Shown here in pieces: positions 1 to 64,000 of a stretch of DNA of 64,000 bases. Under the pieces are notes generated by a model that saw nothing but the letters and a program-made list of their open reading frames with translations, ran no database searches and was not told the origin of the DNA. Position numbers and translations under genes: made by a program. The DNA is taken from positions 4,160,001-4,224,000 of the forward strand of contig CBDETK010000013.1 of NCBI GenBank assembly GCA_965242865.1, in the 5' to 3' direction. Source of the DNA: Candidatus Latescibacterota bacterium. GTDB taxonomy: Bacteria > Latescibacterota > UBA2968 > UBA8231. Position 1 is the stretch's first letter. The number at the start of each line of letters is the position of its first letter.

Positions 1-2
1 TT

Positions 3-239
3 ATCGACGCGCTGGACCGGGGCGAGGACCCACCCGGCAGCGGCGAGAACGGCGTCAAGGTCCTCGAAATGGCCATTGCGGTGCGCGAGTCGCACCGGCG
101 GGGGTGTGCGCCGGTGGCGTTGCCGCTGGCCGACCGCAGCCTACGCATCATCCCCAACCCCTCGCGGATGTACAACAAGAAGCCGCTCTTGGGCCGCGAA
201 AAATACATGGATCAGGTTTTGTCCCACAAGAAGGACTGA
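3..239 (+). CDS. 3' end of a probable Gfo/Idh/MocA-family oxidoreductase (partial, runs off the window)
   Basis: Manual translation IDALDRGEDPPGSGENGVKVLEMAIAVRESHRRG...KKD*, TGA at 237-239; resembles the C-terminal helix of Gfo/Idh/MocA proteins. Confidence 0.6.
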   Translation: MDALDRGEDPPGSGENGVKVLEMAIAVRESHRRGCAPVALPLADRSLRIIPNPSRMYNKKPLLGREKYMDQVLSHKKD

Positions 240-253
240 GAAGGAGCCCAGCC

Positions 254-1825
254 ATGGACCGCCCTCGTTTGATTCACTACAACGACGCGCACCACTTTCA
301 CGCCAAGCGGCTCGACCCCCCGGCCAGCCGCCACCTCCTGCACTGGCCAGTAGATGAGGTCTTGGGTACGGGCGTGGAGCTGCTGGTTTTGGGATTGGGT
401 TATAGCGACGTCTTCTTTCACCAGAGCGCGGTCGGCCGCGTGGTGGGGCAGGGGAAGGAGGTGTGGGAAAACTACATTGACTGGCGGATCATGCGGATGG
501 TCGAGGCGGCCAAGGAGCTGGGCACGGACCAACTGCGGGCGGTGATTGAGCGCGGCCGGGAGACGGGGCTAAAGGTCTTTCCCAGCCTAAAGCTGCAGGA
601 CTCGGCCCGGCCGGGACACGAGCGGTCGGGGCGGCTCAAGGAGCAGCGCGGGGCCGAGGTGTGCATTGGCGACGCGGGCCGGGCCGAGTGGTGTTACGAC
701 TACGCGCAAGCGGCCGTACAGGAAGACAAGCTGGCCCTCATCGGCGAGGTGTTGGAAGGCTACCGAGCCGATGGATTGGAACTGGATTTTTGCTTTGACA
801 ACTTCTATTTCAAACAAGATGAAATTCAAAAAAACGCGCCGCTGATGACCGAGTTCGTGGCTAAGGTGCGGCGCTTGGCCGAGGAAATCGGTGCGCGGCA
901 GGGCCGCAACATTCCGCTCATGGCGCGGGTCCACCTCAAAGAGCAAGACAACCTCGCCGTGGGGTTGGACGTGGCGGCGTGGGTCCGGGCCGGCAGCCTC
1001 GATTGGGTCGTCGGCCAAGACGCGAATGTGCTGGTTGACGTAGGTATTCAAGCGCCGTGGTTGGCCGAGGTGGCCGACAATGCGGACGTTGCGGCGTATT
1101 ACCGGCCACCGCGCCGGATATACGACGAGCGGGTGGGCTTGCCGAGCATTGAGATGTACCGCGCCCTCAGCCAGACTTTAGCTTGGCAGGGCTACGCCGG
1201 GATGTATTTGGGCTATATGCCTTGGCCCTTTGCCGAGCGCGAGTACCAAATCCTGCGCGAGGTGGCCTATCCGCAAGCCCACGCCCGGCGCGACAAACGC
1301 TACCTGCTGCCGCCACGCGAGGGCGCGATTGGGGAGGCGACTTGTACGCCGGAGCGCCAAGTGCCGCAACCGCTCTTGGCTGGCGAGACGGTCGCGCTCG
1401 ATATCTGGGTGGCCGACGATGTGGAGAGCGCCCGCCGCGACGGCGAGCTGCGCCCAGCCATTCTGACGCTGCGCTTTGCCTTTTTCTGCATTGAGGACGA
1501 GATAGAAATGCGCTTTAATGGTCGCGTCCTGTCCCGCGCCGAAGCCGAAATCAGCGACGAGCGGGCGTTGACCATACCCCTACAACTCGCCGGAAATATG
1601 GCGGTGCAAGCCCCGTTGGGTTTTTCCGCGCATTGGTTCCGCTTTCGCTTGGCCCCAGAGGAAATAAGGCGCGGCGCCAATCGGGTTGAGATTGAGGTGA
1701 AGAAGCTGGAGGCACGTGCGGGTTTTGCCCGTAGCATCAATGGAGCGGAAATTTTGCTCCGCTACAAGGATTTTGTGCGGCCTGAAGGCTTGGTGCTGGA
1801 ACGGATTGCGCCGCTGGGGGGTTGA
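254..1825 (+). CDS. Glycoside hydrolase-like (GHL10-type TIM barrel) protein
   Basis: ATG at 254 after AAGGAG; LIHYNDAHH, YDYAQAAV and ADGLELDF motifs. Confidence 0.6.
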   Translation: MDRPRLIHYNDAHHFHAKRLDPPASRHLLHWPVDEVLGTGVELLVLGLGYSDVFFHQSAVGRVVGQGKEVWENYIDWRIMRMVEAAKELGTDQLRAVIERGRETGLKVFPSLKLQDSARPGHERSGRLKEQRGAEVCIGDAGRAEWCYDYAQAAVQEDKLALIGEVLEGYRADGLELDFCFDNFYFKQDEIQKNAPLMTEFVAKVRRLAEEIGARQGRNIPLMARVHLKEQDNLAVGLDVAAWVRAGSLDWVVGQDANVLVDVGIQAPWLAEVADNADVAAYYRPPRRIYDERVGLPSIEMYRALSQTLAWQGYAGMYLGYMPWPFAEREYQILREVAYPQAHARRDKRYLLPPREGAIGEATCTPERQVPQPLLAGETVALDIWVADDVESARRDGELRPAILTLRFAFFCIEDEIEMRFNGRVLSRAEAEISDERALTIPLQLAGNMAVQAPLGFSAHWFRFRLAPEEIRRGANRVEIEVKKLEARAGFARSINGAEILLRYKDFVRPEGLVLERIAPLGG

Positions 1826-1869
1826 GTGCTCCTAAGTACGCGTTGAGTCCACATTTTTACTACTCCCGC

Positions 1870-1912
1870 TGAATCCGGGGTCGAGGGCAAGATGCCCTCG
1901 ACCCTTAGAAAG
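1870..1912. repeat. REP-like palindromic element, copy 1 (TGAATCCGG-GGTCGAGGGC-AAGAT-GCCCTCGACC-CTTAGAAAG)
   Basis: Perfect stem between convergent genes; related copy at 17472-17514. Confidence 0.75.
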
Positions 1913-1945
1913 CTGGTCGCTGGTATCGTGCAGTAAGGCCGCCAG

Positions 1946-3331
1946 CTACTCCTGCGCGAAAGATTGGTGTGTGCAATGTCCCCCCACCGGCCTGAGTTGC
2001 CCCTTGCCGGTCACCGCATAGTTGCGGCCGTCGCGCTCGGGCACCACGTAGCGTTCGTACCACGCCTCCAGTCGCTGCTTCAGCTCGCCAATCCGCTCGG
2101 CTTGCTTGGGATCGCCCGCTAAATTGGTGCGCTCGCCCGGGTCGTTGGCGAGGTCGTAGAGTTCATGTGGTCCGTCTGGATAGCGGTGGACGTATTTCCA
2201 ATCCTCGGTACGCATCATCCGCGTCGCCCCGTACTCGTCGTAGATCACGACCTCCGCCTGACCGGGGTCGTCGGCTCCCAACAACAGCGGCAACACGCTC
2301 TGGCCGGGTAGGTCGAGCTGGGCTGGCAGCGGCAACGCTAGATAATCGAGCAAGGTCGGCATGAAATCGTAGGCACTGACCAGGCCCTTTTGGACGCCTC
2401 CCGCAGGGATGCGACCGGGGTGGCTGACGACGAAGGGCACCTTGATCGAGTTCTCATACATGTTCAGCGGATAGGTCCCATTGCCCTTGCCCCAGAACCC
2501 GTGGTGGCCGCAGCTAAAGCCGTTGTCGCTGGCAAAGACCACTAGCGTGTCCTCGCGCAGCCCCCTTTCCTCCAGCTTGTTGAGGATCCGCCCGATGTCG
2601 CGGTCCATTGCGGTCACCGCCGCGAAATAGCCCTTGAGCATCTCGCGGTTGCCCAAGCAGCCCTCGCTCAGCGATTGCCCCACCGCCCACGGGTGAATCT
2701 CCTCCTGCGGACAGGAGTCAAACGCGCAGTCGTCGTAGGAATCGACGATTTCTTGCGGGTGGCCGGTCCACGGACTGTGCGGCGCAGTGTAGTGGACGCC
2801 TAAGTAAAAGGGCGCGTCGCCGTCGGCCTGCCGGTCGATAAATGCCAGCGCGTCGTTGGTGATCGCCGTGGTGACGTAGCCGCGCTCGGTGATCCGCTCG
2901 CCGTTGCGGATCATGGGCGCGTCGTTGTATGGCCCGCCGCCCTGCTGATGCACGTACCAATGCGCGAAGCCGTGCTGTGCGAGTTGGCTGTGCCCTAAGT
3001 GCCACTTGCCGCTTAGGCCGCAGACCCAGCCGTTTGCCGCGAGGATGTCGGTATAAGCGACCTCGCCGGCGAGATAAGCGGCTGCATCTGCGCCGACGTT
3101 GCCCCCTCTGATCCAGTCGTGTACCCCGTGCTGCGAGGAGATCCGCCCGGTCAAAAAGGTCGCCCGGCTCGGCGAGCAGACCGGCGTTGCGACGAAAAAA
3201 TTGTCAAAGCGCGTGCCGGTCTGGGCGATGCGGTCGATGGCCGGCGTGCGGATTTCCGCGTTGCCATAGCAGCCAGCGGCCCAAGGGCCTTGGTCGTCGC
3301 TGAGGATGAAGACGATGTTGGGTTTATTCAC
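1946..3331 (-). CDS. Sulfatase (formylglycine-dependent S1 family)
   Basis: PNIVFILSDD, CSPSRATFLTG (CxPxR), GKWHLG, SDNG motifs. Confidence 0.93.
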   Translation of the reverse strand: MNKPNIVFILSDDQGPWAAGCYGNAEIRTPAIDRIAQTGTRFDNFFVATPVCSPSRATFLTGRISSQHGVHDWIRGGNVGADAAAYLAGEVAYTDILAANGWVCGLSGKWHLGHSQLAQHGFAHWYVHQQGGGPYNDAPMIRNGERITERGYVTTAITNDALAFIDRQADGDAPFYLGVHYTAPHSPWTGHPQEIVDSYDDCAFDSCPQEEIHPWAVGQSLSEGCLGNREMLKGYFAAVTAMDRDIGRILNKLEERGLREDTLVVFASDNGFSCGHHGFWGKGNGTYPLNMYENSIKVPFVVSHPGRIPAGGVQKGLVSAYDFMPTLLDYLALPLPAQLDLPGQSVLPLLLGADDPGQAEVVIYDEYGATRMMRTEDWKYVHRYPDGPHELYDLANDPGERTNLAGDPKQAERIGELKQRLEAWYERYVVPERDGRNYAVTGKGQLRPVGGHCTHQSFAQE

Positions 3332-3343
3332 AATGTATAGCCT

Positions 3344-3853
3344 TTAGTGCGAGTCCTGTCGCCAGCGACCGAGACGCTTGCGGGTTTCCGCCTTGGGCAA
3401 CCGGCAGCGTGGGTGAGTGCTGATTGCTTTAAGACCTGAGTATAGCTCATCGGTGCTTGCAGCGGAAACCTCAAACATCCGGTCTAGCAGCCACAAAACA
3501 CCGTGACAATCGACCTGCTCTTCGTTGGCCAACCTACGCAGCGGACCATCACCCGTGAGTAAGGTCCAAGTGTTTCTTGCCGCAAGGGCCAGAGCGAAGC
3601 TATCCGGTAGCGAGATCAACGGCTGCTTGCTCCGGTAGCCAAGGGCACAAGCGACGCCAGTGTTATCTAGTTCCTCGATCCGCAAGCCGAGCCTGAGCAG
3701 ATTATCGCCTCCGTGGTTTTTTAGTTCTCGTTCGTACAAAAGGTCCGGGACGGCAAACAGGAACGGGAGGCGAAAGCAGGTCTCTAGCAATGCCCCGCGC
3801 TCGAGATCAATCAGGATGGATGTGTCGGAGACCAGCACGTTCATAGGCTTCAT
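3344..3853 (-). CDS. PIN-domain ribonuclease (DUF3368-like putative toxin)
   Basis: VLVSDTSILIDL, SLPDSFALALA, LLTGDGPLRR acidic PIN motifs; overlaps the upstream XRE-ImmA gene. Confidence 0.85.
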   Translation of the reverse strand: MKPMNVLVSDTSILIDLERGALLETCFRLPFLFAVPDLLYERELKNHGGDNLLRLGLRIEELDNTGVACALGYRSKQPLISLPDSFALALAARNTWTLLTGDGPLRRLANEEQVDCHGVLWLLDRMFEVSAASTDELYSGLKAISTHPRCRLPKAETRKRLGRWRQDSH

Positions 3854-4922
3854 CGCACTCCAAGCCGGGCGGCTCCTCCATGCGCTGGTTCAACTTGTGG
3901 ACCGATGTTTCCAGCAGTTCGGCGGCCTTGGCCTCGGAGACCGCGCCCTCGGCCAAAGCGCGAAAGCACAGGCGCTCAAAGCGTTGGGGGACTTCGCCCT
4001 CCATGGCGTAAGGCTCTTTATAGGGCGGTTTGCGCCAGCCCAAACGGGAAAATTCGTTAAATAGTCGCCGGAACAAGGTTGGGCTGAAGATGCCGAGATC
4101 CTTGCAGCGATAGGTCAGTGCCTGAACGCTCACGCCGAATAGCTGCTTGAGGGCAAAAAGTTCACTCCATCCGATGGACGTGCGGTGCTTGCCGATTGCA
4201 GCCCACAGCACCTCGGCGGGCATGAGAAACGCCCCGGCGAAACGGTAGGCCGCCGTCTCGTTATCTACTTTTGCGCCGACCTCCAAGACCAGATGCCCCA
4301 ACTCATGCGCCATTGAGAGACGCTGTCGCTCTCCCCAGTGACCGCTGTTGACGACGAGGACGGGTACGGTGTCCTTGCCGACGCGGCGCACCCGCGCCAT
4401 AAGGCCGTCGATATTTCCAAGAGCACAAGAGAGCACCTTGATGCCTCGTTCTTCGAGTAGTTCGACTAGATTGGGAATAGGGTCGAGCCCTAAATCCCAG
4501 TGAAGGCGAAGACTATGGGCGGCGCGGTCGGCTTCTAAGGGATCGTTGACGACGGGATAGGAGGCTCCGCGCGGCTTGTCCCAGTCGAGGCTCGGCAAGC
4601 CGAGAAACTCCTCGACCATGAGGTAGCGTTCCAGTAAGTGCAGGACTTTAGCTTCGACCTGCATCTGCTCTCGTTTGCTCGTGAGACTTTGCTTGCGAAA
4701 CTCAACGCCCTCCAGCACCATTTCTTGGTCGCCGACCAAGTATTCTACGGGAACTGAGAGGGCGTCGGCTAGCGCAATGAGGACGCCCGAGCTTGGCATG
4801 GATTCGTCGCGCTCGTACTTGCCGATCGCCTGCGCCGTTACGCGATTTCCAATGCGTTCCTCCAAGGCGCGAAGGGACAGGCCAGCGGCAGAACGAGCGA
4901 GCTTGAGTCTCTGTCCGATCAT
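3807..4922 (-). CDS. XRE helix-turn-helix fused to ImmA/IrrE (M78) zinc metallopeptidase
   Basis: N-terminal GQRLKLARSAAGLSLRAL...AIGKYERDESMPS HTH; AHELGH (HExxH); AYRFAGAFLMP. Confidence 0.92.
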   Translation of the reverse strand: MIGQRLKLARSAAGLSLRALEERIGNRVTAQAIGKYERDESMPSSGVLIALADALSVPVEYLVGDQEMVLEGVEFRKQSLTSKREQMQVEAKVLHLLERYLMVEEFLGLPSLDWDKPRGASYPVVNDPLEADRAAHSLRLHWDLGLDPIPNLVELLEERGIKVLSCALGNIDGLMARVRRVGKDTVPVLVVNSGHWGERQRLSMAHELGHLVLEVGAKVDNETAAYRFAGAFLMPAEVLWAAIGKHRTSIGWSELFALKQLFGVSVQALTYRCKDLGIFSPTLFRRLFNEFSRLGWRKPPYKEPYAMEGEVPQRFERLCFRALAEGAVSEAKAAELLETSVHKLNQRMEEPPGLECDEAYERAGLRHIHPD

Positions 4923-4937
4923 GGATGGTATTCTCCC

Positions 4938-4980
4938 TTGACAGTTTACAAATAGAATATATATTTTTTACATTGTAAAC
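4938..4980. promoter_or_regulatory. Divergent promoter/operator region with inverted repeats
   Basis: TTGACA 4938-4943 and TATATT 4960-4965; GTTTACAA (4944-4951) / TTGTAAAC (4973-4980) inverted repeat; TTTACA-T-TGTAAA palindrome 4967-4979. Confidence 0.6.
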
Positions 4981-5223
4981 AGGATGGGGTTGAATTTTAT
5001 CATGCGACGCTACTGGATATGACGATGACCATCACAGCAGCATTCTCTAACAGGGAGAAAGGGAGGAAATCATGGAATAGAATTTCTGTATTCGCTCTGG
5101 CGGTGCCTAGCCGCTGACTTTTTTGCAATTTACAAAAATATCTATCACCTCACAATATATAAATTACGACCGTCGAGAATGGACGACGCTTCCTGCTCCG
5201 GCGGCACAAGCAAGGAGTCTTAA

Positions 5224-6480
5224 ATGAATTCTAGGACGATTCCACCTCACCTGACCGCACCGACAGATATTCTACTGGCTGACGTGGCGATCCGCGTCCA
5301 ACTCGGGCAGACGCGTTATCAGATGACCGTTGAGCGCTATCAGAAGATCAACAAACTGATTGAGCGCGATGGCAGCCCTCTCAAGGACCGCGTTGAGCTT
5401 TTCTACCCGCAGGGTTCTATGGCGATCGGCGCAACTATAGAGTCAAGGCTCAGGACGGATGAATTCGACATTGATGTGGTTGCACAGCTTGATCTGCCGG
5501 ACTGTGTACCACCACATGAGCCCTTGTACATGCTGTTCAAGGCGATCAGGGGCGAGCCGGGCTCCAAGTACTATAAAAAAACAAAACGAAGAACTCGTTG
5601 TGTCACTATCGGTTACGAAGACAAAATGCACATCGATGTCACGCCCGTTATTCGGCGAGGGGACACTCCAGAACGCGAGAGTTGGCTCTTTCATGACCGG
5701 CCAGAAGCACCTCAAGAGCCGAGCTACAGCCTTATCGCCAATCCCTACGGATTCGCGGAGTGGTTTAAGGCCAATACGCCGCCCGATCAAGATTTTGCAG
5801 ACATCTTTGAGAAGCGTGCGGCCGAATACGAGCGACTGGTGTTGATGGAGGCAGCGGAGAGTGAACCCGTTCCTCGCCAAGAACCGCCATTCCGAAAGTC
5901 GAAGGCGGTGATTGTGCTCCAGCTTCTGAAGCGTTGGCGCAACGTGCAATACGATGCGAGGTCTGGGCGACGACCACCGTCTATCCTAATTGCGAAGCTG
6001 GTGGCCGGTGCCGCCAATCATACGGACCGGCTGGCGGAGGAATTGCTGTTTCAGGCACGGCATATACTGCACGAGTTTCAGCGTTTCCACAACGCAAGGA
6101 GTCGCATTCGTGTCACCAATCCTGTTTGCGAACAGGATGTGCTGACTGATCGCTGGCCGGAATCGCTGCAAGACCAAGCGATCTTTATCAACGACCTTAA
6201 AAACCTTGTTACGAAGGTCGAGATGTTGGTCTCTGGGCGCGATCTTGGCGAGATGCAGAAAATCATGGTGGAGTTGTTCGGCGAAGCACCGACAGCCGAG
6301 GTCTTTCGGACCTTCAGCGAGCGTTCGGGCAAAGAGGTTCGCGATGGGCGAAGCCAGCATCGACCGGATACTGGCAGCAGGATCATTCCGGCAACAGCGG
6401 CGACAGGGGCGACCATCCCACCGGGGGCACTGGCAACGCCAAAACACACTTTCTTCGGCGGCGAGCGACCCGGACAGTGA
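5224..6480 (+). CDS. CBASS cyclic oligonucleotide synthase (CD-NTase, SMODS; probably CdnG-like)
   Basis: FYPQGSMAIG...DEFDIDVV, HIDVTP, ANPYGF, LLKRWRN, NPV motifs; C-terminal HTFFGG tail; AAGGAG RBS. Confidence 0.92.
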   Translation: MNSRTIPPHLTAPTDILLADVAIRVQLGQTRYQMTVERYQKINKLIERDGSPLKDRVELFYPQGSMAIGATIESRLRTDEFDIDVVAQLDLPDCVPPHEPLYMLFKAIRGEPGSKYYKKTKRRTRCVTIGYEDKMHIDVTPVIRRGDTPERESWLFHDRPEAPQEPSYSLIANPYGFAEWFKANTPPDQDFADIFEKRAAEYERLVLMEAAESEPVPRQEPPFRKSKAVIVLQLLKRWRNVQYDARSGRRPPSILIAKLVAGAANHTDRLAEELLFQARHILHEFQRFHNARSRIRVTNPVCEQDVLTDRWPESLQDQAIFINDLKNLVTKVEMLVSGRDLGEMQKIMVELFGEAPTAEVFRTFSERSGKEVRDGRSQHRPDTGSRIIPATAATGATIPPGALATPKHTFFGGERPGQ

Positions 6481-6917
6481 GTCTGACGATTAGTAAACAG
6501 GTTGAACTCATGCGGCAAAGGTGGCCAGATTTCCAAGTGATCAATCGGACGGGTCGCTTGGTGCGATGGGAGGGACGGCTTCGACCCCTGAGCCAGATGT
6601 ACACGGTTCAGGTCGCTTTCTACCGGGAATGCAAAAAAGGCAGTGCCGAACATCCACCGGACGTAACGGTGATTGACCCGCCTCTGCGCCGACGAACTGA
6701 AAAGCCGGAAGAGCCCATCCCACATCACTACCAGAACCGGAATTGTCCTGAACGGCCCTTGCTATGTCTCTATGACCCGGCCACTCAGGAATGGCATCCC
6801 CGGAAACCAATCGCCCATACCATCATCCCTTGGACGATTGACTGGCTGGTTTGCTATGAGGGTTGGCTTGCAACAGGCGAATGGATGGGCGGCGGTCGGC
6901 ATCCAACAAGCGAGTAG
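6477..6917 (+). CDS. CBASS stand-alone E2-like (ubiquitin-conjugating fold) protein
   Basis: IPHHY...LCLYDP...EW...IIPW..DWL..YE.WLATGEW.GGG pattern; GTGA overlap with the CD-NTase stop. Confidence 0.85.
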   Translation: MSLTISKQVELMRQRWPDFQVINRTGRLVRWEGRLRPLSQMYTVQVAFYRECKKGSAEHPPDVTVIDPPLRRRTEKPEEPIPHHYQNRNCPERPLLCLYDPATQEWHPRKPIAHTIIPWTIDWLVCYEGWLATGEWMGGGRHPTSE

Positions 6918-6925
6918 ATGCCGCA

Positions 6926-7993
6926 ATGTTTGATAGCGATGAGGGAGTACCTCCAAAACGATCATCAGGTACGCTTAAGCATCGCCGCGTTCAACTTCCT
7001 TGGCCAGAAGATCGGAAATTTCGCATTCTTGCGATTGATGGGGGTGGCATTCGTGGAATCTTCCCAGCCACATTCCTAGCGGGACTGGAGGAACGCTATC
7101 TCGGAGGGGGGTCTGTAGCCCAATACTTTGACCTCATCGCGGGAACCTCAACCGGGGGTATTATTGCCCTTGGGCTCGCTTCGGGACTTACAGCCGCCGA
7201 ACTGCGCGATCTCTACATTGAGCGTGGGGGTGATATATTTCCCCCTATTCGCAGCGATGTTATTGGGTCCGCAAAACGCTGCTTTTGGGGCTTCTACCAG
7301 TATTTCAAGTTTCGCTACGACCGGAAGGCACTCATGTGCATTCTGCACGAGACCTTCGGCAACCGGAAATTTGGTGAGGCTCAGACGCGGCTGTGCATCC
7401 CTTCCTTCGATGGCCTGTACGGAGAGGTGTACATCTTCAAGACCCCGCATCATCCCGATTTTCGCAGGGACGCCAAGGAGCAAATGACAAAGATAGCGGC
7501 GGCTACGTCAGCCGCGCCGACGTTTTTTCGACCGCTTCAAGATGGCGGCTATACTTTCATTGATGGGGGAGTCTGGGCAAACAATCCTATCATGATCGCT
7601 TTAGTCGATGCCTTGTCCTGCTTCTCTGTCCCACGGGAGCGCATTCGCATTCTGAGCCTAGGCTGTGGGGATGACCAGTATGATGTTGGTAAAACGAAGA
7701 CGCTGCTAGGGGGTATGTTGGCATGGAAGGACATCATATATGGTGCGATGCGGCTTCAGTCTCTCAACGCGCTTGGTCAGGCCGGACTGCTGATAGGTGC
7801 GGACAGGATTATCAGAGTCAACGCGCCTACGTGTAAAAAGAAAATCCGACTGGATGACTGGAGCCGTGCTGTGGCGGAGCTACCCAATGCAGCAAAAGCA
7901 GCCCTTGACGAGTTCGGCGAAAACGCGGCGGCCGTATTTCTAATGGAACCCGCTGCCCCTTACCGGCCAATTGTCGCCGAGTCCTGCTTATAG
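6926..7993 (+). CDS. CBASS patatin-like phospholipase effector (CapV-like)
   Basis: DGGGIRG, GTSTG (catalytic Ser), SAAPTFF, DGGVWANNP; third gene of the operon; start taken as ATG 6926. Confidence 0.9.
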   Translation: MFDSDEGVPPKRSSGTLKHRRVQLPWPEDRKFRILAIDGGGIRGIFPATFLAGLEERYLGGGSVAQYFDLIAGTSTGGIIALGLASGLTAAELRDLYIERGGDIFPPIRSDVIGSAKRCFWGFYQYFKFRYDRKALMCILHETFGNRKFGEAQTRLCIPSFDGLYGEVYIFKTPHHPDFRRDAKEQMTKIAAATSAAPTFFRPLQDGGYTFIDGGVWANNPIMIALVDALSCFSVPRERIRILSLGCGDDQYDVGKTKTLLGGMLAWKDIIYGAMRLQSLNALGQAGLLIGADRIIRVNAPTCKKKIRLDDWSRAVAELPNAAKAALDEFGENAAAVFLMEPAAPYRPIVAESCL

Positions 7994-8099
7994 AGGTATA
8001 GGGGTATTGTCGGTCGCGCCGGGTATTCCAAGGTCAGGATCAGGATAAGGGCTAGGAGACTTTAGGGAGTATATACATACTATTCCCATGAATTTTGGA

Positions 8100-11000
8100 T
8101 TACGCCAATAGTTGCTTTACCAACGTCTCTATCTGCTCGCCTTCGCCCGATTGGGCGAGCCACCGACGCAATTCGCGGCGGACAATGGTCGTGCTGACCG
8201 CTGCGCCGCGCTCTTGGCGTAGTACTTTCAACTGCTGCGCCGCACCGCTTGCCGCCGCTTGGCCGGCGGTCGCAATGTTCTGATGCAAACAGTTCGTTGT
8301 ATCGTATTCTGGTATCGACAATTTCCACAGGTGCTTTTGCAAATGGCGTGCTCCGAATTGTCCCTTGGCCATCAACGGTTTCGCCGTTTCATACAGGGCG
8401 CGACTATTGATGATGGCGAGTACGTAATGGGCCTCTTGAAGGTCCTTGCAAGGTGCCCAGAATAACGTGTAGTCAATTATAGCATCATGGGTATCTATAA
8501 TCGCCGCCGTAGGTCGTCCTGAAGAGGTGTACACCAAGCGAATGGGAACGTCCTTGTCATTCTTTCGCCATTCGAGTTGCGCCGAGAGTTCGCGGTGGTA
8601 GTCCAACCGATTCATCAGGTTCTTTTTGTCGTTAGCCCCCTTATGCTGTTCCCATAGCGTACTGACTTTCTGCCACCGTCCCCGCATCCGCTGTTCCAAC
8701 CCACCGAGATGAATGCCTCCCGTTCCATTCGCATCCACAGGCAGTTCAGGGTCGTTTCGTTTTAAGGGCAAAAGAGCTTTTAGCGGCGTCAATGTCGCGT
8801 AGGGAACGACCGTCTCTCCCAAGTGAACGTCAAACAAGTGCGTTTTCTCTATCGTCTGCCCGGTGATGGCAGTCAGATAGAGAGCCTTCCACGGTGCTTT
8901 GTCATTGCTGCCTCGGCGAGGATCCACCGTAATGGTCTGCGCGGCGCGAACAAGGGTGGTGCTCTCGACCTCATGTACAAAGAAAAGACAGCGCGGCACG
9001 ATGGAAGCTCCCTGCCGAAAGCGGTCCGCATAAGGCGATGTTCCGCTGACCGACGTGTCGGTAATAGCGATTTGCTCCCGCCGCACATCCTTTGCTCCGG
9101 CCGCCCCTTGCCATTGCTCTACCTCAGCGGTCAAGGGCGTCGCATTTATGTTACCCACACCCATCCGCTCGGCAAATGCGACACAAGACGCGACCGGAAA
9201 AAACGTGTTGGGTTCAAGTTTTTCCAGATCCCACGCCGGTTTGTAGCCGAAATTCACCGCCAAATCGCCCCATTGTCCCGTGCGCCACTTGGCGTACTGC
9301 CCAGTTTGCAATGCGCTGTGCGGCAGCACCATGGCGATGACGCCGCCATCTCTCAGGTAGAGAGCGACGCTACGGGTAAAGAAAAGCCCGGCGACATCTT
9401 GATGCGTTGCGTAGCGACCTCCCTGCCAGATGTGATATAGATCCTTGCTCTGCTGTACTAGCTTGTCGCGCAACACGCTAGCGGTATTGCTATAGTTCAG
9501 CCACGGCGGGTTGCCGACAATCACATCGACCCTGCGGCGGCTCAACGCCACCGGACGAACCAAATTGCGCGTATAGTACGCCCAGATGTGGTTGCGCCCT
9601 TCGGCGTGTAAATCCTGCATGATTGCGATGGTCGCCGCCAGCGTCTGCCGCTGGGCCGGGTCTGTAATCCCATGATCGTCCAGTGCCACTAGCGGGTCAT
9701 GACCGCGCTCAATCGCATCGGCAATGTCGCTCATCAGCAAATCAAACGTGTCGGCTTGTTCCACCAAATCGATTGGAAAAATCAGCTTTTTGTCGAACTC
9801 GTCGCCCTCTACCTCGATGCCTATATCGCCGCTGATAAACAAGTCGCCAGTTTGGTAGTGCAACTGCAAGGCGTCCCCTAAATACACAGGTATCGCTACG
9901 TTTCCCACATACCCGGCCTCGGCCACAGCATCAATGAGGGGCCGTGCAGCCATGATCCAAGCCGTGCGAGCGAGCCGCACCGCCACCGGATGCACGTCAA
10001 TACCCATCACCGCCTCGCGCAGCCGCTTCACCGCCTCTTTGGGATCCATCTGCGCGGCTGTGGCCGCTTCGACAAAGTGGCGCACCGCCACGGCGATAAA
10101 CGTGCCAGAGCCACAAGACGGGTCGAGAACCCGCTGGCCGAGCGGGTCTGTCACCACCTCCTGCACCATCGCCTGCGCCAGCCATTCCGGGGTATAATAC
10201 TCGCCCAAGCGTCGTCGTTCATCCGGCGGAATGACCGCTTCGTACAAGGTCGCGGCGATGTCGGCCGGTGCTTCCTTCCACTTAAAGCGAGCCACGTGCC
10301 GAGCCATCGTCTCAATGAGGGGCTGCCCACCCACTTCGGCCGGCCACGCAAAGAAATCGGACTCAATAATGTCTTGCAGGCCGGTGGCGTCGCGGAATTG
10401 CCGCCCGTAGAGCAAATCCGTCGGATCATTAGCGGCTCGTTGCCGAATATCCATGCCAAAGTATGCCTGCACCACCATGCCGACGACCATGCTCAGGTAC
10501 GTGTGCCGGACAAACAGATCGTCTAGCGGGTTGTCCGTCTGGGCGATCTCGCCCAACGCCGCTTGCAACAAGGTTTCCCACAGACGGCACTTGACGCGGA
10601 CGGTTTCGCGGTCCTTCGTCTTTTGGTACAGCGCGTTCAGGACATCAATATCCCGCTGATAGGACGGACTGTTGGGGCCAAAATGCTGCTCGACATTGGT
10701 AGCGCAGGCCGGAATGTCACTCAGCGCGACTAGGGCCTCGTCGCGCAGCCACTCGTATAAAGGCAGCCAGTCAGCCGCCGAATCGAGTGTAAAAGCATAG
10801 GGCTTTGTCGTCTTGACCTCGCCGGCATTCGGCCAGCGCAGGAGCCAGTACCGTCCGTCCGTGAGAATACCCATCCGCGCCCCCTGCCCGTGCGCCATGG
10901 ATTCCACCAAGTATTCATCCAACTGCCGCACATAGTTTTCATTGGGGTTAAAGCTGTCGGTCGTGCCGATGCGCTTTTTGACCTCGATAAAGGTGTCTAA

Positions 11001-11204
11001 TGCCGTCAAATCCACACGCGAAACCGAGCGGTCCGACGGCGACACTTCCTCGGCGATCTCATCTGGGGCAACCAAGCGCGTAGAGAGCAAAAAGTCGCGC
11101 ACCGCACTAGTGATATTGGCCTCGGATTCATTGTTGCCGCGCCGTTGCAGAATTGCCGCGGCCGCAGTCTGGTATTTTGGATCGTTGTAATCTATTTGAG
11201 GCAT
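8100..11204 (-). CDS. Type IIG/Eco57I-like fused restriction endonuclease and N6-adenine methyltransferase
   Basis: N-terminal RVD...FIEVKK nuclease-like motif; GEYYTP, VLDPSCGSGTF, GNPPW; long C-terminal target-recognition region. Confidence 0.85.
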   Translation of the reverse strand: MPQIDYNDPKYQTAAAAILQRRGNNESEANITSAVRDFLLSTRLVAPDEIAEEVSPSDRSVSRVDLTALDTFIEVKKRIGTTDSFNPNENYVRQLDEYLVESMAHGQGARMGILTDGRYWLLRWPNAGEVKTTKPYAFTLDSAADWLPLYEWLRDEALVALSDIPACATNVEQHFGPNSPSYQRDIDVLNALYQKTKDRETVRVKCRLWETLLQAALGEIAQTDNPLDDLFVRHTYLSMVVGMVVQAYFGMDIRQRAANDPTDLLYGRQFRDATGLQDIIESDFFAWPAEVGGQPLIETMARHVARFKWKEAPADIAATLYEAVIPPDERRRLGEYYTPEWLAQAMVQEVVTDPLGQRVLDPSCGSGTFIAVAVRHFVEAATAAQMDPKEAVKRLREAVMGIDVHPVAVRLARTAWIMAARPLIDAVAEAGYVGNVAIPVYLGDALQLHYQTGDLFISGDIGIEVEGDEFDKKLIFPIDLVEQADTFDLLMSDIADAIERGHDPLVALDDHGITDPAQRQTLAATIAIMQDLHAEGRNHIWAYYTRNLVRPVALSRRRVDVIVGNPPWLNYSNTASVLRDKLVQQSKDLYHIWQGGRYATHQDVAGLFFTRSVALYLRDGGVIAMVLPHSALQTGQYAKWRTGQWGDLAVNFGYKPAWDLEKLEPNTFFPVASCVAFAERMGVGNINATPLTAEVEQWQGAAGAKDVRREQIAITDTSVSGTSPYADRFRQGASIVPRCLFFVHEVESTTLVRAAQTITVDPRRGSNDKAPWKALYLTAITGQTIEKTHLFDVHLGETVVPYATLTPLKALLPLKRNDPELPVDANGTGGIHLGGLEQRMRGRWQKVSTLWEQHKGANDKKNLMNRLDYHRELSAQLEWRKNDKDVPIRLVYTSSGRPTAAIIDTHDAIIDYTLFWAPCKDLQEAHYVLAIINSRALYETAKPLMAKGQFGARHLQKHLWKLSIPEYDTTNCLHQNIATAGQAAASGAAQQLKVLRQERGAAVSTTIVRRELRRWLAQSGEGEQIETLVKQLLA

Positions 11205-11485
11205 AGTAATTCCTTGACTTTAAGCAGTCGCCGCAGGGAGTGCATCAGGGACTCGTCGCGGGTCTGTGGTCACGGTAGACTCCTCGTTTGGGACGGGCTG
11301 GGCGAGCGGGGAGAAAGGTAGGAAAATTTGACACCAGAGAGAACTTTGCCCATTTCCTAAAAGTACCGACGGCAACGGCTAGCTTTCCAAGGATTGAGGG
11401 CGGGACGCCTTCGATCCCGGGGATAGCAGATAAAGCAGGGGTCGTGTGCCTAAAGGTTCATCTCTAAAAATGGAAGGAGCAGCAA

Positions 11486-12256
11486 ATGAAGTACAGCGAC
11501 GAACACCACGCCCACTTTGAGGAGCACGGGTACGTGCGGCTCGGCAAGGTCCTCGACGACGCGGGACTGGCCGAACTCCAGCAGCGCATCGACGCGATCA
11601 TGCTCGGGGAGATTCTATACCCGGACATGGACTTTCAGCTCGACGGGGAGGACGCCGACTACGCGAAGATGCCCACCGTCTCCCCCGGCCACAAAGGGGC
11701 GACGCTTCAGTACCGCAAGATCATGGGCCTAGAGCAGGATTCGGTCCATCTCGCGTACATGCAGCACCCGCTTTTCCGCCAGATCACCCAGCGTTATATC
11801 GGCGAGGACGTGTCGATTTTCCGGGCGATGTTTATGAACAAGCCGGCGGAAAAGGGCACGATACTGCCTTGGCACCAAGATGTGGGTGTGGGCTGGGGCG
11901 TGGGGTACAATCCGACGATCACGGTGTGGACCGCGCTCGATCCGGCGATGGTCGCAAACGGCTGTATGCAGGTGGTGCCCGGCAGCCACAAGCGCGGCGT
12001 GATCACCGAAAGGCACTTTCCCTCGGATGAACAACTCGCCGAATGCGCACCGCCGGGAGCGGAAGTCGATCTCGAAGCCGAGGCCGGCGAGGCGATTTTG
12101 CTCAACAATCTGCTGCTGCACCGCTCGGGAACCAACCCGACGGGTCAGTCGCGCCGCGCCTTTAGCATCGCCTATATGGACGGCTCCGTGCGTTCCGTGC
12201 GCACGGGCGAGGGGTATCCGATGATTTTCGGTGCAGAGGCGCTGGTTCCGGGCTAG
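11486..12256 (+). CDS. Phytanoyl-CoA dioxygenase (PhyH) family Fe/2OG enzyme
   Basis: PWHQD, VWTALD, NGCMQVVPGSH, HRSG.N...RRA. Confidence 0.9.
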   Translation: MKYSDEHHAHFEEHGYVRLGKVLDDAGLAELQQRIDAIMLGEILYPDMDFQLDGEDADYAKMPTVSPGHKGATLQYRKIMGLEQDSVHLAYMQHPLFRQITQRYIGEDVSIFRAMFMNKPAEKGTILPWHQDVGVGWGVGYNPTITVWTALDPAMVANGCMQVVPGSHKRGVITERHFPSDEQLAECAPPGAEVDLEAEAGEAILLNNLLLHRSGTNPTGQSRRAFSIAYMDGSVRSVRTGEGYPMIFGAEALVPG

Positions 12257-12259
12257 GCC

Positions 12260-12285
12260 GTCATTCCCGCAACAGCGGGAATCCA
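12260..12285. repeat. GTCATTCCCGCAACAGCGGGAATCCA palindromic REP-like repeat, copy 1
   Basis: Identical 26-mer at 19689-19714. Confidence 0.8.
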
Positions 12286-12298
12286 GCGGGGGGTGTGC

Positions 12299-12381
12299 GG
12301 GGCGGCCAGGGGCGGCCGCCCGTACGGGGGTCGCCCTGTGGTCCGGCATGGGGCGGCCAGAGGCGGCCGCCCGTACGGGGG
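12299..12381 (-). repeat. Tandem pair of GTAC-headed REP-like hairpins (51-bp period)
   Basis: GGGGCGGCCAG(G/A)GGCGGCCGCCCGTACGGGGG at 12299-12330 and 12350-12381. Confidence 0.7.
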
Positions 12382-12391
12382 TTGGGGCGGC

Positions 12392-13264
12392 CTAGTACAG
12401 GGTTTGGTAGAGCTTGCGCTGGTAGGAGGCTACCAGTGGATTGTCGCGGCCGAGTAGATGGAAGACGGCGACCATGGCGTCCTTGGCTTGGTCGCCGTTT
12501 GATCTTTTTCCCACGATGTGTAGCCACTCCTGCAATGCGGCTTCGTAGTCGCCCTCGGAGGCCGCGCAACAGGCGAATAGGTGACGGGCCTCTGGGTCGT
12601 CGGGCTGGCCGAGTATGCGCTGGGCGCAAGCGGCGCGGCCCCCAGCCTGCTGACATTGGTGGGCAAAGTCGATCTGGGCGAGTAGGGCTTGGCCCTGCGG
12701 GTACTCGGGGGCGTCCGTCTCGACGAGGTTGACCAGCTCTTGCACGGTTTCAAAGCGGCCCTGCTCTAGGTGAATTTTCGCTAGGCCGAGGAGGGCGGGA
12801 CCGTCGGTCGGCTTTTCCGCGAGCACATTCTCGTACTGGCGGGCCGCCCCGTCGAGGTCGCCGAGGGCCGCTAAGTCGTCGGCTTGGTCTGTCGCTTGGG
12901 CTTCGGGGATGGGGGCGTCGGAGACTAAGGGGCGGAGAATGGCCTCGATCTGCTCCTTGGGCAATGCCCCGGTAAATTCTTGGGCGAGCTGGCCGTTTTT
13001 AACGATTTTGACCGCGGGGATGCCTTGGACCCGAAAGGCCATGGCGAGTTGTTGGTTTTCATCGACGTTGACTTTGGCTAGGGCCACGCCGGGGCCAAGG
13101 GCCGTGACGACGTCTTCGAGGATGGGTCCCAAGGTCTTGCAAGGGCCGCACCAAGGGGCCCAAAAATCGACGACGATGACGCGCTCTAGCGAGCCTTGTA
13201 GGACCTGTTCTTCAAAGTTTTGCTCATCGACATCGAATATCTGCGGTCGGGGTTGGATTTCCAT
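12392..13264 (-). CDS. Thioredoxin-TPR chaperedoxin (YbbN/CnoX-like)
   Basis: VDFWAPWCGPC followed by TPR-like helices; ends YQRKLYQTLY; start MEIQPRP at 13264. Confidence 0.88.
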   Translation of the reverse strand: MEIQPRPQIFDVDEQNFEEQVLQGSLERVIVVDFWAPWCGPCKTLGPILEDVVTALGPGVALAKVNVDENQQLAMAFRVQGIPAVKIVKNGQLAQEFTGALPKEQIEAILRPLVSDAPIPEAQATDQADDLAALGDLDGAARQYENVLAEKPTDGPALLGLAKIHLEQGRFETVQELVNLVETDAPEYPQGQALLAQIDFAHQCQQAGGRAACAQRILGQPDDPEARHLFACCAASEGDYEAALQEWLHIVGKRSNGDQAKDAMVAVFHLLGRDNPLVASYQRKLYQTLY

Positions 13265-13350
13265 GGCGTCCTTCCGGTGAAAAGGGGGATGGGTGGGATT
13301 CGTCAGGTGGGGCCTAAGGCCAGCGGGCATCTGCTAGGGACGGCCCCAGC

Positions 13351-13376
13351 GGGCATCCACGGGGGGATGCCCCTAC
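13351..13376 (-). repeat. GTAG-headed REP-like hairpin overlapping a stop codon
   Basis: Minus strand reads GTAG-GGGCATCC-CCCCGT-GGATGCCC; its TAG is the stop of the 13373-14422 gene. Confidence 0.6.
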
Positions 13377-14422
13377 CGGGCGCGGCCACGGCCGGCGATG
13401 TTCCATTCTTCGATGACCTCGCCGTTGCGGAGGGCGAAGAGGCGGTCGTGGAGGTTGGTGGTCATGCCGCCGTGTAAGGGGATGAAGGAGAGGATGTCGC
13501 CTACGTTGACCGGACGATTTGCGGCCGTGGTATCGACGTGGCCGTGCTCGACGGACATGCCTTTGATAAAAAGCTCAGGCTGCTCAAGGCAGTAGCCGTA
13601 AGGGGTCGGCGGGTAGCTGGTGAAGGCTTTCTGGCCGGCATCGACGATGGCTTGCCCGGGGCGAGAGGTGCTGACCACGGTGACGACTAAGCGCAATGGA
13701 CAGCGGGCCGGGTTGAGGTCGGCGCGCTGGCCCACGCGGGTCATGCCCTCATAGGCATACGAGCCGATGCGGGTCTCGGTGCAGCCGAGGGATTTGGAGA
13801 TAGCTTCGCTGCCCGTGCCGCCGCCGCTGATGATGGGCAGCGGCAGGCCGCTTTTTTGCGTTAGGTCGCGCACTTCGTCGAGGAAGGGGCGGGCGCGCTC
13901 GCTGCTGGGGTAGGTCATAACGCCGGTAAAGTCCAGCCCCGGCAACTGGTCGATGTGCTGGGCTAGCGCGAGGGTGTCGGCGGGCGATTGGGTGCCGACG
14001 CGGCCGCCGCCCGTATCCATCTCGACGATCGTGCGGATGCGGCAACCGGCGGCCGTGGCGGCCTGCGACAGCCCGTCCACGGTGGCTGCCGAGTCGGCCG
14101 CGACCGTCAGGGTGCTCTTGCCGCTTTGGATCAGGCGCGTCAGGCGGGCTAGCTTGGGCCGGCCGACGATGTTGTAGGGAATCAAGATGTCTTGGATGCC
14201 CCCGTCGGCCATGGCCTCGGCCTCCCCGAGCTTCTGGCTGACGATGCCAATGGCCCCCGCGGCGATCTGCCGGTGTGCAATGGCCGGCGTCTTGTGGGTC
14301 TTGGTGTGGACGCGCAGGCCGATTTTGAGTTGGTCGCAGGCGCGTTGCAAGTCGCGGATGTTTTTTTCTAGTACGTCGAGATCAACGCAGAGGGCCGGGG
14401 TGTCGAGTTCGGTAAAGTGCAT
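13373..14422 (-). CDS. D-threonine aldolase/DSD1-like PLP-dependent enzyme (fold type III)
   Basis: LDTPALCVD, RVHTKTHK (PLP lysine), DAGQKA, SVEHG; start MHFTELD at 14422. Confidence 0.88.
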   Translation of the reverse strand: MHFTELDTPALCVDLDVLEKNIRDLQRACDQLKIGLRVHTKTHKTPAIAHRQIAAGAIGIVSQKLGEAEAMADGGIQDILIPYNIVGRPKLARLTRLIQSGKSTLTVAADSAATVDGLSQAATAAGCRIRTIVEMDTGGGRVGTQSPADTLALAQHIDQLPGLDFTGVMTYPSSERARPFLDEVRDLTQKSGLPLPIISGGGTGSEAISKSLGCTETRIGSYAYEGMTRVGQRADLNPARCPLRLVVTVVSTSRPGQAIVDAGQKAFTSYPPTPYGYCLEQPELFIKGMSVEHGHVDTTAANRPVNVGDILSFIPLHGGMTTNLHDRLFALRNGEVIEEWNIAGRGRAR

Positions 14423-14427
14423 GGCGG

Positions 14428-15516
14428 TTAGGCTCTTTCGGTAAAAAGGTCCAAGTACTGGGCGGCGATTTTTTGAGGGGCGTATTCGCGTTGGACGTAA
14501 GCGCGGCACTGGCGGCCTAGCGCGGTGCGCTCGGCCGGGTCGAGCGCGAGGAAACGCTGGATCTGCTCGACAAAGGCCGGGTAGTCGGCTGGGGCGACGA
14601 GGAATCCGCCCTCGCGTACGCTCTCGGGCAGGGCATCGACGGCAAAGGCCACCGCCGGGGTGCCGGCGTACATACATTCGAGTTGGGTTTGGCCGAAGCC
14701 TTCGACATCGCCGGGTAAGTGGATGTTGGGCATTAGGAAAAGATCGCAACAGGTGCGGAGCATGGCCAACTCATCGTCGGGGAGTGGCCCGAGCAGGACG
14801 ACGCGGTCCGCTAGGCCCGATTGACAGCGCGCTTCCAAGCGCGTGGTTTCGCTGCCGGGAGGACCGCCGATCAAGAGGCGAATATCCGCGTCGAGCAGGG
14901 GCAGCCCCTCGTCCAAAAACTCGACCATGCCCTTGCGAGGGACTTGGCGACCGAAAAGTAGTAGGACGCGGTCTCGGCCAAAGCGCAGCCCGTGTTGCTC
15001 CTCAAAGCGCGCTCGGACCGCTGCCAACTCGGCGGGTGCCAACTTCGGCGGCGCCACCCCTAAATAGATGATCGCCAGCTTGGCCTCGGGTACGCCGCTC
15101 GCCGCGGTAATGCGGCGGCTGTGTTCGCTGATGACGACGACCTTGTCGCAGGCGCGGACGCCCCGGTGCATCAGCGCGCGTGCGAGGGGATTTTTATAGG
15201 TCATTTCGAGGCCATAGACGGTGGTGACGAATCGCGCCGGACCCAAAGGACGCAAGAGGGGGGCCAACGCCGCGGCGACTCCGTCGGCAAAGTACACGGC
15301 ATCAACGCGGCGGAAGAGCACGGCCCACCAGGCGATCCCAAAGCAATAGGGAAGGAACCAAGCGAGGTGCCAAAGCGATTGGCGACCCAGCGCGACGAGG
15401 CGGACTTGGGCTTGGTCGGCCAGCCGGGTATAGAGCGCGTGACAGTGGGTCTGGATGCCGCCGATGGTGGGGGGGTAGCGACGGGCGAGGAAGAGGATGC
15501 GGGGGCGATGGGCCAT
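14428..15516 (-). CDS. Glycosyltransferase family 4
   Basis: YPPTIGGIQ, GRQVPRKG, EGFGQTQLE. Confidence 0.88.
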   Translation of the reverse strand: MAHRPRILFLARRYPPTIGGIQTHCHALYTRLADQAQVRLVALGRQSLWHLAWFLPYCFGIAWWAVLFRRVDAVYFADGVAAALAPLLRPLGPARFVTTVYGLEMTYKNPLARALMHRGVRACDKVVVISEHSRRITAASGVPEAKLAIIYLGVAPPKLAPAELAAVRARFEEQHGLRFGRDRVLLLFGRQVPRKGMVEFLDEGLPLLDADIRLLIGGPPGSETTRLEARCQSGLADRVVLLGPLPDDELAMLRTCCDLFLMPNIHLPGDVEGFGQTQLECMYAGTPAVAFAVDALPESVREGGFLVAPADYPAFVEQIQRFLALDPAERTALGRQCRAYVQREYAPQKIAAQYLDLFTERA

Positions 15517-15699
15517 AGTGAAACTTAGGGTAAGGGCCGCCGAAGAGTTCCTGGTTGAGGGTGAGACGCTTTCCGTTCCCCGTGGACAAATATGCCTGCC
15601 CTCACGAAGTGTGTGCGATGGACGTAAATCAAGTGCGCGTTATCGAGCGATTCACCGCACGGGTATTGACGCTTTAGCGTGATCCGCCGACGTATTGAC

Positions 15700-17409
15700 T
15701 TAGCCCCCCTGTTGGCCGTATCCGGTCGTATCTGGTGGCGCAGGTTCGGTCTGGTCGTCGTCCTCCGTCGGGATTGGATTTTCGCCTCTTCCGTTAGTCG
15801 TATCCGGTGGCGCAGGTTCGGTCTGGTGGTCGTCGTTCCTGTCCGTCGGGATTGGGTTTTCGTCTCTTCCGTTGGTCGTATCCGGTGGCGCAGGTTCAGT
15901 CGGCGCGTCGTCCTCCGTCGGGATTGGATTTTCGCCTCTTCCGTTAGTCGTATCTGGTGGCGCAGGTTCGGTTGGCGCGTTCCTGTCCGTCAGGATTGGT
16001 CTTTCGTCTCTTCCGTTAGTCGTATCCGGTGACGCAGGTTCTGACTGCTCGTCGTCCCTGTCTGTCAGAACTGGTCTTTCGCCCTCGCTGTTGGTCGTAT
16101 CCGGCGGCGCAGGTTCGGTCTGGTCGTCATCCTCGTCGGTCAGGATTGGTCTTTCGGCGCATTCGTTGTTCGTCCCCGGCGGTGCAGGTTCTGACTGCTC
16201 GTCCTCGTTCGTCAGGGTTGGGTTTTCGACCTCTCCGTTGGTTGCACCGGGCGGTACAGGTTCTGACTGCTCGTCGTTCTCGTCGGTCGGGGCTGGGGTT
16301 TCGCCCTCGCCGTTGTTCGTCCCCGGCGGTGCAGGTTCTGACTGCTCGTCCTCGTTCGTCAGGGTTGGGTTTTCGACCTCTCCGTTGGTTGCACCGGGCG
16401 GTACAGGTTCTGACTGCTCGTCGTTCTCGTCGGTCGGGGCTGGGGTTTCGCCCTCGCCGTTGTTCGTCCCCGGTGGTGCAGGTTCTGACTGCTCGTCCTC
16501 GTTCGTCAGAGTTGGGTTTTCGGCGCATTCGTTGGGCGGCTCCGGCAGTAAAGTTTCTGGCTGTTCGTCCTCCTCGTTCTCTGGGCTTTCGCCTTCTCCG
16601 TTGGTCGTATCCGGCGGTGCAGTGTACCCCTCGGGCACCTCCGTCAGGATTGGGTTTTCGGCGCATCCGTCCTTATTCATCATTATATCGGCCAGACTAC
16701 AATCCGATGTGGCCTTCCCCGCGGGTTCCGTAGAGTCCACTACGAACTCCACCGGCCCCATTCCCGCCCGCACCGCAAAGGCCGCATCCACACCCGCGCC
16801 CGAAACGACGATACCATAGGTCCGCTCGGCCGGTTCGGCGGGCACACCGACCGCCGAACCGGGCACACCCGCTGCCGAAGCCGCCGCTGTCCCGGCCTGC
16901 CCGTCAACGAGCACCATCCGCCCCGTATGCTGCGCCCCGGCCGTGGTCAGCCGATAGATATACACCCCTGCTGCCACCGCCTGACCCGACCCCTCTGTCG
17001 CGTTCCACACCGCCGAGTGAAACCCGGCCGGCCGATCCCCATTGACCAGCGTCGCCACCCGCTGCCCCAACACATTAAACACCTCCAGCCGCACCCGCGC
17101 CGCGATGGGAAGCTGATAGGGAATGATCGTCGAAGGATTAAACGGATTGGGATAGTTCGGCCCCAACCCAAAGCCCTCGGGCAGGGCCGGACCGCTCGAC
17201 GACGCCAGTGACAGCGCAAAATAGCCCGACGCATCGGTCGTCGCCTGCGCCACCGGGCCGCGTTCCAGAGCCGTCATGTCAAACAACAGTACCTGCGCCG
17301 AGGACGCTGGTGCGCCCGAAGAAAGACGCACCCGACCCTCTATTAGCGGTTCGGCCACCACCGGAGCCGACAACAACAGCCCGACGAAAACAGCGGAGAC
17401 GAATGACAT
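15700..17409 (-). CDS. Secreted protein with an internal FlgD-Ig/T9SS-like domain and an acidic Pro/Thr/Glu-rich repeat tail
   Basis: Signal peptide; NYPNPFNPSTIIPYQLP...GVYIYRL; 24-25 aa repeats; GAGGAG upstream. Confidence 0.8.
   Translation of the reverse strand: MSFVSAVFVGLLLSAPVVAEPLIEGRVRLSSGAPASSAQVLLFDMTALERGPVAQATTDASGYFALSLASSSGPALPEGFGLGPNYPNPFNPSTIIPYQLPIAARVRLEVFNVLGQRVATLVNGDRPAGFHSAVWNATEGSGQAVAAGVYIYRLTTAGAQHTGRMVLVDGQAGTAAASAAGVPGSAVGVPAEPAERTYGIVVSGAGVDAAFAVRAGMGPVEFVVDSTEPAGKATSDCSLADIMMNKDGCAENPILTEVPEGYTAPPDTTNGEGESPENEEDEQPETLLPEPPNECAENPTLTNEDEQSEPAPPGTNNGEGETPAPTDENDEQSEPVPPGATNGEVENPTLTNEDEQSEPAPPGTNNGEGETPAPTDENDEQSEPVPPGATNGEVENPTLTNEDEQSEPAPPGTNNECAERPILTDEDDDQTEPAPPDTTNSEGERPVLTDRDDEQSEPASPDTTNGRDERPILTDRNAPTEPAPPDTTNGRGENPIPTEDDAPTEPAPPDTTNGRDENPIPTDRNDDHQTEPAPPDTTNGRGENPIPTEDDDQTEPAPPDTTGYGQQGG
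15720..16660. repeat. Coding tandem repeats of about 70-75 bp with a 147-bp higher-order unit
   Basis: GGTGCAGGTTCTGACTGCTC recurs at 16181, 16328 and 16475; translated as EPAPPDTTN/EPAPPGTNN repeats. Confidence 0.9.
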
Positions 17410-17471
17410 GAGGATTCTCCTCGTGAGTAGGTTTGATGTATTGAGCCTTACTAACGACCCCAGCGGCCCGC

Positions 17472-17514
17472 CTTCCGAAGGATCGAGGGCAAGATGCCCT
17501 CGATTCCGGATTCA
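17472..17514. repeat. REP-like palindromic element, copy 2 (flanks inverted relative to 1870-1912)
   Basis: Reverse complement TGAATCCGG-AATCGAGGGC-ATCTT-GCCCTCGATC-CTTCGGAAG. Confidence 0.75.
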
Positions 17515-17534
17515 TCGACGAGCACCCGCTGAGA

Positions 17535-19763
<2,229 letters not shown>

Positions 19764-19818
19764 TTAGGCACAATAAACGGCGTTCTCTCGCTTCCAAGCA
19801 AGGGAAATGTGGGTGCGA

Positions 19819-20889
19819 TCACGGCTCGACGAGGATGCGGCCGGGGTTTTCTCGGGTCACCTCGCCGACGAGCGCGGCGGCTTCCACGCCGTTTTGGCCG
19901 AGGGCGTTGAGGAGGGCCTCGGCCTCGGCCTCGGCTACGGCGATGAGCAGGCCGCCGGAGGTCTGGGCGTCGAAGAGGAGATTGGCGCGGGCCGGATCGA
20001 CGCCGCTGGCGACGGTGACCTTGGATTGCAAGAACCGCTGGTTGTCGAGAGAGCCGCCTTTAAGGCCCTCGGCGGCCAGCGCTAGGCTGTGCGCTAGGGC
20101 TGGAACGCGGGCCGCGTAAAAAGTCATTCCCACTTGGCTGCCCTCGGCCATTTCCGCGGCATGCCCCAAAAGGCCGAAGCCGGTGACGTCGGTGCAAGCG
20201 TGGACGGCAAAGTCCGGCAGGATTTCGGCCGCGGCCTTGTTGAGCGCGAGCATGGATGCCACAGCTTCGGCGAGGTCGGCTTCGGCGAGACGCCCGGCCT
20301 TGAAGGCGTTGGCGAGCAGTCCAGTGCCCAGTTTCTTGCTGAGGATGAGGCGGTCGCCGGGCTGAGCGCCGGCGTTGGTGTAGATGCGGTCGGGGTGGAC
20401 GAGGCCGGTGACGGCGAGGCCGTACTTGAGCTCCGGGTCTTGCACGGTGTGCCCGCCGACGAGGGTGCAGCCGGCCTCGGCGACCTTGGACTGGCCGCCG
20501 CGGAGAATCTGGTTGAGCACCTCCGGCGCGAGCGCGTTGGCGGGGAAACAAGCGATGTTGAGCGCGGTGAGCGGCTTGCCGCCCATGGCGTACACGTCGC
20601 TGAGCGCGTTGGCCGCGGCAATGGCCCCAAAGGTGTAGGGGTCGTCGATGATGGGGGTAAAGAAATCGACGGTCTGCACGAGGGCTTCGCGCTCGTTGAG
20701 GCGATAGACGCCAGCGTCGTCAGCGAGGTTGAAGCCGACCAACAGATTGGGATCGCGGGTCGCCGGCAAACCTGCCAGCGCACGCCCGAGCGAGTCGGGG
20801 CGCAGCTTGGAGGCTCAGCCGCCGCAGGCGACCATTTGCGTCAGCCGCTTAGTCTTTTTATAGGTGAATATCTTTTGCCAACGGTTCAT
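19819..20889 (-). CDS. selD: Selenide, water dikinase; selenoprotein with in-frame UGA at 20817-20815
   Basis: Reading through TGA gives KRLTQMVACGG-U-ASKL in frame with DDAGVY, QTVDFFTP, DVTGFGLLGH, DAQTSGGLL; exact start uncertain. Confidence 0.93.
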
Positions 20890-20962
20890 AATCGTTTGGG
20901 CAAGATAGCACTACACTATATTCTACGGCAAGCGAGGCGATACGCTAGAAAGGTGATGCCAA

Positions 20963-22423
20963 ATGAGGATTGCAATAGCGGGTTTTTCCCACGAGTCGAA
21001 TTCGTTCTATTCGCAGCCGACGCAATTGGAGGATTTCGGAGTCTGCGAAGGCGCGGGCCTGATCGGCCAGTACGCGGGAACTTTTCACGAGATTGCCGGC
21101 TATATCGCCGGGGCCGAGCAGTTCGGCTATGAGCTGTATCCGCTGCTAGCGGCTGCGGCGACTCCGGGCGGCCCGGTGACCGCGGCCGCGTACGAGCACT
21201 TTGTCGGGCGCATCCTCAGCAGCCTCGAGGCCGCCCCCCAGCTCGACGGGGTGTTGTTGGCACTGCACGGGGCCATGGTCGCCGAGGGATTCCCCCAAGC
21301 CGATGGCGAGACCGTGCGCCGGGTGCGCGCGCTGGTCGGCGACTTGCCCATCGCCGTGACCCACGACTACCACGCCAACGTGCCCCCGGTGCTCGTGGCC
21401 GCGGCCGATTGCCTGATGATCTACAAAACCAACCCCCACATTGACCAGCGGGAATGCGGCTTGCAGGCTGCGTCCATTCTGACTCGGCAGATTCGCGGCG
21501 AGGTCCAGCCCAAGATGGCGTTGGTCAAACCAGAGGTGCTCTTCAATATCTACTTCCACAACACGAGCGTCGCGCCCATGCAGCCGCTGATGCAGGCGGC
21601 GATTGAGTTGGAAGCCCAAGCGGGGATTCTCGGGTGTAGCATCGCGGCTGGCTACCAGTACGCGGATGTGCCCTATATGGGGCCGGCGATCGCGGTGATT
21701 GCCGATGGCGACCAAGCAAGGGCCGAGCGCGAGGCCGAGCGGTTGGGCGAGCTTATGTGGGCCTGCCGCGACCAGCTAAAGGCCGCGGTGCCCGGCCCGG
21801 CCGAGGCCGTGCGGTTGGCTGTGGAGAGCGAGGAAAGGCCCGTGTGCCTGCTCGACATGGGCGACAACATCGGCGGCGGATCGTCTGGGGACTCGACGTT
21901 TGTGTTGGAGCAACTGCTCGCCCAAGGAGCGGACGGCTGGGTCGTATCGATTTGGGACGCCGAAAGCGCGCAGGCGTGCTTTGCGGCCGGCGTCGGCGGG
22001 CCGGTCCAGCTCCGCGTCGGCGGCAAGACCGACGACATGCACGGGCCGACCTTGGCGATCGCCGGCCGGGTGCGGACGCTGCACGATGGGTCGTACGAAG
22101 AGCGTGCGCGTCGGCACGGTGGGGGCCGCTATTTCGATCAGGGGCCGACCGCAGTGGTACAAGTCGAGCACGACGGGCGCAAAGGGCTGCTCTTGCTCAA
22201 CAGCGAGCGCGCCTGTCCCAACAGCATCCACCAGATCACCTGTGCCGGAATCCAGCCCGAGCACCAGCGCATTTTGGTGGCCAAGGGCGCGGTGGCGCCG
22301 AGGGCCGCGTACGAGCCGGTGTGCCCCCGCCTAATTGAGGTGGCCTCGGGCGGAGCGACCGCGATTGACCGGCCGGCTGACGAGTATCGGCTGGCGCGTA
22401 AATCGCTCTATGAGTGGCGTTGA
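20963..22423 (+). CDS. M81 family (MlrC-like) metallopeptidase
   Basis: HESNSF, LHGAM, DYHAN, NPHID, DMGDNIGGG. Confidence 0.88.
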   Translation: MRIAIAGFSHESNSFYSQPTQLEDFGVCEGAGLIGQYAGTFHEIAGYIAGAEQFGYELYPLLAAAATPGGPVTAAAYEHFVGRILSSLEAAPQLDGVLLALHGAMVAEGFPQADGETVRRVRALVGDLPIAVTHDYHANVPPVLVAAADCLMIYKTNPHIDQRECGLQAASILTRQIRGEVQPKMALVKPEVLFNIYFHNTSVAPMQPLMQAAIELEAQAGILGCSIAAGYQYADVPYMGPAIAVIADGDQARAEREAERLGELMWACRDQLKAAVPGPAEAVRLAVESEERPVCLLDMGDNIGGGSSGDSTFVLEQLLAQGADGWVVSIWDAESAQACFAAGVGGPVQLRVGGKTDDMHGPTLAIAGRVRTLHDGSYEERARRHGGGRYFDQGPTAVVQVEHDGRKGLLLLNSERACPNSIHQITCAGIQPEHQRILVAKGAVAPRAAYEPVCPRLIEVASGGATAIDRPADEYRLARKSLYEWR

Positions 22424-22533
22424 TCCGGGCCGGGTGGAGGCGCGTCAGAAGCCCCAAGTCTGGTTGCTCGCCCTGCGGCCTCCGGCTATATTGTCGCAGA
22501 GGAATCAACTAAAACCAACAGGAGGAAACGGCT

Positions 22534-23577
22534 GTGACGCTTCGCATAGGACTCATAGGCGCGGGGGCCAATACCCGCTTGCAGCACATTCCCGGTTTTC
22601 AAGGTATTGACGGGGTTGAGATAACCGCCGTGTGCAATCGTTCCCGCGCATCGGGCCAACGGATCGCCGACGAGTACGGGATTCCCCAAGTCTTTGAGGA
22701 CTGGCGGGCGCTGATCGAAAGCGACGATGTCGATGCGATATGCATTGGCACTTGGCCTTACATGCACTGTCCGATGACGCTGGCCGGGCTTGCAGCGGGC
22801 AAGCACGTGCTGACCGAGGCGCGGATGTGCATGAATCTGGCCGAAGCGCGGCAGATGTACGCGGCCTCGCAGCAAACCGACAAGGTGGCGATGATCGTGC
22901 CGGCGCCCTTCTACTTGTCGGCCGAGCCGCTCTTGCTCGACAAGCTGCACAGCGGTTTTTTTGGCGACCTGTTGGAAATTCACTTCACTGGCCTTTCCGG
23001 CGGCTACGATCCAGACGCGCCGCTGCACTGGCGGCAACGCCGCGATTTGTCCGGCAACAACATCATGGTGATGGGCATTGGCAACGAGACCGTGCGGCGC
23101 TATGCCGGGCACGAAAAGGCCGTGCTAGCCCACGGCAAGACGTTTACGACCGAGCGGCTCGACGAGGAGACGGGGCAGCGCGCACCGGCCGATGTGCCGG
23201 AGAGCTTGGGTATTGTCGCCGAGCTGGAAAGTGGGGCGACCGCGGTCTATCACCTGAGCAGCGTCGTGCGGTTAGGCCCTTCCTTTAGCTTTGCCTTTTA
23301 CGGAACCAAAGGCTCGTTTCGGATGGACGCGGGTACGCCGCAGACGCCCGGCGGGATATGGATAGCTGGCGAGGGCGACGACGAGTACCAGCCCTTTGAC
23401 ATCCCGGAGCATCCGCGCAATGGCTGGCAGGTGGAAGAGGATTTTGTCGCCGCCATCCGCGACGGCCGCCCGGTGACGCACACCAGCTTCGGCGACGGCG
23501 TCAAATACATGGAGTTTACCGAGGCCGTGCAGATCAGCATGGCCGAAGGGCGGCGGGTGGAACTGCCGTTGACCTAA
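22534..23577 (+). CDS. Gfo/Idh/MocA family oxidoreductase
   Basis: IGLIGAG, DVDAICIGT, GKHVLTE. Confidence 0.88.
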   Translation: MTLRIGLIGAGANTRLQHIPGFQGIDGVEITAVCNRSRASGQRIADEYGIPQVFEDWRALIESDDVDAICIGTWPYMHCPMTLAGLAAGKHVLTEARMCMNLAEARQMYAASQQTDKVAMIVPAPFYLSAEPLLLDKLHSGFFGDLLEIHFTGLSGGYDPDAPLHWRQRRDLSGNNIMVMGIGNETVRRYAGHEKAVLAHGKTFTTERLDEETGQRAPADVPESLGIVAELESGATAVYHLSSVVRLGPSFSFAFYGTKGSFRMDAGTPQTPGGIWIAGEGDDEYQPFDIPEHPRNGWQVEEDFVAAIRDGRPVTHTSFGDGVKYMEFTEAVQISMAEGRRVELPLT

Positions 23578-23595
23578 TAACCGAGTGGGGGAACC

Positions 23596-23991
23596 ATGAG
23601 TCTGATAGTTGCTGAAGTCTATGATGCGCTGATCGAAGCGGGAACGTCCGAAGAAAAGGCCAAGGCGGCCGCTGGGGCGATTCCCTTCGCCGAGCGGCTG
23701 GCGACCAAAGAGGACTTGGATGAGTTGAAAGCCGCGACCAAAGAGGACTTGGATGAGTTGAAAGCCGCGACCAAAGAGGACTTGGATGAGTTGAAAGCCG
23801 CGACCAAAGAGGACTTGGATGAGTTGAAAGCCGCGACCAAAGAGGACTCGGATGCGCTGAAAGCCAGCTTTAACGAGTTGGAAGCCAGCGTTAACGAGCG
23901 TCTTGCTAAAATTGAGCGCGATTTGGTGCTGGTCAAGTTCATATATGGTCCCGTCGTTTTAGCGCTGCTGGTCAAAATAGCGTTCTTTTAA
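23596..23991 (+). CDS. Small coiled-coil protein with C-terminal membrane anchor (DUF1640/CCDC90-like)
   Basis: EVYDALIEAG.SEEKA, ATKEDL repeats, hydrophobic C-terminus. Confidence 0.75.
   Translation: MSLIVAEVYDALIEAGTSEEKAKAAAGAIPFAERLATKEDLDELKAATKEDLDELKAATKEDLDELKAATKEDLDELKAATKEDSDALKASFNELEASVNERLAKIERDLVLVKFIYGPVVLALLVKIAFF
23701..23865 (+). repeat. 33-bp coding VNTR (4 perfect and 1 degenerate unit; ATKEDLDELKA)
   Basis: GCGACCAAAGAGGACTTGGATGAGTTGAAAGCC in tandem. Confidence 0.95.
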
Positions 23992-24022
23992 GCGAAAGCG
24001 GCCAAGAGTGGGCCGAATGAGG

Positions 24023-24056
24023 AAGCGGCTGGGGCTTTTGCCTCGGCCGCTTTTTT
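24023..24056. terminator. Intrinsic terminator hairpin between convergent genes
   Basis: AAGCGGCTGGGGC-TTTT-GCCTCGGCCGCTT followed by a T run. Confidence 0.7.
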
Positions 24057-24844
24057 CATGTGAGTGGCTTGCCGCAGTGTGGGCAATGGTGCTTGGGGTC
24101 TTTGGAGCGGTGCGCCGCTAGGGCTTCGACAAACCCCGCGCCGAGAATGCCGGCCGGTAGCGCGAACATGCCGATGCCCAAGATGGCGATGATGGCGGCG
24201 ATGGTTTGGCCGAGGGCGGTGATCGGGTACGTGTCGCCGTAGCCGACCGTGGTCAAGGTGACGATGCTCCACCACATGGTGGCCGGGATGCTGGTAAAGA
24301 CTTCGGGCTGATCTTCGTGCTCGACAAAGTACATCAGCGACGAAGAGATGGACAAAAGGATCAGCAGCACCAAGAAGATGCTGACGAGCTCTTCTTTGCG
24401 ATCGGCGATGACTTGGCCGAGCAGGCGCAGGGCGCGGAAGTAGCGCACCAGCTTGAGGACGCGGAAGATCCGCAGGACGCGCACCACCCGGACAAAGCGT
24501 GCATCTACGCTCGGGGGCGGAAAAAATAAAGGGAGAATGGCCAGCAGGTCGATGATGGCTAGGGGCGTTAAGGCAAAGCGAATGCGCCCAGCTACGGGGC
24601 GCGAGAACCGCGGATTGGCGGTAACGGCCCATAGACGGACCACGTATTCGATTGTAAACACGGCCAGCGAGAGATCCTCAAAAAGCTCAAAGGCGAAACG
24701 ATTGAGGTTGTAGATCGGCTCGACGGTTTCGAGGATTAGGGCGACGATGTTGAGCAAGATCAGGAGGATAATGACCACATCGACGATGTGACCTTGCCCA
24801 TAGCTCGGCTCGATAAAGTGATAGACGCGCTTTCGGATGTTCAT
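24056..24844 (-). CDS. Voltage-gated potassium channel-like ion transporter
   Basis: TTVGYGD selectivity filter; Arg-rich S4 RVVRVLRIFRVLKLVR; C-terminal CPHCG. Confidence 0.92.
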   Translation of the reverse strand: MNIRKRVYHFIEPSYGQGHIVDVVIILLILLNIVALILETVEPIYNLNRFAFELFEDLSLAVFTIEYVVRLWAVTANPRFSRPVAGRIRFALTPLAIIDLLAILPLFFPPPSVDARFVRVVRVLRIFRVLKLVRYFRALRLLGQVIADRKEELVSIFLVLLILLSISSSLMYFVEHEDQPEVFTSIPATMWWSIVTLTTVGYGDTYPITALGQTIAAIIAILGIGMFALPAGILGAGFVEALAAHRSKDPKHHCPHCGKPLT

Positions 24845-24901
24845 CGGTTTATTCCCACTCGGCGCTAGCTGATTTGCGGTCGGCCCCGGAGCGAGAAAGC
24901 G

Positions 24902-25636
24902 CTAGGAGGTCGGCTTGCGCCAGTAGCCCGCGAGTAGGTCTTGCGGAACCCATCCGAGCAGGCGGCGGGCCTTGGCGTTGCTGTATCGGCCGTGGGGCGT
25001 GTCCGTGGTAATGTGGAAGATCTCGCAGCGCGAGGGCAGGGACGCCAAATCGACCTCTAGGCACTTTTGCAGGGCGCGGGCCGCGTCGGGAAAGGTGACG
25101 GAAAAGGGATTGGTGCCGCGGCCGAGTTGCTCGGCGGTCGGCTCGGCCGCGCGAAAGCTCAAAAAGAGGGTGGTGAGTACGTGGATGGGATGGTTGGCGG
25201 CAAAGATGCGGCAGATTTCTTGGCCGACCGACTTGCTGTGGGCGTAGAGGTTGATCCCGGAATGCAGGGGGACTTCCTCGTTGATGGCAAAGTCGTAGTG
25301 CTCGTACGAGGGGCCGACTTGGGTGAAGTGGGGGCCGGTGTTGATGAAGCGGGTGTGGCCGTTTTCAACCGCGGCGCGGATGCCGTTGTACGTGCCGGTG
25401 GCGTTGACGTCAAAGGCCAGCTTGCGGTCGGGGCGCAGCACCGAGCAGTTGATGGTTACGTCGGTGCCCTCGGTGGCGCGGCGCACTTGGTCGAGGTCCG
25501 AGACATCCACTTGCATGGTCTCGTGCGGGCTGTCGATGGGCACGATGTCGGTGATGCGGAGCGCGTAGGCGTCTTGGAGTTGGTTGACTACGTGCGGACC
25601 GAGAAAGCCGTTGCCGCCTAGGAGCAGAACCTTCAT
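24902..25636 (-). CDS. NAD-dependent epimerase/dehydratase
   Basis: GGNGFLG, YAHSK. Confidence 0.85.
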   Translation of the reverse strand: MKVLLLGGNGFLGPHVVNQLQDAYALRITDIVPIDSPHETMQVDVSDLDQVRRATEGTDVTINCSVLRPDRKLAFDVNATGTYNGIRAAVENGHTRFINTGPHFTQVGPSYEHYDFAINEEVPLHSGINLYAHSKSVGQEICRIFAANHPIHVLTTLFLSFRAAEPTAEQLGRGTNPFSVTFPDAARALQKCLEVDLASLPSRCEIFHITTDTPHGRYSNAKARRLLGWVPQDLLAGYWRKPTS

Positions 25637-26322
25637 GGGTTAGCCTCAAAGTTGTATTGGGGAGCGAATGCGAGGTGGCTCTTGGCATACTCAACGGAAA
25701 AGCGGGCACGGGCCGCGTCGGACTGAAGGTGGATGACGCGATACGGACCGGAGGCCCCCTTTTGCACGAGCTGGGCGATGGCTTGGGCGGCATCGCGCTC
25801 GTCGAGCCACAGCGGGTCGTAGAGCTGGCCAGCGACTTCCTCGGCGCGGACGAGGTGGCCAAGGCGGGCCACGGTGATGTGGAGCGCGTGGCTGTGGGCA
25901 AATTCGCGGGCCGTAAACTCGGCTAGGTGAGCACCTAAAACGGCCGGCGCACAGGAGGGCCGCGGCTGCCAATTCTCGTCCACGGCGAGGTCTTCTTCGT
26001 ATGGGGCGAACAGGTCGAGGGTGCTCAAGAGGATGACGTGTTCGACCCCAGCCGTGGCCGCAGCCAAGAGCAGATTGTACGTGCCGCGTGTATTGCGGTC
26101 GAGCCAAGTGGTCTGGCCGTCGCCGGGGCGCGGTGCGTAGGCGAGGTGGACGACGACGTCGATGTCTTTGACGAGCGCGTCGGTCTCGGGGCCGTGCCCT
26201 AGATCGCTCTGGATTCCGACCCCAGGCGCAGGGTCGGTCAAGCGCAGTTGGTGTGCGTCGCCGAGGCCAGCGGCTAGGGCTTGGCCGAGCGCGGTGGCGG
26301 CGTTGGTAATGAGTATGTGCAT
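25633..26322 (-). CDS. NAD(P)-dependent epimerase-like protein (atypical SDR)
   Basis: Start MHILITNA at 26322; DVVVHLA, NTRGTYNLL; lacks clear GxxGxxG and YxxxK. Confidence 0.7.
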   Translation of the reverse strand: MHILITNAATALGQALAAGLGDAHQLRLTDPAPGVGIQSDLGHGPETDALVKDIDVVVHLAYAPRPGDGQTTWLDRNTRGTYNLLLAAATAGVEHVILLSTLDLFAPYEEDLAVDENWQPRPSCAPAVLGAHLAEFTAREFAHSHALHITVARLGHLVRAEEVAGQLYDPLWLDERDAAQAIAQLVQKGASGPYRVIHLQSDAARARFSVEYAKSHLAFAPQYNFEANP

Positions 26323-26324
26323 AG

Positions 26325-27806
26325 TTAGAGGATTTGCTGGTCGGTTTGGGTGGGAACGATGTTGTGGATCTGGCTGTCCATGAGCGCGGTGGGCGACTGC
26401 ATTTCGAGCACGGCCTTTTCGTGCAATTCGTCGATGGTGCGGCAACCGGCCGTGGCCAGGGTGGCGCGCAGCATTTGAATGCGGATGGGCAACTTGTCGT
26501 GAATCGAGCCGATATGGGGCACGTAGCCGGAGATGCCCTCCTCGAAGAAGTTCTCTCGCGTCTGGGCATAGCGCCGCATGTTGTGGGCGCGCAGCGACCC
26601 TTCCATCCAGTACTCTTTGACGATGTCGCCGGCCGCCGTGCGCACGAGGTTGCCTTGGCTTTCGGTGTAGCCGGCAAAGAAGTGCCCCATCATCACGGCG
26701 TTGGCCCCCAAGGCCATGGCCACGGCGATCTCGGCCGGGCCTGAAATGCCGCCGTCGGCGATGATCGGCAAGTAGGCGTTGTGTTCCTGCTGCCACTGGT
26801 TGCGCGCCGCGCTGATTTCTATTAAGGCCGTGCCTTGGCCGCGGCCGGTGGCCTTGACTTCCTGCGTAATGCAGCCCGAGCCGATGCCCATGCCGACTTT
26901 GATGGCGTCGGCGCCAGCCTCGGCCAAAAAGCGAAATCCCTCGGCCGTGACCACATTGCCGCCGATGACTGGGGCGTCGGTGCGCTCCTTTAGGAATTGG
27001 ATCATCTGCCGCTGGTAGGAGGTGTGCCCGTCGGAGGCGTCGATGACGAGCACATCCGCTTCGTGTGCGATGAGGGCTTCGGCCCGCTCGCGGTCCTCCG
27101 GGTGAGTGGAGACGGCCGCGCCCACGATCAGGCGCTTCTTTTCGTCGATTGATTCGTTGGGATGCCGCAGGTGCTTGTCGAGGTCCTTTTTGAAAACCAC
27201 CGCTTGCAGGACGCCCTCCTTGGACAGAATGGGCAGGAAGCCGCGACCGTAGCGGATCATCAGCTCGTTGGCGGCCTTGAGGTCGCTTATTTCGCGGCCG
27301 GCCTGCACGTCGGTTTTCATGCGGGAGGCGACTCGGCAGTCGAGGTCGCGGCGCTCGTCAAAGTCCTTGTCGGTGAGGATGCCGAGGAGTTGGTCGTGGA
27401 ACTGGCCGCTGGCGGTGACCGGGAAGGTGGTATAGCCGGTGCGCTGGATGATCTCGACGACCTCGGCAATGGGTTGATCCGGGGCCAAGGTGAGAATGTC
27501 GGTCTGAAAACCAGCCTTGAAGCGCTTGACTTGGCTGATCTTGGCGCACTGCTCGTCAACGGGCTGGCTGACGGGCAGGATGCCGATGCCGCCTAGCTGG
27601 GCCAAGGCAATGGCCATGTCGCCGCCGGTCACGGCCTGCATGGCGGCGCTGAGAAAGGGCACGTGCAAATAGAGAAAGTCGCCCCCCTTGCGGCAGAGCC
27701 GGGTTTTGAGCGACGCGGTGGTCGCGTTGCCGTCTGTTGGCGTGTACCCAGGCAGGATGCGAAATTCTTTGAGGCTGTGCGAAGGGGTGCTCAGGACTTG
27801 GGCCAT
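26325..27806 (-). CDS. guaB: IMP dehydrogenase
   Basis: SAAMQAV, CBS insert, [31 protein letters not shown]. Confidence 0.9.
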
Positions 27807-27928
27807 AAAAGTCCTCTCAGCGTTGTCGGGAGAAGAGGGAAGGATAAATTATAAAAATTGCATTGATTTTGTTCAATACACTTGGTTTTCTTAGACAGTA
27901 AGCAAACCCATAACTAAAGGAGCGTTGT

Positions 27929-28165
27929 ATGTTCTACGAAAAAATTTACCCCAGGCAGCATTCAACCAACGGCGCGACGAGCCTCTTGGCCGGTTTTGTG
28001 GCCGGCGTCGTAGTCGGCGCGGCCGTGGGCGTTTTGCTGGCCCCGCACAAGGGCGAGGACACCCGGCGTCTGATCCGGCGCCAAGCCGAAGAGACGCGCG
28101 ATCTGGTTATAAAGGCCGTGGAGAGAGACGGCAAGGCCCCGCAGGAAGAAGAGGCCCAAGCCTAA
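27929..28165 (+). CDS. YtxH domain protein
   Basis: GFVAGVVVGAAVGVLLAPHKGEDTR; AAGGAG RBS. Confidence 0.8.
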   Translation: MFYEKIYPRQHSTNGATSLLAGFVAGVVVGAAVGVLLAPHKGEDTRRLIRRQAEETRDLVIKAVERDGKAPQEEEAQA

Positions 28166-29943
28166 GACCGGCCGTAGTTGAGGCGGTGGAGCCGCGCATA
28201 GATCCCGCCTTGGCGCAACAGCTCTTCGTGGCGGCCCCGCTCGCGCACCTCGCCGTGGTGCATCGCCAAGATCTGGTCGGCACTGCGGATGGTAGAGAGG
28301 CGGTGGGCGATGACGATGGAGGTGCGCTCGCGCATCAGCTTGGCGATGGCATCTTGGATGAGCTGTTCGGTTTCGGTGTCGATGCTAGAGGTGGCCTCGT
28401 CGAGGACGAGGATTTCCGGGTCAAAGGCGAGGGCGCGGGCAAAAGCCAATAACTGGCGCTGCCCGGCCGACAAGGTCGAGCCGCCTTCGGCCACGGCGTG
28501 GGCGTAGCCTTGGGGAAGGCGCTCGATAAAGGGCGCGGCGTTGACGTAGCGGGCCGCGCGCTCAACTTGGGCGTCGTCCATGGCGTCCTCGCCGAGGCGG
28601 ATGTTGCCGCTGATACTTCCCGAAAATAAGAACACCTCCTGCTGGACGATGCTGATGCGGCGGCGCAACTCGGTCGCTGGCCACTGGCGCACGTCGCGGC
28701 CATCGACGAGGATGGCCCCGCGCTGGATGTCGTAGAAGCGGCAGAGGAGGCTGACGATGGTGGTCTTGCCCGAGCCGGTGGCCCCAACCAGCGCGAGGCT
28801 CTGCCCGGCCTTTAGTTCAAACGAGACATCCTTGAGAATCCAGTCTTCGGCCGCGGGATCGTACTTAAAGAACACGTTGCGGAACTCAATCGCGCCGCGG
28901 CTGGCCGCCGGCCGATTGCGCGGGGAGCCACCGGCGGGTTCGGCCGGGACCGCCAACAGCTCGAAGACGCGCTCGGACGCGGCCATGGCGCTCTGCAACA
29001 GGGCATAGCGGTCGGAGATGTCCATGATCGGGCGGAAGAAGCGGCGGATGTACTGGAGAAAGGCCACGAGCACCCCCAACTCGATGCGGTCGTCAAGCAC
29101 GTCCGAGGCCCCGTACCACAGCACGAGTGCCATGCCGACGGTGCCGAGCAATTCGGTAAAGGGGAAGAAGATGGCATAGCAGTGGATTTCGCGGTCTTCG
29201 GCGCGGCGATAGGGCAGGTGCTCGACGTCGAAGTCGCGCAAATTGCGTTGCTGGCGATTGAAGAGCTGCACCACCTCGACGCCCGTGATGTTCTCCTGCA
29301 AATAGGCATTGAGCCGCGCTAGGCGCGTCCGCAGCTCGCGGTAGGCGCGCATGGCCAGCCCTTGGAGGTAAAAGGTCGAGATAGCGATGATCGGGACTAC
29401 TGTGCAGCAGATCAGGGCGAGCTCTGCGTCGATGTAGGCCATGAAGCCCACGATGGCCAGCAGGGTGAAAAAGTCCATAAAGACCGAGACGACCCCCTCG
29501 CTGAAAAACTCGTTGAGGGCGTCGATGTCGTTGGTCGTGCGGGTCATGATCCGGCCCAGCGGGGTGCGGTCGAAGTAGCGCAGCGGCAGCTTTTGCAGGT
29601 GGGCGAAGAGGTCGCGGCGCAGGTCGTACATGACGCGCTGGCCGATCATGCCGGTGACCAAGGTCTGGGCGTACTGAGCACCGTACTGCACGGCGACGCT
29701 GAAAAAAAAGGCCGCGATGATCCAGCGCAGCCCCGCCCAATCGCCGACGGCGATGGAGTCGTCCACGGCCACCTGTGTCAGATAGGGGCCGATCTGGCCG
29801 GTGCCGGCGGCGAGGGCAATGGTGCCGAAGGCGAGGACCACGCGCCGGCGGTGGGGCTTGAGATAGCCCAAAAGTTGCAGCGTCAGCCCCAGATTAAAGG
29901 CGCGTTCTTGGATTTCTTCTTCTTTATTGAGTTCGGTGCTCAC
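28162..29943 (-). CDS. ABC exporter, fused permease/ATPase (heterodimer subunit 2)
   Basis: GATGSGKT, LSAGQRQ, LDEATS. Confidence 0.93.
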   Translation of the reverse strand: MSTELNKEEEIQERAFNLGLTLQLLGYLKPHRRRVVLAFGTIALAAGTGQIGPYLTQVAVDDSIAVGDWAGLRWIIAAFFFSVAVQYGAQYAQTLVTGMIGQRVMYDLRRDLFAHLQKLPLRYFDRTPLGRIMTRTTNDIDALNEFFSEGVVSVFMDFFTLLAIVGFMAYIDAELALICCTVVPIIAISTFYLQGLAMRAYRELRTRLARLNAYLQENITGVEVVQLFNRQQRNLRDFDVEHLPYRRAEDREIHCYAIFFPFTELLGTVGMALVLWYGASDVLDDRIELGVLVAFLQYIRRFFRPIMDISDRYALLQSAMAASERVFELLAVPAEPAGGSPRNRPAASRGAIEFRNVFFKYDPAAEDWILKDVSFELKAGQSLALVGATGSGKTTIVSLLCRFYDIQRGAILVDGRDVRQWPATELRRRISIVQQEVFLFSGSISGNIRLGEDAMDDAQVERAARYVNAAPFIERLPQGYAHAVAEGGSTLSAGQRQLLAFARALAFDPEILVLDEATSSIDTETEQLIQDAIAKLMRERTSIVIAHRLSTIRSADQILAMHHGEVRERGRHEELLRQGGIYARLHRLNYGRS

Positions 29944-31679
29944 AGCGTTTCCAACTCGGCGCTAAGCTGCTGCTGCTGGTGCAAGTCGGCGTAGAAGCCA
30001 CCGTTGCGGATCAGCTCGTCGTGGGTGCCCAACTCGGCGATGCGGCCGTCGGCGAGCACGGCGATGCGGTCGGCGTGGCGCAAGGTCGAGATGCGGTGGG
30101 CAATGATGAGGGTGGTGCGGCCCTGCATGAGCGCGTGCAAGCGGTCGAGAATGGCTTCCTCGGTATGGGTGTCCACCGCGGAGAGCGCGTCGTCGAGGAT
30201 GAGGATTTGCGGCCGGCGAATGAGTGCCCGGGCCAGCGTCGTGCGCTGCTTCTGCCCCCCAGACAGGGTGACGCCGCGCTCGCCGATGAGGGTGGCAAAG
30301 CCCGCGTCGAATTGGTCGATGTCCTTTTTTAGCTGGGCCTCGGCGGCCGCGGCGTGGATTTGGGCCTCGGCGGCCGAGGTCGCGCCGTAAGCGATGTTGG
30401 CGTTGAGGGTAGTGGAAAATAGAAAGGGGTTTTGCGAGACGTAGCCGATGGCGTCGCGCAAGGTCGCCAGCGGCCATTCCTCAATCGGCACCCCGTCGAT
30501 GAATACCTGTCGCGGTCCCGCTTGGACCAAGCGCGGCACCAAGCGTGCTAAGGTCGTCTTGCCCGCGCCCACGCGGCCAATGATGCCGAGGGTCGTGCCG
30601 CGGGGAATGTCGAGATCGATCTGATGGAGGACTCGTTCCTTGCCGTAGGAGAAATTGAGCTTGCGGAAGGCGATGTGCCCGGCGATTGGGCGCGAATGGG
30701 CCGGAGGCAGGGTGCGGTCTTGAATTTCGGGCTCGACCGCGAGGACCTCGTTGATGCGCTGCATGGACACGAGGGCATGCTGGGCGCGGTCGATGATCCA
30801 GCCGGTGTACATGATCGGCCGGATGAGCTGGGTTAGGTACGCGTTGAAGGCCACAAACGTCCCCAAACTGAGTTCGCCGTTGATGACCGCCTGCCCGCCC
30901 AGCCACAAGTTCAGCCCGAGGCAGAGCGAGGCGATGACGTAAGAAAGCGGCCGGTAGTTGGCGCGGGTGAGGATGTACGCACGGTTTTTTTGCAGATACG
31001 CCCAGTTGAGCCGGTCGAACGCGGCGTTTTGCGCTGGCTCTTGGGTATAGGCCCGGACCACGCGGATGCCCGAAAGGTTTTCTTGGATAAAGGTGCTGAT
31101 CCGACCGAAATATTCTTGAATGGCCTTGTAGCGGATGTTGATGACTGCGGCGATGCGGATCATCACCGCGCTAAAAAGCGGCAGGGGGACCAGCACCAGC
31201 AGGGCCAGCTGCCAGTTGAGCAGGCACATACAGGCGAGGGTGAAGGCCAGCCCCAAGGCGGTATCGACGATGCCGCGAATGCCATAGACCCAAAAGATAT
31301 GCACGGAGTGGAGATCGTTGGTCGCCCGCGCCATGAGGTCGCCGGTGCGGCGCTGCTGGTAGTACGAGAGCGGCAGCTTGAGCAGGTGGGCAAAATACGC
31401 GGTGCGGATGTCGTATTCGATGCGGTTGGCAGCGCGGCCCAACAGCATCCGCATGGCGTACCCGCACCCCGCCACGCCCAAGGCCGCGGCGAGGATATAA
31501 AGGACGTAGGTCTCTACGGCCTCGGCGGCCGCATCCGGCGTCGAGACCGCATCGACGGCCTCGCCCACCAGCAGCGGGATGTACGCGGTTGCGGCCTGCC
31601 CCAGCCCGATGCAGAGCGCGCCGAGTAGGATGCGGCTTCGGTAGGGACGGACGTATGGGGAAAACGGACCAAACATCAA
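29940..31679 (-). CDS. ABC exporter, fused permease/ATPase (heterodimer subunit 1, degenerate Walker B)
   Basis: [21 protein letters not shown]. Confidence 0.93.
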
Positions 31680-32290
31680 TGGGAACGGGCGCGGCCCAGC
31701 TCGGGAAAGGTGCGGGCGAGGAGCGGGCGCATAGCCGCCAACGCTTGGGCGCGGTGACTGAGCCGGTTTTTTGTGGCGAGGTCGAGCTGGGCCATGGTTT
31801 GAGCGTAGGCGGGGACAAAAAAGACCGGATCGTAGCCAAAGCCGTTACTCCCGGCTGGGGCCGGGGCGATCAGCCCGTCACACGTGCCTTCGGCTTGGCA
31901 TTGGCGGCCGTCGGGGCTTGCGGCACAGAGGACGCAGCGGAAGCGGGCGCGGCGTTGCGCGGGCGCGGGATATGGTTTGAGGTGGGCCAGCAAGTGCTGG
32001 CAGCGGCCGGCGTCGTTGAGGTGGGGGCCGCCGTAGCGGGCCGAATAGACCCCAGGGGCACCGGCGAGGGCATCCACTTCGAGCCCGGAGTCGTCGGCGA
32101 GGGCGATCTGGCCGCTGGCCGCGGCATAAGCGCGGGCTTTGAGCTGGGCGTTGGCCGCAAAGGTCTGGCCGCTTTCCTCGACGCAGAGCTGCAAGCCGAG
32201 GTCGGCCGGGGCGACGACCTCGACCTCGGCAAACAAGGCGCGGACTTCGCGGAGCTTACCGGCGTTGTTCGAGGCCAGCAGCAGCGCCAT
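31676..32290 (-). CDS. rdgB: Non-canonical purine NTP pyrophosphatase (RdgB/HAM1)
   Basis: ASNNAGKLRE, DDSGL, PGVYSARY, GFGYDPVF, KNRLSHR. Confidence 0.93.
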   Translation of the reverse strand: MALLLASNNAGKLREVRALFAEVEVVAPADLGLQLCVEESGQTFAANAQLKARAYAAASGQIALADDSGLEVDALAGAPGVYSARYGGPHLNDAGRCQHLLAHLKPYPAPAQRRARFRCVLCAASPDGRQCQAEGTCDGLIAPAPAGSNGFGYDPVFFVPAYAQTMAQLDLATKNRLSHRAQALAAMRPLLARTFPELGRARSH

Positions 32291-33354
32291 TACGGCTGTT
32301 GGCGCTGCTCGTCGATCTCTGCGAGTTTGCTCGCCGCGTAGTCTTTGAAGCGACTGTCTTTCAATGCTAGGTTGTACCAGCGGCGCGCTTCCTCTCGCTG
32401 GCCGAGTTGAAAATGCGCGTCGCCCAAGAGGGCTTCGGCGGCTCGGTAGTCGTCTTGACAACTCGTGGCGTGCCGGCCCTGCTCAATGGCTTGGCGGAAG
32501 TTGCCCATGCCGTAGTGCGCCTCGCTCAGCCGGTAATACGTCTCGCAGTACGCGTCGTCTAAATCGGCGGCCTTGTTCAGCGGGGCAATGGCCTCGTGGA
32601 ACCGGCCGAGCTGGTTGAGCGCGATGCCGAGCAAGCGGTGCCCTTCGACGTAGCTGGCGTCGATAGCTAGGGCCTTTTGCAAAAGCGGCACGACGCCCTC
32701 TATGTCTTGAGTGTCGAACTTCACCCGCGCCAAGTCGCCGTATGATTCCATGTACGTGGGGTCGGCCTCTATGGAACGCTGGTAGGTGACGATGGATTTG
32801 CCGTAATCGCGGCTGAGGCGCTGGATGTCGCCGAGGGCATTGTAGGGCCTAGCGTCGGTGGGGTCGGCCGCTATGGCCTCGGCAAAGGCCACTTTGGCCT
32901 TGTCCTGCTCGCGCAGACCACTGTGGGCGAGGCCCATGATGTAGAGGGATTGGGCGCTTTGCGGGCTGAACTCGCGTGCGCTGGCAAAATAGTTGATGGA
33001 CTCGCGGTATTTCTTTTGGCGAAAGCTGTTGAGGGCGGCCTTTTGGTAGAGTTGGCCCAGGGCCTTGGCGGCCTGCTCCGGCTTGGTGCCGAGGGCGTGG
33101 GCCTTTTTGAAGCTACCGATGGCTTTGTCGTACTCGTTGAGGGCCTTGTAGGAAATGCCGAGGACGTAGTGAGCGTTCCCGTAGGAGGAATCGGCCGCCA
33201 CGGCCTTTTCTAGCTCGATAGCGGCGTTGCGGTAGTCGCTCTTCTTGACTAAGTCGTAGCCCTCGCGGAAGTAGTCGAGAGCTTCGGGCGCCTGGGCGAG
33301 GGCGGGGGCGTTCAAAAGCGCGAGGGCGAAACTGAGCAAGCGGCAGTACTGCAA
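32290..33354 (-). CDS. Secreted tetratricopeptide-repeat protein
   Basis: Signal peptide, multiple TPR motifs, GAGGAG before the TTG start. Confidence 0.85.
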   Translation of the reverse strand: MQYCRLLSFALALLNAPALAQAPEALDYFREGYDLVKKSDYRNAAIELEKAVAADSSYGNAHYVLGISYKALNEYDKAIGSFKKAHALGTKPEQAAKALGQLYQKAALNSFRQKKYRESINYFASAREFSPQSAQSLYIMGLAHSGLREQDKAKVAFAEAIAADPTDARPYNALGDIQRLSRDYGKSIVTYQRSIEADPTYMESYGDLARVKFDTQDIEGVVPLLQKALAIDASYVEGHRLLGIALNQLGRFHEAIAPLNKAADLDDAYCETYYRLSEAHYGMGNFRQAIEQGRHATSCQDDYRAAEALLGDAHFQLGQREEARRWYNLALKDSRFKDYAASKLAEIDEQRQQP

Positions 33355-33369
33355 AATGGAATCTCCTCT

Positions 33370-33603
33370 TTAGCGGCGGGCGGCGAGCCGGGCTTCGACT
33401 TCGCCGTGGTCGGGAAAGCGGCCTTCTTGGAGCTTGGAAAAGATCAGCTCGCCATCGAGGCTGAGTTCAAACCGCCCTCGGTCTGAGGGGATTAGCGAGA
33501 AGGCCGCGATGTCTGTTTTGTAGGCGACGAGTAGCTGTTCCGCCAAACTGGCGGCTCTGGTTTCGTAGCCTCAAGCCGAGCAGTAAACGAGTTGTAGGTT
33601 CAC
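33370..33603 (-). CDS. Rdx family (SelW/SelT/SelH-like) selenoprotein, 77 aa, in-frame UGA at 33573-33571
   Basis: Manual translation MNLQLVYCSA-U-GYETRAASLAEQLL...IPSDRGRFELSLDGELIFSKLQEGRFPD; CAGGAGG RBS; hairpin 33540-33554 just downstream of the UGA. Confidence 0.9.
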
Positions 33604-33693
33604 GGGAAACCTCCTGTGGAATAGGGATGGAAAGAGTATAAAAGCCACTAGGAGGATTGTCAAAAACGGCGACCTAGCGCAGTGGACGGTGTT

Positions 33694-33736
33694 ATGGTCG
33701 GCTCTTATTTTAACGGCATGGTCGGCTCTTATTTTA
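33694..33736. repeat. 19-bp direct repeat ATGGTCGGCTCTTATTTTA (24-bp period) in a divergent intergenic region
   Basis: Copies at 33694 and 33718. Confidence 0.8.
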
Positions 33737-33756
33737 GGAACCAAAAATTTGGCCCC

Positions 33757-34632
33757 ATGCGGCTCGCCCTTTGGGCCTTGCTGCTGGGGGCGGGCTCGAA
33801 CATCGCGTGTAGCGGCCCCTCGCCGGAAGAGTACATTCACCAGCTCAAAAGCCAGCAAAAAGCCGAGCGCACCAAAGCCGCCAATCAACTCATCCGCTTC
33901 GACGCCGACGAGGTCGTCCCCCGGCTGATTGAGGAGGCCGACTCCGGCTACATCCGCGTGCGGTTTGAGGTGGTGCAGCTGTTGGGCCGCTTTAAGGACG
34001 AGCGCGCCGTGCCGGCCTTGGTCGCCACCCTAGGCGATAGGTCGCCGCGGGTGGCGGCCGCGGCCGCGTGGGCGTTGGGTCAGATCGGCTCGCCCACCGC
34101 GCTCGCCGCGTTGCTCAAATACGTGCGCGACCCCTCGGCCGAAGTGCGCCAATACGTGCTGGGTGCGCTCGGGCCGTGCCATTCGTACGAGGCCGAGCCG
34201 GCCTTGAGCGACTCGGCCTTCCGCGTGGTGCGCCGCGCCTTGCGCGCCCCCAAGCCCAAGTGGCGGATCGCCGCCTTGCAGAGCCTGCGCATCTATGGAT
34301 ACCGCGACGCGGCCGAAGAAGTCATTCGCATGTCGCTGGATCCCTCGGACGAGGTGCGCTACGTGGCCGTGCAGGCCCTCGGCCAGATTGGGCAGGCCCC
34401 GCTCGGCCGCTCCGCCCGCTCCGCGATCTACCAAGCCCTGTTGGTCGCGCTCGATGCCGACGAGCTGCAAAGCATCCGCAGCAAGGCCGTACATGCCCTC
34501 GCGGAGGTGGGCGATGGGCGCGCCGTGCCGCACTTGCAGCGGCTGATGAGGGAGGGCACGGAAGAAGACCGGATCGCGGTGCGACAGGCTTTGCACAAGC
34601 TAAGCCCCCAAGTCGCTGACGCGCTGAACTAG
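33757..34632 (+). CDS. HEAT-repeat protein, probable lipoprotein
   Basis: AAWALGQIG, AVQALGQIG, AVHALAEVG repeats; hydrophobic N-terminus ending in IAC. Confidence 0.8.
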   Translation: MRLALWALLLGAGSNIACSGPSPEEYIHQLKSQQKAERTKAANQLIRFDADEVVPRLIEEADSGYIRVRFEVVQLLGRFKDERAVPALVATLGDRSPRVAAAAAWALGQIGSPTALAALLKYVRDPSAEVRQYVLGALGPCHSYEAEPALSDSAFRVVRRALRAPKPKWRIAALQSLRIYGYRDAAEEVIRMSLDPSDEVRYVAVQALGQIGQAPLGRSARSAIYQALLVALDADELQSIRSKAVHALAEVGDGRAVPHLQRLMREGTEEDRIAVRQALHKLSPQVADALN

Positions 34633-34652
34633 CTAGGAGCGAGAGGAGCGAG

Positions 34653-35531
34653 ATGAAGGAACTAAAGATAGGCTTCCCATCCGGGAGCTTGAAGGAGTCC
34701 ACGTTTGATCTGTTTGTCCGCGCCGGCTATCGGGTGCGGCTCGCGCCGCGCTCGTACGTGCCCGACATCGACGACCCCCAGCTCGCTGGCCTGATGTTCC
34801 GGGCGCAGGAAATCGCCCAGTACGTGGCGCGCGGCGTCGTCGATGTGGGCCTGACGGGCCGAGACTGGATCCTCGAAAGCGAGGCTGATGTAATCGAAGT
34901 CGGCGAACTGACGTACAGCAAGAGCACGGCGCGGCCCTTGCGCTGGGTCATCGCCGTGCCCGAGGCTTCCCCCATCCAATGCGTTGAAGACCTGCAGGGC
35001 CGTCGCATTGCCAGCGAGCTAGTCGGGGTGACGCGCCGCTTCTTGCAGGCGCGGGGCGTGGAGGCCGAGGTGGAGTTTTCGTGGGGCGCGACCGAGGTCA
35101 AGGCCGGCATTCCCGGGCTGGTCGACGCGGTCGTCGAGGCGACCGAGACGGGCGCATCGCTCAAGGCCAACCGGCTGCGCGTCGTCGCTGCGGTCTGCGA
35201 ATCAACCCCGCGCTTGATCGCCAACGAGGCCGCGTGGGCCGATGGCTGGAAGCGGGAGAAGGCCGAGAACTTGCTCATGCTGCTCAAGGGGGCGCTCGAA
35301 GCCGAGCACAAGGTCGGCCTCAAAATGAACGTGCCGCGCGCCCAGCTCGACCGCGTCATCGCCCGGCTGCCGGCCCTGCACACGCCCACGGTCTCCAGCC
35401 AGATGGACGACGAATGGGTCGCGCTGGAAATCGTCGCGGACGAGCGGGTGGTGCGCGAGCTCATCCCCCCGCTCAAGCGGCTCGGAGCCGAAGGCATCAT
35501 CGAATACCCGCTCAACAAGGTCGTGTACTAA
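34653..35531 (+). CDS. hisG: ATP phosphoribosyltransferase (long form)
   Basis: GFPSGSL, RAQEI, DVGLTGRD, SWGATE, ETGASL.AN. Confidence 0.95.
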   Translation: MKELKIGFPSGSLKESTFDLFVRAGYRVRLAPRSYVPDIDDPQLAGLMFRAQEIAQYVARGVVDVGLTGRDWILESEADVIEVGELTYSKSTARPLRWVIAVPEASPIQCVEDLQGRRIASELVGVTRRFLQARGVEAEVEFSWGATEVKAGIPGLVDAVVEATETGASLKANRLRVVAAVCESTPRLIANEAAWADGWKREKAENLLMLLKGALEAEHKVGLKMNVPRAQLDRVIARLPALHTPTVSSQMDDEWVALEIVADERVVRELIPPLKRLGAEGIIEYPLNKVVY

Positions 35532-36829
35532 TGGTGCCCATCGCGTCCTATCCAGCCGAGCCGCTGGCCCCCCCGCTGGCCGCCCTGCTGGCACGCCGCC
35601 CCGAGCTCGACGCCGAGGTTGAAGAAGCCGTGCGGAGCATTGTGCGGCAGGTGCGGGAAGAAGGCGATGCCGCGCTGTGTGCGCTGACTCAGCGCTTTGA
35701 TGGCGTGGAGATAAGCCCGCAGCAGGTGCAGGTGCCCGCGTCCGTGCTCGCCGAGGCCGAGGCCGCGCTCGACCCGAGTCTGCGCGCCGCCATGACCGAG
35801 GCGGTGGCCCATATCCGCGCCTTCCACGAGCGGCAAAAGCTCAACCCTTGGTTTGTCGAAGCGGGCGACGGGGCGATGCTGGGTCAGAAAATCACGCCGA
35901 TTGAGCGGGTGGGCCTGTGTGTGCCGGCCGGCGAGGTGCCGCTGTTTTCGAGCCTGCTGATGACGGCCGTGCCCGCGCAGGTGGCTGGCGTGGACCAGCT
36001 CTGCGTGGTCACGCCGCCCGTAGCGCCCGGCCGGCCAGCCCCAGCCATTGCGGCGGCCGCGCACTTGTTGGGCATTGACGAGGTGTATGCCGTGGGGGGG
36101 GCGCAGGCCGTGGCCGCGCTCGCCTATGGCACGGAGAGCATCCGGCCGGTCCACAAGATCGTCGGCCCGGGCTCGCCCTATACGGTGGCGGCGCAGCGGC
36201 AGGTTTTTGGCGCGGTGGGTATCGCGCTGCTGCCCGGCCCGTCGGAAATCGCGGTGCTGGCCGACGCAGGGGCCGACCCGCGTTGGATCGCCGCGGACTT
36301 ACTGGCGCAAGCCGAGCACGGCTGGGGGGTCGCGGCCGTGTGCATCACGGACTGCGCGGCCCTAGCGCGCCGCGTCCAAGAGGAACTCGAAGCGCAACGA
36401 GCGGCCCTCCCGCGCTATTCTATTATAGATAGTGCCTTAGAACAGTACGGCGCGATTGTCGTGGTGCCGAGCCTAGCAGTGGGGATTGAGCTACTCAACC
36501 GCCTAGCGCCGGAACACGCCGAATTGCAGGTGGCCGATCCTTGGCGCTGGGTGGATTCAGTGCGCCACTGCGGCGCGCTCTTCCTCGGCGCGGCCTCCAC
36601 CGAGCCGGTCGGCGATTACTTCGCTGGCACCAATCACGTGCTGCCGACGCAAGGCGCGGCTCGCTACGCCTCGTCGTTGGGCTGGGCTGACTTCGTCAAG
36701 ACCACGAGCATCATCGCGTACACCCCCGAGCGCTTGGCCCGCGCGGCCGACCCCATCGTCCGCATGGCCCGAGCCGAGGGCCTTGAGGGGCACGCCCACG
36801 CCGTCCGCATCCGCCAACAGCCGGCATGA
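35531..36829 (+). CDS. hisD: Histidinol dehydrogenase
   Basis: GGAQAVAALAYGT, KIVGPG, GPSE, AQAEH, APEH, GDYFAGTNHVLPT; ATG overlaps the hisG stop. Confidence 0.95.
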   Translation: MVPIASYPAEPLAPPLAALLARRPELDAEVEEAVRSIVRQVREEGDAALCALTQRFDGVEISPQQVQVPASVLAEAEAALDPSLRAAMTEAVAHIRAFHERQKLNPWFVEAGDGAMLGQKITPIERVGLCVPAGEVPLFSSLLMTAVPAQVAGVDQLCVVTPPVAPGRPAPAIAAAAHLLGIDEVYAVGGAQAVAALAYGTESIRPVHKIVGPGSPYTVAAQRQVFGAVGIALLPGPSEIAVLADAGADPRWIAADLLAQAEHGWGVAAVCITDCAALARRVQEELEAQRAALPRYSIIDSALEQYGAIVVVPSLAVGIELLNRLAPEHAELQVADPWRWVDSVRHCGALFLGAASTEPVGDYFAGTNHVLPTQGAARYASSLGWADFVKTTSIIAYTPERLARAADPIVRMARAEGLEGHAHAVRIRQQPA

Positions 36830-37422
36830 GCACCGAGGCCCGCACGGCGCAGATTGTGCGCCAGACGACCGAGACCGAAATCGAGCTGCGGCTGGCTCTC
36901 GATGGCCGCGGCCAGTGCCGCGCGGATACCGGCCTCGGCTTCTTTGATCACATGCTCCACTCCTTTGCCCGGCACGGCCTGTGCGACCTAGCAGTCCAAT
37001 GCCGCGGCGACCTGCACGTGGATGCCCACCACACCGTGGAAGACGTAGGAATTTGTCTCGGCCAAGCCATCGCCCAAGCCTTGGGCGACAAAGTCGGCAT
37101 CCAACGCTATGGCCACAGCTACGTGCCCATGGACGAGGCGCTGGCCCGGGCGGTGGTGGATTTGTCGGGGCGGGCCTACTTGGTCTTTGCCGCGGCCTTT
37201 AGCGAGGAGCGGGTCGGTGCGCTCGATGTGTCCTTAGTGCGCGAATTCTTCTACGCCGTGGCCGACCAAGGCCGGATGAATCTCCACCTCGACCTCGTGC
37301 GCGGCCACAACGCCCATCACGGCATTGAGGCCCTCTTCAAGGCGTTCGCCCGCGCCCTGCTCATGGCCGCACAGCGGCACGAGCGAGTGGAGGGCGTCCC
37401 TTCGACCAAGGGCGTGCTCTGA
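36826..37422 (+). CDS. hisB: Imidazoleglycerol-phosphate dehydratase
   Basis: FFDHML, DAHHTVED, PMDEAL, NAHHGIEALFK, PSTKG. Confidence 0.96.
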   Translation: MSTEARTAQIVRQTTETEIELRLALDGRGQCRADTGLGFFDHMLHSFARHGLCDLAVQCRGDLHVDAHHTVEDVGICLGQAIAQALGDKVGIQRYGHSYVPMDEALARAVVDLSGRAYLVFAAAFSEERVGALDVSLVREFFYAVADQGRMNLHLDLVRGHNAHHGIEALFKAFARALLMAAQRHERVEGVPSTKGVL

Positions 37423-37439
37423 GGCGCGCGCACTCGCCC

Positions 37440-38558
37440 ATGAAGATCTGCCACTTGATGTACGACGACATCGCCAACCCGTGGTTGGGCGGCGGCGGCG
37501 CGGTGCGGGCGCTGGAGCTGTACCGCCGCCTGTCTAGCCGCCACGAGATCACCGTGGTCAGCGGCCTTTTCCCCGGGGCCGAGCCAGAAACCGAACAGCA
37601 CGGCCTGCGCCTGTTGCGCGTTGGCTCGGCCCGCAGCTACGCCCAGAGCCGCTTGGGCTATTGCCGAGCGGCCGTAGCCCAGCTACAGCGGCTGGAGTGG
37701 GACCTGTGGATCAATGAGTTTTCGGCCTTCGCGCCCTTGCGCGTCCCGGCCGCGTTGCGGCAACAGGGCCTGCTTTTGTTTTATCACTTCATGGGCCTGC
37801 ACGCCCTCGCCAAACATCCGCTGGTGGGCGGCGTGGCGTGGCTGTGCGAGCAGCGCGCGTTGCGGGCATGGCCCCGTATCTTGACGATTGCCCCTAGCGT
37901 ACAGGCGCGCATTGAGCGGCATGCTCCCGGCGCGGCGGTCGATATAGTGCATAGCGGCGTCGATCGCCGCTTTTTCGCGCTCGCGCCCGAGGACGGTCCG
38001 TACCTGCTCTACTTTGGCCGCATGGACATCCACACCAAGGGGATTGACCTGTTGATCGCTGCGTTTGCCGAGATTGCCGCCGAGCATCGGGATATTCACC
38101 TCAAGCTGGCGGGGCGCGGCACCCCTGCACAGCTCGCTCGCGTCCGCAACTTGGCGCGGCGGTCGGGATTGGCGGACCGCGTGGAGGTGCTAGGGAGTGT
38201 GGAAGAGGAGCAAAAGGGCGAACTCTTGCGGCGCGCCCTCGTGGTCTGCCTCCCGTCCCGCTACGAGGGTTGGTGCATGGTGGCCGTAGAAGCGGCCGCG
38301 GCCGGCAAGGTCGTATTGGGCACCAACATCGATGGCCTGCGCGACGCCGTGCGCCACGACGAGACCGGGGTGTTGGTCCCCTCCGGCGATGCGGGTGCCT
38401 TGGCGGCCGGAATGCGGGCGTTGATCGCCGATGCCCCAAGGCGGCAGGCACTGGGGGCCGCGGCCCGAGCGTGGGCTAAGGGGTTTGGCTGGGATCGGTT
38501 GGCCGAGGAGTTGGAGAACGTGTATTTGCGCGCTGTTGAGGAAATGGAACAGGCTTAG
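37440..38558 (+). CDS. Glycosyltransferase family 4
   Basis: NPWLGGG, GRMDIHTKG, PSRYEGW...EA. Confidence 0.88.
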   Translation: MKICHLMYDDIANPWLGGGGAVRALELYRRLSSRHEITVVSGLFPGAEPETEQHGLRLLRVGSARSYAQSRLGYCRAAVAQLQRLEWDLWINEFSAFAPLRVPAALRQQGLLLFYHFMGLHALAKHPLVGGVAWLCEQRALRAWPRILTIAPSVQARIERHAPGAAVDIVHSGVDRRFFALAPEDGPYLLYFGRMDIHTKGIDLLIAAFAEIAAEHRDIHLKLAGRGTPAQLARVRNLARRSGLADRVEVLGSVEEEQKGELLRRALVVCLPSRYEGWCMVAVEAAAAGKVVLGTNIDGLRDAVRHDETGVLVPSGDAGALAAGMRALIADAPRRQALGAAARAWAKGFGWDRLAEELENVYLRAVEEMEQA

Positions 38559-38581
38559 GCCATTGCGGAGGGATTGGATTT

Positions 38582-41038
38582 ATGGTTAAAAAAGACAAAC
38601 GCGCCAAGCCCCAAGCCCCGGCCAAGGCCGCCGGGTCGCCGCTGTGGAATCGCCGCCTGTTCCCCCCGGTCTTCTTCCTCGCCCTGAGCCTGCTGTACTT
38701 TCACGAGTTCCCCCTCTCAGACAAGATCGTCTATGGCTTGGACGTGGGCACCGATTACCACCGAGGCGCGGGTCTGAGCTTTTGGGACAAGGTGCAAACG
38801 GTGGCGCAGCCCCTGTGGGACCCCAAGATGGGCGGCTTTCCCCAGTCCGAGGGCATTCGCCCCCAGTACTTCCCGACTTACGTCCTGTATTTTTTCACCA
38901 CCTTTCAGCGCTACATCGGCTGGCGCTACATCCTGACGATGTTCGTCGCCGGCTTGGGCATGTACGCGTACTTGCGCCAAATCCACGTGGGCGGTCGCGC
39001 CGCGCTGTGGGGCGGGCTGGCCTTCATGTCCGCGCCGACCTTCTTGGCGTTTCCCTTGGCCGGCCACTATGCCAAGATGGGCGTTATCGCCCTTTTTCCG
39101 TGGATCCTCTGGGCGTTGGAACGAGCCTGGGCGCAGGGTCGGCTGCTCTATTGGGCGGTGCTCGGTGCGCTGATTGGGACGTGTATTTACTCCCATCCGC
39201 CGATGACGTACTTCGCGCTGTTGGGCCTCGGCGTCTATTTCCTGTTTAAGCTGTACCAGACGCGCCGCGACCGGGCTTTGGTGCGGCGCGTGGTGCATTT
39301 TGCCGGCGCGGTCGGGCTGGGCTTGGCCTTGGGGGCCGAAGGGGCGTTTCCGGTGATGCTCTACACCCGCTCCGAGTCCAAGCGGGCCACGGGCGACGAG
39401 GTGGGAGGCAAGACCGCAGCCGAGCAACTCGCGTATGCGCGGAGCTGGTCGCTGCACCCCGAGGAAGTGGCTTCGCTGGTCGTCCCGGAGTTCGGCGGGT
39501 ACGACGACCTGCTCGTAGAGGGAGGCTCCCGCTATTGGGGCCGCAACGCGTTTAAGATCAACTCCGAGTACTTTGGCGCGTTGGCCGTGCTCTTGGCTTT
39601 GTTGATGATGCCGGAATGGCGTCGTCGCCCCCAAGTGGCGCTGTTGGCTGGAGTGTTTGTGCTGGCGTTGGCTTACGTCTTGGGCGAGCACACGCCCGTC
39701 CACTGGCTGGCGTTTCACCTGCTGCCCGGGGCGGATGTGCAGCGCGCCATTGGCATGGGGTCGTTTGTATTCGCGTTTGCCGGGTGTGCGCTGGCCGGGT
39801 TGGGCTTGCAGCGGGTATTAGACGCCGGCGCGGACGAGCGGGCCTTGCTGCGGGGCCGCTTGGCTTATGTCGGCGGCATCCTCGCCGCGCTCGCCCTGCT
39901 GGTCGCGCTTTTTCCCCAGGGGGCGACCGATGCTTGGGTGCGCGTGTTTTACGAGGACATTGCGCCGCAAAAGCGGGCCGTGTTGGCCGCCAGCTACGAT
40001 TGGATCGCCCGCGGCGGCTGGTGCGTCGCGCTGGCAGTGGGCGCGGGCGCAGCCTTGCTCTATCTGCGGCTGGGGGGCCAGCTTTCGGCGACCGCGCTGG
40101 TGGCTGGCTTGTGCGCGGTGACCTTGTTCGACACGTGGCGCGTCGATCGGGTCTATTTGCACTATCGGGAGCCGGGCCGCTACCCGGACATTCGCCGGGA
40201 GAACGCACGCACCGTGCAGTTTTTGCAACGCGATGAGTCGCTCTTTCGCATTTTGCCCTTGCCTAGCTTCCGGGTGCTGGAGGAACCGGGCTATCACTTG
40301 CACGGCGTTTGGTCCATCACGGGCTTTCACGATTTAACGGTGGGCCGCTACGACCGGATGCTAAAGGAGTTTGAGCCGCTGGTGCAGCAGTTTTTGCACA
40401 CGGGCGTACCGTCTGCGGCGTTCCAGTCTTTGTTGAACTTGCTCAACGGCCAGTACTTGGCCGCGCCCAAGCCGTTCGCCTTGAATGGGGCGGCGTATCC
40501 GCTGCGCTTTGAGGGGGAGCGCTATCGTCTGTACGAAAATCCGCAGGCTTTGCCGTGGTTTTACCTAGCAGCCGAGGCCGAGGTTTTGGCCGATGGCGAG
40601 GCGGTTTTGACGCGGCTATTGAGCGGCCGGGCCGACCCTCAGCGCGTGGCTTTGCTGGAACGGGCGCCGGTGGTGCGGCTTGATGGCGCGGGTGACCGGG
40701 CCGACGACCGGGTTGAGCGGCTGGCTTATGACCCGGCGGGCGGGCTGATCCGCCTGCGGACGCACAGCGCGGGGCCGCGCTTGTTGGTGGTGTCGGAGAA
40801 CTACCAATCGAATTGGTCGGTGTGGGTGGATGGGCAGGAGGCTGAGATGCTGCGGGTACACTATATATGGAAGGGGGTGGCGTTGCCGCCCGGCGAACAC
40901 GAGGTGGAGTTTCGCTATTTTTCGCGGGTATTAGCGTGGTCGCGGGGGGCGGTTTTGGTGGGGTTGGTGGTGGTGATGGGCGTGGTTGTGGGGGCGTTGC
41001 GGCGGGGGCGGCGGGATGAAACGGATGGGGGGCGGTGA
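38582..41038 (+). CDS. YfhO-family (GT-C-like) polytopic membrane protein
   Basis: PLWDP...GGFP, many TM segments, LVVSENY..NW...VDG, LPPGEHEVEFRY. Confidence 0.8.
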   Translation: MVKKDKRAKPQAPAKAAGSPLWNRRLFPPVFFLALSLLYFHEFPLSDKIVYGLDVGTDYHRGAGLSFWDKVQTVAQPLWDPKMGGFPQSEGIRPQYFPTYVLYFFTTFQRYIGWRYILTMFVAGLGMYAYLRQIHVGGRAALWGGLAFMSAPTFLAFPLAGHYAKMGVIALFPWILWALERAWAQGRLLYWAVLGALIGTCIYSHPPMTYFALLGLGVYFLFKLYQTRRDRALVRRVVHFAGAVGLGLALGAEGAFPVMLYTRSESKRATGDEVGGKTAAEQLAYARSWSLHPEEVASLVVPEFGGYDDLLVEGGSRYWGRNAFKINSEYFGALAVLLALLMMPEWRRRPQVALLAGVFVLALAYVLGEHTPVHWLAFHLLPGADVQRAIGMGSFVFAFAGCALAGLGLQRVLDAGADERALLRGRLAYVGGILAALALLVALFPQGATDAWVRVFYEDIAPQKRAVLAASYDWIARGGWCVALAVGAGAALLYLRLGGQLSATALVAGLCAVTLFDTWRVDRVYLHYREPGRYPDIRRENARTVQFLQRDESLFRILPLPSFRVLEEPGYHLHGVWSITGFHDLTVGRYDRMLKEFEPLVQQFLHTGVPSAAFQSLLNLLNGQYLAAPKPFALNGAAYPLRFEGERYRLYENPQALPWFYLAAEAEVLADGEAVLTRLLSGRADPQRVALLERAPVVRLDGAGDRADDRVERLAYDPAGGLIRLRTHSAGPRLLVVSENYQSNWSVWVDGQEAEMLRVHYIWKGVALPPGEHEVEFRYFSRVLAWSRGAVLVGLVVVMGVVVGALRRGRRDETDGGR

Positions 41039-41074
41039 TATTTGCCCAAATCAGCTTAGGAGGAGGCGTTTTCT

Positions 41075-41253
41075 ATGGACAGTAGCATGACCGATCTCGT
41101 CGAGCATAGATTGAATGTAAGGACGCTCTTGCCAGAGTAGAGGAAAACATGAAGCATACAGCGACTAAAGCATGGGTCCTTGGCGGGGTTCTCGGGGGGA
41201 TGGCTATTGCCGCGACAATAGCTGGAACCATTTTGAGATATTGGCCGGGTTGA
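41075..41253 (+). pseudogene. Frameshifted remnant of a small coiled-coil/TM protein (or a 34-aa ORF at 41149-41253)
   Basis: MDSSMTDLVEHRL stops early; another frame reads KDALARVEENMKHTATKAWVLGGVLGGMAIAATIAGTILRYWPG*. Confidence 0.5.
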
Positions 41254-41365
41254 CCCTTCCTAAGAGCAGGTGCAGGAATTTCACGAGGAGGAGACGAAAT
41301 GACCGAACCTGTAACGCAAATACAGGAGTACGGGGCGCGTCCGTTAGACTTGCGCCCATTTTAGG

Positions 41366-43504
41366 ATGCCGATGCCTGAGTTGATGCGCCCCGCCATTGA
41401 GCGGATCGCCCGGTTGGGGCGCGACCCCTTCGCGCTGCTCATCGTCGTCCTCGCCGGGCTGGGCACCGCGCACATTCTCGTCCGCACCGCCACCTACGGC
41501 GCCGCGGTTACTTCGGATTCCACACTTCATCTGTCCACAGCCATGAACTTCCTCGCGGGCGAAGGCTGGCGGGAGTTCACGGGTTTGGTGGTGGTGGGGT
41601 GGCCGCCCTTGTTCCCTTTGGTGCTGGCGGCTGGCGGTTGGGTCGGCATCGATCCGCTGGAGGTGGGTCGGCTGGTCAATGCGGTCGCCTTTGGGTTGAC
41701 CATCTTGGCGGTCGGCCTCTATCTGCGCTCTAATCTTCGGTCGCGGGGGCTGGCACTGGCCGCCAGCGTGGCCACCCTAGTCTCCCTGCCCTTGAGCGAT
41801 CTCGCGTCGCGCTTCTTGACCGAGCCGCTCTTCGTCCTGTTCGCGATCCTCGCCTTGATGCAGTTGGCGACCTTCCTCAACCAAAAGACAGCTTGGCCAT
41901 CCTTGGGGTGGGCGGCGGTTTTTACCGCGCTGGCCACGCTGACCCGCTATCCGGGCGTGGTGCTGATCGGCACCGGAGTCCTCATGTTGGTCCTCGCCGC
42001 CCGGCTCAAGCAGGCCCTCGTCTTTGGCGCGATCTCGTCCGTGCCCTTGCTGGCGGTATTGGCGCACAATTGGACGAGCTATAGGTCAGGCGGTAACTAC
42101 GACCCATTTTTGGAAAATGACTTGGTCGCCGAAATCTTGACGGAGGGCGGAGAACGGAGGGGGACGGGGCAGTCCCTATCCGATGGGTTGAGCCAGACCG
42201 TTGAGGTGTTCGGCGAGTGGGTCGTCCCCTCGAACGCGCCGGATGGGTTGGTGTATTTGCTGTGGCTGGCGGTCGGGTTAGTCGGGCTGGCCGGTACCGC
42301 GGTCGTCCTGTGCGCCGCCCGAATGCGAAGCGATAGCCACAGGAATGGCCCCGAGGCCGCGCCGCCAGCCTTCGGATTGGGGCCGGTGCTCCCTTTCGGG
42401 GTGTTCGCCTTGATGTACCTCGTCTTTATGATCGCCGTCGTGCCCTTCGTGGTGGGTTATGGCATTGACAGCCGCTATCTGCTGCCGGTGCATGTGCCGC
42501 TGATGGTGGCCGCGGGGTTGCTGCTGGATCGGTTCCTGTTTATAGATCGAGCCGAGGCGGCGGGATGGGGTCGTGCGGCGGGATGGGGCCGCACGGCGGG
42601 ACGGGGCCGCGCCGTCTACGGGCTGGTGGGTCTCGTCTCGCTGGGCTTTCTCGTCCATGTTGGCTACTCGGCGGATAGGAACCTGACTATTACGGACAAA
42701 GCGCGAGTCGCCGGGTTTGAGGAATGGACGTACAACGGGTCCTACTGGGAAGATTCCGAGATCTTGAATTACCTTCGGGATACTCCCATTGATGGCAGGG
42801 TTTACAGCAACAACGCGTACCTTGCCTATTTTGCGGACCGGACCGCGGCCCCGGGAAAGTACCAGCATCTCCCGGACGAGATTCGCCTTTTGACGTCGGT
42901 CATACAGGGGACCGAGGACAGCGCATCTATATTATGGATCCGGCGTGAAGCGTCTTCTTACGACTTCGACGACTTCGACATCCGTTGCTTGCCCGGGGTG
43001 GAAACCGTGGCCGAACTGGCCGGCGGCGTGGTCTTTCGCGTGACAGCGGCCGAGCCGTTTGATGCGGCAAGGCAGCGCGCCTGCAAACAACGCTACGTGC
43101 AGCAACTCATCGAACAAGCTGGCGAGCGAGTGATCCGTGCGGACTCGACTTGGCCGATCAGCACTTGGGGCGTAGAAGGGGCTGACGAGCGAGTGGCCCG
43201 CGCTGGCTGGGACGTGTACCGCAATGGACGCAAGCTGACGTACCGCAAAAAGCCGTGTGCCCCCGACGATGTGCAGACGAATTTCGTCTTGCAGGTCAGG
43301 CCCGACGACCCGCTTGACTTGTCGGCTGACCGCAGGCCGTCCGGCTTTGATAATCTCGACTTTAATTTCCTCACTTACGGCGGCGTGCGGCTCGACGACC
43401 AGTGTGTGGTGACCGCCCAACTCCCCGATTACTCCATCGGCCACATCTATATTGGCCAGTGGATTTCCAGCGAGAGCCGTACGCTCTGGGAAATGAAGCC
43501 CTGA
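41366..43504 (+). CDS. ArnT/PMT-like (GT-C) membrane glycosyltransferase with C-terminal soluble domain
   Basis: SDS..H, WPPLFP, LTEPLF, LTRYPG, DSRYLLP; many TM segments. Confidence 0.72.
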   Translation: MPMPELMRPAIERIARLGRDPFALLIVVLAGLGTAHILVRTATYGAAVTSDSTLHLSTAMNFLAGEGWREFTGLVVVGWPPLFPLVLAAGGWVGIDPLEVGRLVNAVAFGLTILAVGLYLRSNLRSRGLALAASVATLVSLPLSDLASRFLTEPLFVLFAILALMQLATFLNQKTAWPSLGWAAVFTALATLTRYPGVVLIGTGVLMLVLAARLKQALVFGAISSVPLLAVLAHNWTSYRSGGNYDPFLENDLVAEILTEGGERRGTGQSLSDGLSQTVEVFGEWVVPSNAPDGLVYLLWLAVGLVGLAGTAVVLCAARMRSDSHRNGPEAAPPAFGLGPVLPFGVFALMYLVFMIAVVPFVVGYGIDSRYLLPVHVPLMVAAGLLLDRFLFIDRAEAAGWGRAAGWGRTAGRGRAVYGLVGLVSLGFLVHVGYSADRNLTITDKARVAGFEEWTYNGSYWEDSEILNYLRDTPIDGRVYSNNAYLAYFADRTAAPGKYQHLPDEIRLLTSVIQGTEDSASILWIRREASSYDFDDFDIRCLPGVETVAELAGGVVFRVTAAEPFDAARQRACKQRYVQQLIEQAGERVIRADSTWPISTWGVEGADERVARAGWDVYRNGRKLTYRKKPCAPDDVQTNFVLQVRPDDPLDLSADRRPSGFDNLDFNFLTYGGVRLDDQCVVTAQLPDYSIGHIYIGQWISSESRTLWEMKP

Positions 43505-43527
43505 GTATGTAGCAATCCTACATCATT

Positions 43528-43690
43528 CCGGCGAACACGAGGTGGAGTTTCGCTATTTTTCGCGGGTATTAGCGTTGCGGTGGGGGCGTTGCGGTGGGGG
43601 CGGCGGGATGTTTGACAAATGGATGGGGGTCGGTGATATTTGCCCCAAAGTAGCTTTAGGAGGAGGCGTTTTCTATGGACAGTAGCATGA
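43528..43690 (+). repeat. Duplicate of the YfhO 3' end and downstream leader (homologous to 40890-41090)
   Basis: 43528-43575 identical to 40890-40937 (48 bp); TTAGGAGGAGGCGTTTTCTATGGACAGTAGCATGA shared. Confidence 0.88.
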
Positions 43691-44490
43691 TGAACTGGCT
43701 TCCGGTCGTCGGCGTTTTCATTGCATTTGCGGGCCTTACGCTGGCCATGAGGAGGAGCAGCCGCGCCGATTGGGATCGGCTGGACAAGAAGTTGGAGGCG
43801 CATGCAGCCCAGTCGGCGCAGCAGTTGGACGCGAAGTTGGATGCGTTCCGCTCCGAGATGAAGAGCGAGGTAGCTTTGCAGTCGGCTCAGTTAGAGCAGC
43901 GGTTGAACGAGAAGTTGGAGGCGCATGCAGCCCAGTCGGCGCAGCAGTTGGACGCGAAGTTAGATGCGTTCCGCTCCGAGATGAAGAGCGAGATGGCTTC
44001 GCAGTCGGCTCAGTTAGAGCAGCGGTTGAACGAGAAGTTGGAGGCGCATGCGGCTGAGTTGCGTCAGCAGTTGCATGAGGGTCTGGCGCGTCAGGATGCG
44101 AAGATGGATGGGCTTTCGGCCCAGTTTAATCAGCGTCTGGATGAGGGATTGGCGCGTCAGGATGTGAAGATGGATGGGCTTTCGGCCCGTCAGGACGCGC
44201 ATGCGGCTTCGCTTTCGGCTCGGATGGATAAGTTGGTGGAGCGTCAGGACGCGCTTTCGGAGCGGGTGGGGAGTCTGGAACAGGCGCAGGCGCATACGGC
44301 TGGGATGCTTGAGACGCTTCCGGCGCGGCTGGGGGGGCTGGAGCAGGAGCAGGCTCGGATGAATGGGGTGCTTGAGACGCTGAGGGATGGATTTTCCTAC
44401 CGCATGGAGCGCATTGACCCGAAAGACCGGTCGGCTGAGCCGGCTGAATCGTATGCGCCGCAGGAATTTCACGAGGGGGAGACGAAATGA
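43675..44490 (+). CDS. Membrane-anchored coiled-coil protein with internal repeats
   Basis: N-terminal TM; duplicated KLEAHAAQSAQQLDAKLDAFRSEMKSE (120-bp period) and EGLARQD units. Confidence 0.75.
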   Translation: MDSSMMNWLPVVGVFIAFAGLTLAMRRSSRADWDRLDKKLEAHAAQSAQQLDAKLDAFRSEMKSEVALQSAQLEQRLNEKLEAHAAQSAQQLDAKLDAFRSEMKSEMASQSAQLEQRLNEKLEAHAAELRQQLHEGLARQDAKMDGLSAQFNQRLDEGLARQDVKMDGLSARQDAHAASLSARMDKLVERQDALSERVGSLEQAQAHTAGMLETLPARLGGLEQEQARMNGVLETLRDGFSYRMERIDPKDRSAEPAESYAPQEFHEGETK

Positions 44491-44774
44491 CCGAACCTGT
44501 AACGCAAGTACAGGACCACGAGCGGCGGATTGGCCGCTTGGAGGGCATTGCCGAGCAGTTGACCGATCAAGGTCGCCAGTTCAACGCAACTATTGCCGTG
44601 CTTCGGCGGGAGACCAACGCTCGCTTTGAAAGTATGGAGCGCGCTATTGCCGTGCTTCGGCGGGAGACCAATGCTCGCTTTGACTCGCTGACCCGTTGGT
44701 TGGTTGGGATGCAGGTGGCGAGCCTGTTGGCTGTGGGCGGCCTGTTGGTGTCCATTCTGTTGAAGCTGAACTAA
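44487..44774 (+). CDS. Small coiled-coil protein with C-terminal TM, paralog 1
   Basis: GGAG RBS; RIGRLEG, RETNARF repeats, RWLVGMQ plus TM. Confidence 0.75.
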   Translation: MTEPVTQVQDHERRIGRLEGIAEQLTDQGRQFNATIAVLRRETNARFESMERAIAVLRRETNARFDSLTRWLVGMQVASLLAVGGLLVSILLKLN

Positions 44775-44919
44775 TCGCCCAGCCTTTGCCCGCTCTGCTT
44801 TGGCTAGGGCGTTTAAGGTGTGTTGCCAAAGAGGAATTTATGCTTGACACTTCAAAAGACCGGTCGGCGGAGCCGGCTGAGTCGTATAATCCGCAGGAAT
44901 TTCACAAGGGGGAGACGAA

Positions 44920-45216
44920 ATGACCGAACCTGTAACGCAAGTACAGGACCACGAGCGGCGGATTGGCCGCTTGGAAGGCATTGCCGAGCTGTTGACCGAG
45001 CAAGGCCGCCAGTTCAACGCTCGCTTTGAGAGTATGGAGCGCGCTATTGCCGAGCTTCGGCGGGAGACCAATGCTCGCTTTGAGAGTATGGAGCGCGCTA
45101 TTCGGGAGACCAACGCCCGCATTGACTCGCTGACCCGTTGGTTGGTTGGGATGCAGGTGGCGAGCCTGTTGGCTGTGGGCGGCCTGTTGGTGTCCATTCT
45201 GTTGAAGTTGAACTGA
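44920..45216 (+). CDS. Small coiled-coil protein with C-terminal TM, paralog 2
   Basis: Near-identical ends to 44487-44774 with a different internal module order. Confidence 0.75.
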   Translation: MTEPVTQVQDHERRIGRLEGIAELLTEQGRQFNARFESMERAIAELRRETNARFESMERAIRETNARIDSLTRWLVGMQVASLLAVGGLLVSILLKLN

Positions 45217-45289
45217 TCGCTCAGCCAGCCTTTGCCCGCTCTGCTTTGGCTAGGGCGTTTAGGGTATGTTGTCAAAGAGGAATTTATGC

Positions 45290-45318
45290 TTGACACTTCT
45301 TTTTATAGTAGGTATAAT
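45290..45318 (+). promoter_or_regulatory. Perfect sigma70 consensus promoter
   Basis: TTGACA 45290-45295, 17-bp spacer, TATAAT 45313-45318. Confidence 0.85.
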
Positions 45319-45483
45319 TAACTCTATTGTATAGGAATAATGCTTTATGCGTTATGCACGAACAAGCCGCGAAAGGGGGCGTATGAAAAACGCAAAAACG
45401 CGAAATCTGAATGGGTTTAAGGCAAATCCATCTTTTAATTTTTCTTTCACAATCAGGGATGCTTTCCCTGGGGAGGTTGAGTA

Positions 45484-48400
45484 ATGATACACATGAAGTC
45501 GTTAATCCGGCGTTTGGCTGGCGGCTCTTGGCTACTGGCGGCTGGTTTGGTGCTGGGATGGGAAGGGGCCGCGTCCGCGGTGGAAATCACCCTGTCGTTG
45601 GACAAGACCAAGGTGCGCGAGGATGCTGGTAAAACCATGATCACGGCGAAAGCCAAAGTGGCGGCTGATGCCGCGGCGGATATTGCTGTGGTCTTGAGTT
45701 TAGATGACGCGACTAATGCGCAAAACGATCGCTACCGCATCTCGAAACTGCCTACGATCATAATTCCTAAGGGAAAGAAAGAGGCGACCGGGGAAATCAC
45801 CTTCACCCCTATCAATGATAAGTTGCGCGGTACTAACTATCAGAACAACGGTGCCGACGACGATCTTGATATCGATATTGAAGGTGATGCCGGTTCTTCT
45901 CACACGGTCGTTCCGTCTGGTGGGGTGACGCTTACCTTGGTTGACGACGACAAGATAAGCGATTCGTTCGATCTTTCGTTTGATCCGGGCGACCTGAGCA
46001 ATGAGGCGAGTTCGACTAGTGTTACTGTGACTGGTGCCTTGAATGGAAGTCTTTCAGGGGTGAACGCTACATACACCTTGGCGTTTAGGAACGCCGTTAG
46101 CATTGACGTTACAGACTTCCCTCATGCTACCGATGACGCAGGTAGGGACACTCTTATCCTGACGCGCGATTCGGATTACGCGGCGACCGCGGCCTCTCTA
46201 ACCCTGCGCAAGAAAAGGGTGTCGGGGAGAGCGACTATTTCCATCGATCCCAAAGAGAGCAAAAAGTATGATGCCTATATCGCGCTGGAGGCTGTGGGGT
46301 CGGATACCCTCAAGGGCATTGACCTAAACCTCGATGGGGATACGGGCGACTCCTATTCGCTTACTGCTCAAGCTTGGGATCATGACAGCGATGGCGGCAC
46401 TACGCCTGAGATAAATCGCTATATCTTGCTGGAAACAACCCTAGCGGGCGGCACTGGAGCCGGCCTCATTGACTACGGTGATCTAGGCGTTGACGAAGTA
46501 GGTACGGATGGCCCTGAAGGGGGCAATGATAATGTTTGGGAAAGCCAAGTGGGCATTGACCTAAACCTCGATGGGGATTTAACCGGTGATCAGGACTTTC
46601 GCTTACTTGCCTCTGGCAATTGCCCTACGGACACGGACGAGGACGGTACTGGTTGTGTCCTGAGGGAAGCAGACCTGAAGTTTGTGGTTAATCGGCCCCC
46701 GGCTTTCTTCAAGATAAAGGACGCCGCCATTGCTGATGTAAAAAGCGACGGGCTGGCCGCGACTCCTGCGATGGTACGCGAGAACGCGGGGCGGACGGAA
46801 ATTGAGCTGAAAGTCACCTTGAAGGCGGCCGTATCGAATGACCAATCTGTCCGGTTCACTATTAACACCGGGGCCGATTGTGTCGGTGATTTCGATTGTG
46901 CCGGGAGCCGCGACATACATTACACTGTGGATGTCGATGATCTCACCATTACGGCCGGCGAGACCTCGGCGACCACGACGCTCGTTCTGACCCCCGTGGA
47001 CAACACCGGTGTGACTGGTTCGAGAGGTTTCCAAGTGGAAGCCAAGGTCGGAGCGGGTGACACGGCGGGGCGTGCAAATATCACCATCGTTGACGACGAG
47101 ACGCTTACCGATACAATCACGTTGTCGGCGACGCCCAATGAGTTGAAGGCCGAAACGGGCGCTCAGGATGTTACGGTGACCGGCACCTTAAACGGCAAGG
47201 TCTTTGACGACGACGTTACGGTGACCTTGATCATTAGCCGGGATGGCCCGGATGAAGGGACCGCTACGGATGATAATGCGGCGCAGCGCGACACCGACTA
47301 CACGGCTTCCCTCCGTTCGCTGACGATTCCGGCGGGCGAAGTCAGTGGCACGTCGACGGTGTCCATCACCCCGCTCGCTGGCGGGGACAAGAAAATCTTC
47401 TTGACGCAGTTGAAAAGTCCGGTCAAGAACGATGATGACGAAGACGTCAATACCACCATCGCGACGATAACGCTGAAAGACGCGGACGCGGCGGCGACGC
47501 CGACGGACCCGGATGCCCTTAGTTTCGGTTCTATTGACTTGGGGTCCACAGTCTTTGAGTACACGGTGGGCATGGAGATTGAGCCGGAAGTACTGCCGGC
47601 AGCCGAAGGCGGCACTGGCGACAAGAGGTACAGCGTGTCGGCCACTCTGCCGGCGGGCCTGACGTTTGACCCGGCCACCCGGACGATTTCGGGGACGCCG
47701 ATGGCGAAAGGTGAAGCCCCCGTCATTTACACGGTACTCGACGACGACGACAGCGCGGCAATGTCCTTCAAAATTGAGGTCAGTGAAGCGCCGCCAGTTA
47801 CGACTTCGGTCGCCAGCGTGACCGCAAGCCATTCGTCGGTGCGCGAGAACGGGGCGATGACGGAGATCGGCATAACGGCGACGTTGTCTGCGGCCTCGGA
47901 GAACGCCGAGACGGTCCGCTTCACGATTGGTGCCCCCAGCGAGGGTGCGCTGGCCGTGCGCGATGTCGATTTCACCGCGTCGATTAGCGGCTCGGTCGTC
48001 ATTGCGGCTGGCGAGACCCAGGGGCGGACGATGCTTTCCCTCACGCCCATCGACAACGATGCGGTAGATGGCAATAAGTACTTTGGGGTGGAAGCCTCGG
48101 CCTCGGGTGGCTCGGCGAAGACGGACATCAAGATCGCCGACGACGAAACCGCGAGTACGTCCATCTCGCTGTCGGCCGTGCCGCACACGCTCAGCGAGGA
48201 CGACGGGGTGACCGCGATTGCGGTCACGGCGACCTTGGACGGCAAGGTGCTGGAAGGCGACATCACCGTAACCCTCTCGGTGGATCCGGCTTCGGCGGCC
48301 ACACGCGATGTCGATTATTCGGCCCTGTTCAACCCGCTGCTGGTCATTCCGGCCGGCTCGATCTCCAATTCAGTCAACTTGCTGATCGATCCGACCGCCG

Positions 48401-50976
48401 ATAGCGATGACGAGGGCAACGAGACGATCATGCTCAACGGGTCCACGCCGGGCCTGACGAGCGGCTCAGCCCAAATCACGATTTCCGACGCCGCGGTTGT
48501 AGATGGTAATGGTGATGGTGATGACACAGGTCCGCAACCGCTCGCTTTTGCCGAGGAGGCTTCTATTGCCGATCAGCAGTACACCGCTGGTACGGAGATT
48601 GAAGCCATGGAACTACCGGCGGCATCGGGCGGTACGGGCGACGTTGCGTATAGCGTCTCCGAACTGCCGGCGGGCCTGTCGTTTGACGCGGCTACGCGCA
48701 TGCTTTCGGGCACGCCCGAAGCGGCCACCGAAGAGGCTGTCGAAGTTACCTACACGGCGATGGCGGGCGAAGAGTCCGCAACCCTGACCTTCTCCATCAT
48801 GGTCAACCAGCCGCTAGAACCCTTTAACTTTGGCGATTTCTTTGGCATGTTCAATAATGGGGGTGCTGGCAAGGCCAATCCCGCGGATGAGCACGGGGAG
48901 GACGGAGTTATCCGGGCGGTCGTTGGCGAGGCGTACTCGCTGACGCTGCCCGAGGTCATGGGCGGTACGCCGCCGCTGACCTACAGCGTGTCGGGGCTAC
49001 CGGCGGGCCTGTCGTTTGACTCGGCCACGCGGACGATTTCGGGTACGCCCGAAGCCGTAAGCGACGCGCCGGTAACCGTCACCTACACGGTTACAGACGC
49101 CGCGGGTGCTTCCAGTTCCGTGCCGTTCCAGTTCGCAGTCATGCCGCCTTCTTTGGACGCTCCGGACGCGGTGGTAGCCGCAGATTACATGGGTGCTGAC
49201 GGTTCGGGCGACCAAGGTGGCTTTGTGCTGCTGACGTGGGACTTGTCCACTGATCACCACACGCTCGACGGCTATCGCGTCTTCCGCGAGATGCCCGTGT
49301 TGGGCGGCGAGATGATGCCTTGGGCCATGGTGGATGCAGTGCCGGGTGTTGCTGTCGGCCGCGCTATCGTCGCGACGCTCGACAATGTTGCGACCAACTG
49401 GGGCATTGCGGCCGAGCGCGGCAACCTGACCACGCATGCGACCGCTAAGGCCGTGTTTGTTCGCGCCGGCGATATGAGCCAGTCCTACGAGCAGATGGCT
49501 GAGACGCTGATGGCCAGCCGCGAGGCGATTCAAGCCGGTGACGCGCCGGTGTTCGCCACGCTGTTGCCGGAAGCCCTCGCCTTTGCCCAAGGCGTGGCTC
49601 CCAAGCTGAATCTCGTGGCCTCCGGGGCAGAGCGCTCGGCTCTGACCATTACCGAAGAGGCGGTGCGCGCTATCGACAATATCGCTCCGATGGCAGTGCC
49701 GACGCTTCAGGTATTGGACGCGCCCGGCGACGCCGGCGGTCGCATCGCGCTGACGTGGGCGCTGTCGCCTTCGGATCAGCTTTTGCAGGGCGTCGTTGCT
49801 GGGGCCTTGGGTCCGGCAACGGCTGAGCCTGTCGCTGGCGTCCATGGCTACGGCATCTATCGCCGCGCGGCCGGTGACGACGAGTTCGTCTTGGTCGGGC
49901 AGGTAGTTGCAGGGGCTACGTCGTTTGTCGATGAAACGGCACTCAACGGCGTGCGCTACACCTATCAGGTGCGGGCCTACGACGCAGACAACGAAACCGC
50001 TTCGGTTGAGCATACGGCGCTGGCCGTGCGCAATCAGGTGGTCGATAGCGAAGGCCGTGCATTGTATGGTCTGTTCGGCGCGGACAACCGCGTTGGCTTC
50101 GACGACTTCTTCCTCTTGGCCGATATGTTCGGTTTGACGGCCGAGGACGCTGCGTTTGACCCGGCGTTTGACTTAGTGTCGGGTGCTCAGCCGCAGATCG
50201 ACTTCGACGACTTCTTCGTCTTTGCCGATCACTTTGGTCGCAGCACGGGCGCGGCTGCCAAGCGCGTGCCCATGCAGGCTGGCCTGAATGCGGATGCGCG
50301 GTTGTATCTGGCGGCCCAGTCGGCACTGCCGAGCGTGGGTGAAGACTTTGTGCTCGATGTGCGTTTGGCGGATTTCGCCGCGATGCAGGGCTACGGCTTG
50401 CAGGTGCAGTATGAGGCTGACAAGCTGACGTTTGTCGAGGTGTCAACCGACCGGCCGTTGGGCGGTGGTGAGTTGGCCGCTCCGCAGGTGTTGTCCGACG
50501 CGAGCGGGGTGTTGACGCTGGCGGCGCACGGCGAGGTGTTGTCCGATGGCGAAGTCGGGTTGCAGTTGGTGTTCCGCGCTGCGACCGAGATCGAGGACAC
50601 GGTCGTTGAGATTACCGCCAGCGAGCTAGCCGATGGCGCGTTAGCGGTCAACCGGCTGGCACTGCCGGCGCCGGTGTCGTTGCAGACGCGGCCGGAAGTC
50701 TTTTCGCTGGTCGATAACTATCCGAACCCGTTCAACCCGGCGACGACGATTCGCTATGCGTTGCCGCAGGCTGCGGACGTGGAACTGACCGTGTATAACG
50801 TGGTTGGTCAGCCGGTTCGGACGCTGGTAGCTGAGTCGCAGAGTGCGGGTCGTTACGTGGTAGAGTGGGACGCGACCGATGACCGCGGGTACAGTGTGTC
50901 GTCGGGGATGTATTTCTACCGCTTACAGGCGGGCGATGCGTTCCTCCAAGTCAAGAAGATGCTGCTGCTCAAGTAA
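45484..50976 (+). CDS. Giant secreted/surface protein (Calx-beta-like repeats, 3 He_PIG Ig repeats, FN3-like, EF-hand/dockerin-like pair, cohesin-like, C-terminal FlgD-Ig/T9SS-like domain)
   Basis: Signal peptide; LTI.AGE/I.DDE repeats; LPAGL(T/S)FD.ATR..SGTP x3; GFDDFFLLAD/DFDDFFVFAD; NYPNPFNP...KKMLLLK. Confidence 0.85.
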   Translation: MIHMKSLIRRLAGGSWLLAAGLVLGWEGAASAVEITLSLDKTKVREDAGKTMITAKAKVAADAAADIAVVLSLDDATNAQNDRYRISKLPTIIIPKGKKEATGEITFTPINDKLRGTNYQNNGADDDLDIDIEGDAGSSHTVVPSGGVTLTLVDDDKISDSFDLSFDPGDLSNEASSTSVTVTGALNGSLSGVNATYTLAFRNAVSIDVTDFPHATDDAGRDTLILTRDSDYAATAASLTLRKKRVSGRATISIDPKESKKYDAYIALEAVGSDTLKGIDLNLDGDTGDSYSLTAQAWDHDSDGGTTPEINRYILLETTLAGGTGAGLIDYGDLGVDEVGTDGPEGGNDNVWESQVGIDLNLDGDLTGDQDFRLLASGNCPTDTDEDGTGCVLREADLKFVVNRPPAFFKIKDAAIADVKSDGLAATPAMVRENAGRTEIELKVTLKAAVSNDQSVRFTINTGADCVGDFDCAGSRDIHYTVDVDDLTITAGETSATTTLVLTPVDNTGVTGSRGFQVEAKVGAGDTAGRANITIVDDETLTDTITLSATPNELKAETGAQDVTVTGTLNGKVFDDDVTVTLIISRDGPDEGTATDDNAAQRDTDYTASLRSLTIPAGEVSGTSTVSITPLAGGDKKIFLTQLKSPVKNDDDEDVNTTIATITLKDADAAATPTDPDALSFGSIDLGSTVFEYTVGMEIEPEVLPAAEGGTGDKRYSVSATLPAGLTFDPATRTISGTPMAKGEAPVIYTVLDDDDSAAMSFKIEVSEAPPVTTSVASVTASHSSVRENGAMTEIGITATLSAASENAETVRFTIGAPSEGALAVRDVDFTASISGSVVIAAGETQGRTMLSLTPIDNDAVDGNKYFGVEASASGGSAKTDIKIADDETASTSISLSAVPHTLSEDDGVTAIAVTATLDGKVLEGDITVTLSVDPASAATRDVDYSALFNPLLVIPAGSISNSVNLLIDPTADSDDEGNETIMLNGSTPGLTSGSAQITISDAAVVDGNGDGDDTGPQPLAFAEEASIADQQYTAGTEIEAMELPAASGGTGDVAYSVSELPAGLSFDAATRMLSGTPEAATEEAVEVTYTAMAGEESATLTFSIMVNQPLEPFNFGDFFGMFNNGGAGKANPADEHGEDGVIRAVVGEAYSLTLPEVMGGTPPLTYSVSGLPAGLSFDSATRTISGTPEAVSDAPVTVTYTVTDAAGASSSVPFQFAVMPPSLDAPDAVVAADYMGADGSGDQGGFVLLTWDLSTDHHTLDGYRVFREMPVLGGEMMPWAMVDAVPGVAVGRAIVATLDNVATNWGIAAERGNLTTHATAKAVFVRAGDMSQSYEQMAETLMASREAIQAGDAPVFATLLPEALAFAQGVAPKLNLVASGAERSALTITEEAVRAIDNIAPMAVPTLQVLDAPGDAGGRIALTWALSPSDQLLQGVVAGALGPATAEPVAGVHGYGIYRRAAGDDEFVLVGQVVAGATSFVDETALNGVRYTYQVRAYDADNETASVEHTALAVRNQVVDSEGRALYGLFGADNRVGFDDFFLLADMFGLTAEDAAFDPAFDLVSGAQPQIDFDDFFVFADHFGRSTGAAAKRVPMQAGLNADARLYLAAQSALPSVGEDFVLDVRLADFAAMQGYGLQVQYEADKLTFVEVSTDRPLGGGELAAPQVLSDASGVLTLAAHGEVLSDGEVGLQLVFRAATEIEDTVVEITASELADGALAVNRLALPAPVSLQTRPEVFSLVDNYPNPFNPATTIRYALPQAADVELTVYNVVGQPVRTLVAESQSAGRYVVEWDATDDRGYSVSSGMYFYRLQAGDAFLQVKKMLLLK

Positions 50977-50998
50977 ACGACCCTACTGCACAGCGCGT

Positions 50999-51045
50999 TA
51001 GTGAAATGGGACCTCAAACCTCAAATTTGGGGTCCTATTTCACTA
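50999..51045. terminator. Long hairpin after the giant protein gene
   Basis: TAGTGAAATGGGACC...GGTCCTATTTCACTA. Confidence 0.7.
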
Positions 51046-51097
51046 TATAAATCAACAGGTTCCGATTTTCCGATTACTAATAGAAGGAGAAGCAACC

Positions 51098-53143
51098 ATG
51101 CAGAACAGCGTGCGCAAGATGTTTCCTCTTGCCATCGCCCTGTTGCTCGCACTTTGTGGAGCCGCTATCGCCGGGGACAATGCGAATGTCGTCATTTCGC
51201 TGGACAGTGGGGAGCATGTCGCCGCTGGTTCTAGTGAACAAATTCAGGTGGAGTTGTCGGCTGCCGGAATGGTCGGGGTCAAGCAGTTTGATGTTACCCT
51301 GACGGCCTCTCCGCCTGATGCCTTTGATCTGGCGGCGACGACCTTTACCTCGGCTTTTGGCTTTTCGCCCGGCGTGGAATTGCTAGGGGATGGGCTGATC
51401 AAAAGCGGTGCGGCCACTCTCGGTGAGACAGTAGATGGCGATAGTGCTTTGGGTGTTTTTACCCTCACGACGTCGAGTAGCTTTAGCCAAAATGACTCTG
51501 GGGCTGTGGTGGTGATTAACGTGTCCCTCGGGTCGTCGTCTGTGGACCGGGATGTCCTTGAGCCGTTAGGGCTTGAACTGATCGTCAATCTGCCGGTGTA
51601 CCAGCCGATGCTGGTAGCCACTTCGTCGCTTACTGCGAATCCGGCCTATTCTCCGGTCGGTGCCGGTGCGGTTGCCGATGGCAGCCCGGGCGAACTCGAG
51701 TTCGCGGTCAATTTCGCGGACTATAAAGGTAGGGCCACCAAGGGCCAGCCCATTGCTTGGGACATCACCAACGAGGGGTCTAAGTCGGTCTATCTGCTCG
51801 GAGTCGGAGAGGTGCCCTCTGGGGCGTATGTATGCCTGCGGAATGTGACCGATGCGGCTGGCGATGCGGCCATTCAGTTTGATTGCGAAGGCAACCTAAA
51901 AGCGGCGGCCACGTCGCTCGATGTGCGCGCCCGCACGACCGCGGGGAATTCGGCCGGTGAGTCTAGCGACTTGGCGGTTGACTTCAACGCCACTTGGGCG
52001 GTGCCGGACGCCGATCAATTGATGTTCGTCTCGCAGGTTTCCCTCGATAGCGAGGACGAGATCGTCGCGGGTGCGGGGGAACAAGTCCCCGTGGCTTTGT
52101 CGGCGGCCGGGCTAGTCGGCGTAGAGCAGGTTTCGGTCACCTTGCACGTGTCGCCGGCCGATGCCTTTGACCTAGCGGCTACCACGTTTGCGGGTTCCGC
52201 TGCGTTTAATTTGTCGGCCCCGGCCGTGGAAGTTGCCGAGGGCCAAGTGCGGGGCGGCGCGGTGGTGATTGAGGCCGCCGTAGATGGCGATGGCGAGTTG
52301 GGGATGTTTACCCTCGTCACAGCGGACGACTTTAGCACCGAGGCCGAGGCCGAGATTGTGGTCAACAGCGTCTCGATCGGCTCGGCGTCCGATATGCGCG
52401 ATGCCTTGGATGCCGAGTTATTGGGTCTCAGCGTGTACATCAACCGGCCCGATCCGGTGCTGGTAGCCACTGCGCCGCTAGTGGGCAACGCGCTGATTTC
52501 TGGTGCCGAGGCGGGAGCGGTTGATGACGGCAGCCCCGGTGAGATCGAGTACTCGGTCCATTTCACCGATCGCTGGGGCGATTCGGGTGAGGGTCAGCTC
52601 ATCTCGTGGGACATTTACAACCGCAGCGCGCAGTCGGTGTCTGTGATCAACATCGGCACGATTCCCGCCGGTGGCAGCGCGTTCTTGCGCACTACCACCG
52701 ATGCCGACGGCAATTCGTCCATTGAGGTTGACGCCGAGGTCGTGTCTTTCCTCAGCATTCAGGCGAGTACCACCACGGAGAATGCTGCTGGCAATACCCT
52801 TGACTTGGCGGTTGACTTCAGTGCCGCTTGGGCCGCGGCCAAGCCGCTCGCGGCCGTGCCTTTGGCCAATTCGCTGAGTCAGAACTATCCCAACCCTTTC
52901 AACCCGGAAACCACGATTCGCTACGATCTGAGCAGCGACGCTATCGTCTCCTTGGCGATTTACAACATCGCGGGTCAGGTCGTGCGCAAGCTGGTTGACG
53001 GCGAGTCGCTGGCCGCAGGTCAGTACCAAGCCGTGTGGGATGGCCGGAACGAAAGCGGCGCTAGCGTCGCCAGCGGCATGTATTTTTACTTGTTCCGTGC
53101 TGGCGATTACGTAGCGAAGCGCAAGATGGTGCTGCTCAGGTAG
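51098..53143 (+). CDS. Secreted protein with two tandem cohesin/Ig-like modules and a C-terminal FlgD-Ig/T9SS-like domain
   Basis: Signal peptide; duplicated SLDS...LSAAG.VGV...DAFDLAATTF...DGSPGE...DLAVDF.A.WA; NYPNPFNPETTIRY. Confidence 0.8.
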   Translation: MQNSVRKMFPLAIALLLALCGAAIAGDNANVVISLDSGEHVAAGSSEQIQVELSAAGMVGVKQFDVTLTASPPDAFDLAATTFTSAFGFSPGVELLGDGLIKSGAATLGETVDGDSALGVFTLTTSSSFSQNDSGAVVVINVSLGSSSVDRDVLEPLGLELIVNLPVYQPMLVATSSLTANPAYSPVGAGAVADGSPGELEFAVNFADYKGRATKGQPIAWDITNEGSKSVYLLGVGEVPSGAYVCLRNVTDAAGDAAIQFDCEGNLKAAATSLDVRARTTAGNSAGESSDLAVDFNATWAVPDADQLMFVSQVSLDSEDEIVAGAGEQVPVALSAAGLVGVEQVSVTLHVSPADAFDLAATTFAGSAAFNLSAPAVEVAEGQVRGGAVVIEAAVDGDGELGMFTLVTADDFSTEAEAEIVVNSVSIGSASDMRDALDAELLGLSVYINRPDPVLVATAPLVGNALISGAEAGAVDDGSPGEIEYSVHFTDRWGDSGEGQLISWDIYNRSAQSVSVINIGTIPAGGSAFLRTTTDADGNSSIEVDAEVVSFLSIQASTTTENAAGNTLDLAVDFSAAWAAAKPLAAVPLANSLSQNYPNPFNPETTIRYDLSSDAIVSLAIYNIAGQVVRKLVDGESLAAGQYQAVWDGRNESGASVASGMYFYLFRAGDYVAKRKMVLLR

Positions 53144-53190
53144 TTCCGCAGTTCCTTCCTTCCTTAGGTGGACAACAGCAGTAGTCAGTG

Positions 53191-53229
53191 AGTGAAATGG
53201 GGCCTCAAAAGGGTCCCATTTCCTTTTTT
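53191..53229 (+). terminator. Intrinsic terminator related in sequence to 50999-51045
   Basis: GAAATGGGGCC-TCAAAAG-GGTCCCATTTC followed by a T run. Confidence 0.75.
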
Positions 53230-53271
53230 GGCACGGCCCGTTGCACAAGGCCGCGGCGTTTGCGACTGAAT

Positions 53272-53517
53272 ATGAAAATCAGGGTCTTATTTTTTGCTTC
53301 CTGCCGCGATGCAGTCGGCCACAGAAGCTGCGACTGGGAGATTGCGGAAGGCTACCGGGTCGCGGATTTGCAGCGGGAGCTCGTGGCCGCGTATCCGCAA
53401 CTGGGCGCCGTGCAGCCGGTGTTGTCGATTGCAGTCAATTCCGAGTACGCGGGAAACCACACCGTGTTAAAGGCGGGCGATGAGGTGGCTCTTATTCCGC
53501 CGGTAAGTGGGGGCTAA
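53272..53517 (+). CDS. moaD: Molybdopterin synthase sulfur carrier subunit
   Basis: MKIRVLFFA...AVN.EY...IPPVSGG C-terminus; upstream of moaE. Confidence 0.92.
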   Translation: MKIRVLFFASCRDAVGHRSCDWEIAEGYRVADLQRELVAAYPQLGAVQPVLSIAVNSEYAGNHTVLKAGDEVALIPPVSGG

Positions 53518-53935
53518 CGTGTTCAGAATTACCGAAGAGCCGATTGAACCCGGCGATTTGTTTGTCAAGGTGGTGCGCGCTGAAAATGGTGCGGTGGCCA
53601 CGTTTGCCGGGGTGGTGCGCAATCACTCCGGGGACAAGCAAACCGATTACTTGGTGTACGAAGCGTATCCGGCTATGGCCGAGAAGAAGATGGCGGCGAT
53701 TGGCGACGAGTTGAAGGCGCAGTGGGGCGTCGTGGATGTTGCGATGATTCACCGAGTGGGGAAGGTCGAAATCGGGGAAATCAGCGTGTTAATTGCCGTG
53801 GCTAGCCCTCATCGGGCCGAGGCGCTGGCCGCGTGTCAGTACGCCATTGATCGGCTCAAGCAGATCGTGCCAATATGGAAGAAGGAAGTGGGAGTCGAGG
53901 GGGAGAGCTGGGTTGAAGGGCCGCAGGGAGCCTAG
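53507..53935 (+). CDS. moaE: Molybdopterin synthase catalytic subunit
   Basis: GAVATFAGVVR, YEAY, HRVG, SPHR, PIWKKE. Confidence 0.95.
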   Translation: MGANVFRITEEPIEPGDLFVKVVRAENGAVATFAGVVRNHSGDKQTDYLVYEAYPAMAEKKMAAIGDELKAQWGVVDVAMIHRVGKVEIGEISVLIAVASPHRAEALAACQYAIDRLKQIVPIWKKEVGVEGESWVEGPQGA

Positions 53936-53936
53936 T

Positions 53937-54407
53937 ATGGTGTTCAATTTTGGTTGGCTATTGGAAGGTCGGTTGGCAGGTGCTGGGCAGATTGGTGGTT
54001 GGGATGGGAACGAGGAGCTAGCGGACGATCTCGATTTGCTGGCGGCGCAGGGCGTAAAGGCGATTGTGTCGCTGACTGCAACTGCTCTGCAGACGAGGGA
54101 GGTGGCGGCGCGCAATATGGCGTACCTGCACTTGCCCATACGAGACATGGAGCCGCCGTCGCTCGGGGATATACGGGCCTTTGTCCAATTCGTCGATGAG
54201 GCGGTCGAGCAGGGACAGCCCGTGACGGTCCATTGCAGCGCGGGGTTGGGGCGCACGGGTACGATGCTGGCGAGTTATTTGGTGCGGATGGGCAGCAGCG
54301 CGACGGCCGCCCTGACGCAGGTGCGGAACCTGCGCCCCGGTTCGGTAGAAACAGCCGCCCAAGAACGAGCCGTATATGAATACGCCGCGCATCTTGGGCA
54401 ACTGTAA
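53937..54407 (+). CDS. Dual-specificity protein phosphatase
   Basis: VHCSAGLGRTG (CX5R); RPGSVET. Confidence 0.9.
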   Translation: MVFNFGWLLEGRLAGAGQIGGWDGNEELADDLDLLAAQGVKAIVSLTATALQTREVAARNMAYLHLPIRDMEPPSLGDIRAFVQFVDEAVEQGQPVTVHCSAGLGRTGTMLASYLVRMGSSATAALTQVRNLRPGSVETAAQERAVYEYAAHLGQL

Positions 54408-54436
54408 TTGACATAGCAGGGTGGCACGAGTACATT
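54408..54436 (+). promoter_or_regulatory. sigma70-type promoter
   Basis: TTGACA 54408-54413, 17-bp spacer, TACATT 54431-54436. Confidence 0.65.
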
Positions 54437-54491
54437 GAATGCAAGCTATGGTTCCTAGCGGCTATACGCCAAAACTAAAAGAGAGGGCCGG

Positions 54492-54686
54492 ATGGAAAAA
54501 ATTGATTTTCCTGAGTGTTTGAAGTGCAAGGAAAGCGTTTTAATCCCGCTTTCCGACTATGGAAGAGACGGCGCGGCGATTCACTACAAAGCGTGGGCCT
54601 GCACGAATCCAAGTTGCGGCTACCACATCCGAATAGACAACGGCGAGTTGAGTATCGGCGAGGAACTCAAGCGGTCGTTTAAGTAA
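54492..54686 (+). CDS. Small zinc-ribbon-like hypothetical protein
   Basis: CLKC...CTNPSC; own promoter and purine-rich RBS. Confidence 0.7.
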   Translation: MEKIDFPECLKCKESVLIPLSDYGRDGAAIHYKAWACTNPSCGYHIRIDNGELSIGEELKRSFK

Positions 54687-54776
54687 GCATCCCGCCTTCG
54701 CTTTTAGTGCGCGGTAAAAGCAGTAGATTACGAGAAGAGGCCCCCTTTTGCGGAGCCTTTTCTTCTATGGGGTCCA

Positions 54777-55709
54777 TTGTTGGCCAACATCAGTATAAGC
54801 AATTGGGGAATCAGGGCCGGCGCACTGGTGCTATCGTGTGCGCTATGGCTTCACGCGGTAACAGAGAAGTACTACGATAAAGAAATTGCAGTGCGCCTCT
54901 GGGTCGAAGTCCCCCCGCCGGGCGAGGGCGTGGAAGGGGATAGGGTGCTGGCCAGTGAAGTGCCTTCCACGGTTCGCGTCTTGGTCACAGGCGGGGGCAA
55001 AGATCTGTTGTTCGACTTGGACGACGATTCCTTTGTGCTAAAGTTGCGGGCCGAAGGCAAGGACCGAATTCACCGTTTGGCTCCCTCCCAAATCACAAAA
55101 CGGGCGGCCGACTTGGACGCCGAAGTCAAGGAAATCCTCGAACCAAAAGAAATTGCCATTGCCCTAGCGCCGAGGATGGAACGGGACGTGCCGGTGCGGG
55201 TGCAAGCGAGCATAGCCGCGGCCGCGGCCCACGTACAGGTGACGCCGGCACAAGCCGATCCCGCGCTCGTCCGGGTGATCGGTCCTCAGCAGCAGGTCGC
55301 AGCATTGCGTTACGTGGAGACGGATTCGCTGGTTTTGCAGGATGTCAGAGAAGACGTCGATGTGGAGTGGCCCTTGCGGCATCCCGAGCACACGCAACTC
55401 GCGTTTGTGCCCGAAGCCGTGCGCGTGCATGCCGCCGTGCAGATGATCGCCGAGGACGATTTAATGGAGGTGCCGATTGCGGTGCGCCATGTCGGCGAGT
55501 TGCGCTTGCGGCCCGAGCCGGCCACGGCCCAAGTCAAGGTGCGCGGCGGGATTGGCGTGATCACCCAACTCGATCCAGCCCGCGACATAGAGCTATACGT
55601 GGATTACGCCGAGTATCAGGGGAGTGCCTTGCCAGTGCATAGCGCGGAGACGCCGGTTTTTGAGGTGCGCCATATCTCGCCGGCATACGTTGACTTGGTG
55701 AGCTACTAG
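54777..55709 (+). CDS. YbbR/CdaR-like domain protein
   Basis: N-terminal TM (ALVLSCALW); repeated P..VRV.G motifs. Confidence 0.75.
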   Translation: MLANISISNWGIRAGALVLSCALWLHAVTEKYYDKEIAVRLWVEVPPPGEGVEGDRVLASEVPSTVRVLVTGGGKDLLFDLDDDSFVLKLRAEGKDRIHRLAPSQITKRAADLDAEVKEILEPKEIAIALAPRMERDVPVRVQASIAAAAAHVQVTPAQADPALVRVIGPQQQVAALRYVETDSLVLQDVREDVDVEWPLRHPEHTQLAFVPEAVRVHAAVQMIAEDDLMEVPIAVRHVGELRLRPEPATAQVKVRGGIGVITQLDPARDIELYVDYAEYQGSALPVHSAETPVFEVRHISPAYVDLVSY

Positions 55710-55710
55710 G

Positions 55711-56721
55711 ATGTTGGTGCTGGGGCTGGAGACCTCCTGCGATGAGACGGCCGCCGCGGTCGTCGATGAGTCGTTCGCCGTGCATTCCAATATCATCTTT
55801 TCGCAACAAGAGCACGCGCCGTACGGGGGCGTGGTGCCCGAGCTGGCTTCGCGGGCCCATATACGCACGTTGGTGCCGGTCATCCGGCAGGCCCTTGCGG
55901 CCGCGGGCACGGGTTGGGAAGAAGTGGATGGGGTGGCGGCGACGCGCGGGCCGGGCTTGGTCGGTTCGTTGATCGTGGGGCTGTCGCTGGCCAAAGGGTT
56001 GGCGTTGGCGCGCAATAAGCCGCTAGTCGGCGTCCACCACCTAGAGGCCCACGTGTTTTCCAACTTGATCGCCGCGCAGGTCGCAGTCCCCTTCCTGACG
56101 CTGCTGGTTTCGGGCGGGCACACCGAGTTGATCTTGGTGCGCGCCCTCGGCTCCTACGAGGTGCTGGGCCGGACGCGCGACGACGCAGCCGGCGAGGCAT
56201 TTGACAAAGTCGCCAAGTTGCTGGGGCTCCTGCCCGGGGAGGGAGCGGTGGCCGGTGGCCGGCTCGTGGCCGAGCTGGCTGGGGATGGCGATCCCACTGC
56301 CATTGACTTTCCCCGCGCCCTCGCGGGCGAGCTGGATTTCAGCTTCAGCGGCCTAAAAACCTCGGTGTTGCACTACGTGCACTCGCTTACCCCGCAAGCG
56401 CGGACGCAGCAGCTCGCCCATATTGCCGCCAGCTTCCAAGAAGCCGTAGTAGATGCCTTAGTCGCCAAGACCTTGTTGGCCTTGGACCGAGCAGACGTTG
56501 CAACCGTTTGCCTCGCGGGCGGCGTGGCCGCCAACCAGCGTTTGCGCCAGGGCCTGCGTGCCGCAGTGGAGGACCGCGGCCTATCGTTCCATTGCCCGGC
56601 GTACGATCTGTGTACGGACAATGCCGCCATGGTGGGAGCCGTTGGAGCCTTCTACCTCAGCCGCGGTGTCTGCGATAGTCTCGATGTGGACGTCGCCCCC
56701 CGCCTGAGCTGGCGTGTCTGA
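55711..56721 (+). CDS. tsaD: tRNA N6-threonylcarbamoyltransferase
   Basis: LETSCDET, GGVVPELASRAH, HHLEAH, SGGHT, DDAAGEAFDK, FSFSGLK, TDNAAM. Confidence 0.97.
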   Translation: MLVLGLETSCDETAAAVVDESFAVHSNIIFSQQEHAPYGGVVPELASRAHIRTLVPVIRQALAAAGTGWEEVDGVAATRGPGLVGSLIVGLSLAKGLALARNKPLVGVHHLEAHVFSNLIAAQVAVPFLTLLVSGGHTELILVRALGSYEVLGRTRDDAAGEAFDKVAKLLGLLPGEGAVAGGRLVAELAGDGDPTAIDFPRALAGELDFSFSGLKTSVLHYVHSLTPQARTQQLAHIAASFQEAVVDALVAKTLLALDRADVATVCLAGGVAANQRLRQGLRAAVEDRGLSFHCPAYDLCTDNAAMVGAVGAFYLSRGVCDSLDVDVAPRLSWRV

Positions 56722-58837
56722 GTGGTCAGATAGCCAGCTCCAGCTAGCAGGCCCCCGCGTAGTCCTGGTCCTGCTGCCCTTCCTACTCGCATTCGTTTAC
56801 TGGGTATATCAGCGGACGTACCCGGACGTTGAGCCTAAGACCCGCATGGTGCTCGTGGGGTTGCGCGGCGCGGCCGTGGCCTTGCTGGCCATGGTGTTGT
56901 GCGAGCCGGTTTTGACGTGGTGGCACCAGCGGGTCGTCCGGCCGCTGGTGCTGGTATTGGTCGATACCAGTCCGAGTATGCGGGTGGCCGGGTCTTCCTC
57001 GCGCCTGCAACAGGCGGCGGCCGTACTAGGGGACGAGCGTTGGTCGGCGCGCTTGCAGCAGGCCGAAGTCCGCGCTTGGGGGTTTGCCGAGTCTGCGTAT
57101 CCGCTCGCGCTCGATACGATTGCGGCTGCCAGTACGCACGGGCAGGCCACCGATATAGGCCGCGCCCTGGCGGCCAGCTTGGAGGCGGTCGCCGAGCAGG
57201 AGCGCGTGCAAGGCGTGGTCCTATTTTCCGACGGAGGCCACAACTTAGGCCGCGACCCAGTGCAGCTAAGCGCGGAACTGGGCGTCCCGGTGTACGCGCT
57301 CGGCGTGGGGGGCGAGGAAGTGCCCGTTGATGTCCAGCTCGTGGATGTACATATACCGGAGACCGGATACGTCGGTCGGCGTCAGCAAATCGACGCCAAG
57401 GTGCGAAGCTGGGGCTATGAAGGGCAGCGCGTGGAAGTCCAGCTCTACGAGGGCGAGCGGTTGCTCGAGAGACAATCCCTGCGGTTGGAGAGCGATGGGC
57501 AGGTGCAGCGCGTCTCGTTTGCGGTGACGCCCCAGCAGCCCGGGCCGCGCATTTTCCGCGTGGTCGTCGCGCCCGTGGCCGGGGAGTTCGCGACAGCCGA
57601 CAACGAAGCACTCGCGGCTACCCACATTCTCGCCGGGCGCACCCGGGTGCTGCTGCTAGCCGGAGGCCCCAGCGAAGACTTGGCCTTTTTGCGCCGCAGT
57701 TTGAGCGCGGATTCGAGCTGGGTCGTTGAGGCCCTGATTCAGCGAGAGCCCGACTCGTTCTACGGCGGGGCGTGGAATCCAGAGCTTTTGCAGGGGAGGG
57801 ACGTGGTGGTGCTGGTCAATCCGGGCGCGTGGCTGCTCAACGGCCCGCCCGCCCCCGCGTTGGTCCAGCACGTGCAGGCTGGCGCGGGTTTGCTCGTCGT
57901 CGGTGGCCCCAAGCTGGCGCGGGCGTGGCGGCCCGACTCGCCGCTCGCCGAGCTCATGCCGCTTCAAGTGGCTGGCCCCGCGCCCTTTGCGTCGGGCGAG
58001 GTTTTGTTGCGGCTCAGCGCGGCCGGCCGGCGTCATCCGGTCGTGCGCCAGCCGGTGGGCGCGGACGATTTGTGGCTGCGGTTGCCGCCGCTGCCGGGCT
58101 ACTTTCGCACATCTCAGCAGCGGCCGGGCACCACCGTGCTCGTCGAAAGCACGGCCGGTCAGCCGGTCATAGCGGCGGGTGCCTATCGCGAGGGCAAGGT
58201 CATTGCGGCCCTGTCCGCGTCTTTTTGGCGACTCGACCTGATGAGCAGCGGCGTCGATGGTCAGCCGCAGACCATTCGGACGTTCTGGCAGGCCGCGGCC
58301 AAGTGGCTCGCGCTCAACGCTCCAAGCGGGCGGGTCCGCGCCTCGACCGAGCGGCCCGTGCATCGGGCGGGCGAAGAAGTGGTTTTCGCGGTGCAGGTCT
58401 TCGACGAATTGCTGCGACCGCAGTCCGGGGCGACCGTGCAGGTCGCGCTGGCCGGGCGGGAAGCGTTCGATTTGCAATCCCAAGGGGCCGGTCACTACCG
58501 AGGCGTCGTGCGGGGGCTGGCCCCCGGCACCTATGAATACGAGGTGCGGGCCGCAGCGGGCGCGGTTACGGGTCGCTTTGTCGTCGAAGAGTATAGCATT
58601 GAGCTGGGGGATTTGCACGCCGATCCGCTGCTCTTGGGCGAGTTGGCCCGCGCCAGCGGTGGCCGCGCCTATCCGCTCGCGGACTGGGAGGACCTGCTGG
58701 AGCAGCTCGCGCCGCGCCAGCGCTGGGTCGAGAAGGCCGAGGTGCTGCCGCTGTGGGGGCCGCTGTGGCCCGCGCTCGTGGCGGTCGCCCTGTTGGCCGC
58801 CGAGTGGTTTGGCCGCAAGCGCAGCGGCATGATCTGA
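56714..58837 (+). CDS. VWA-domain membrane protein with Ig-like and glutamine-amidotransferase-like domains
   Basis: DTSPSM (MIDAS), TDIG, FSDG; GAGLLVVGG; C-terminal EWFGRKRSG. Confidence 0.75.
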   Translation: MSEWSDSQLQLAGPRVVLVLLPFLLAFVYWVYQRTYPDVEPKTRMVLVGLRGAAVALLAMVLCEPVLTWWHQRVVRPLVLVLVDTSPSMRVAGSSSRLQQAAAVLGDERWSARLQQAEVRAWGFAESAYPLALDTIAAASTHGQATDIGRALAASLEAVAEQERVQGVVLFSDGGHNLGRDPVQLSAELGVPVYALGVGGEEVPVDVQLVDVHIPETGYVGRRQQIDAKVRSWGYEGQRVEVQLYEGERLLERQSLRLESDGQVQRVSFAVTPQQPGPRIFRVVVAPVAGEFATADNEALAATHILAGRTRVLLLAGGPSEDLAFLRRSLSADSSWVVEALIQREPDSFYGGAWNPELLQGRDVVVLVNPGAWLLNGPPAPALVQHVQAGAGLLVVGGPKLARAWRPDSPLAELMPLQVAGPAPFASGEVLLRLSAAGRRHPVVRQPVGADDLWLRLPPLPGYFRTSQQRPGTTVLVESTAGQPVIAAGAYREGKVIAALSASFWRLDLMSSGVDGQPQTIRTFWQAAAKWLALNAPSGRVRASTERPVHRAGEEVVFAVQVFDELLRPQSGATVQVALAGREAFDLQSQGAGHYRGVVRGLAPGTYEYEVRAAAGAVTGRFVVEEYSIELGDLHADPLLLGELARASGGRAYPLADWEDLLEQLAPRQRWVEKAEVLPLWGPLWPALVAVALLAAEWFGRKRSGMI

Positions 58838-58944
58838 CGCGCCGCAAGGTGCAAAAAATCGCGGTTTTGTTTATTTTAGGGCATCCCCTCTCCAATCCGA
58901 TTGATCGCTGCTCAACCCAAGGTACTAGCGGAGTCTGTGGCTCT

Positions 58945-61242
58945 ATGTCCGAGTTTGTGCTCATGCCCAAGGGCGAAAAAAGGCCCCAAGTGTTAGGGGT
59001 GCTCCTCCTCGGCCTCGGCGCGTTTTTGCTCGTCTGTTTGATGTCCCATTCGCCGGATGACCGCCCCAATTCGAGTCGGTCGGTGGCGGAGAGTTTGAAT
59101 TGGGGCGGCTGGATCGGCGCGTACGCGTCTTACGGGGCCTTTGCCGGCATGGGGCTGGCCGCGTACGTCTGGCCCATGCTGTTGTTGCTGTGGGGTTGGA
59201 ATAGGGTGCGTTGCCAGTCGGTGGCTTTTGCGGTACAGCGCAGTGTGGGGCTTTTGTTTATGGCCATCTTCATCAGCGTCGCTACGGGCCTGCCCGATTA
59301 TTCGCTGGGCACGGCCTACGCGCTGGGCGGCGTGTTGGGGACCCAGATTAGCGTGGATTTTCTCATACCGTACTTGGGGCGGCTGGGATCGGCCGTGTTG
59401 CTGAGTGCGCTCTTTGTGGTGGCGATGATTTTGACCCCCGGGCTAAACTGGCGGCTGTTGGCGTGGCTGGGCGCGGGCGTGGTGGCTGGCTGGCGGTGGT
59501 TCGGGCGGCTGCGCGTCCCCCGCCTCGTTAGGCCCAAGAGCAAAGCGACAAACCGGAACCGGGACGAAGTCGCCATGGTGCGAGAACCGCGGTCCGCGAT
59601 AAGCCGGCCGCCTCGGGTTGAGGATGGGGATGCGGCACCTCGGAAGCCCATGGTTGAAGAGGTGGCCGCGGCCGAGCCGGTACGCGTGGAGCGGCGAGAG
59701 CGCAAGAAGAAAAGAAAGAAACCGGCGGTTGAAGAGGCGGCGCGTCAACCAGAGAAGGCCGAACCTGCCCGCAAGCCGGCCGAAGCTCGTTACCAGCTCC
59801 CGAGTGCCGCGTTGCTAGAGGAGGTGCCGGCCGACCGCAGCCGCGTTTCTAAGGAGACCTTGCTGGAAAACGCCAAGCTGCTGGAGGGTGCGTTGGAAAA
59901 TTTCGACGTGGTGGGCAAGGTCGTAGAGGTCAGCCCCGGGCCGGTCGTGACGCGCTACGAGGTGGAGCCCGCCCCAGGCGTCAAGGTCAATCGCATCGCC
60001 GCGCTCTCAGACGATCTCGCCCGCGTGATGAGCGCGAAGGGCATTCGCATTCAAGCCCCGGTGCCGGGGAAATCCGTGGTGGGGGTGGAGATTGCCAACC
60101 AAGAGCGGGAGACCGTGTACTTGCGCGAGATCATTGAAGACGAGGTGTTCAGCCGGTCGGATTCTAAGCTGGTCATGGCGTTGGGCAAGACGATTGCGGG
60201 CGAGCCGTGTGCCGCAGATTTGACCAAAATGCCCCATCTATTGGTCGCCGGCGCCACCGGCGCTGGCAAGAGCGTGTGTCTAAACAGCCTGATTTGCAGC
60301 ATTCTCTTCAAGGCCACGCCAGACGAAGTGCGCTTTATCATGGTGGATCCCAAGGTCGTCGAACTGATGATGTACAACGATGTACCGCACTTGGTGGATC
60401 CGGTCATCACCGAGCCCAAGAAGGCTGCATTGGCCTTGAAGTGGGCCGTGACCGAAATGGAAGCGCGCTACCAGAAGCTGGCCAAGCTCGGAGTGCGGAG
60501 TCTGGCCGATTACAATGCCAAGCTGGTGCGCGTCCAAGCCGAGGGCGAGGGGGAGGAAGACGGCGTCGAGCCTGAAAAGCCGCTGCCGTACATCGTGATC
60601 GTAATCGACGAATTCGCCGATTTGATGCTGACGGCCCCCGCCGATGTGGAGACCTCCCTGATGGGGTTGGCTCAGAAGTCGCGGGCCGTGGGCATTCACA
60701 TCATCTTGGCCACCCAGCGGCCTTCGGTGAACGTGATTACCGGGGTGATCAAGGCCAACTTCCCCTCGCGCATTGCCTTCCAAGTGGCGTCCAAGACGGA
60801 CTCACGCACGATTCTCGATCTCAACGGGGCCGAGCGGCTTTTGGGGATGGGCGATATGCTCTTTCTGCCGAGCGGCCAAGGCGAGCCAGTCCGCGTCCAC
60901 GGGGCCTTCATTTCTGGCGAGGAAACCGAGCGTTTGGTTGGGGCATTGAAGGAGAGCGGGTACGAGGCCGAGAAAATTGCGGTGTTTTCCGAGCAGATGG
61001 ATATGAACGCGGGCGCCAACATGCGCGACGACCTCTTTGACGAGGCCGTGCGCTTAGTCTGCGAACACCAGCAGGCTTCCACGTCGTTTTTGCAGCGGCG
61101 CTTGAAGGTTGGTTACTCCCGGGCCGCGCGGCTGATGGACGAGTTGGAGGCCGCCGGCATCGTCGGGCCGATCGAGGGGGCTAAGCCGCGCCAGATTCTG
61201 GTCGAAAGTGCGGAGTTCGCGGAAGAACAGGTGAACGGATGA
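58945..61242 (+). CDS. ftsK: DNA translocase FtsK
   Basis: N-terminal TMs; PHLLVAGATGAGKS, IDEFADLM, ATQRPS, gamma domain LQRRLKVGYSRAARL; start uncertain. Confidence 0.96.
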   Translation: MSEFVLMPKGEKRPQVLGVLLLGLGAFLLVCLMSHSPDDRPNSSRSVAESLNWGGWIGAYASYGAFAGMGLAAYVWPMLLLLWGWNRVRCQSVAFAVQRSVGLLFMAIFISVATGLPDYSLGTAYALGGVLGTQISVDFLIPYLGRLGSAVLLSALFVVAMILTPGLNWRLLAWLGAGVVAGWRWFGRLRVPRLVRPKSKATNRNRDEVAMVREPRSAISRPPRVEDGDAAPRKPMVEEVAAAEPVRVERRERKKKRKKPAVEEAARQPEKAEPARKPAEARYQLPSAALLEEVPADRSRVSKETLLENAKLLEGALENFDVVGKVVEVSPGPVVTRYEVEPAPGVKVNRIAALSDDLARVMSAKGIRIQAPVPGKSVVGVEIANQERETVYLREIIEDEVFSRSDSKLVMALGKTIAGEPCAADLTKMPHLLVAGATGAGKSVCLNSLICSILFKATPDEVRFIMVDPKVVELMMYNDVPHLVDPVITEPKKAALALKWAVTEMEARYQKLAKLGVRSLADYNAKLVRVQAEGEGEEDGVEPEKPLPYIVIVIDEFADLMLTAPADVETSLMGLAQKSRAVGIHIILATQRPSVNVITGVIKANFPSRIAFQVASKTDSRTILDLNGAERLLGMGDMLFLPSGQGEPVRVHGAFISGEETERLVGALKESGYEAEKIAVFSEQMDMNAGANMRDDLFDEAVRLVCEHQQASTSFLQRRLKVGYSRAARLMDELEAAGIVGPIEGAKPRQILVESAEFAEEQVNG

Positions 61243-61883
61243 GATGGTCGTTGGGGGCTGCTTTTTGTTTGGGCTTGACGGCGAGCGCGGCCCTCGGACA
61301 GAGCGGCGAAGAAATCATCGCCAGGGTGCAGAAGCGGCTTGATAGCTACAAGACGTTTTCGGCTCGCTTTGAAAAGCAATTCTACTGGGCGGTGCTAGAC
61401 AAGTACCGCAGCCGCGAGGGCCGAATTTACCTGCGCCGCCCGAACCGCTTTCGCATTGAGCTGGAAGGCGGCGATGTGGTTGTGGCCGACGGCGAGGCTG
61501 TCTGGTCGTATGTCGTCCACAACGGCCAAGTGGTGGTCAGCCCGTACCAAGCCGAAATAAAGACCCCGTGGGAAGTGTTTTTCGACTATACCGAGCGCTA
61601 TGTGTCCATTGCGGTGGAGGAAAGCGCGCTGGGGGGGCGGCCCTGCTACTTGCTGATTATGGCGCCGGAAAACAAAGCCTCGGCCATCGAGCAGATGCGG
61701 GTCTGGGTGACGCCGAGAGGGTGGCATCTCCTGCAAGTGGAGCAGCGCGAGGCCAATGGCAATCGCACCGCGTACGTGCTCAGAGAGCACCGCATCAACA
61801 AGAAAATTGCCGATGAGGTCTTTTCTTTTCAGGTGCCCGAAGGGGTAGAGGTGCTGGACACGAGGGAACCTCCCGTTGAATAA
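61239..61883 (+). CDS. lolA: Outer-membrane lipoprotein carrier protein
   Basis: Signal peptide; RPNRFR, VVADG..VW.Y, F.F.VPEG; directly downstream of ftsK. Confidence 0.85.
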   Translation: MRWSLGAAFCLGLTASAALGQSGEEIIARVQKRLDSYKTFSARFEKQFYWAVLDKYRSREGRIYLRRPNRFRIELEGGDVVVADGEAVWSYVVHNGQVVVSPYQAEIKTPWEVFFDYTERYVSIAVEESALGGRPCYLLIMAPENKASAIEQMRVWVTPRGWHLLQVEQREANGNRTAYVLREHRINKKIADEVFSFQVPEGVEVLDTREPPVE

Positions 61884-63540
61884 GGGGCGGCGGTGGTGGT
61901 GCGCGGCCTTGCTGATCCATGCGGGGGCCTTGGGGGTGGCGGCGGACCAGAACATCTGGATTCTGTTGCGCGACAAAACAGATGCCCACGGCCGGCGCAT
62001 CGCTTGGATGGAGTTGGGGGCCGGTCATTCGGACGCAGAGTTGGACTTACCCGTCCGCGAGGACTATGTCAAACGCCTGCGGGAAATGGAGGTGGTGGTG
62101 CGCTTTTCCTCGCGTTGGCTCAACGCCGTCAGCGCGTGCGTCTCGCCCGAGGTGCAGCCCCGAGTGCAAGCCGCGGACTTTGTCGTGGCAACGCGGCCCG
62201 TCCAGCGCATGCAGCGGCCCAGCCCGCCGCCGCCGCCGCTTGCCAGCCCCAAGTTGCTGCAAAACCGCTATGGCCTCGCCTTGGACCCGTTGGCCCAAAT
62301 CGCCGTTCCCCTCCTACACGACCGCGGTTTTACAGGGGCTGGGGTGCATATCGCCCTGCTTGACAACGGCTTTCACTACGCCGAGCATGCCGCCTTTGAT
62401 TCCATGCGCGTGGTGGCCGAGCGCGACTTTGTCAACGGCGACCGGGTCGTCGGCGATGAAGCCGATCAACCCATCACCGGCGACGAAACGAGCGGCAGCC
62501 AAAACGTGCACGGCGCGCAAGTACTGTCCCTGCTGGCAGGCTACCACCCGGACCACTTTATCGGCGTGGCACCCGACGCCGAGTACATTTTGGCCAAGAC
62601 CGAACTAGACGACACCTTGCCCGAGTTGCCGGCCGAGGAAGATCGCTGGATCGCCGGCTTGGAATGGGCGGACAGCTTAGGGGCGCAGGTGGTCAACAGT
62701 TCGCTGGGCTACAATCGGTGGGACGACGGCACGGGGTACTCGCCAGCGGATCTGGACGGGCAAACCGCGCTGACGAGCGTGGCCGCGGCGCTGGCGGTGC
62801 GGCGCGGCATCGTGGTGGTGGTGGCTGCGGGCAATGAGGCCAACCGAGATTGGCACTACATAACCGCGCCGGCCGATGCGGACGGCGCGATTGCGGTGGG
62901 AGCAGTCGATGTGCCCGGCCGCGACGAGCGCGTACCGCAGATTGCCTCCTTTAGCTCGCGGGGGCCGACAGCCGATGGGCGGATTAAGCCGGATGTGGTC
63001 GCGCCCGGCCGCGGCGTAATCGTAGCGGACCCGCGCGGTGGCGGCTACGTAACCCAGGATGGCACTTCCTTTGCGACCCCCTTGGTGAGTGGGGTGTGCG
63101 CCCTGTTGCTGCAAATCCATCCCGACTGGACGCCGCACCAAGTGCTGGAGGCTTTGCGCTCGACCGCGCTGGACTTGGGCGCGGCCGGCCCCGACACGGT
63201 GTATGGCTGGGGGCAGATCAACGCGCTGGCGGCCAGTGGGCTTTCCGCGGACCGGCCGGAGGAGGACCGGCTGTTGGCCCCCTTTCCCAATCCAGCGCGC
63301 GCCGGAGCGGTGCATTTTCCCGTGCAGCTAGCCGAGCGCGGCCCCGTTGAGTTGAGCGTTTTTGACGCGGCCGGCCGATTGGTGTTTGCCGAGCGGTGGC
63401 TGCTGTGGCCGGGCCGGCACATCCAACCGGGCCGAGCCCCGCGCTGGACGCCGGCCCGAGCGGTGGCTAACGGGATATACTTCTATACATTGCGGTTGCC
63501 CAACCGCCGGCACTGGGGCAAAATTGCCTTGGTGCGCTAG
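61876..63540 (+). CDS. S8 (subtilisin-like) serine peptidase with C-terminal PFPNP sorting-like domain
   Basis: LLDNG (Asp), HGAQV (His), AAGNE, GTSFATP (Ser). Confidence 0.92.
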   Translation: MNKGRRWWCAALLIHAGALGVAADQNIWILLRDKTDAHGRRIAWMELGAGHSDAELDLPVREDYVKRLREMEVVVRFSSRWLNAVSACVSPEVQPRVQAADFVVATRPVQRMQRPSPPPPPLASPKLLQNRYGLALDPLAQIAVPLLHDRGFTGAGVHIALLDNGFHYAEHAAFDSMRVVAERDFVNGDRVVGDEADQPITGDETSGSQNVHGAQVLSLLAGYHPDHFIGVAPDAEYILAKTELDDTLPELPAEEDRWIAGLEWADSLGAQVVNSSLGYNRWDDGTGYSPADLDGQTALTSVAAALAVRRGIVVVVAAGNEANRDWHYITAPADADGAIAVGAVDVPGRDERVPQIASFSSRGPTADGRIKPDVVAPGRGVIVADPRGGGYVTQDGTSFATPLVSGVCALLLQIHPDWTPHQVLEALRSTALDLGAAGPDTVYGWGQINALAASGLSADRPEEDRLLAPFPNPARAGAVHFPVQLAERGPVELSVFDAAGRLVFAERWLLWPGRHIQPGRAPRWTPARAVANGIYFYTLRLPNRRHWGKIALVR

Positions 63541-63557
63541 GGGGCCGAGGAAACGCC

Positions 63558-64000
63558 ATGGTGGTTTCAGCAAGCGAGCGCAAGAAGCAGCTCAACAAAC
63601 GCCTGCGGCTGCTCAACCGAGTCGTTTTGGGCGGCGCGACCCTGTTTGTGCCGATTTACATTGGGGTGAGCCTGACGGGCGGGTCGGCGGACAAGCTGGA
63701 AAACCTGACCCACTTGTTCACCAACATCAACAACCAAGTTGCGCTGACAGTGCCGCCAGACGGGGTGCGCTACATGTACTTTTTTCACGGCTCGCCCGAC
63801 GAAGGCCACAAATTCGTACTCATCAACGTGCGATTGCAGGTAAATTTGCAACTCGCGTGGGCGATTGTGCCGCGGTGTTTTCAGCTCGTTGACGACCGCG
63901 GGCGGCGCTATTATCCGCGGTCGCGATCGCCGTTTTTCATTGAACACAGCGACGAGCTCGAGGGAGCGTGCGGCGCGGTGTACGAGGGGCAGTTGCTCTT
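63558..64000 (+). CDS. Membrane-anchored hypothetical protein (DUF4352-like), partial
   Basis: Manual translation MVVSASERKKQ, TM segment, GHKFVLINV...FQLVDDRGRRYYP; GAGG RBS; open to the window end. Confidence 0.6.
   Translation, partial: MVVSASERKKQLNKRLRLLNRVVLGGATLFVPIYIGVSLTGGSADKLENLTHLFTNINNQVALTVPPDGVRYMYFFHGSPDEGHKFVLINVRLQVNLQLAWAIVPRCFQLVDDRGRRYYPRSRSPFFIEHSDELEGACGAVYEGQLL

Follow-up and report, generated by a model that had tools for sequence, protein, structure and literature searches.

A portable repressor/antitoxin switch that also gates CBASS, and whose cleavage would free a PIN nuclease and de-repress the CBASS genes, is the reading that we favour (probability about 0.6) for a two-gene module identified head-to-head with a CBASS operon in the window (the whole 64-kb stretch of DNA analysed). 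The module encodes a fused HTH-M78 protein, here called the regulator, and a PIN-domain protein. Besides its own operon, the regulator probably represses CBASS, because a dyad occurs twice in the intergenic gap, once over the regulator's own promoter (O1) and once over a CBASS-proximal promoter-like site (O2). By homology to VapBC52, it is plausibly also a self-cleaving repressor/antitoxin that would free the PIN nuclease. The in silico basis comprises gene and domain identities, catalytic residues, the operator, its covariation with the recognition helix, O2, repeated occurrence head-to-head with immune operons, and an interface predicted between antitoxin and PIN.

The first-pass annotation had proposed that one fused regulator may serve CBASS and a second RNase in a five-gene system not recognised as characterised. 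The shared regulator gains support from the two dyads and from the linkage. A fixed five-gene system is not supported, as the pair persists without CBASS in close relatives and joins many other cargos. Nor does the claim of novelty stand. The pair is a long-predicted toxin-antitoxin type, an Xre-COG2856 fusion with a PIN gene (described in 2009 and 2017; PMC2701414, PMC5499597), and matches PADLOC RmrA. CapH-CapP fusions beside CBASS were already described in 2022 (Lau et al., 2022), and VapBC52 in 2026.

Gene content of the defence island

All five genes were found in the ORF list at the positions first assigned to them (Table 1). The divergent gap (4923-5223) is indeed 301 bp long, and the regulator gene overlaps the PIN gene as reported, by 47 nt. 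For the patatin gene, the translation suggests that ATG 6926, 9 nt past the E2 stop, is the likelier start.

Table 1. Genes and predicted regulatory sites, in window coordinates.
Feature	Position	Strand	Basis and remarks
PIN-domain nuclease gene	3344..3853	-	169 aa ORF; second gene of regulator operon
Fused XRE-HTH/M78 zinc peptidase gene	3807..4922	-	371 aa ORF
Operator O1 (predicted), CAGTTTACAA-N21-TTGTAAACAG	4942..4982	.	Dyad PWM; over regulator's own promoter
Spacer between O1 and O2	4985..5125	+	Promoter/terminator scan, alignment
Operator O2 (predicted), CAATTTACAA-N21-ATATAAATTA	5126..5166	.	Dyad PWM; on CBASS-proximal promoter-like site
CBASS promoter-like site, TTTACA-16-CACAAT	5129..5156	+	Consensus scan, 9/12 matches; inside O2
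CD-NTase (CBASS oligonucleotide cyclase) gene	5224..6480	+	418 aa ORF
E2-only Cap2-like gene	6477..6917	+	146 aa ORF
Patatin-like phospholipase effector gene (CapV-like)	6863..7993	+	ORF, Pfam, PADLOC, NCBIfam
Type IIG restriction-modification gene	8100..11204	-	PADLOC REase_MTase_IIG and Pfam

A PADLOC run, suggested in the first-pass annotation, matched Cyclase, E2 and phospholipase effector models in the CBASS genes and RmrA, capP and capH models in the regulator. The CD-NTase matches Pfam SMODS (2e-10) and DncV-like NTFase, as well as PADLOC Cyclase PDLC00800 (3e-146), and its translation shows, by eye, GS...DxD...D motifs. The E2 protein lacks a Pfam match and was identified by PADLOC E2 PDLC00877 (3.8e-49). 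The patatin is matched by Pfam Patatin (2e-24), the PADLOC phospholipase effector (1e-112) and NCBIfam CBASS_lipase (246 bits; cut-off 200), with GTSTG and DGG motifs visible in the translation. No E1 or JAB gene was detected in the operon by Pfam and PADLOC profile searches. The operon is a type II short CBASS: a CD-NTase, an E2-only Cap2-like protein and an effector, the set described for this type (PMC11153139), with a patatin lipase as the effector here. No unusual feature was seen in these genes.

The region is a small defence island made up of this operon, the divergent two-gene module and a type IIG restriction-modification enzyme (PADLOC REase_MTase_IIG, 1e-62; Pfam N6_Mtase, Eco57I and MmeI_Mtase). 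GC content is 0.50-0.58 across about 3300-11500 and 0.62-0.66 outside. The type IIG gene accompanies the CBASS block in three related loci (L001, L038, L087); it is a neighbour within the same low-GC island.

The fused regulator and its relatives

The regulator combines Pfam HTH_3 (7e-12) and Peptidase_M78 (6e-18) domains. It matches all 14 PADLOC RmrA models (best 4e-54), and also capP (7e-13) and capH (1e-4); RmrA and capP are matched by 29/29 relatives and capH by 27/29. The peptidase motif HExxH+E is retained: H206, E207, H210 and E222 are invariant across 29 sequences, as is R76, and F75 occurs in at least 90%. The fold matches IrrE (3dti), CapP (7t5t) and the CapH N-terminal domain (7t5u). 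Among solved structures, the closest match by sequence to the regulator profile is VapB52 (9vzy_A, E 1.2e-7, aligned across the peptidase region). Related pairs, 39-93% identical, occur in 69 species-level genomes from about ten phyla. We predict that the fused protein is a repressor and antitoxin that resembles CapH-CapP fusions, RmrA and VapB52.

In CapH/CapP, the genes for an Xre-type HTH repressor and an IrrE-type HExxH peptidase lie upstream of the immune operon and in divergent orientation to it. CapP cleaves CapH upon exposure to ssDNA, which induces CBASS (Lau et al., 2022, 10.1101/2022.04.27.489752). That work also reports apparent CapH-CapP fusions in 15 CBASS systems, and a DISARM locus with a vapC-like gene and such a fusion. 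CapH and CapP occur at 168/544 Bub operons (Chambers et al., PMC11601596). The range of cargos, CBASS types I-III and Bub-like operons, is the same as for the module described here. However, the regulator is a single polypeptide, HTH first, and its PADLOC scores strongly favour RmrA over capP. The structure model shows only helices in the C-terminal part, so there is no GAF domain, and no Cys lies between H210 and E222 in any of the 29 sequences, so the cysteine-switch loop of CapP is missing. The module further differs in its co-transcribed PIN gene (59/69 loci), in its persistence without any cargo, and in its operator, a 10-bp inverted repeat split by 20-21 bp. We found no published operator for CapH-CapP fusions in the literature.

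VapBC52 of Mycobacterium tuberculosis (Rv2515c/Rv2514c; PDB 9vzy; NAR 2026, PMC13273310) has the same layout, in which a PIN toxin gene follows the gene for a large antitoxin with three parts, an N-terminal HTH, an IrrE-type peptidase and a helical C-terminal region. VapB52 self-cleaves with ssDNA and requires its N-terminal domain to bind the PIN tRNase VapC52; tRNA cleavage and abortive-infection defence were shown for the system (PMC13273310). The Phe-Arg motif (F75, R76) at the VapB52 domain junction is conserved in both families, equated here by position rather than by N-terminal alignment. In both, the N-terminal domain is the main toxin-binding surface, according to the crystal structure for VapB52 and to prediction for the regulator. 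The relation between the regulators is nevertheless remote, the cysteine switch of VapB52 is missing, and the PIN protein is of the COG2405/DUF3368 kind, with no match to VapC52 at E up to 1 in a profile search of the PDB. The accessible part of PMC13273310 describes neither a linked immune operon nor an operator for VapBC52, whereas our module appears docked to CBASS by shared, predicted operators.

RosmerTA (RmrA/RmrT) systems are anti-phage toxin-antitoxin pairs in which an ImmA-type zinc-peptidase antitoxin, often with an N-terminal HTH, is combined with a variable toxin (Millman et al., 2022, 10.1101/2022.05.11.491447; Ernits et al., 2023, PMC10440598), and ImmA-type antitoxins linked to PIN-like domains have been recorded (Ernits et al., 2023). 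The regulator fits this family by its RmrA matches, but the PIN protein matches no PADLOC RmrT model (0/31), and RosmerTA is described, in the text available, as a stand-alone pair rather than as the regulator of a neighbouring operon. Exactly the same pair, in which a COG2405 (DUF3368) PIN gene follows an HTH-DUF955/COG2856 fusion, had been predicted among three-component Xre-COG2856-PIN systems (Makarova et al., 2009, PMC2701414; Matelska et al., 2017, PMC5499597). Both papers proposed a protease-controlled toxin-antitoxin system or a wider regulatory circuit. In their available portions these are purely genomic predictions, with no operator, CBASS link or cargo analysis.

The PIN protein and its predicted contact with the regulator

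By sequence alone, the Pfam PIN match is weak (E 0.0017, under the cut-off), and homologues carry precomputed PF11848 assignments. The fold confirms the assignment: the structure model (pLDDT 95) has as its top Foldseek matches among solved structures VapC-type PIN proteins (E ~2e-4, probability 1.0). The gene is COG2405/DUF3368-like, with a modelled VapC-type fold, and at 59/69 loci a PIN match follows the regulator gene directly. Of the four catalytic acids (D-E-D-D), D10 and E43 are found in all of 31 relatives, and D84 and D102 in at least 90% of them. Five relatives match the candidate family PDC-S70 in PADLOC. We predict that the protein is a toxin or second effector.

The predicted regulator-PIN complex scores 0.81, and the best of three controls 0.59. 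The margin over that control, +0.22, only just exceeds the required minimum of 0.20. In a benchmark the mark was reached by 58/80 solved complexes and 2/110 mismatched pairs, counts that hold only roughly here since our own alignments were used for the complex. Runs agree in at least 94% of contacts, with partner pLDDT of at least 88. The predicted interface joins regulator residues 41-49, 59-63, 102-106 and 328-349 to the PIN surface around D10, E43, D84 and D102.

This geometry also bears on an unlikely alternative, that the PIN protein is neither toxin nor effector but a structural co-repressor or regulatory RNase, which tunes the repressor or trims CBASS mRNA, comparable to the bridging toxin dimers of FitAB/VapBC-type complexes. 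The interface sets PIN on the HTH domain, beside rather than on the recognition helix; the operator half-sites lie about 31 bp apart, centre to centre, and so call for a wide oligomer; and VapB52:VapC52 forms a 1:2 complex (PMC13273310). In addition, PIN has been lost with the regulator retained (X7 contig; no PIN match at 10/69 loci), although a toxin-antitoxin pair likewise allows loss of the toxin while the antitoxin is kept. Conservation of all four catalytic acids argues for selected nuclease activity, and the homologous VapBC52 is an experimentally toxic tRNase system with a role in abortive-infection defence.

Predicted operators in the divergent gap

The conserved dyad has the consensus AGTTKACAA-N20/21-TTGTMAACT. 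Using a leave-one-out PWM, we identified it 45-83 nt upstream of the regulator gene in 63/69 loci, and it was present at 8/8 independent plasmid loci outside the PWM (20.8-30.8 bits). O1 is the top dyad of the window (32.2 bits), and its right-hand arm, in gene orientation, ends 19 nt short of the regulator ATG. The 6.0-Mb genome contains the exact core pattern only once. The arms co-vary (T/A 30, G/C 26, mixed 6), and the T/G variant follows Gly/Ser34 of the regulator's recognition helix: among 59 rows, Gly pairs with T/A in 34, Ser with G/C in 23, Lys with T/A in one and Ser with G/A in one. Judging from the regulator tree, as few as one or two evolutionary events may underlie this covariation.

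O2 is the second-best dyad in the window (24.6 bits; next independent match 7.5 bits), scored with a PWM from which the window and its four closest relatives had been left out. This score was reached by 0/5000 dinucleotide shuffles of 4985-5223; the right arm contributes only 9.2 bits. O2 ends 58 nt before the CD-NTase ATG, and the promoter-like block within it is conserved in the four closest relatives. O2 is kept in L001, L002, L004 and L038, that is, in the window's own clade only, where the whole gap is conserved through recent descent. Only two other secondary dyads were found across 1.32 Mb of related loci.

A strong promoter-like sequence (TTGACA-16-TATATT, 4938-4965) is directed into the spacer, which is conserved among the closest relatives only and contains a terminator-like hairpin at 5098-5116. 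In the alignment with L038, L001, L002 and L004, the hairpin and T-run are not kept and small ORFs are disrupted by an 8-nt indel. The spacer has no Rfam match.

Linkage to CBASS and other cargo

The first-pass annotation called for a survey of neighbourhoods, and homologous pairs do recur beside CBASS. The head-to-head order is more than a chance arrangement: it was found at 12/69 related loci and, in 168 genomes of the phylum, at 11/15 loci with a close CD-NTase. Over all loci, the cargos comprise CBASS of three types, ubiquitin-like operons, SIR2, ZacA, a Tle1-like lipase and a Lipase_3 protein, or there is none. Homologous pairs are strongly enriched beside CBASS and other immune operons, so the lack of such enrichment, which the first-pass annotation had named as evidence against its proposal, is not what we find. 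CD-NTases of this clade also occur without this type of regulator: none lies within 1.5 kb at three close CD-NTase loci (L082-L084). Mapped onto the regulator tree, association with CBASS requires 12 changes, at least six of these forced by well-supported branches.

Eight annotated plasmids were surveyed. NTase+SLATT operons adjoin the pair on two and a multiubiquitin-E2-ThiF operon on one; HORMA/AAA-type CBASS is found on two, and a third has a similar operon with no annotated cyclase. On the remaining two, the module stands alone between IS elements.

The pair does not need CBASS. Independent neighbours, with a RosmerTA/VapBC52-type pair that only autoregulates and adjoins CBASS through defence-island clustering, are accordingly the most serious competing explanation, though a distinctly less probable one. 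The pair stands alone by housekeeping genes in L003, L005 and L006, at the same chromosomal site (sulfatase...PhyH), in L032, L034 and L066, where it follows glmUS without divergent cargo, and in L011 and L058. It also outlives its neighbours, since cargo remnants lie beside intact pairs: in L004, at the sulfatase...PhyH site, the CD-NTase is reduced to a 51-aa remnant, and nine loci retain fragments of the first Ubl-operon gene. A second, paralogous pair elsewhere in this genome lies beside no intact immune genes, and the IS-flanked plasmid modules and the top PADLOC match (RmrA, not capP) fit this explanation as well. Against it, O2 sits on the CBASS promoter-like site, and the pair is present at most close CD-NTase loci. 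With each of at least four unrelated kinds of cargo, the pair always lies head-to-head to the first gene. Furthermore, at 12/22 cargo-bearing loci only 61-127 bp in total separate the regulator gene from the cargo start codon; with O1 at -61 to -21, the cargo promoter must overlap O1, and such gaps are too short for an operator-free cargo promoter.

Very improbable is a mobile-element immunity region, in which an ImmR/ImmA-like repressor-antirepressor controls prophage or ICE excision or transfer and CBASS is a passenger. The best matches by fold and sequence include ImmR and phage repressor HTH domains, homologues occur on 95 plasmid records (31 typed conjugative, 27 mobilizable), and weak homologues (26-30% identity) in five phage records. 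However, the surroundings of the island yielded no integrase, phage or transfer gene, tRNA or flanking repeat, and at annotated loci the pair faces either an immune operon or no divergent partner at all, but never a gene for excision or transfer.

Proposed mechanism

For the switch that we favour, the regulator would most likely bind the long-spaced inverted repeat as an oligomer. O1 would cover the regulator's own promoter and O2 the CBASS-proximal promoter, and the regulator would therefore hold down both operons in uninfected cells. It would also neutralise the co-transcribed PIN nuclease, chiefly via the N-terminal HTH domain. By analogy to CapP/CapH and VapB52, the peptidase would be activated by a damage signal, probably single-stranded DNA, and would cut the regulator between its HTH and peptidase domains, at the conserved F75-R76 junction. 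A single cleavage would have two outputs: CBASS and the module would be de-repressed because the HTH domain leaves the oligomer, and the PIN nuclease would be released. We infer DNA binding, the signal, self-cleavage, and the toxicity of PIN and its RNA target, as well as any consequence for CBASS expression and phage defence. What is new here is the conserved operator dyad, the second dyad at the CBASS promoter-like site, and the survey of the cargos that the pair accompanies.

Gene content of the island

Six genes lie in a stretch of low G+C content (0.50-0.58 across ~3300-11500, against 0.62-0.66 outside). The first-pass annotation had placed a fused HTH-peptidase regulator, a PIN-like partner and three CBASS genes in 3344-7993. 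All of these genes are present at those coordinates, and family scans agree with their identification. The regulator and PIN reading frames overlap by 47 nt, and a gap of 301 bp separates the regulator gene from the divergent CD-NTase gene. The CBASS genes overlap or abut and, based on PADLOC, form an operon of CD-NTase, E2-only accessory and effector, without E1 or JAB. Because an E2 is present and E1 and JAB are absent, we assign the system by gene content to type II short, the name used for E2-only CBASS in PMC11153139. The type IIG restriction-modification enzyme travels with the CBASS block in the related loci L001, L038 and L087, and not in L002. A search for integration scars around the island turned up neither a tRNA gene nor convincing direct repeats at its flanks.

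Table. Genes of the low-GC island and its borders (window coordinates)
Feature	Position	Strand	Remarks
Sulfatase gene	1946-3331	-	Left border of low-GC island
PIN-like ORF, 169 aa	3344-3853	-	Weak Pfam PIN match; VapC-type fold of model
HTH-peptidase ORF (regulator), 371 aa	3807-4922	-	Pfam HTH_3 and Peptidase_M78; PADLOC RmrA
CD-NTase	5224-6480	+	PADLOC Cyclase PDLC00800, 3e-146
E2-only protein	6477-6917	+	PADLOC E2 PDLC00877, 4e-49
Patatin-like lipase	6863-7993, probable start 6926	+	PADLOC phospholipase effector, 1e-112; NCBIfam CBASS_lipase above cut-off
Type IIG restriction-modification enzyme, 1034 aa	8100-11204	-	PADLOC REase_MTase_IIG, 1e-62; convergent to CBASS operon
PhyH-family gene	11486-12256	+	Right border of low-GC island

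The regulator

The regulator has an N-terminal Xre-type HTH domain (Pfam HTH_3, 7e-12) followed by a Peptidase_M78 domain (6e-18). It thus shares with CapH/CapP, the regulators of some CBASS operons, both the Xre-family HTH (by Pfam, PADLOC and fold) and an IrrE/ImmA-type zinc peptidase with HExxH and a downstream Glu. CapH and CapP are two proteins, and CapP cuts CapH in trans, whereas the window encodes one polypeptide; CapH-CapP fusions are described as a minority form (Lau et al., 2022). Among 29 regulator relatives, H206, E207, H210, E222 and R76 never vary, and at least 90% have F75. All 14 PADLOC models for RmrA, the zinc-peptidase antitoxin of RosmerTA, match the regulator (best 3.8e-54, residues 4-346). 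The capP and capH matches are weaker (capH 1e-4). Across the relatives, RmrA and capP are each matched by 29/29 and capH by 27/29.

An AlphaFold model of the regulator (pLDDT 84) gives IrrE (3dti) and CapP (7t5t) as best fold hits, in alignments of 168-177 columns that correspond to the peptidase part. The HTH part aligns to the HTH domains of CapH, ImmR and P22 c2, with a target-normalised TM of 0.86 for the CapH N-terminal domain (7t5u). Residues 281-364 are modelled as helices only. Because this C-terminal part (90 residues) is all-helical, the regulator lacks the GAF domain found at the C-terminus of CapP. Likewise, no Cys occurs between H210 and E222 in any of the 29 sequences. With no Cys between HExxH and the third zinc ligand, the family is without the cysteine-switch loop of CapP (33% of CapP).

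The best solved sequence relative of the regulator profile is 9vzy chain A (E 1.2e-7, peptidase region only), which is VapB52 of M. tuberculosis (PMC13273310). It was not among the Foldseek matches of the regulator model, in a library that ends in April 2026. VapB52 is a three-part antitoxin (HTH, IrrE-type peptidase, helical C-terminus), and the window regulator has the same order, with homology through the peptidase region. In a profile alignment, VapB52 carries its cysteine-switch loop as an insertion relative to the regulator family. The Phe-Arg motif at the HTH-peptidase junction of VapB52 has a possible counterpart in F75-R76, a candidate cleavage site that we equate with the FR motif of PMC13273310 by position and not by alignment.

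The PIN protein and the predicted complex

The Pfam PIN match of the 169-aa protein is weak, and its relatives carry PF11848/DUF3368. Its model (pLDDT 95) has fold matches to VapC-type PIN proteins, and the acidic active-site set (D10, E43, D84, D102) is conserved. VapBC52 also encodes a PIN toxin downstream of its antitoxin; the window PIN shares the fold and the intact acidic site. A single-sequence search against solved structures returned nothing at E up to 10, and the sole hit of the PIN profile was a weak VapC (E 0.074), with VapC52 not found. RosmerTA loci have a recognized RmrT toxin adjacent to the antitoxin, whereas the window PIN matches none of the PADLOC families and an RmrT model is matched by 0/31 PIN relatives. 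PDC-S70 is matched by five of these 31.

A complex of regulator and PIN was predicted with a score of 0.81, compared with 0.59 for the best of three controls. This mark is reached by 58/80 solved complexes and 2/110 mismatched pairs, counts that hold roughly because custom alignments were used. The pass is narrow, and likeness to the solved relative 9vzy may be its source. The prediction runs share at least 94% of contacts, with partner pLDDT of at least 88. VapB52 binds its toxin via the N-terminal domain; in the window pair the predicted contacts involve HTH residues 41-49 and 59-63, plus 102-106 and the C-terminal helices (328-349). On the PIN side, the predicted interface is the surface around the active-site acids.

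Putative operators

An inverted repeat, AGTTKACAA-N20/21-TTGTMAACT, occurs upstream of the regulator gene in nearly all related loci, with its right arm ending ~20 nt 5' of the start codon and a half-site spacing of 31 bp. Using a leave-one-out weight matrix, the dyad was found at -45 to -83 with >12 bits in 63/69 loci, and almost no further matches occur across 1.32 Mb of related loci. It is also present in all eight plasmid loci, none of which was used for matrix building. The left arm holds a -35-like hexamer of the regulator promoter. Variants in the two arms change jointly (T/A in 30 cases, G/C in 26, mixed in 6) and are tracked by residue 34 of the recognition helix. T/A accompanies AQAIGKYE (34 rows) and G/C accompanies AQAISKYE (23), with two odd rows among 59. 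The match between Gly/Ser34 and T/G may reflect one or two switches on the tree. Because the switches are so few, we regard the covariation as a consistent signature rather than as statistical proof.

When the window and its four closest relatives are left out of the matrix, the best dyad of the 64-kb window is O1 (4942-4982, 32.2 bits), followed by O2 (5126-5166, spacer 21, 24.6 bits); the next independent match scores 7.5 bits. A search of the whole genome found the exact core pattern of O1 just once. The O2 score was reached by 0/5000 dinucleotide shuffles of 4985-5223, which preserve local base composition. O2 contains a promoter-like TTTACA-16-CACAAT (5129-5156), and its end lies 58 nt 5' of the CD-NTase start codon. 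It is confined to one clade, where it is retained in L001, L002, L038 and, despite deletion of CBASS, L004. Other clades have a single dyad, and the gap is only 61-127 bp in 12/22 loci that carry a cargo (genes head-to-head with the regulator gene), which forces the cargo promoter in these loci to overlap the dyad. The window's candidate counterpart of promoter repression by CapH/CapP would be O2 on the CBASS promoter-like site, and the short shared gaps may play this part elsewhere.

Other features of the gap were also noted. A near-consensus promoter-like TTGACA-16-TATATT (11/12 matches) overlaps O1 and is directed at CBASS (within 4938-5120), and a hairpin with a T-run lies ~130 nt past it (5098-5116). 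Together these could form a short leader or attenuated transcript. As a conserved element the terminator-like hairpin was discarded, since hairpin and T-run are lost in L038, L001, L002 and L004. No structured RNA or riboswitch was identified, as an Rfam search of 3000-12000 gave no hit at E up to 1. Small spacer ORFs seen by eye (12, 20 and 2 codons) were rejected as genes, since an 8-nt indel breaks their frame in relatives.

Relatives and their cargos

More than 4000 database relatives of the regulator were found at E < 1e-10, the best 120 being 71-95% identical. A scan with one genome per species yielded 69 loci at 39-93% identity. By record title these belong to Latescibacterota, Gemmatimonadota, Nitrospirota, Binatia, Thermodesulfobacteriota, Acidobacteriota, Chloroflexota, Spirochaetota and Alpha-, Beta- and Gammaproteobacteria. 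Directly 3' of the regulator, 59/69 loci have a PIN match, which is one unbroken stretch of at least 140 residues in 36. As many assemblies are long-read MAGs, sequencing errors may account for some of the breaks. Gene calling is noisy in high-GC loci, and its output served only for choosing ORFs for family scans.

CBASS stands head-to-head with the regulator in the window's order in 12/69 loci, a count to be read with the knowledge that neighbour annotation covers part of the 69 and that closely related loci are not independent. As with CapH/CapP, the regulator of the window and of other immune-cargo loci is upstream of the immune operon and on the opposite strand. Ubiquitin-like operons adjoin the pair in an E2-E1-JAB fusion form (L016, L019, L031; L053 has a weak, 27% match ~2.3 kb away) and in a multiubiquitin/E2/JAB-E1 form (L009, L059, L060). 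Cargos seen once are a SIR2 protein (L015), ZacA/DUF6361 (L050), a Tle1-like lipase (L012) and a Lipase_3 protein (L046). Elsewhere the neighbours are housekeeping genes (UxuA, ABC transporter, GlmU/GlmS, dienelactone hydrolase, MFS transporter), and L003, L005 and L006 have the pair without CBASS at the same sulfatase-PhyH site.

On a tree of 62 regulators, from which seven of the 69 loci were left out because their ORFs were broken, truncated or had an internal stop, the CBASS label changes 12 times, with at least six changes forced by well-supported branches. About two dozen loci without an annotated neighbour were scored as having none, and the cargo share may be understated. In 168 genomes of the phylum, 15 loci have a close CD-NTase (at least 64% identity): 11 with a head-to-head regulator, three with none within 1.5 kb and one whose cyclase forms a fusion with another HTH-M78 protein. 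In these genomes, six distant CD-NTases are without such a regulator. The survey of regulator neighbourhoods suggested in the first-pass annotation thus finds that linkage to CBASS and other immune operons recurs. We conclude from gene neighbourhoods that the pair is strongly and repeatedly linked to several kinds of immune operon in constant orientation, yet can stand alone.

A fusion of this kind is an 838-aa ORF in a genome of the same genus (L095 1486-4002, +, equivalent to L097 4892-7408, +), where the CD-NTase is joined in frame to Xre-HTH and Peptidase_M78. Its CD-NTase part is 72% identical to that of the window and its HTH-M78 part 27% identical to the window regulator. It is followed by a 182-aa ORF without a family match and then by an AAA_14/DUF4143 ATPase, with no E2 and no patatin. 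The 182-aa ORF in L097 was considered as a PIN counterpart and dismissed, as it has no similarity to the window PIN. Only one database cluster (833 aa, 6 members) has this architecture, which may have arisen by recombination or may be a rare case in which cyclase and peptidase are coupled directly.

In ten loci, an N-terminal stump of the first cargo gene is found alone beside the regulator gene. The stump is a 51-aa CD-NTase piece, all that remains of that gene, in L004, and the first gene of the ubiquitin-like operon in L017, L020, L022, L024, L025, L033, L035, L063 and L068 (the regulator is read in pieces in the last two). L029 resembles these loci by eye. Judged from these remnants, cargo loss seems to start at the far end, and the promoter-proximal piece and the pair survive.

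Also present in three loci is a DUF1156 protein of ~970 aa, downstream of and co-directional with the regulator (L007 11128-14043, L045 12406-15258, L049 12606-15500). The gene is directly 3' of the regulator in L007, where a PIN match is absent, and ~1-1.5 kb further, past the PIN gene, in L045 and L049. A family scan in L007 gave a weak D12-class DNA methyltransferase match; the calls in L045 and L049 rest on 66-68% tblastn identity. This protein may be another kind of cargo. In three Thermodesulfobacteriota loci (L032, L034, L066) the pair is directly 3' of glmU-glmS, which we take to be the classic Tn7-type insertion site.

Plasmids, a paralogue and natural variants

Regulator homologues occur on 95 plasmid records, of which eight were examined. 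Their cargos include NTase+SLATT operons (two plasmids), a multiubiquitin-E2-ThiF operon (one) and HORMA/AAA-type CBASS (two, and a third alike with no cyclase annotated); on two of the eight, the pair stands alone between IS elements. On the Gloeocapsopsis dulcis plasmid (L104), IS6 and IS110 transposase genes are on both sides of the pair, and two tandem dyads (28.2 and 21.0 bits, 4832-4913) precede the regulator gene.

The window's own genome encodes a second HTH-M78/PIN pair, 46% identical (G000:C13:195260-196348, L074 9255-10349, -; and L074 8765-9274, -). It is surrounded by genes for a SpoU methylase, LptD, a type I RM S-subunit-like ORF and MutS. By eye, a short co-directional ORF upstream looked like an N-terminal SIR2-type stump. 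No O1-type dyad was found at this pair, so no cross-talk with the window operators is predicted.

Sequencing runs labelled sponge metagenome contain the window stretch. One 15-kb contig of run X7, ~99% identical, has three letters in place of 3335-3867, which removes the PIN gene. Its regulator is identical up to residue 352, with only the disordered tail removed. Its CD-NTase gene lacks 371 nt (window 5360-5730), resulting in a frameshift and a stop after 57 codons. The joint PIN loss and cyclase break is seen in this contig only; run X5 has the intact form. The regulator can thus persist after loss of the PIN gene, as a toxin-antitoxin pair allows.

Proposed mechanism and precedents

The fused protein would serve the PIN nuclease as antitoxin and would also repress two divergent promoters. 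Once activated by a damage signal, its peptidase would cut at the conserved F75-R76 junction. The cut would free the PIN nuclease and lift repression of both CBASS and the module's own promoter. Cleavage stimulated by ssDNA, toxin binding through the N-terminus and PIN toxicity are borrowed from experiments on CapP/CapH and VapBC52. ssDNA stimulates CapP cleavage of CapH, inducing CBASS (Lau et al., 2022; 10.64898/2026.05.16.725639), and VapB52 undergoes ssDNA-triggered self-cleavage and binds its toxin via the N-terminal domain, the toxin VapC52 acting in tRNA cleavage and abortive-infection defence (PMC13273310). Signal sensing is the least secure step, because the regulator has neither GAF domain nor cysteine switch.

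The first-pass annotation did not recognize the system as characterized, but several of its elements are already published. The HTH-peptidase/PIN gene pair is a predicted toxin-antitoxin type (PMC2701414, PMC5499597), and ImmA-type antitoxins are associated with PIN-like domains (Ernits et al., 2023, PMC10440598). Fused CapH-CapP beside CBASS has been reported, as have a vapC-like gene and a fusion beside DISARM (Lau et al., 2022). VapBC52 is a biochemically characterized self-cleaving HTH-peptidase antitoxin with a PIN toxin (PMC13273310). Searching the literature outside supplementary tables, we found no published account of the operator or of a second copy on the CBASS promoter, nor of the recognition-helix covariation or a conserved toxin-antitoxin/regulator cassette with exchangeable immune cargo.

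Implications

How bacteria silence suicidal immune operons until they are needed is an active question. The boldest reading, to which we give a probability of roughly 0.4 on evidence that is computational throughout, is that the pair is a portable, self-stabilizing sensor-switch cassette. One damage-triggered self-cleavage would free the PIN nuclease and de-repress the docked immune operon. Cargo would be swapped at the bidirectional operator and outlived by the pair, so that the window would be one case of a widespread, modular, two-armed architecture. Cargos would range over CBASS types I, II-short and III, ubiquitin-like Bub operons, SIR2 and lipases, and the architecture would span ten or more phyla, with proteins 60-90% identical. 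A toxin-antitoxin pair that outlives its cargo would explain the frequent cargo stumps. Should the coupling prove false, nothing sets the locus apart from other defence islands, and a known toxin-antitoxin type simply neighbours a known CBASS type.

These features suggest that one fused protein joins two circuits so far studied separately, namely a VapBC52/RosmerTA-type toxin-antitoxin pair that senses damage and the CapH/CapP-type gating of CBASS transcription. Testable pieces are the operator, the Gly/Ser34 predictor of its variant, the second operator on the CBASS promoter, F75-R76 and the predicted toxin-binding surface. The cassette is unusually conserved and mobile, and its presence on annotated plasmids of cultured strains, among them Neotabrizicola shimadae, Methylobacterium radiotolerans and Rhizobium gallicum, makes it experimentally approachable. 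Its interest lies chiefly in the testable proposal that a single cut may yield two immune outputs.
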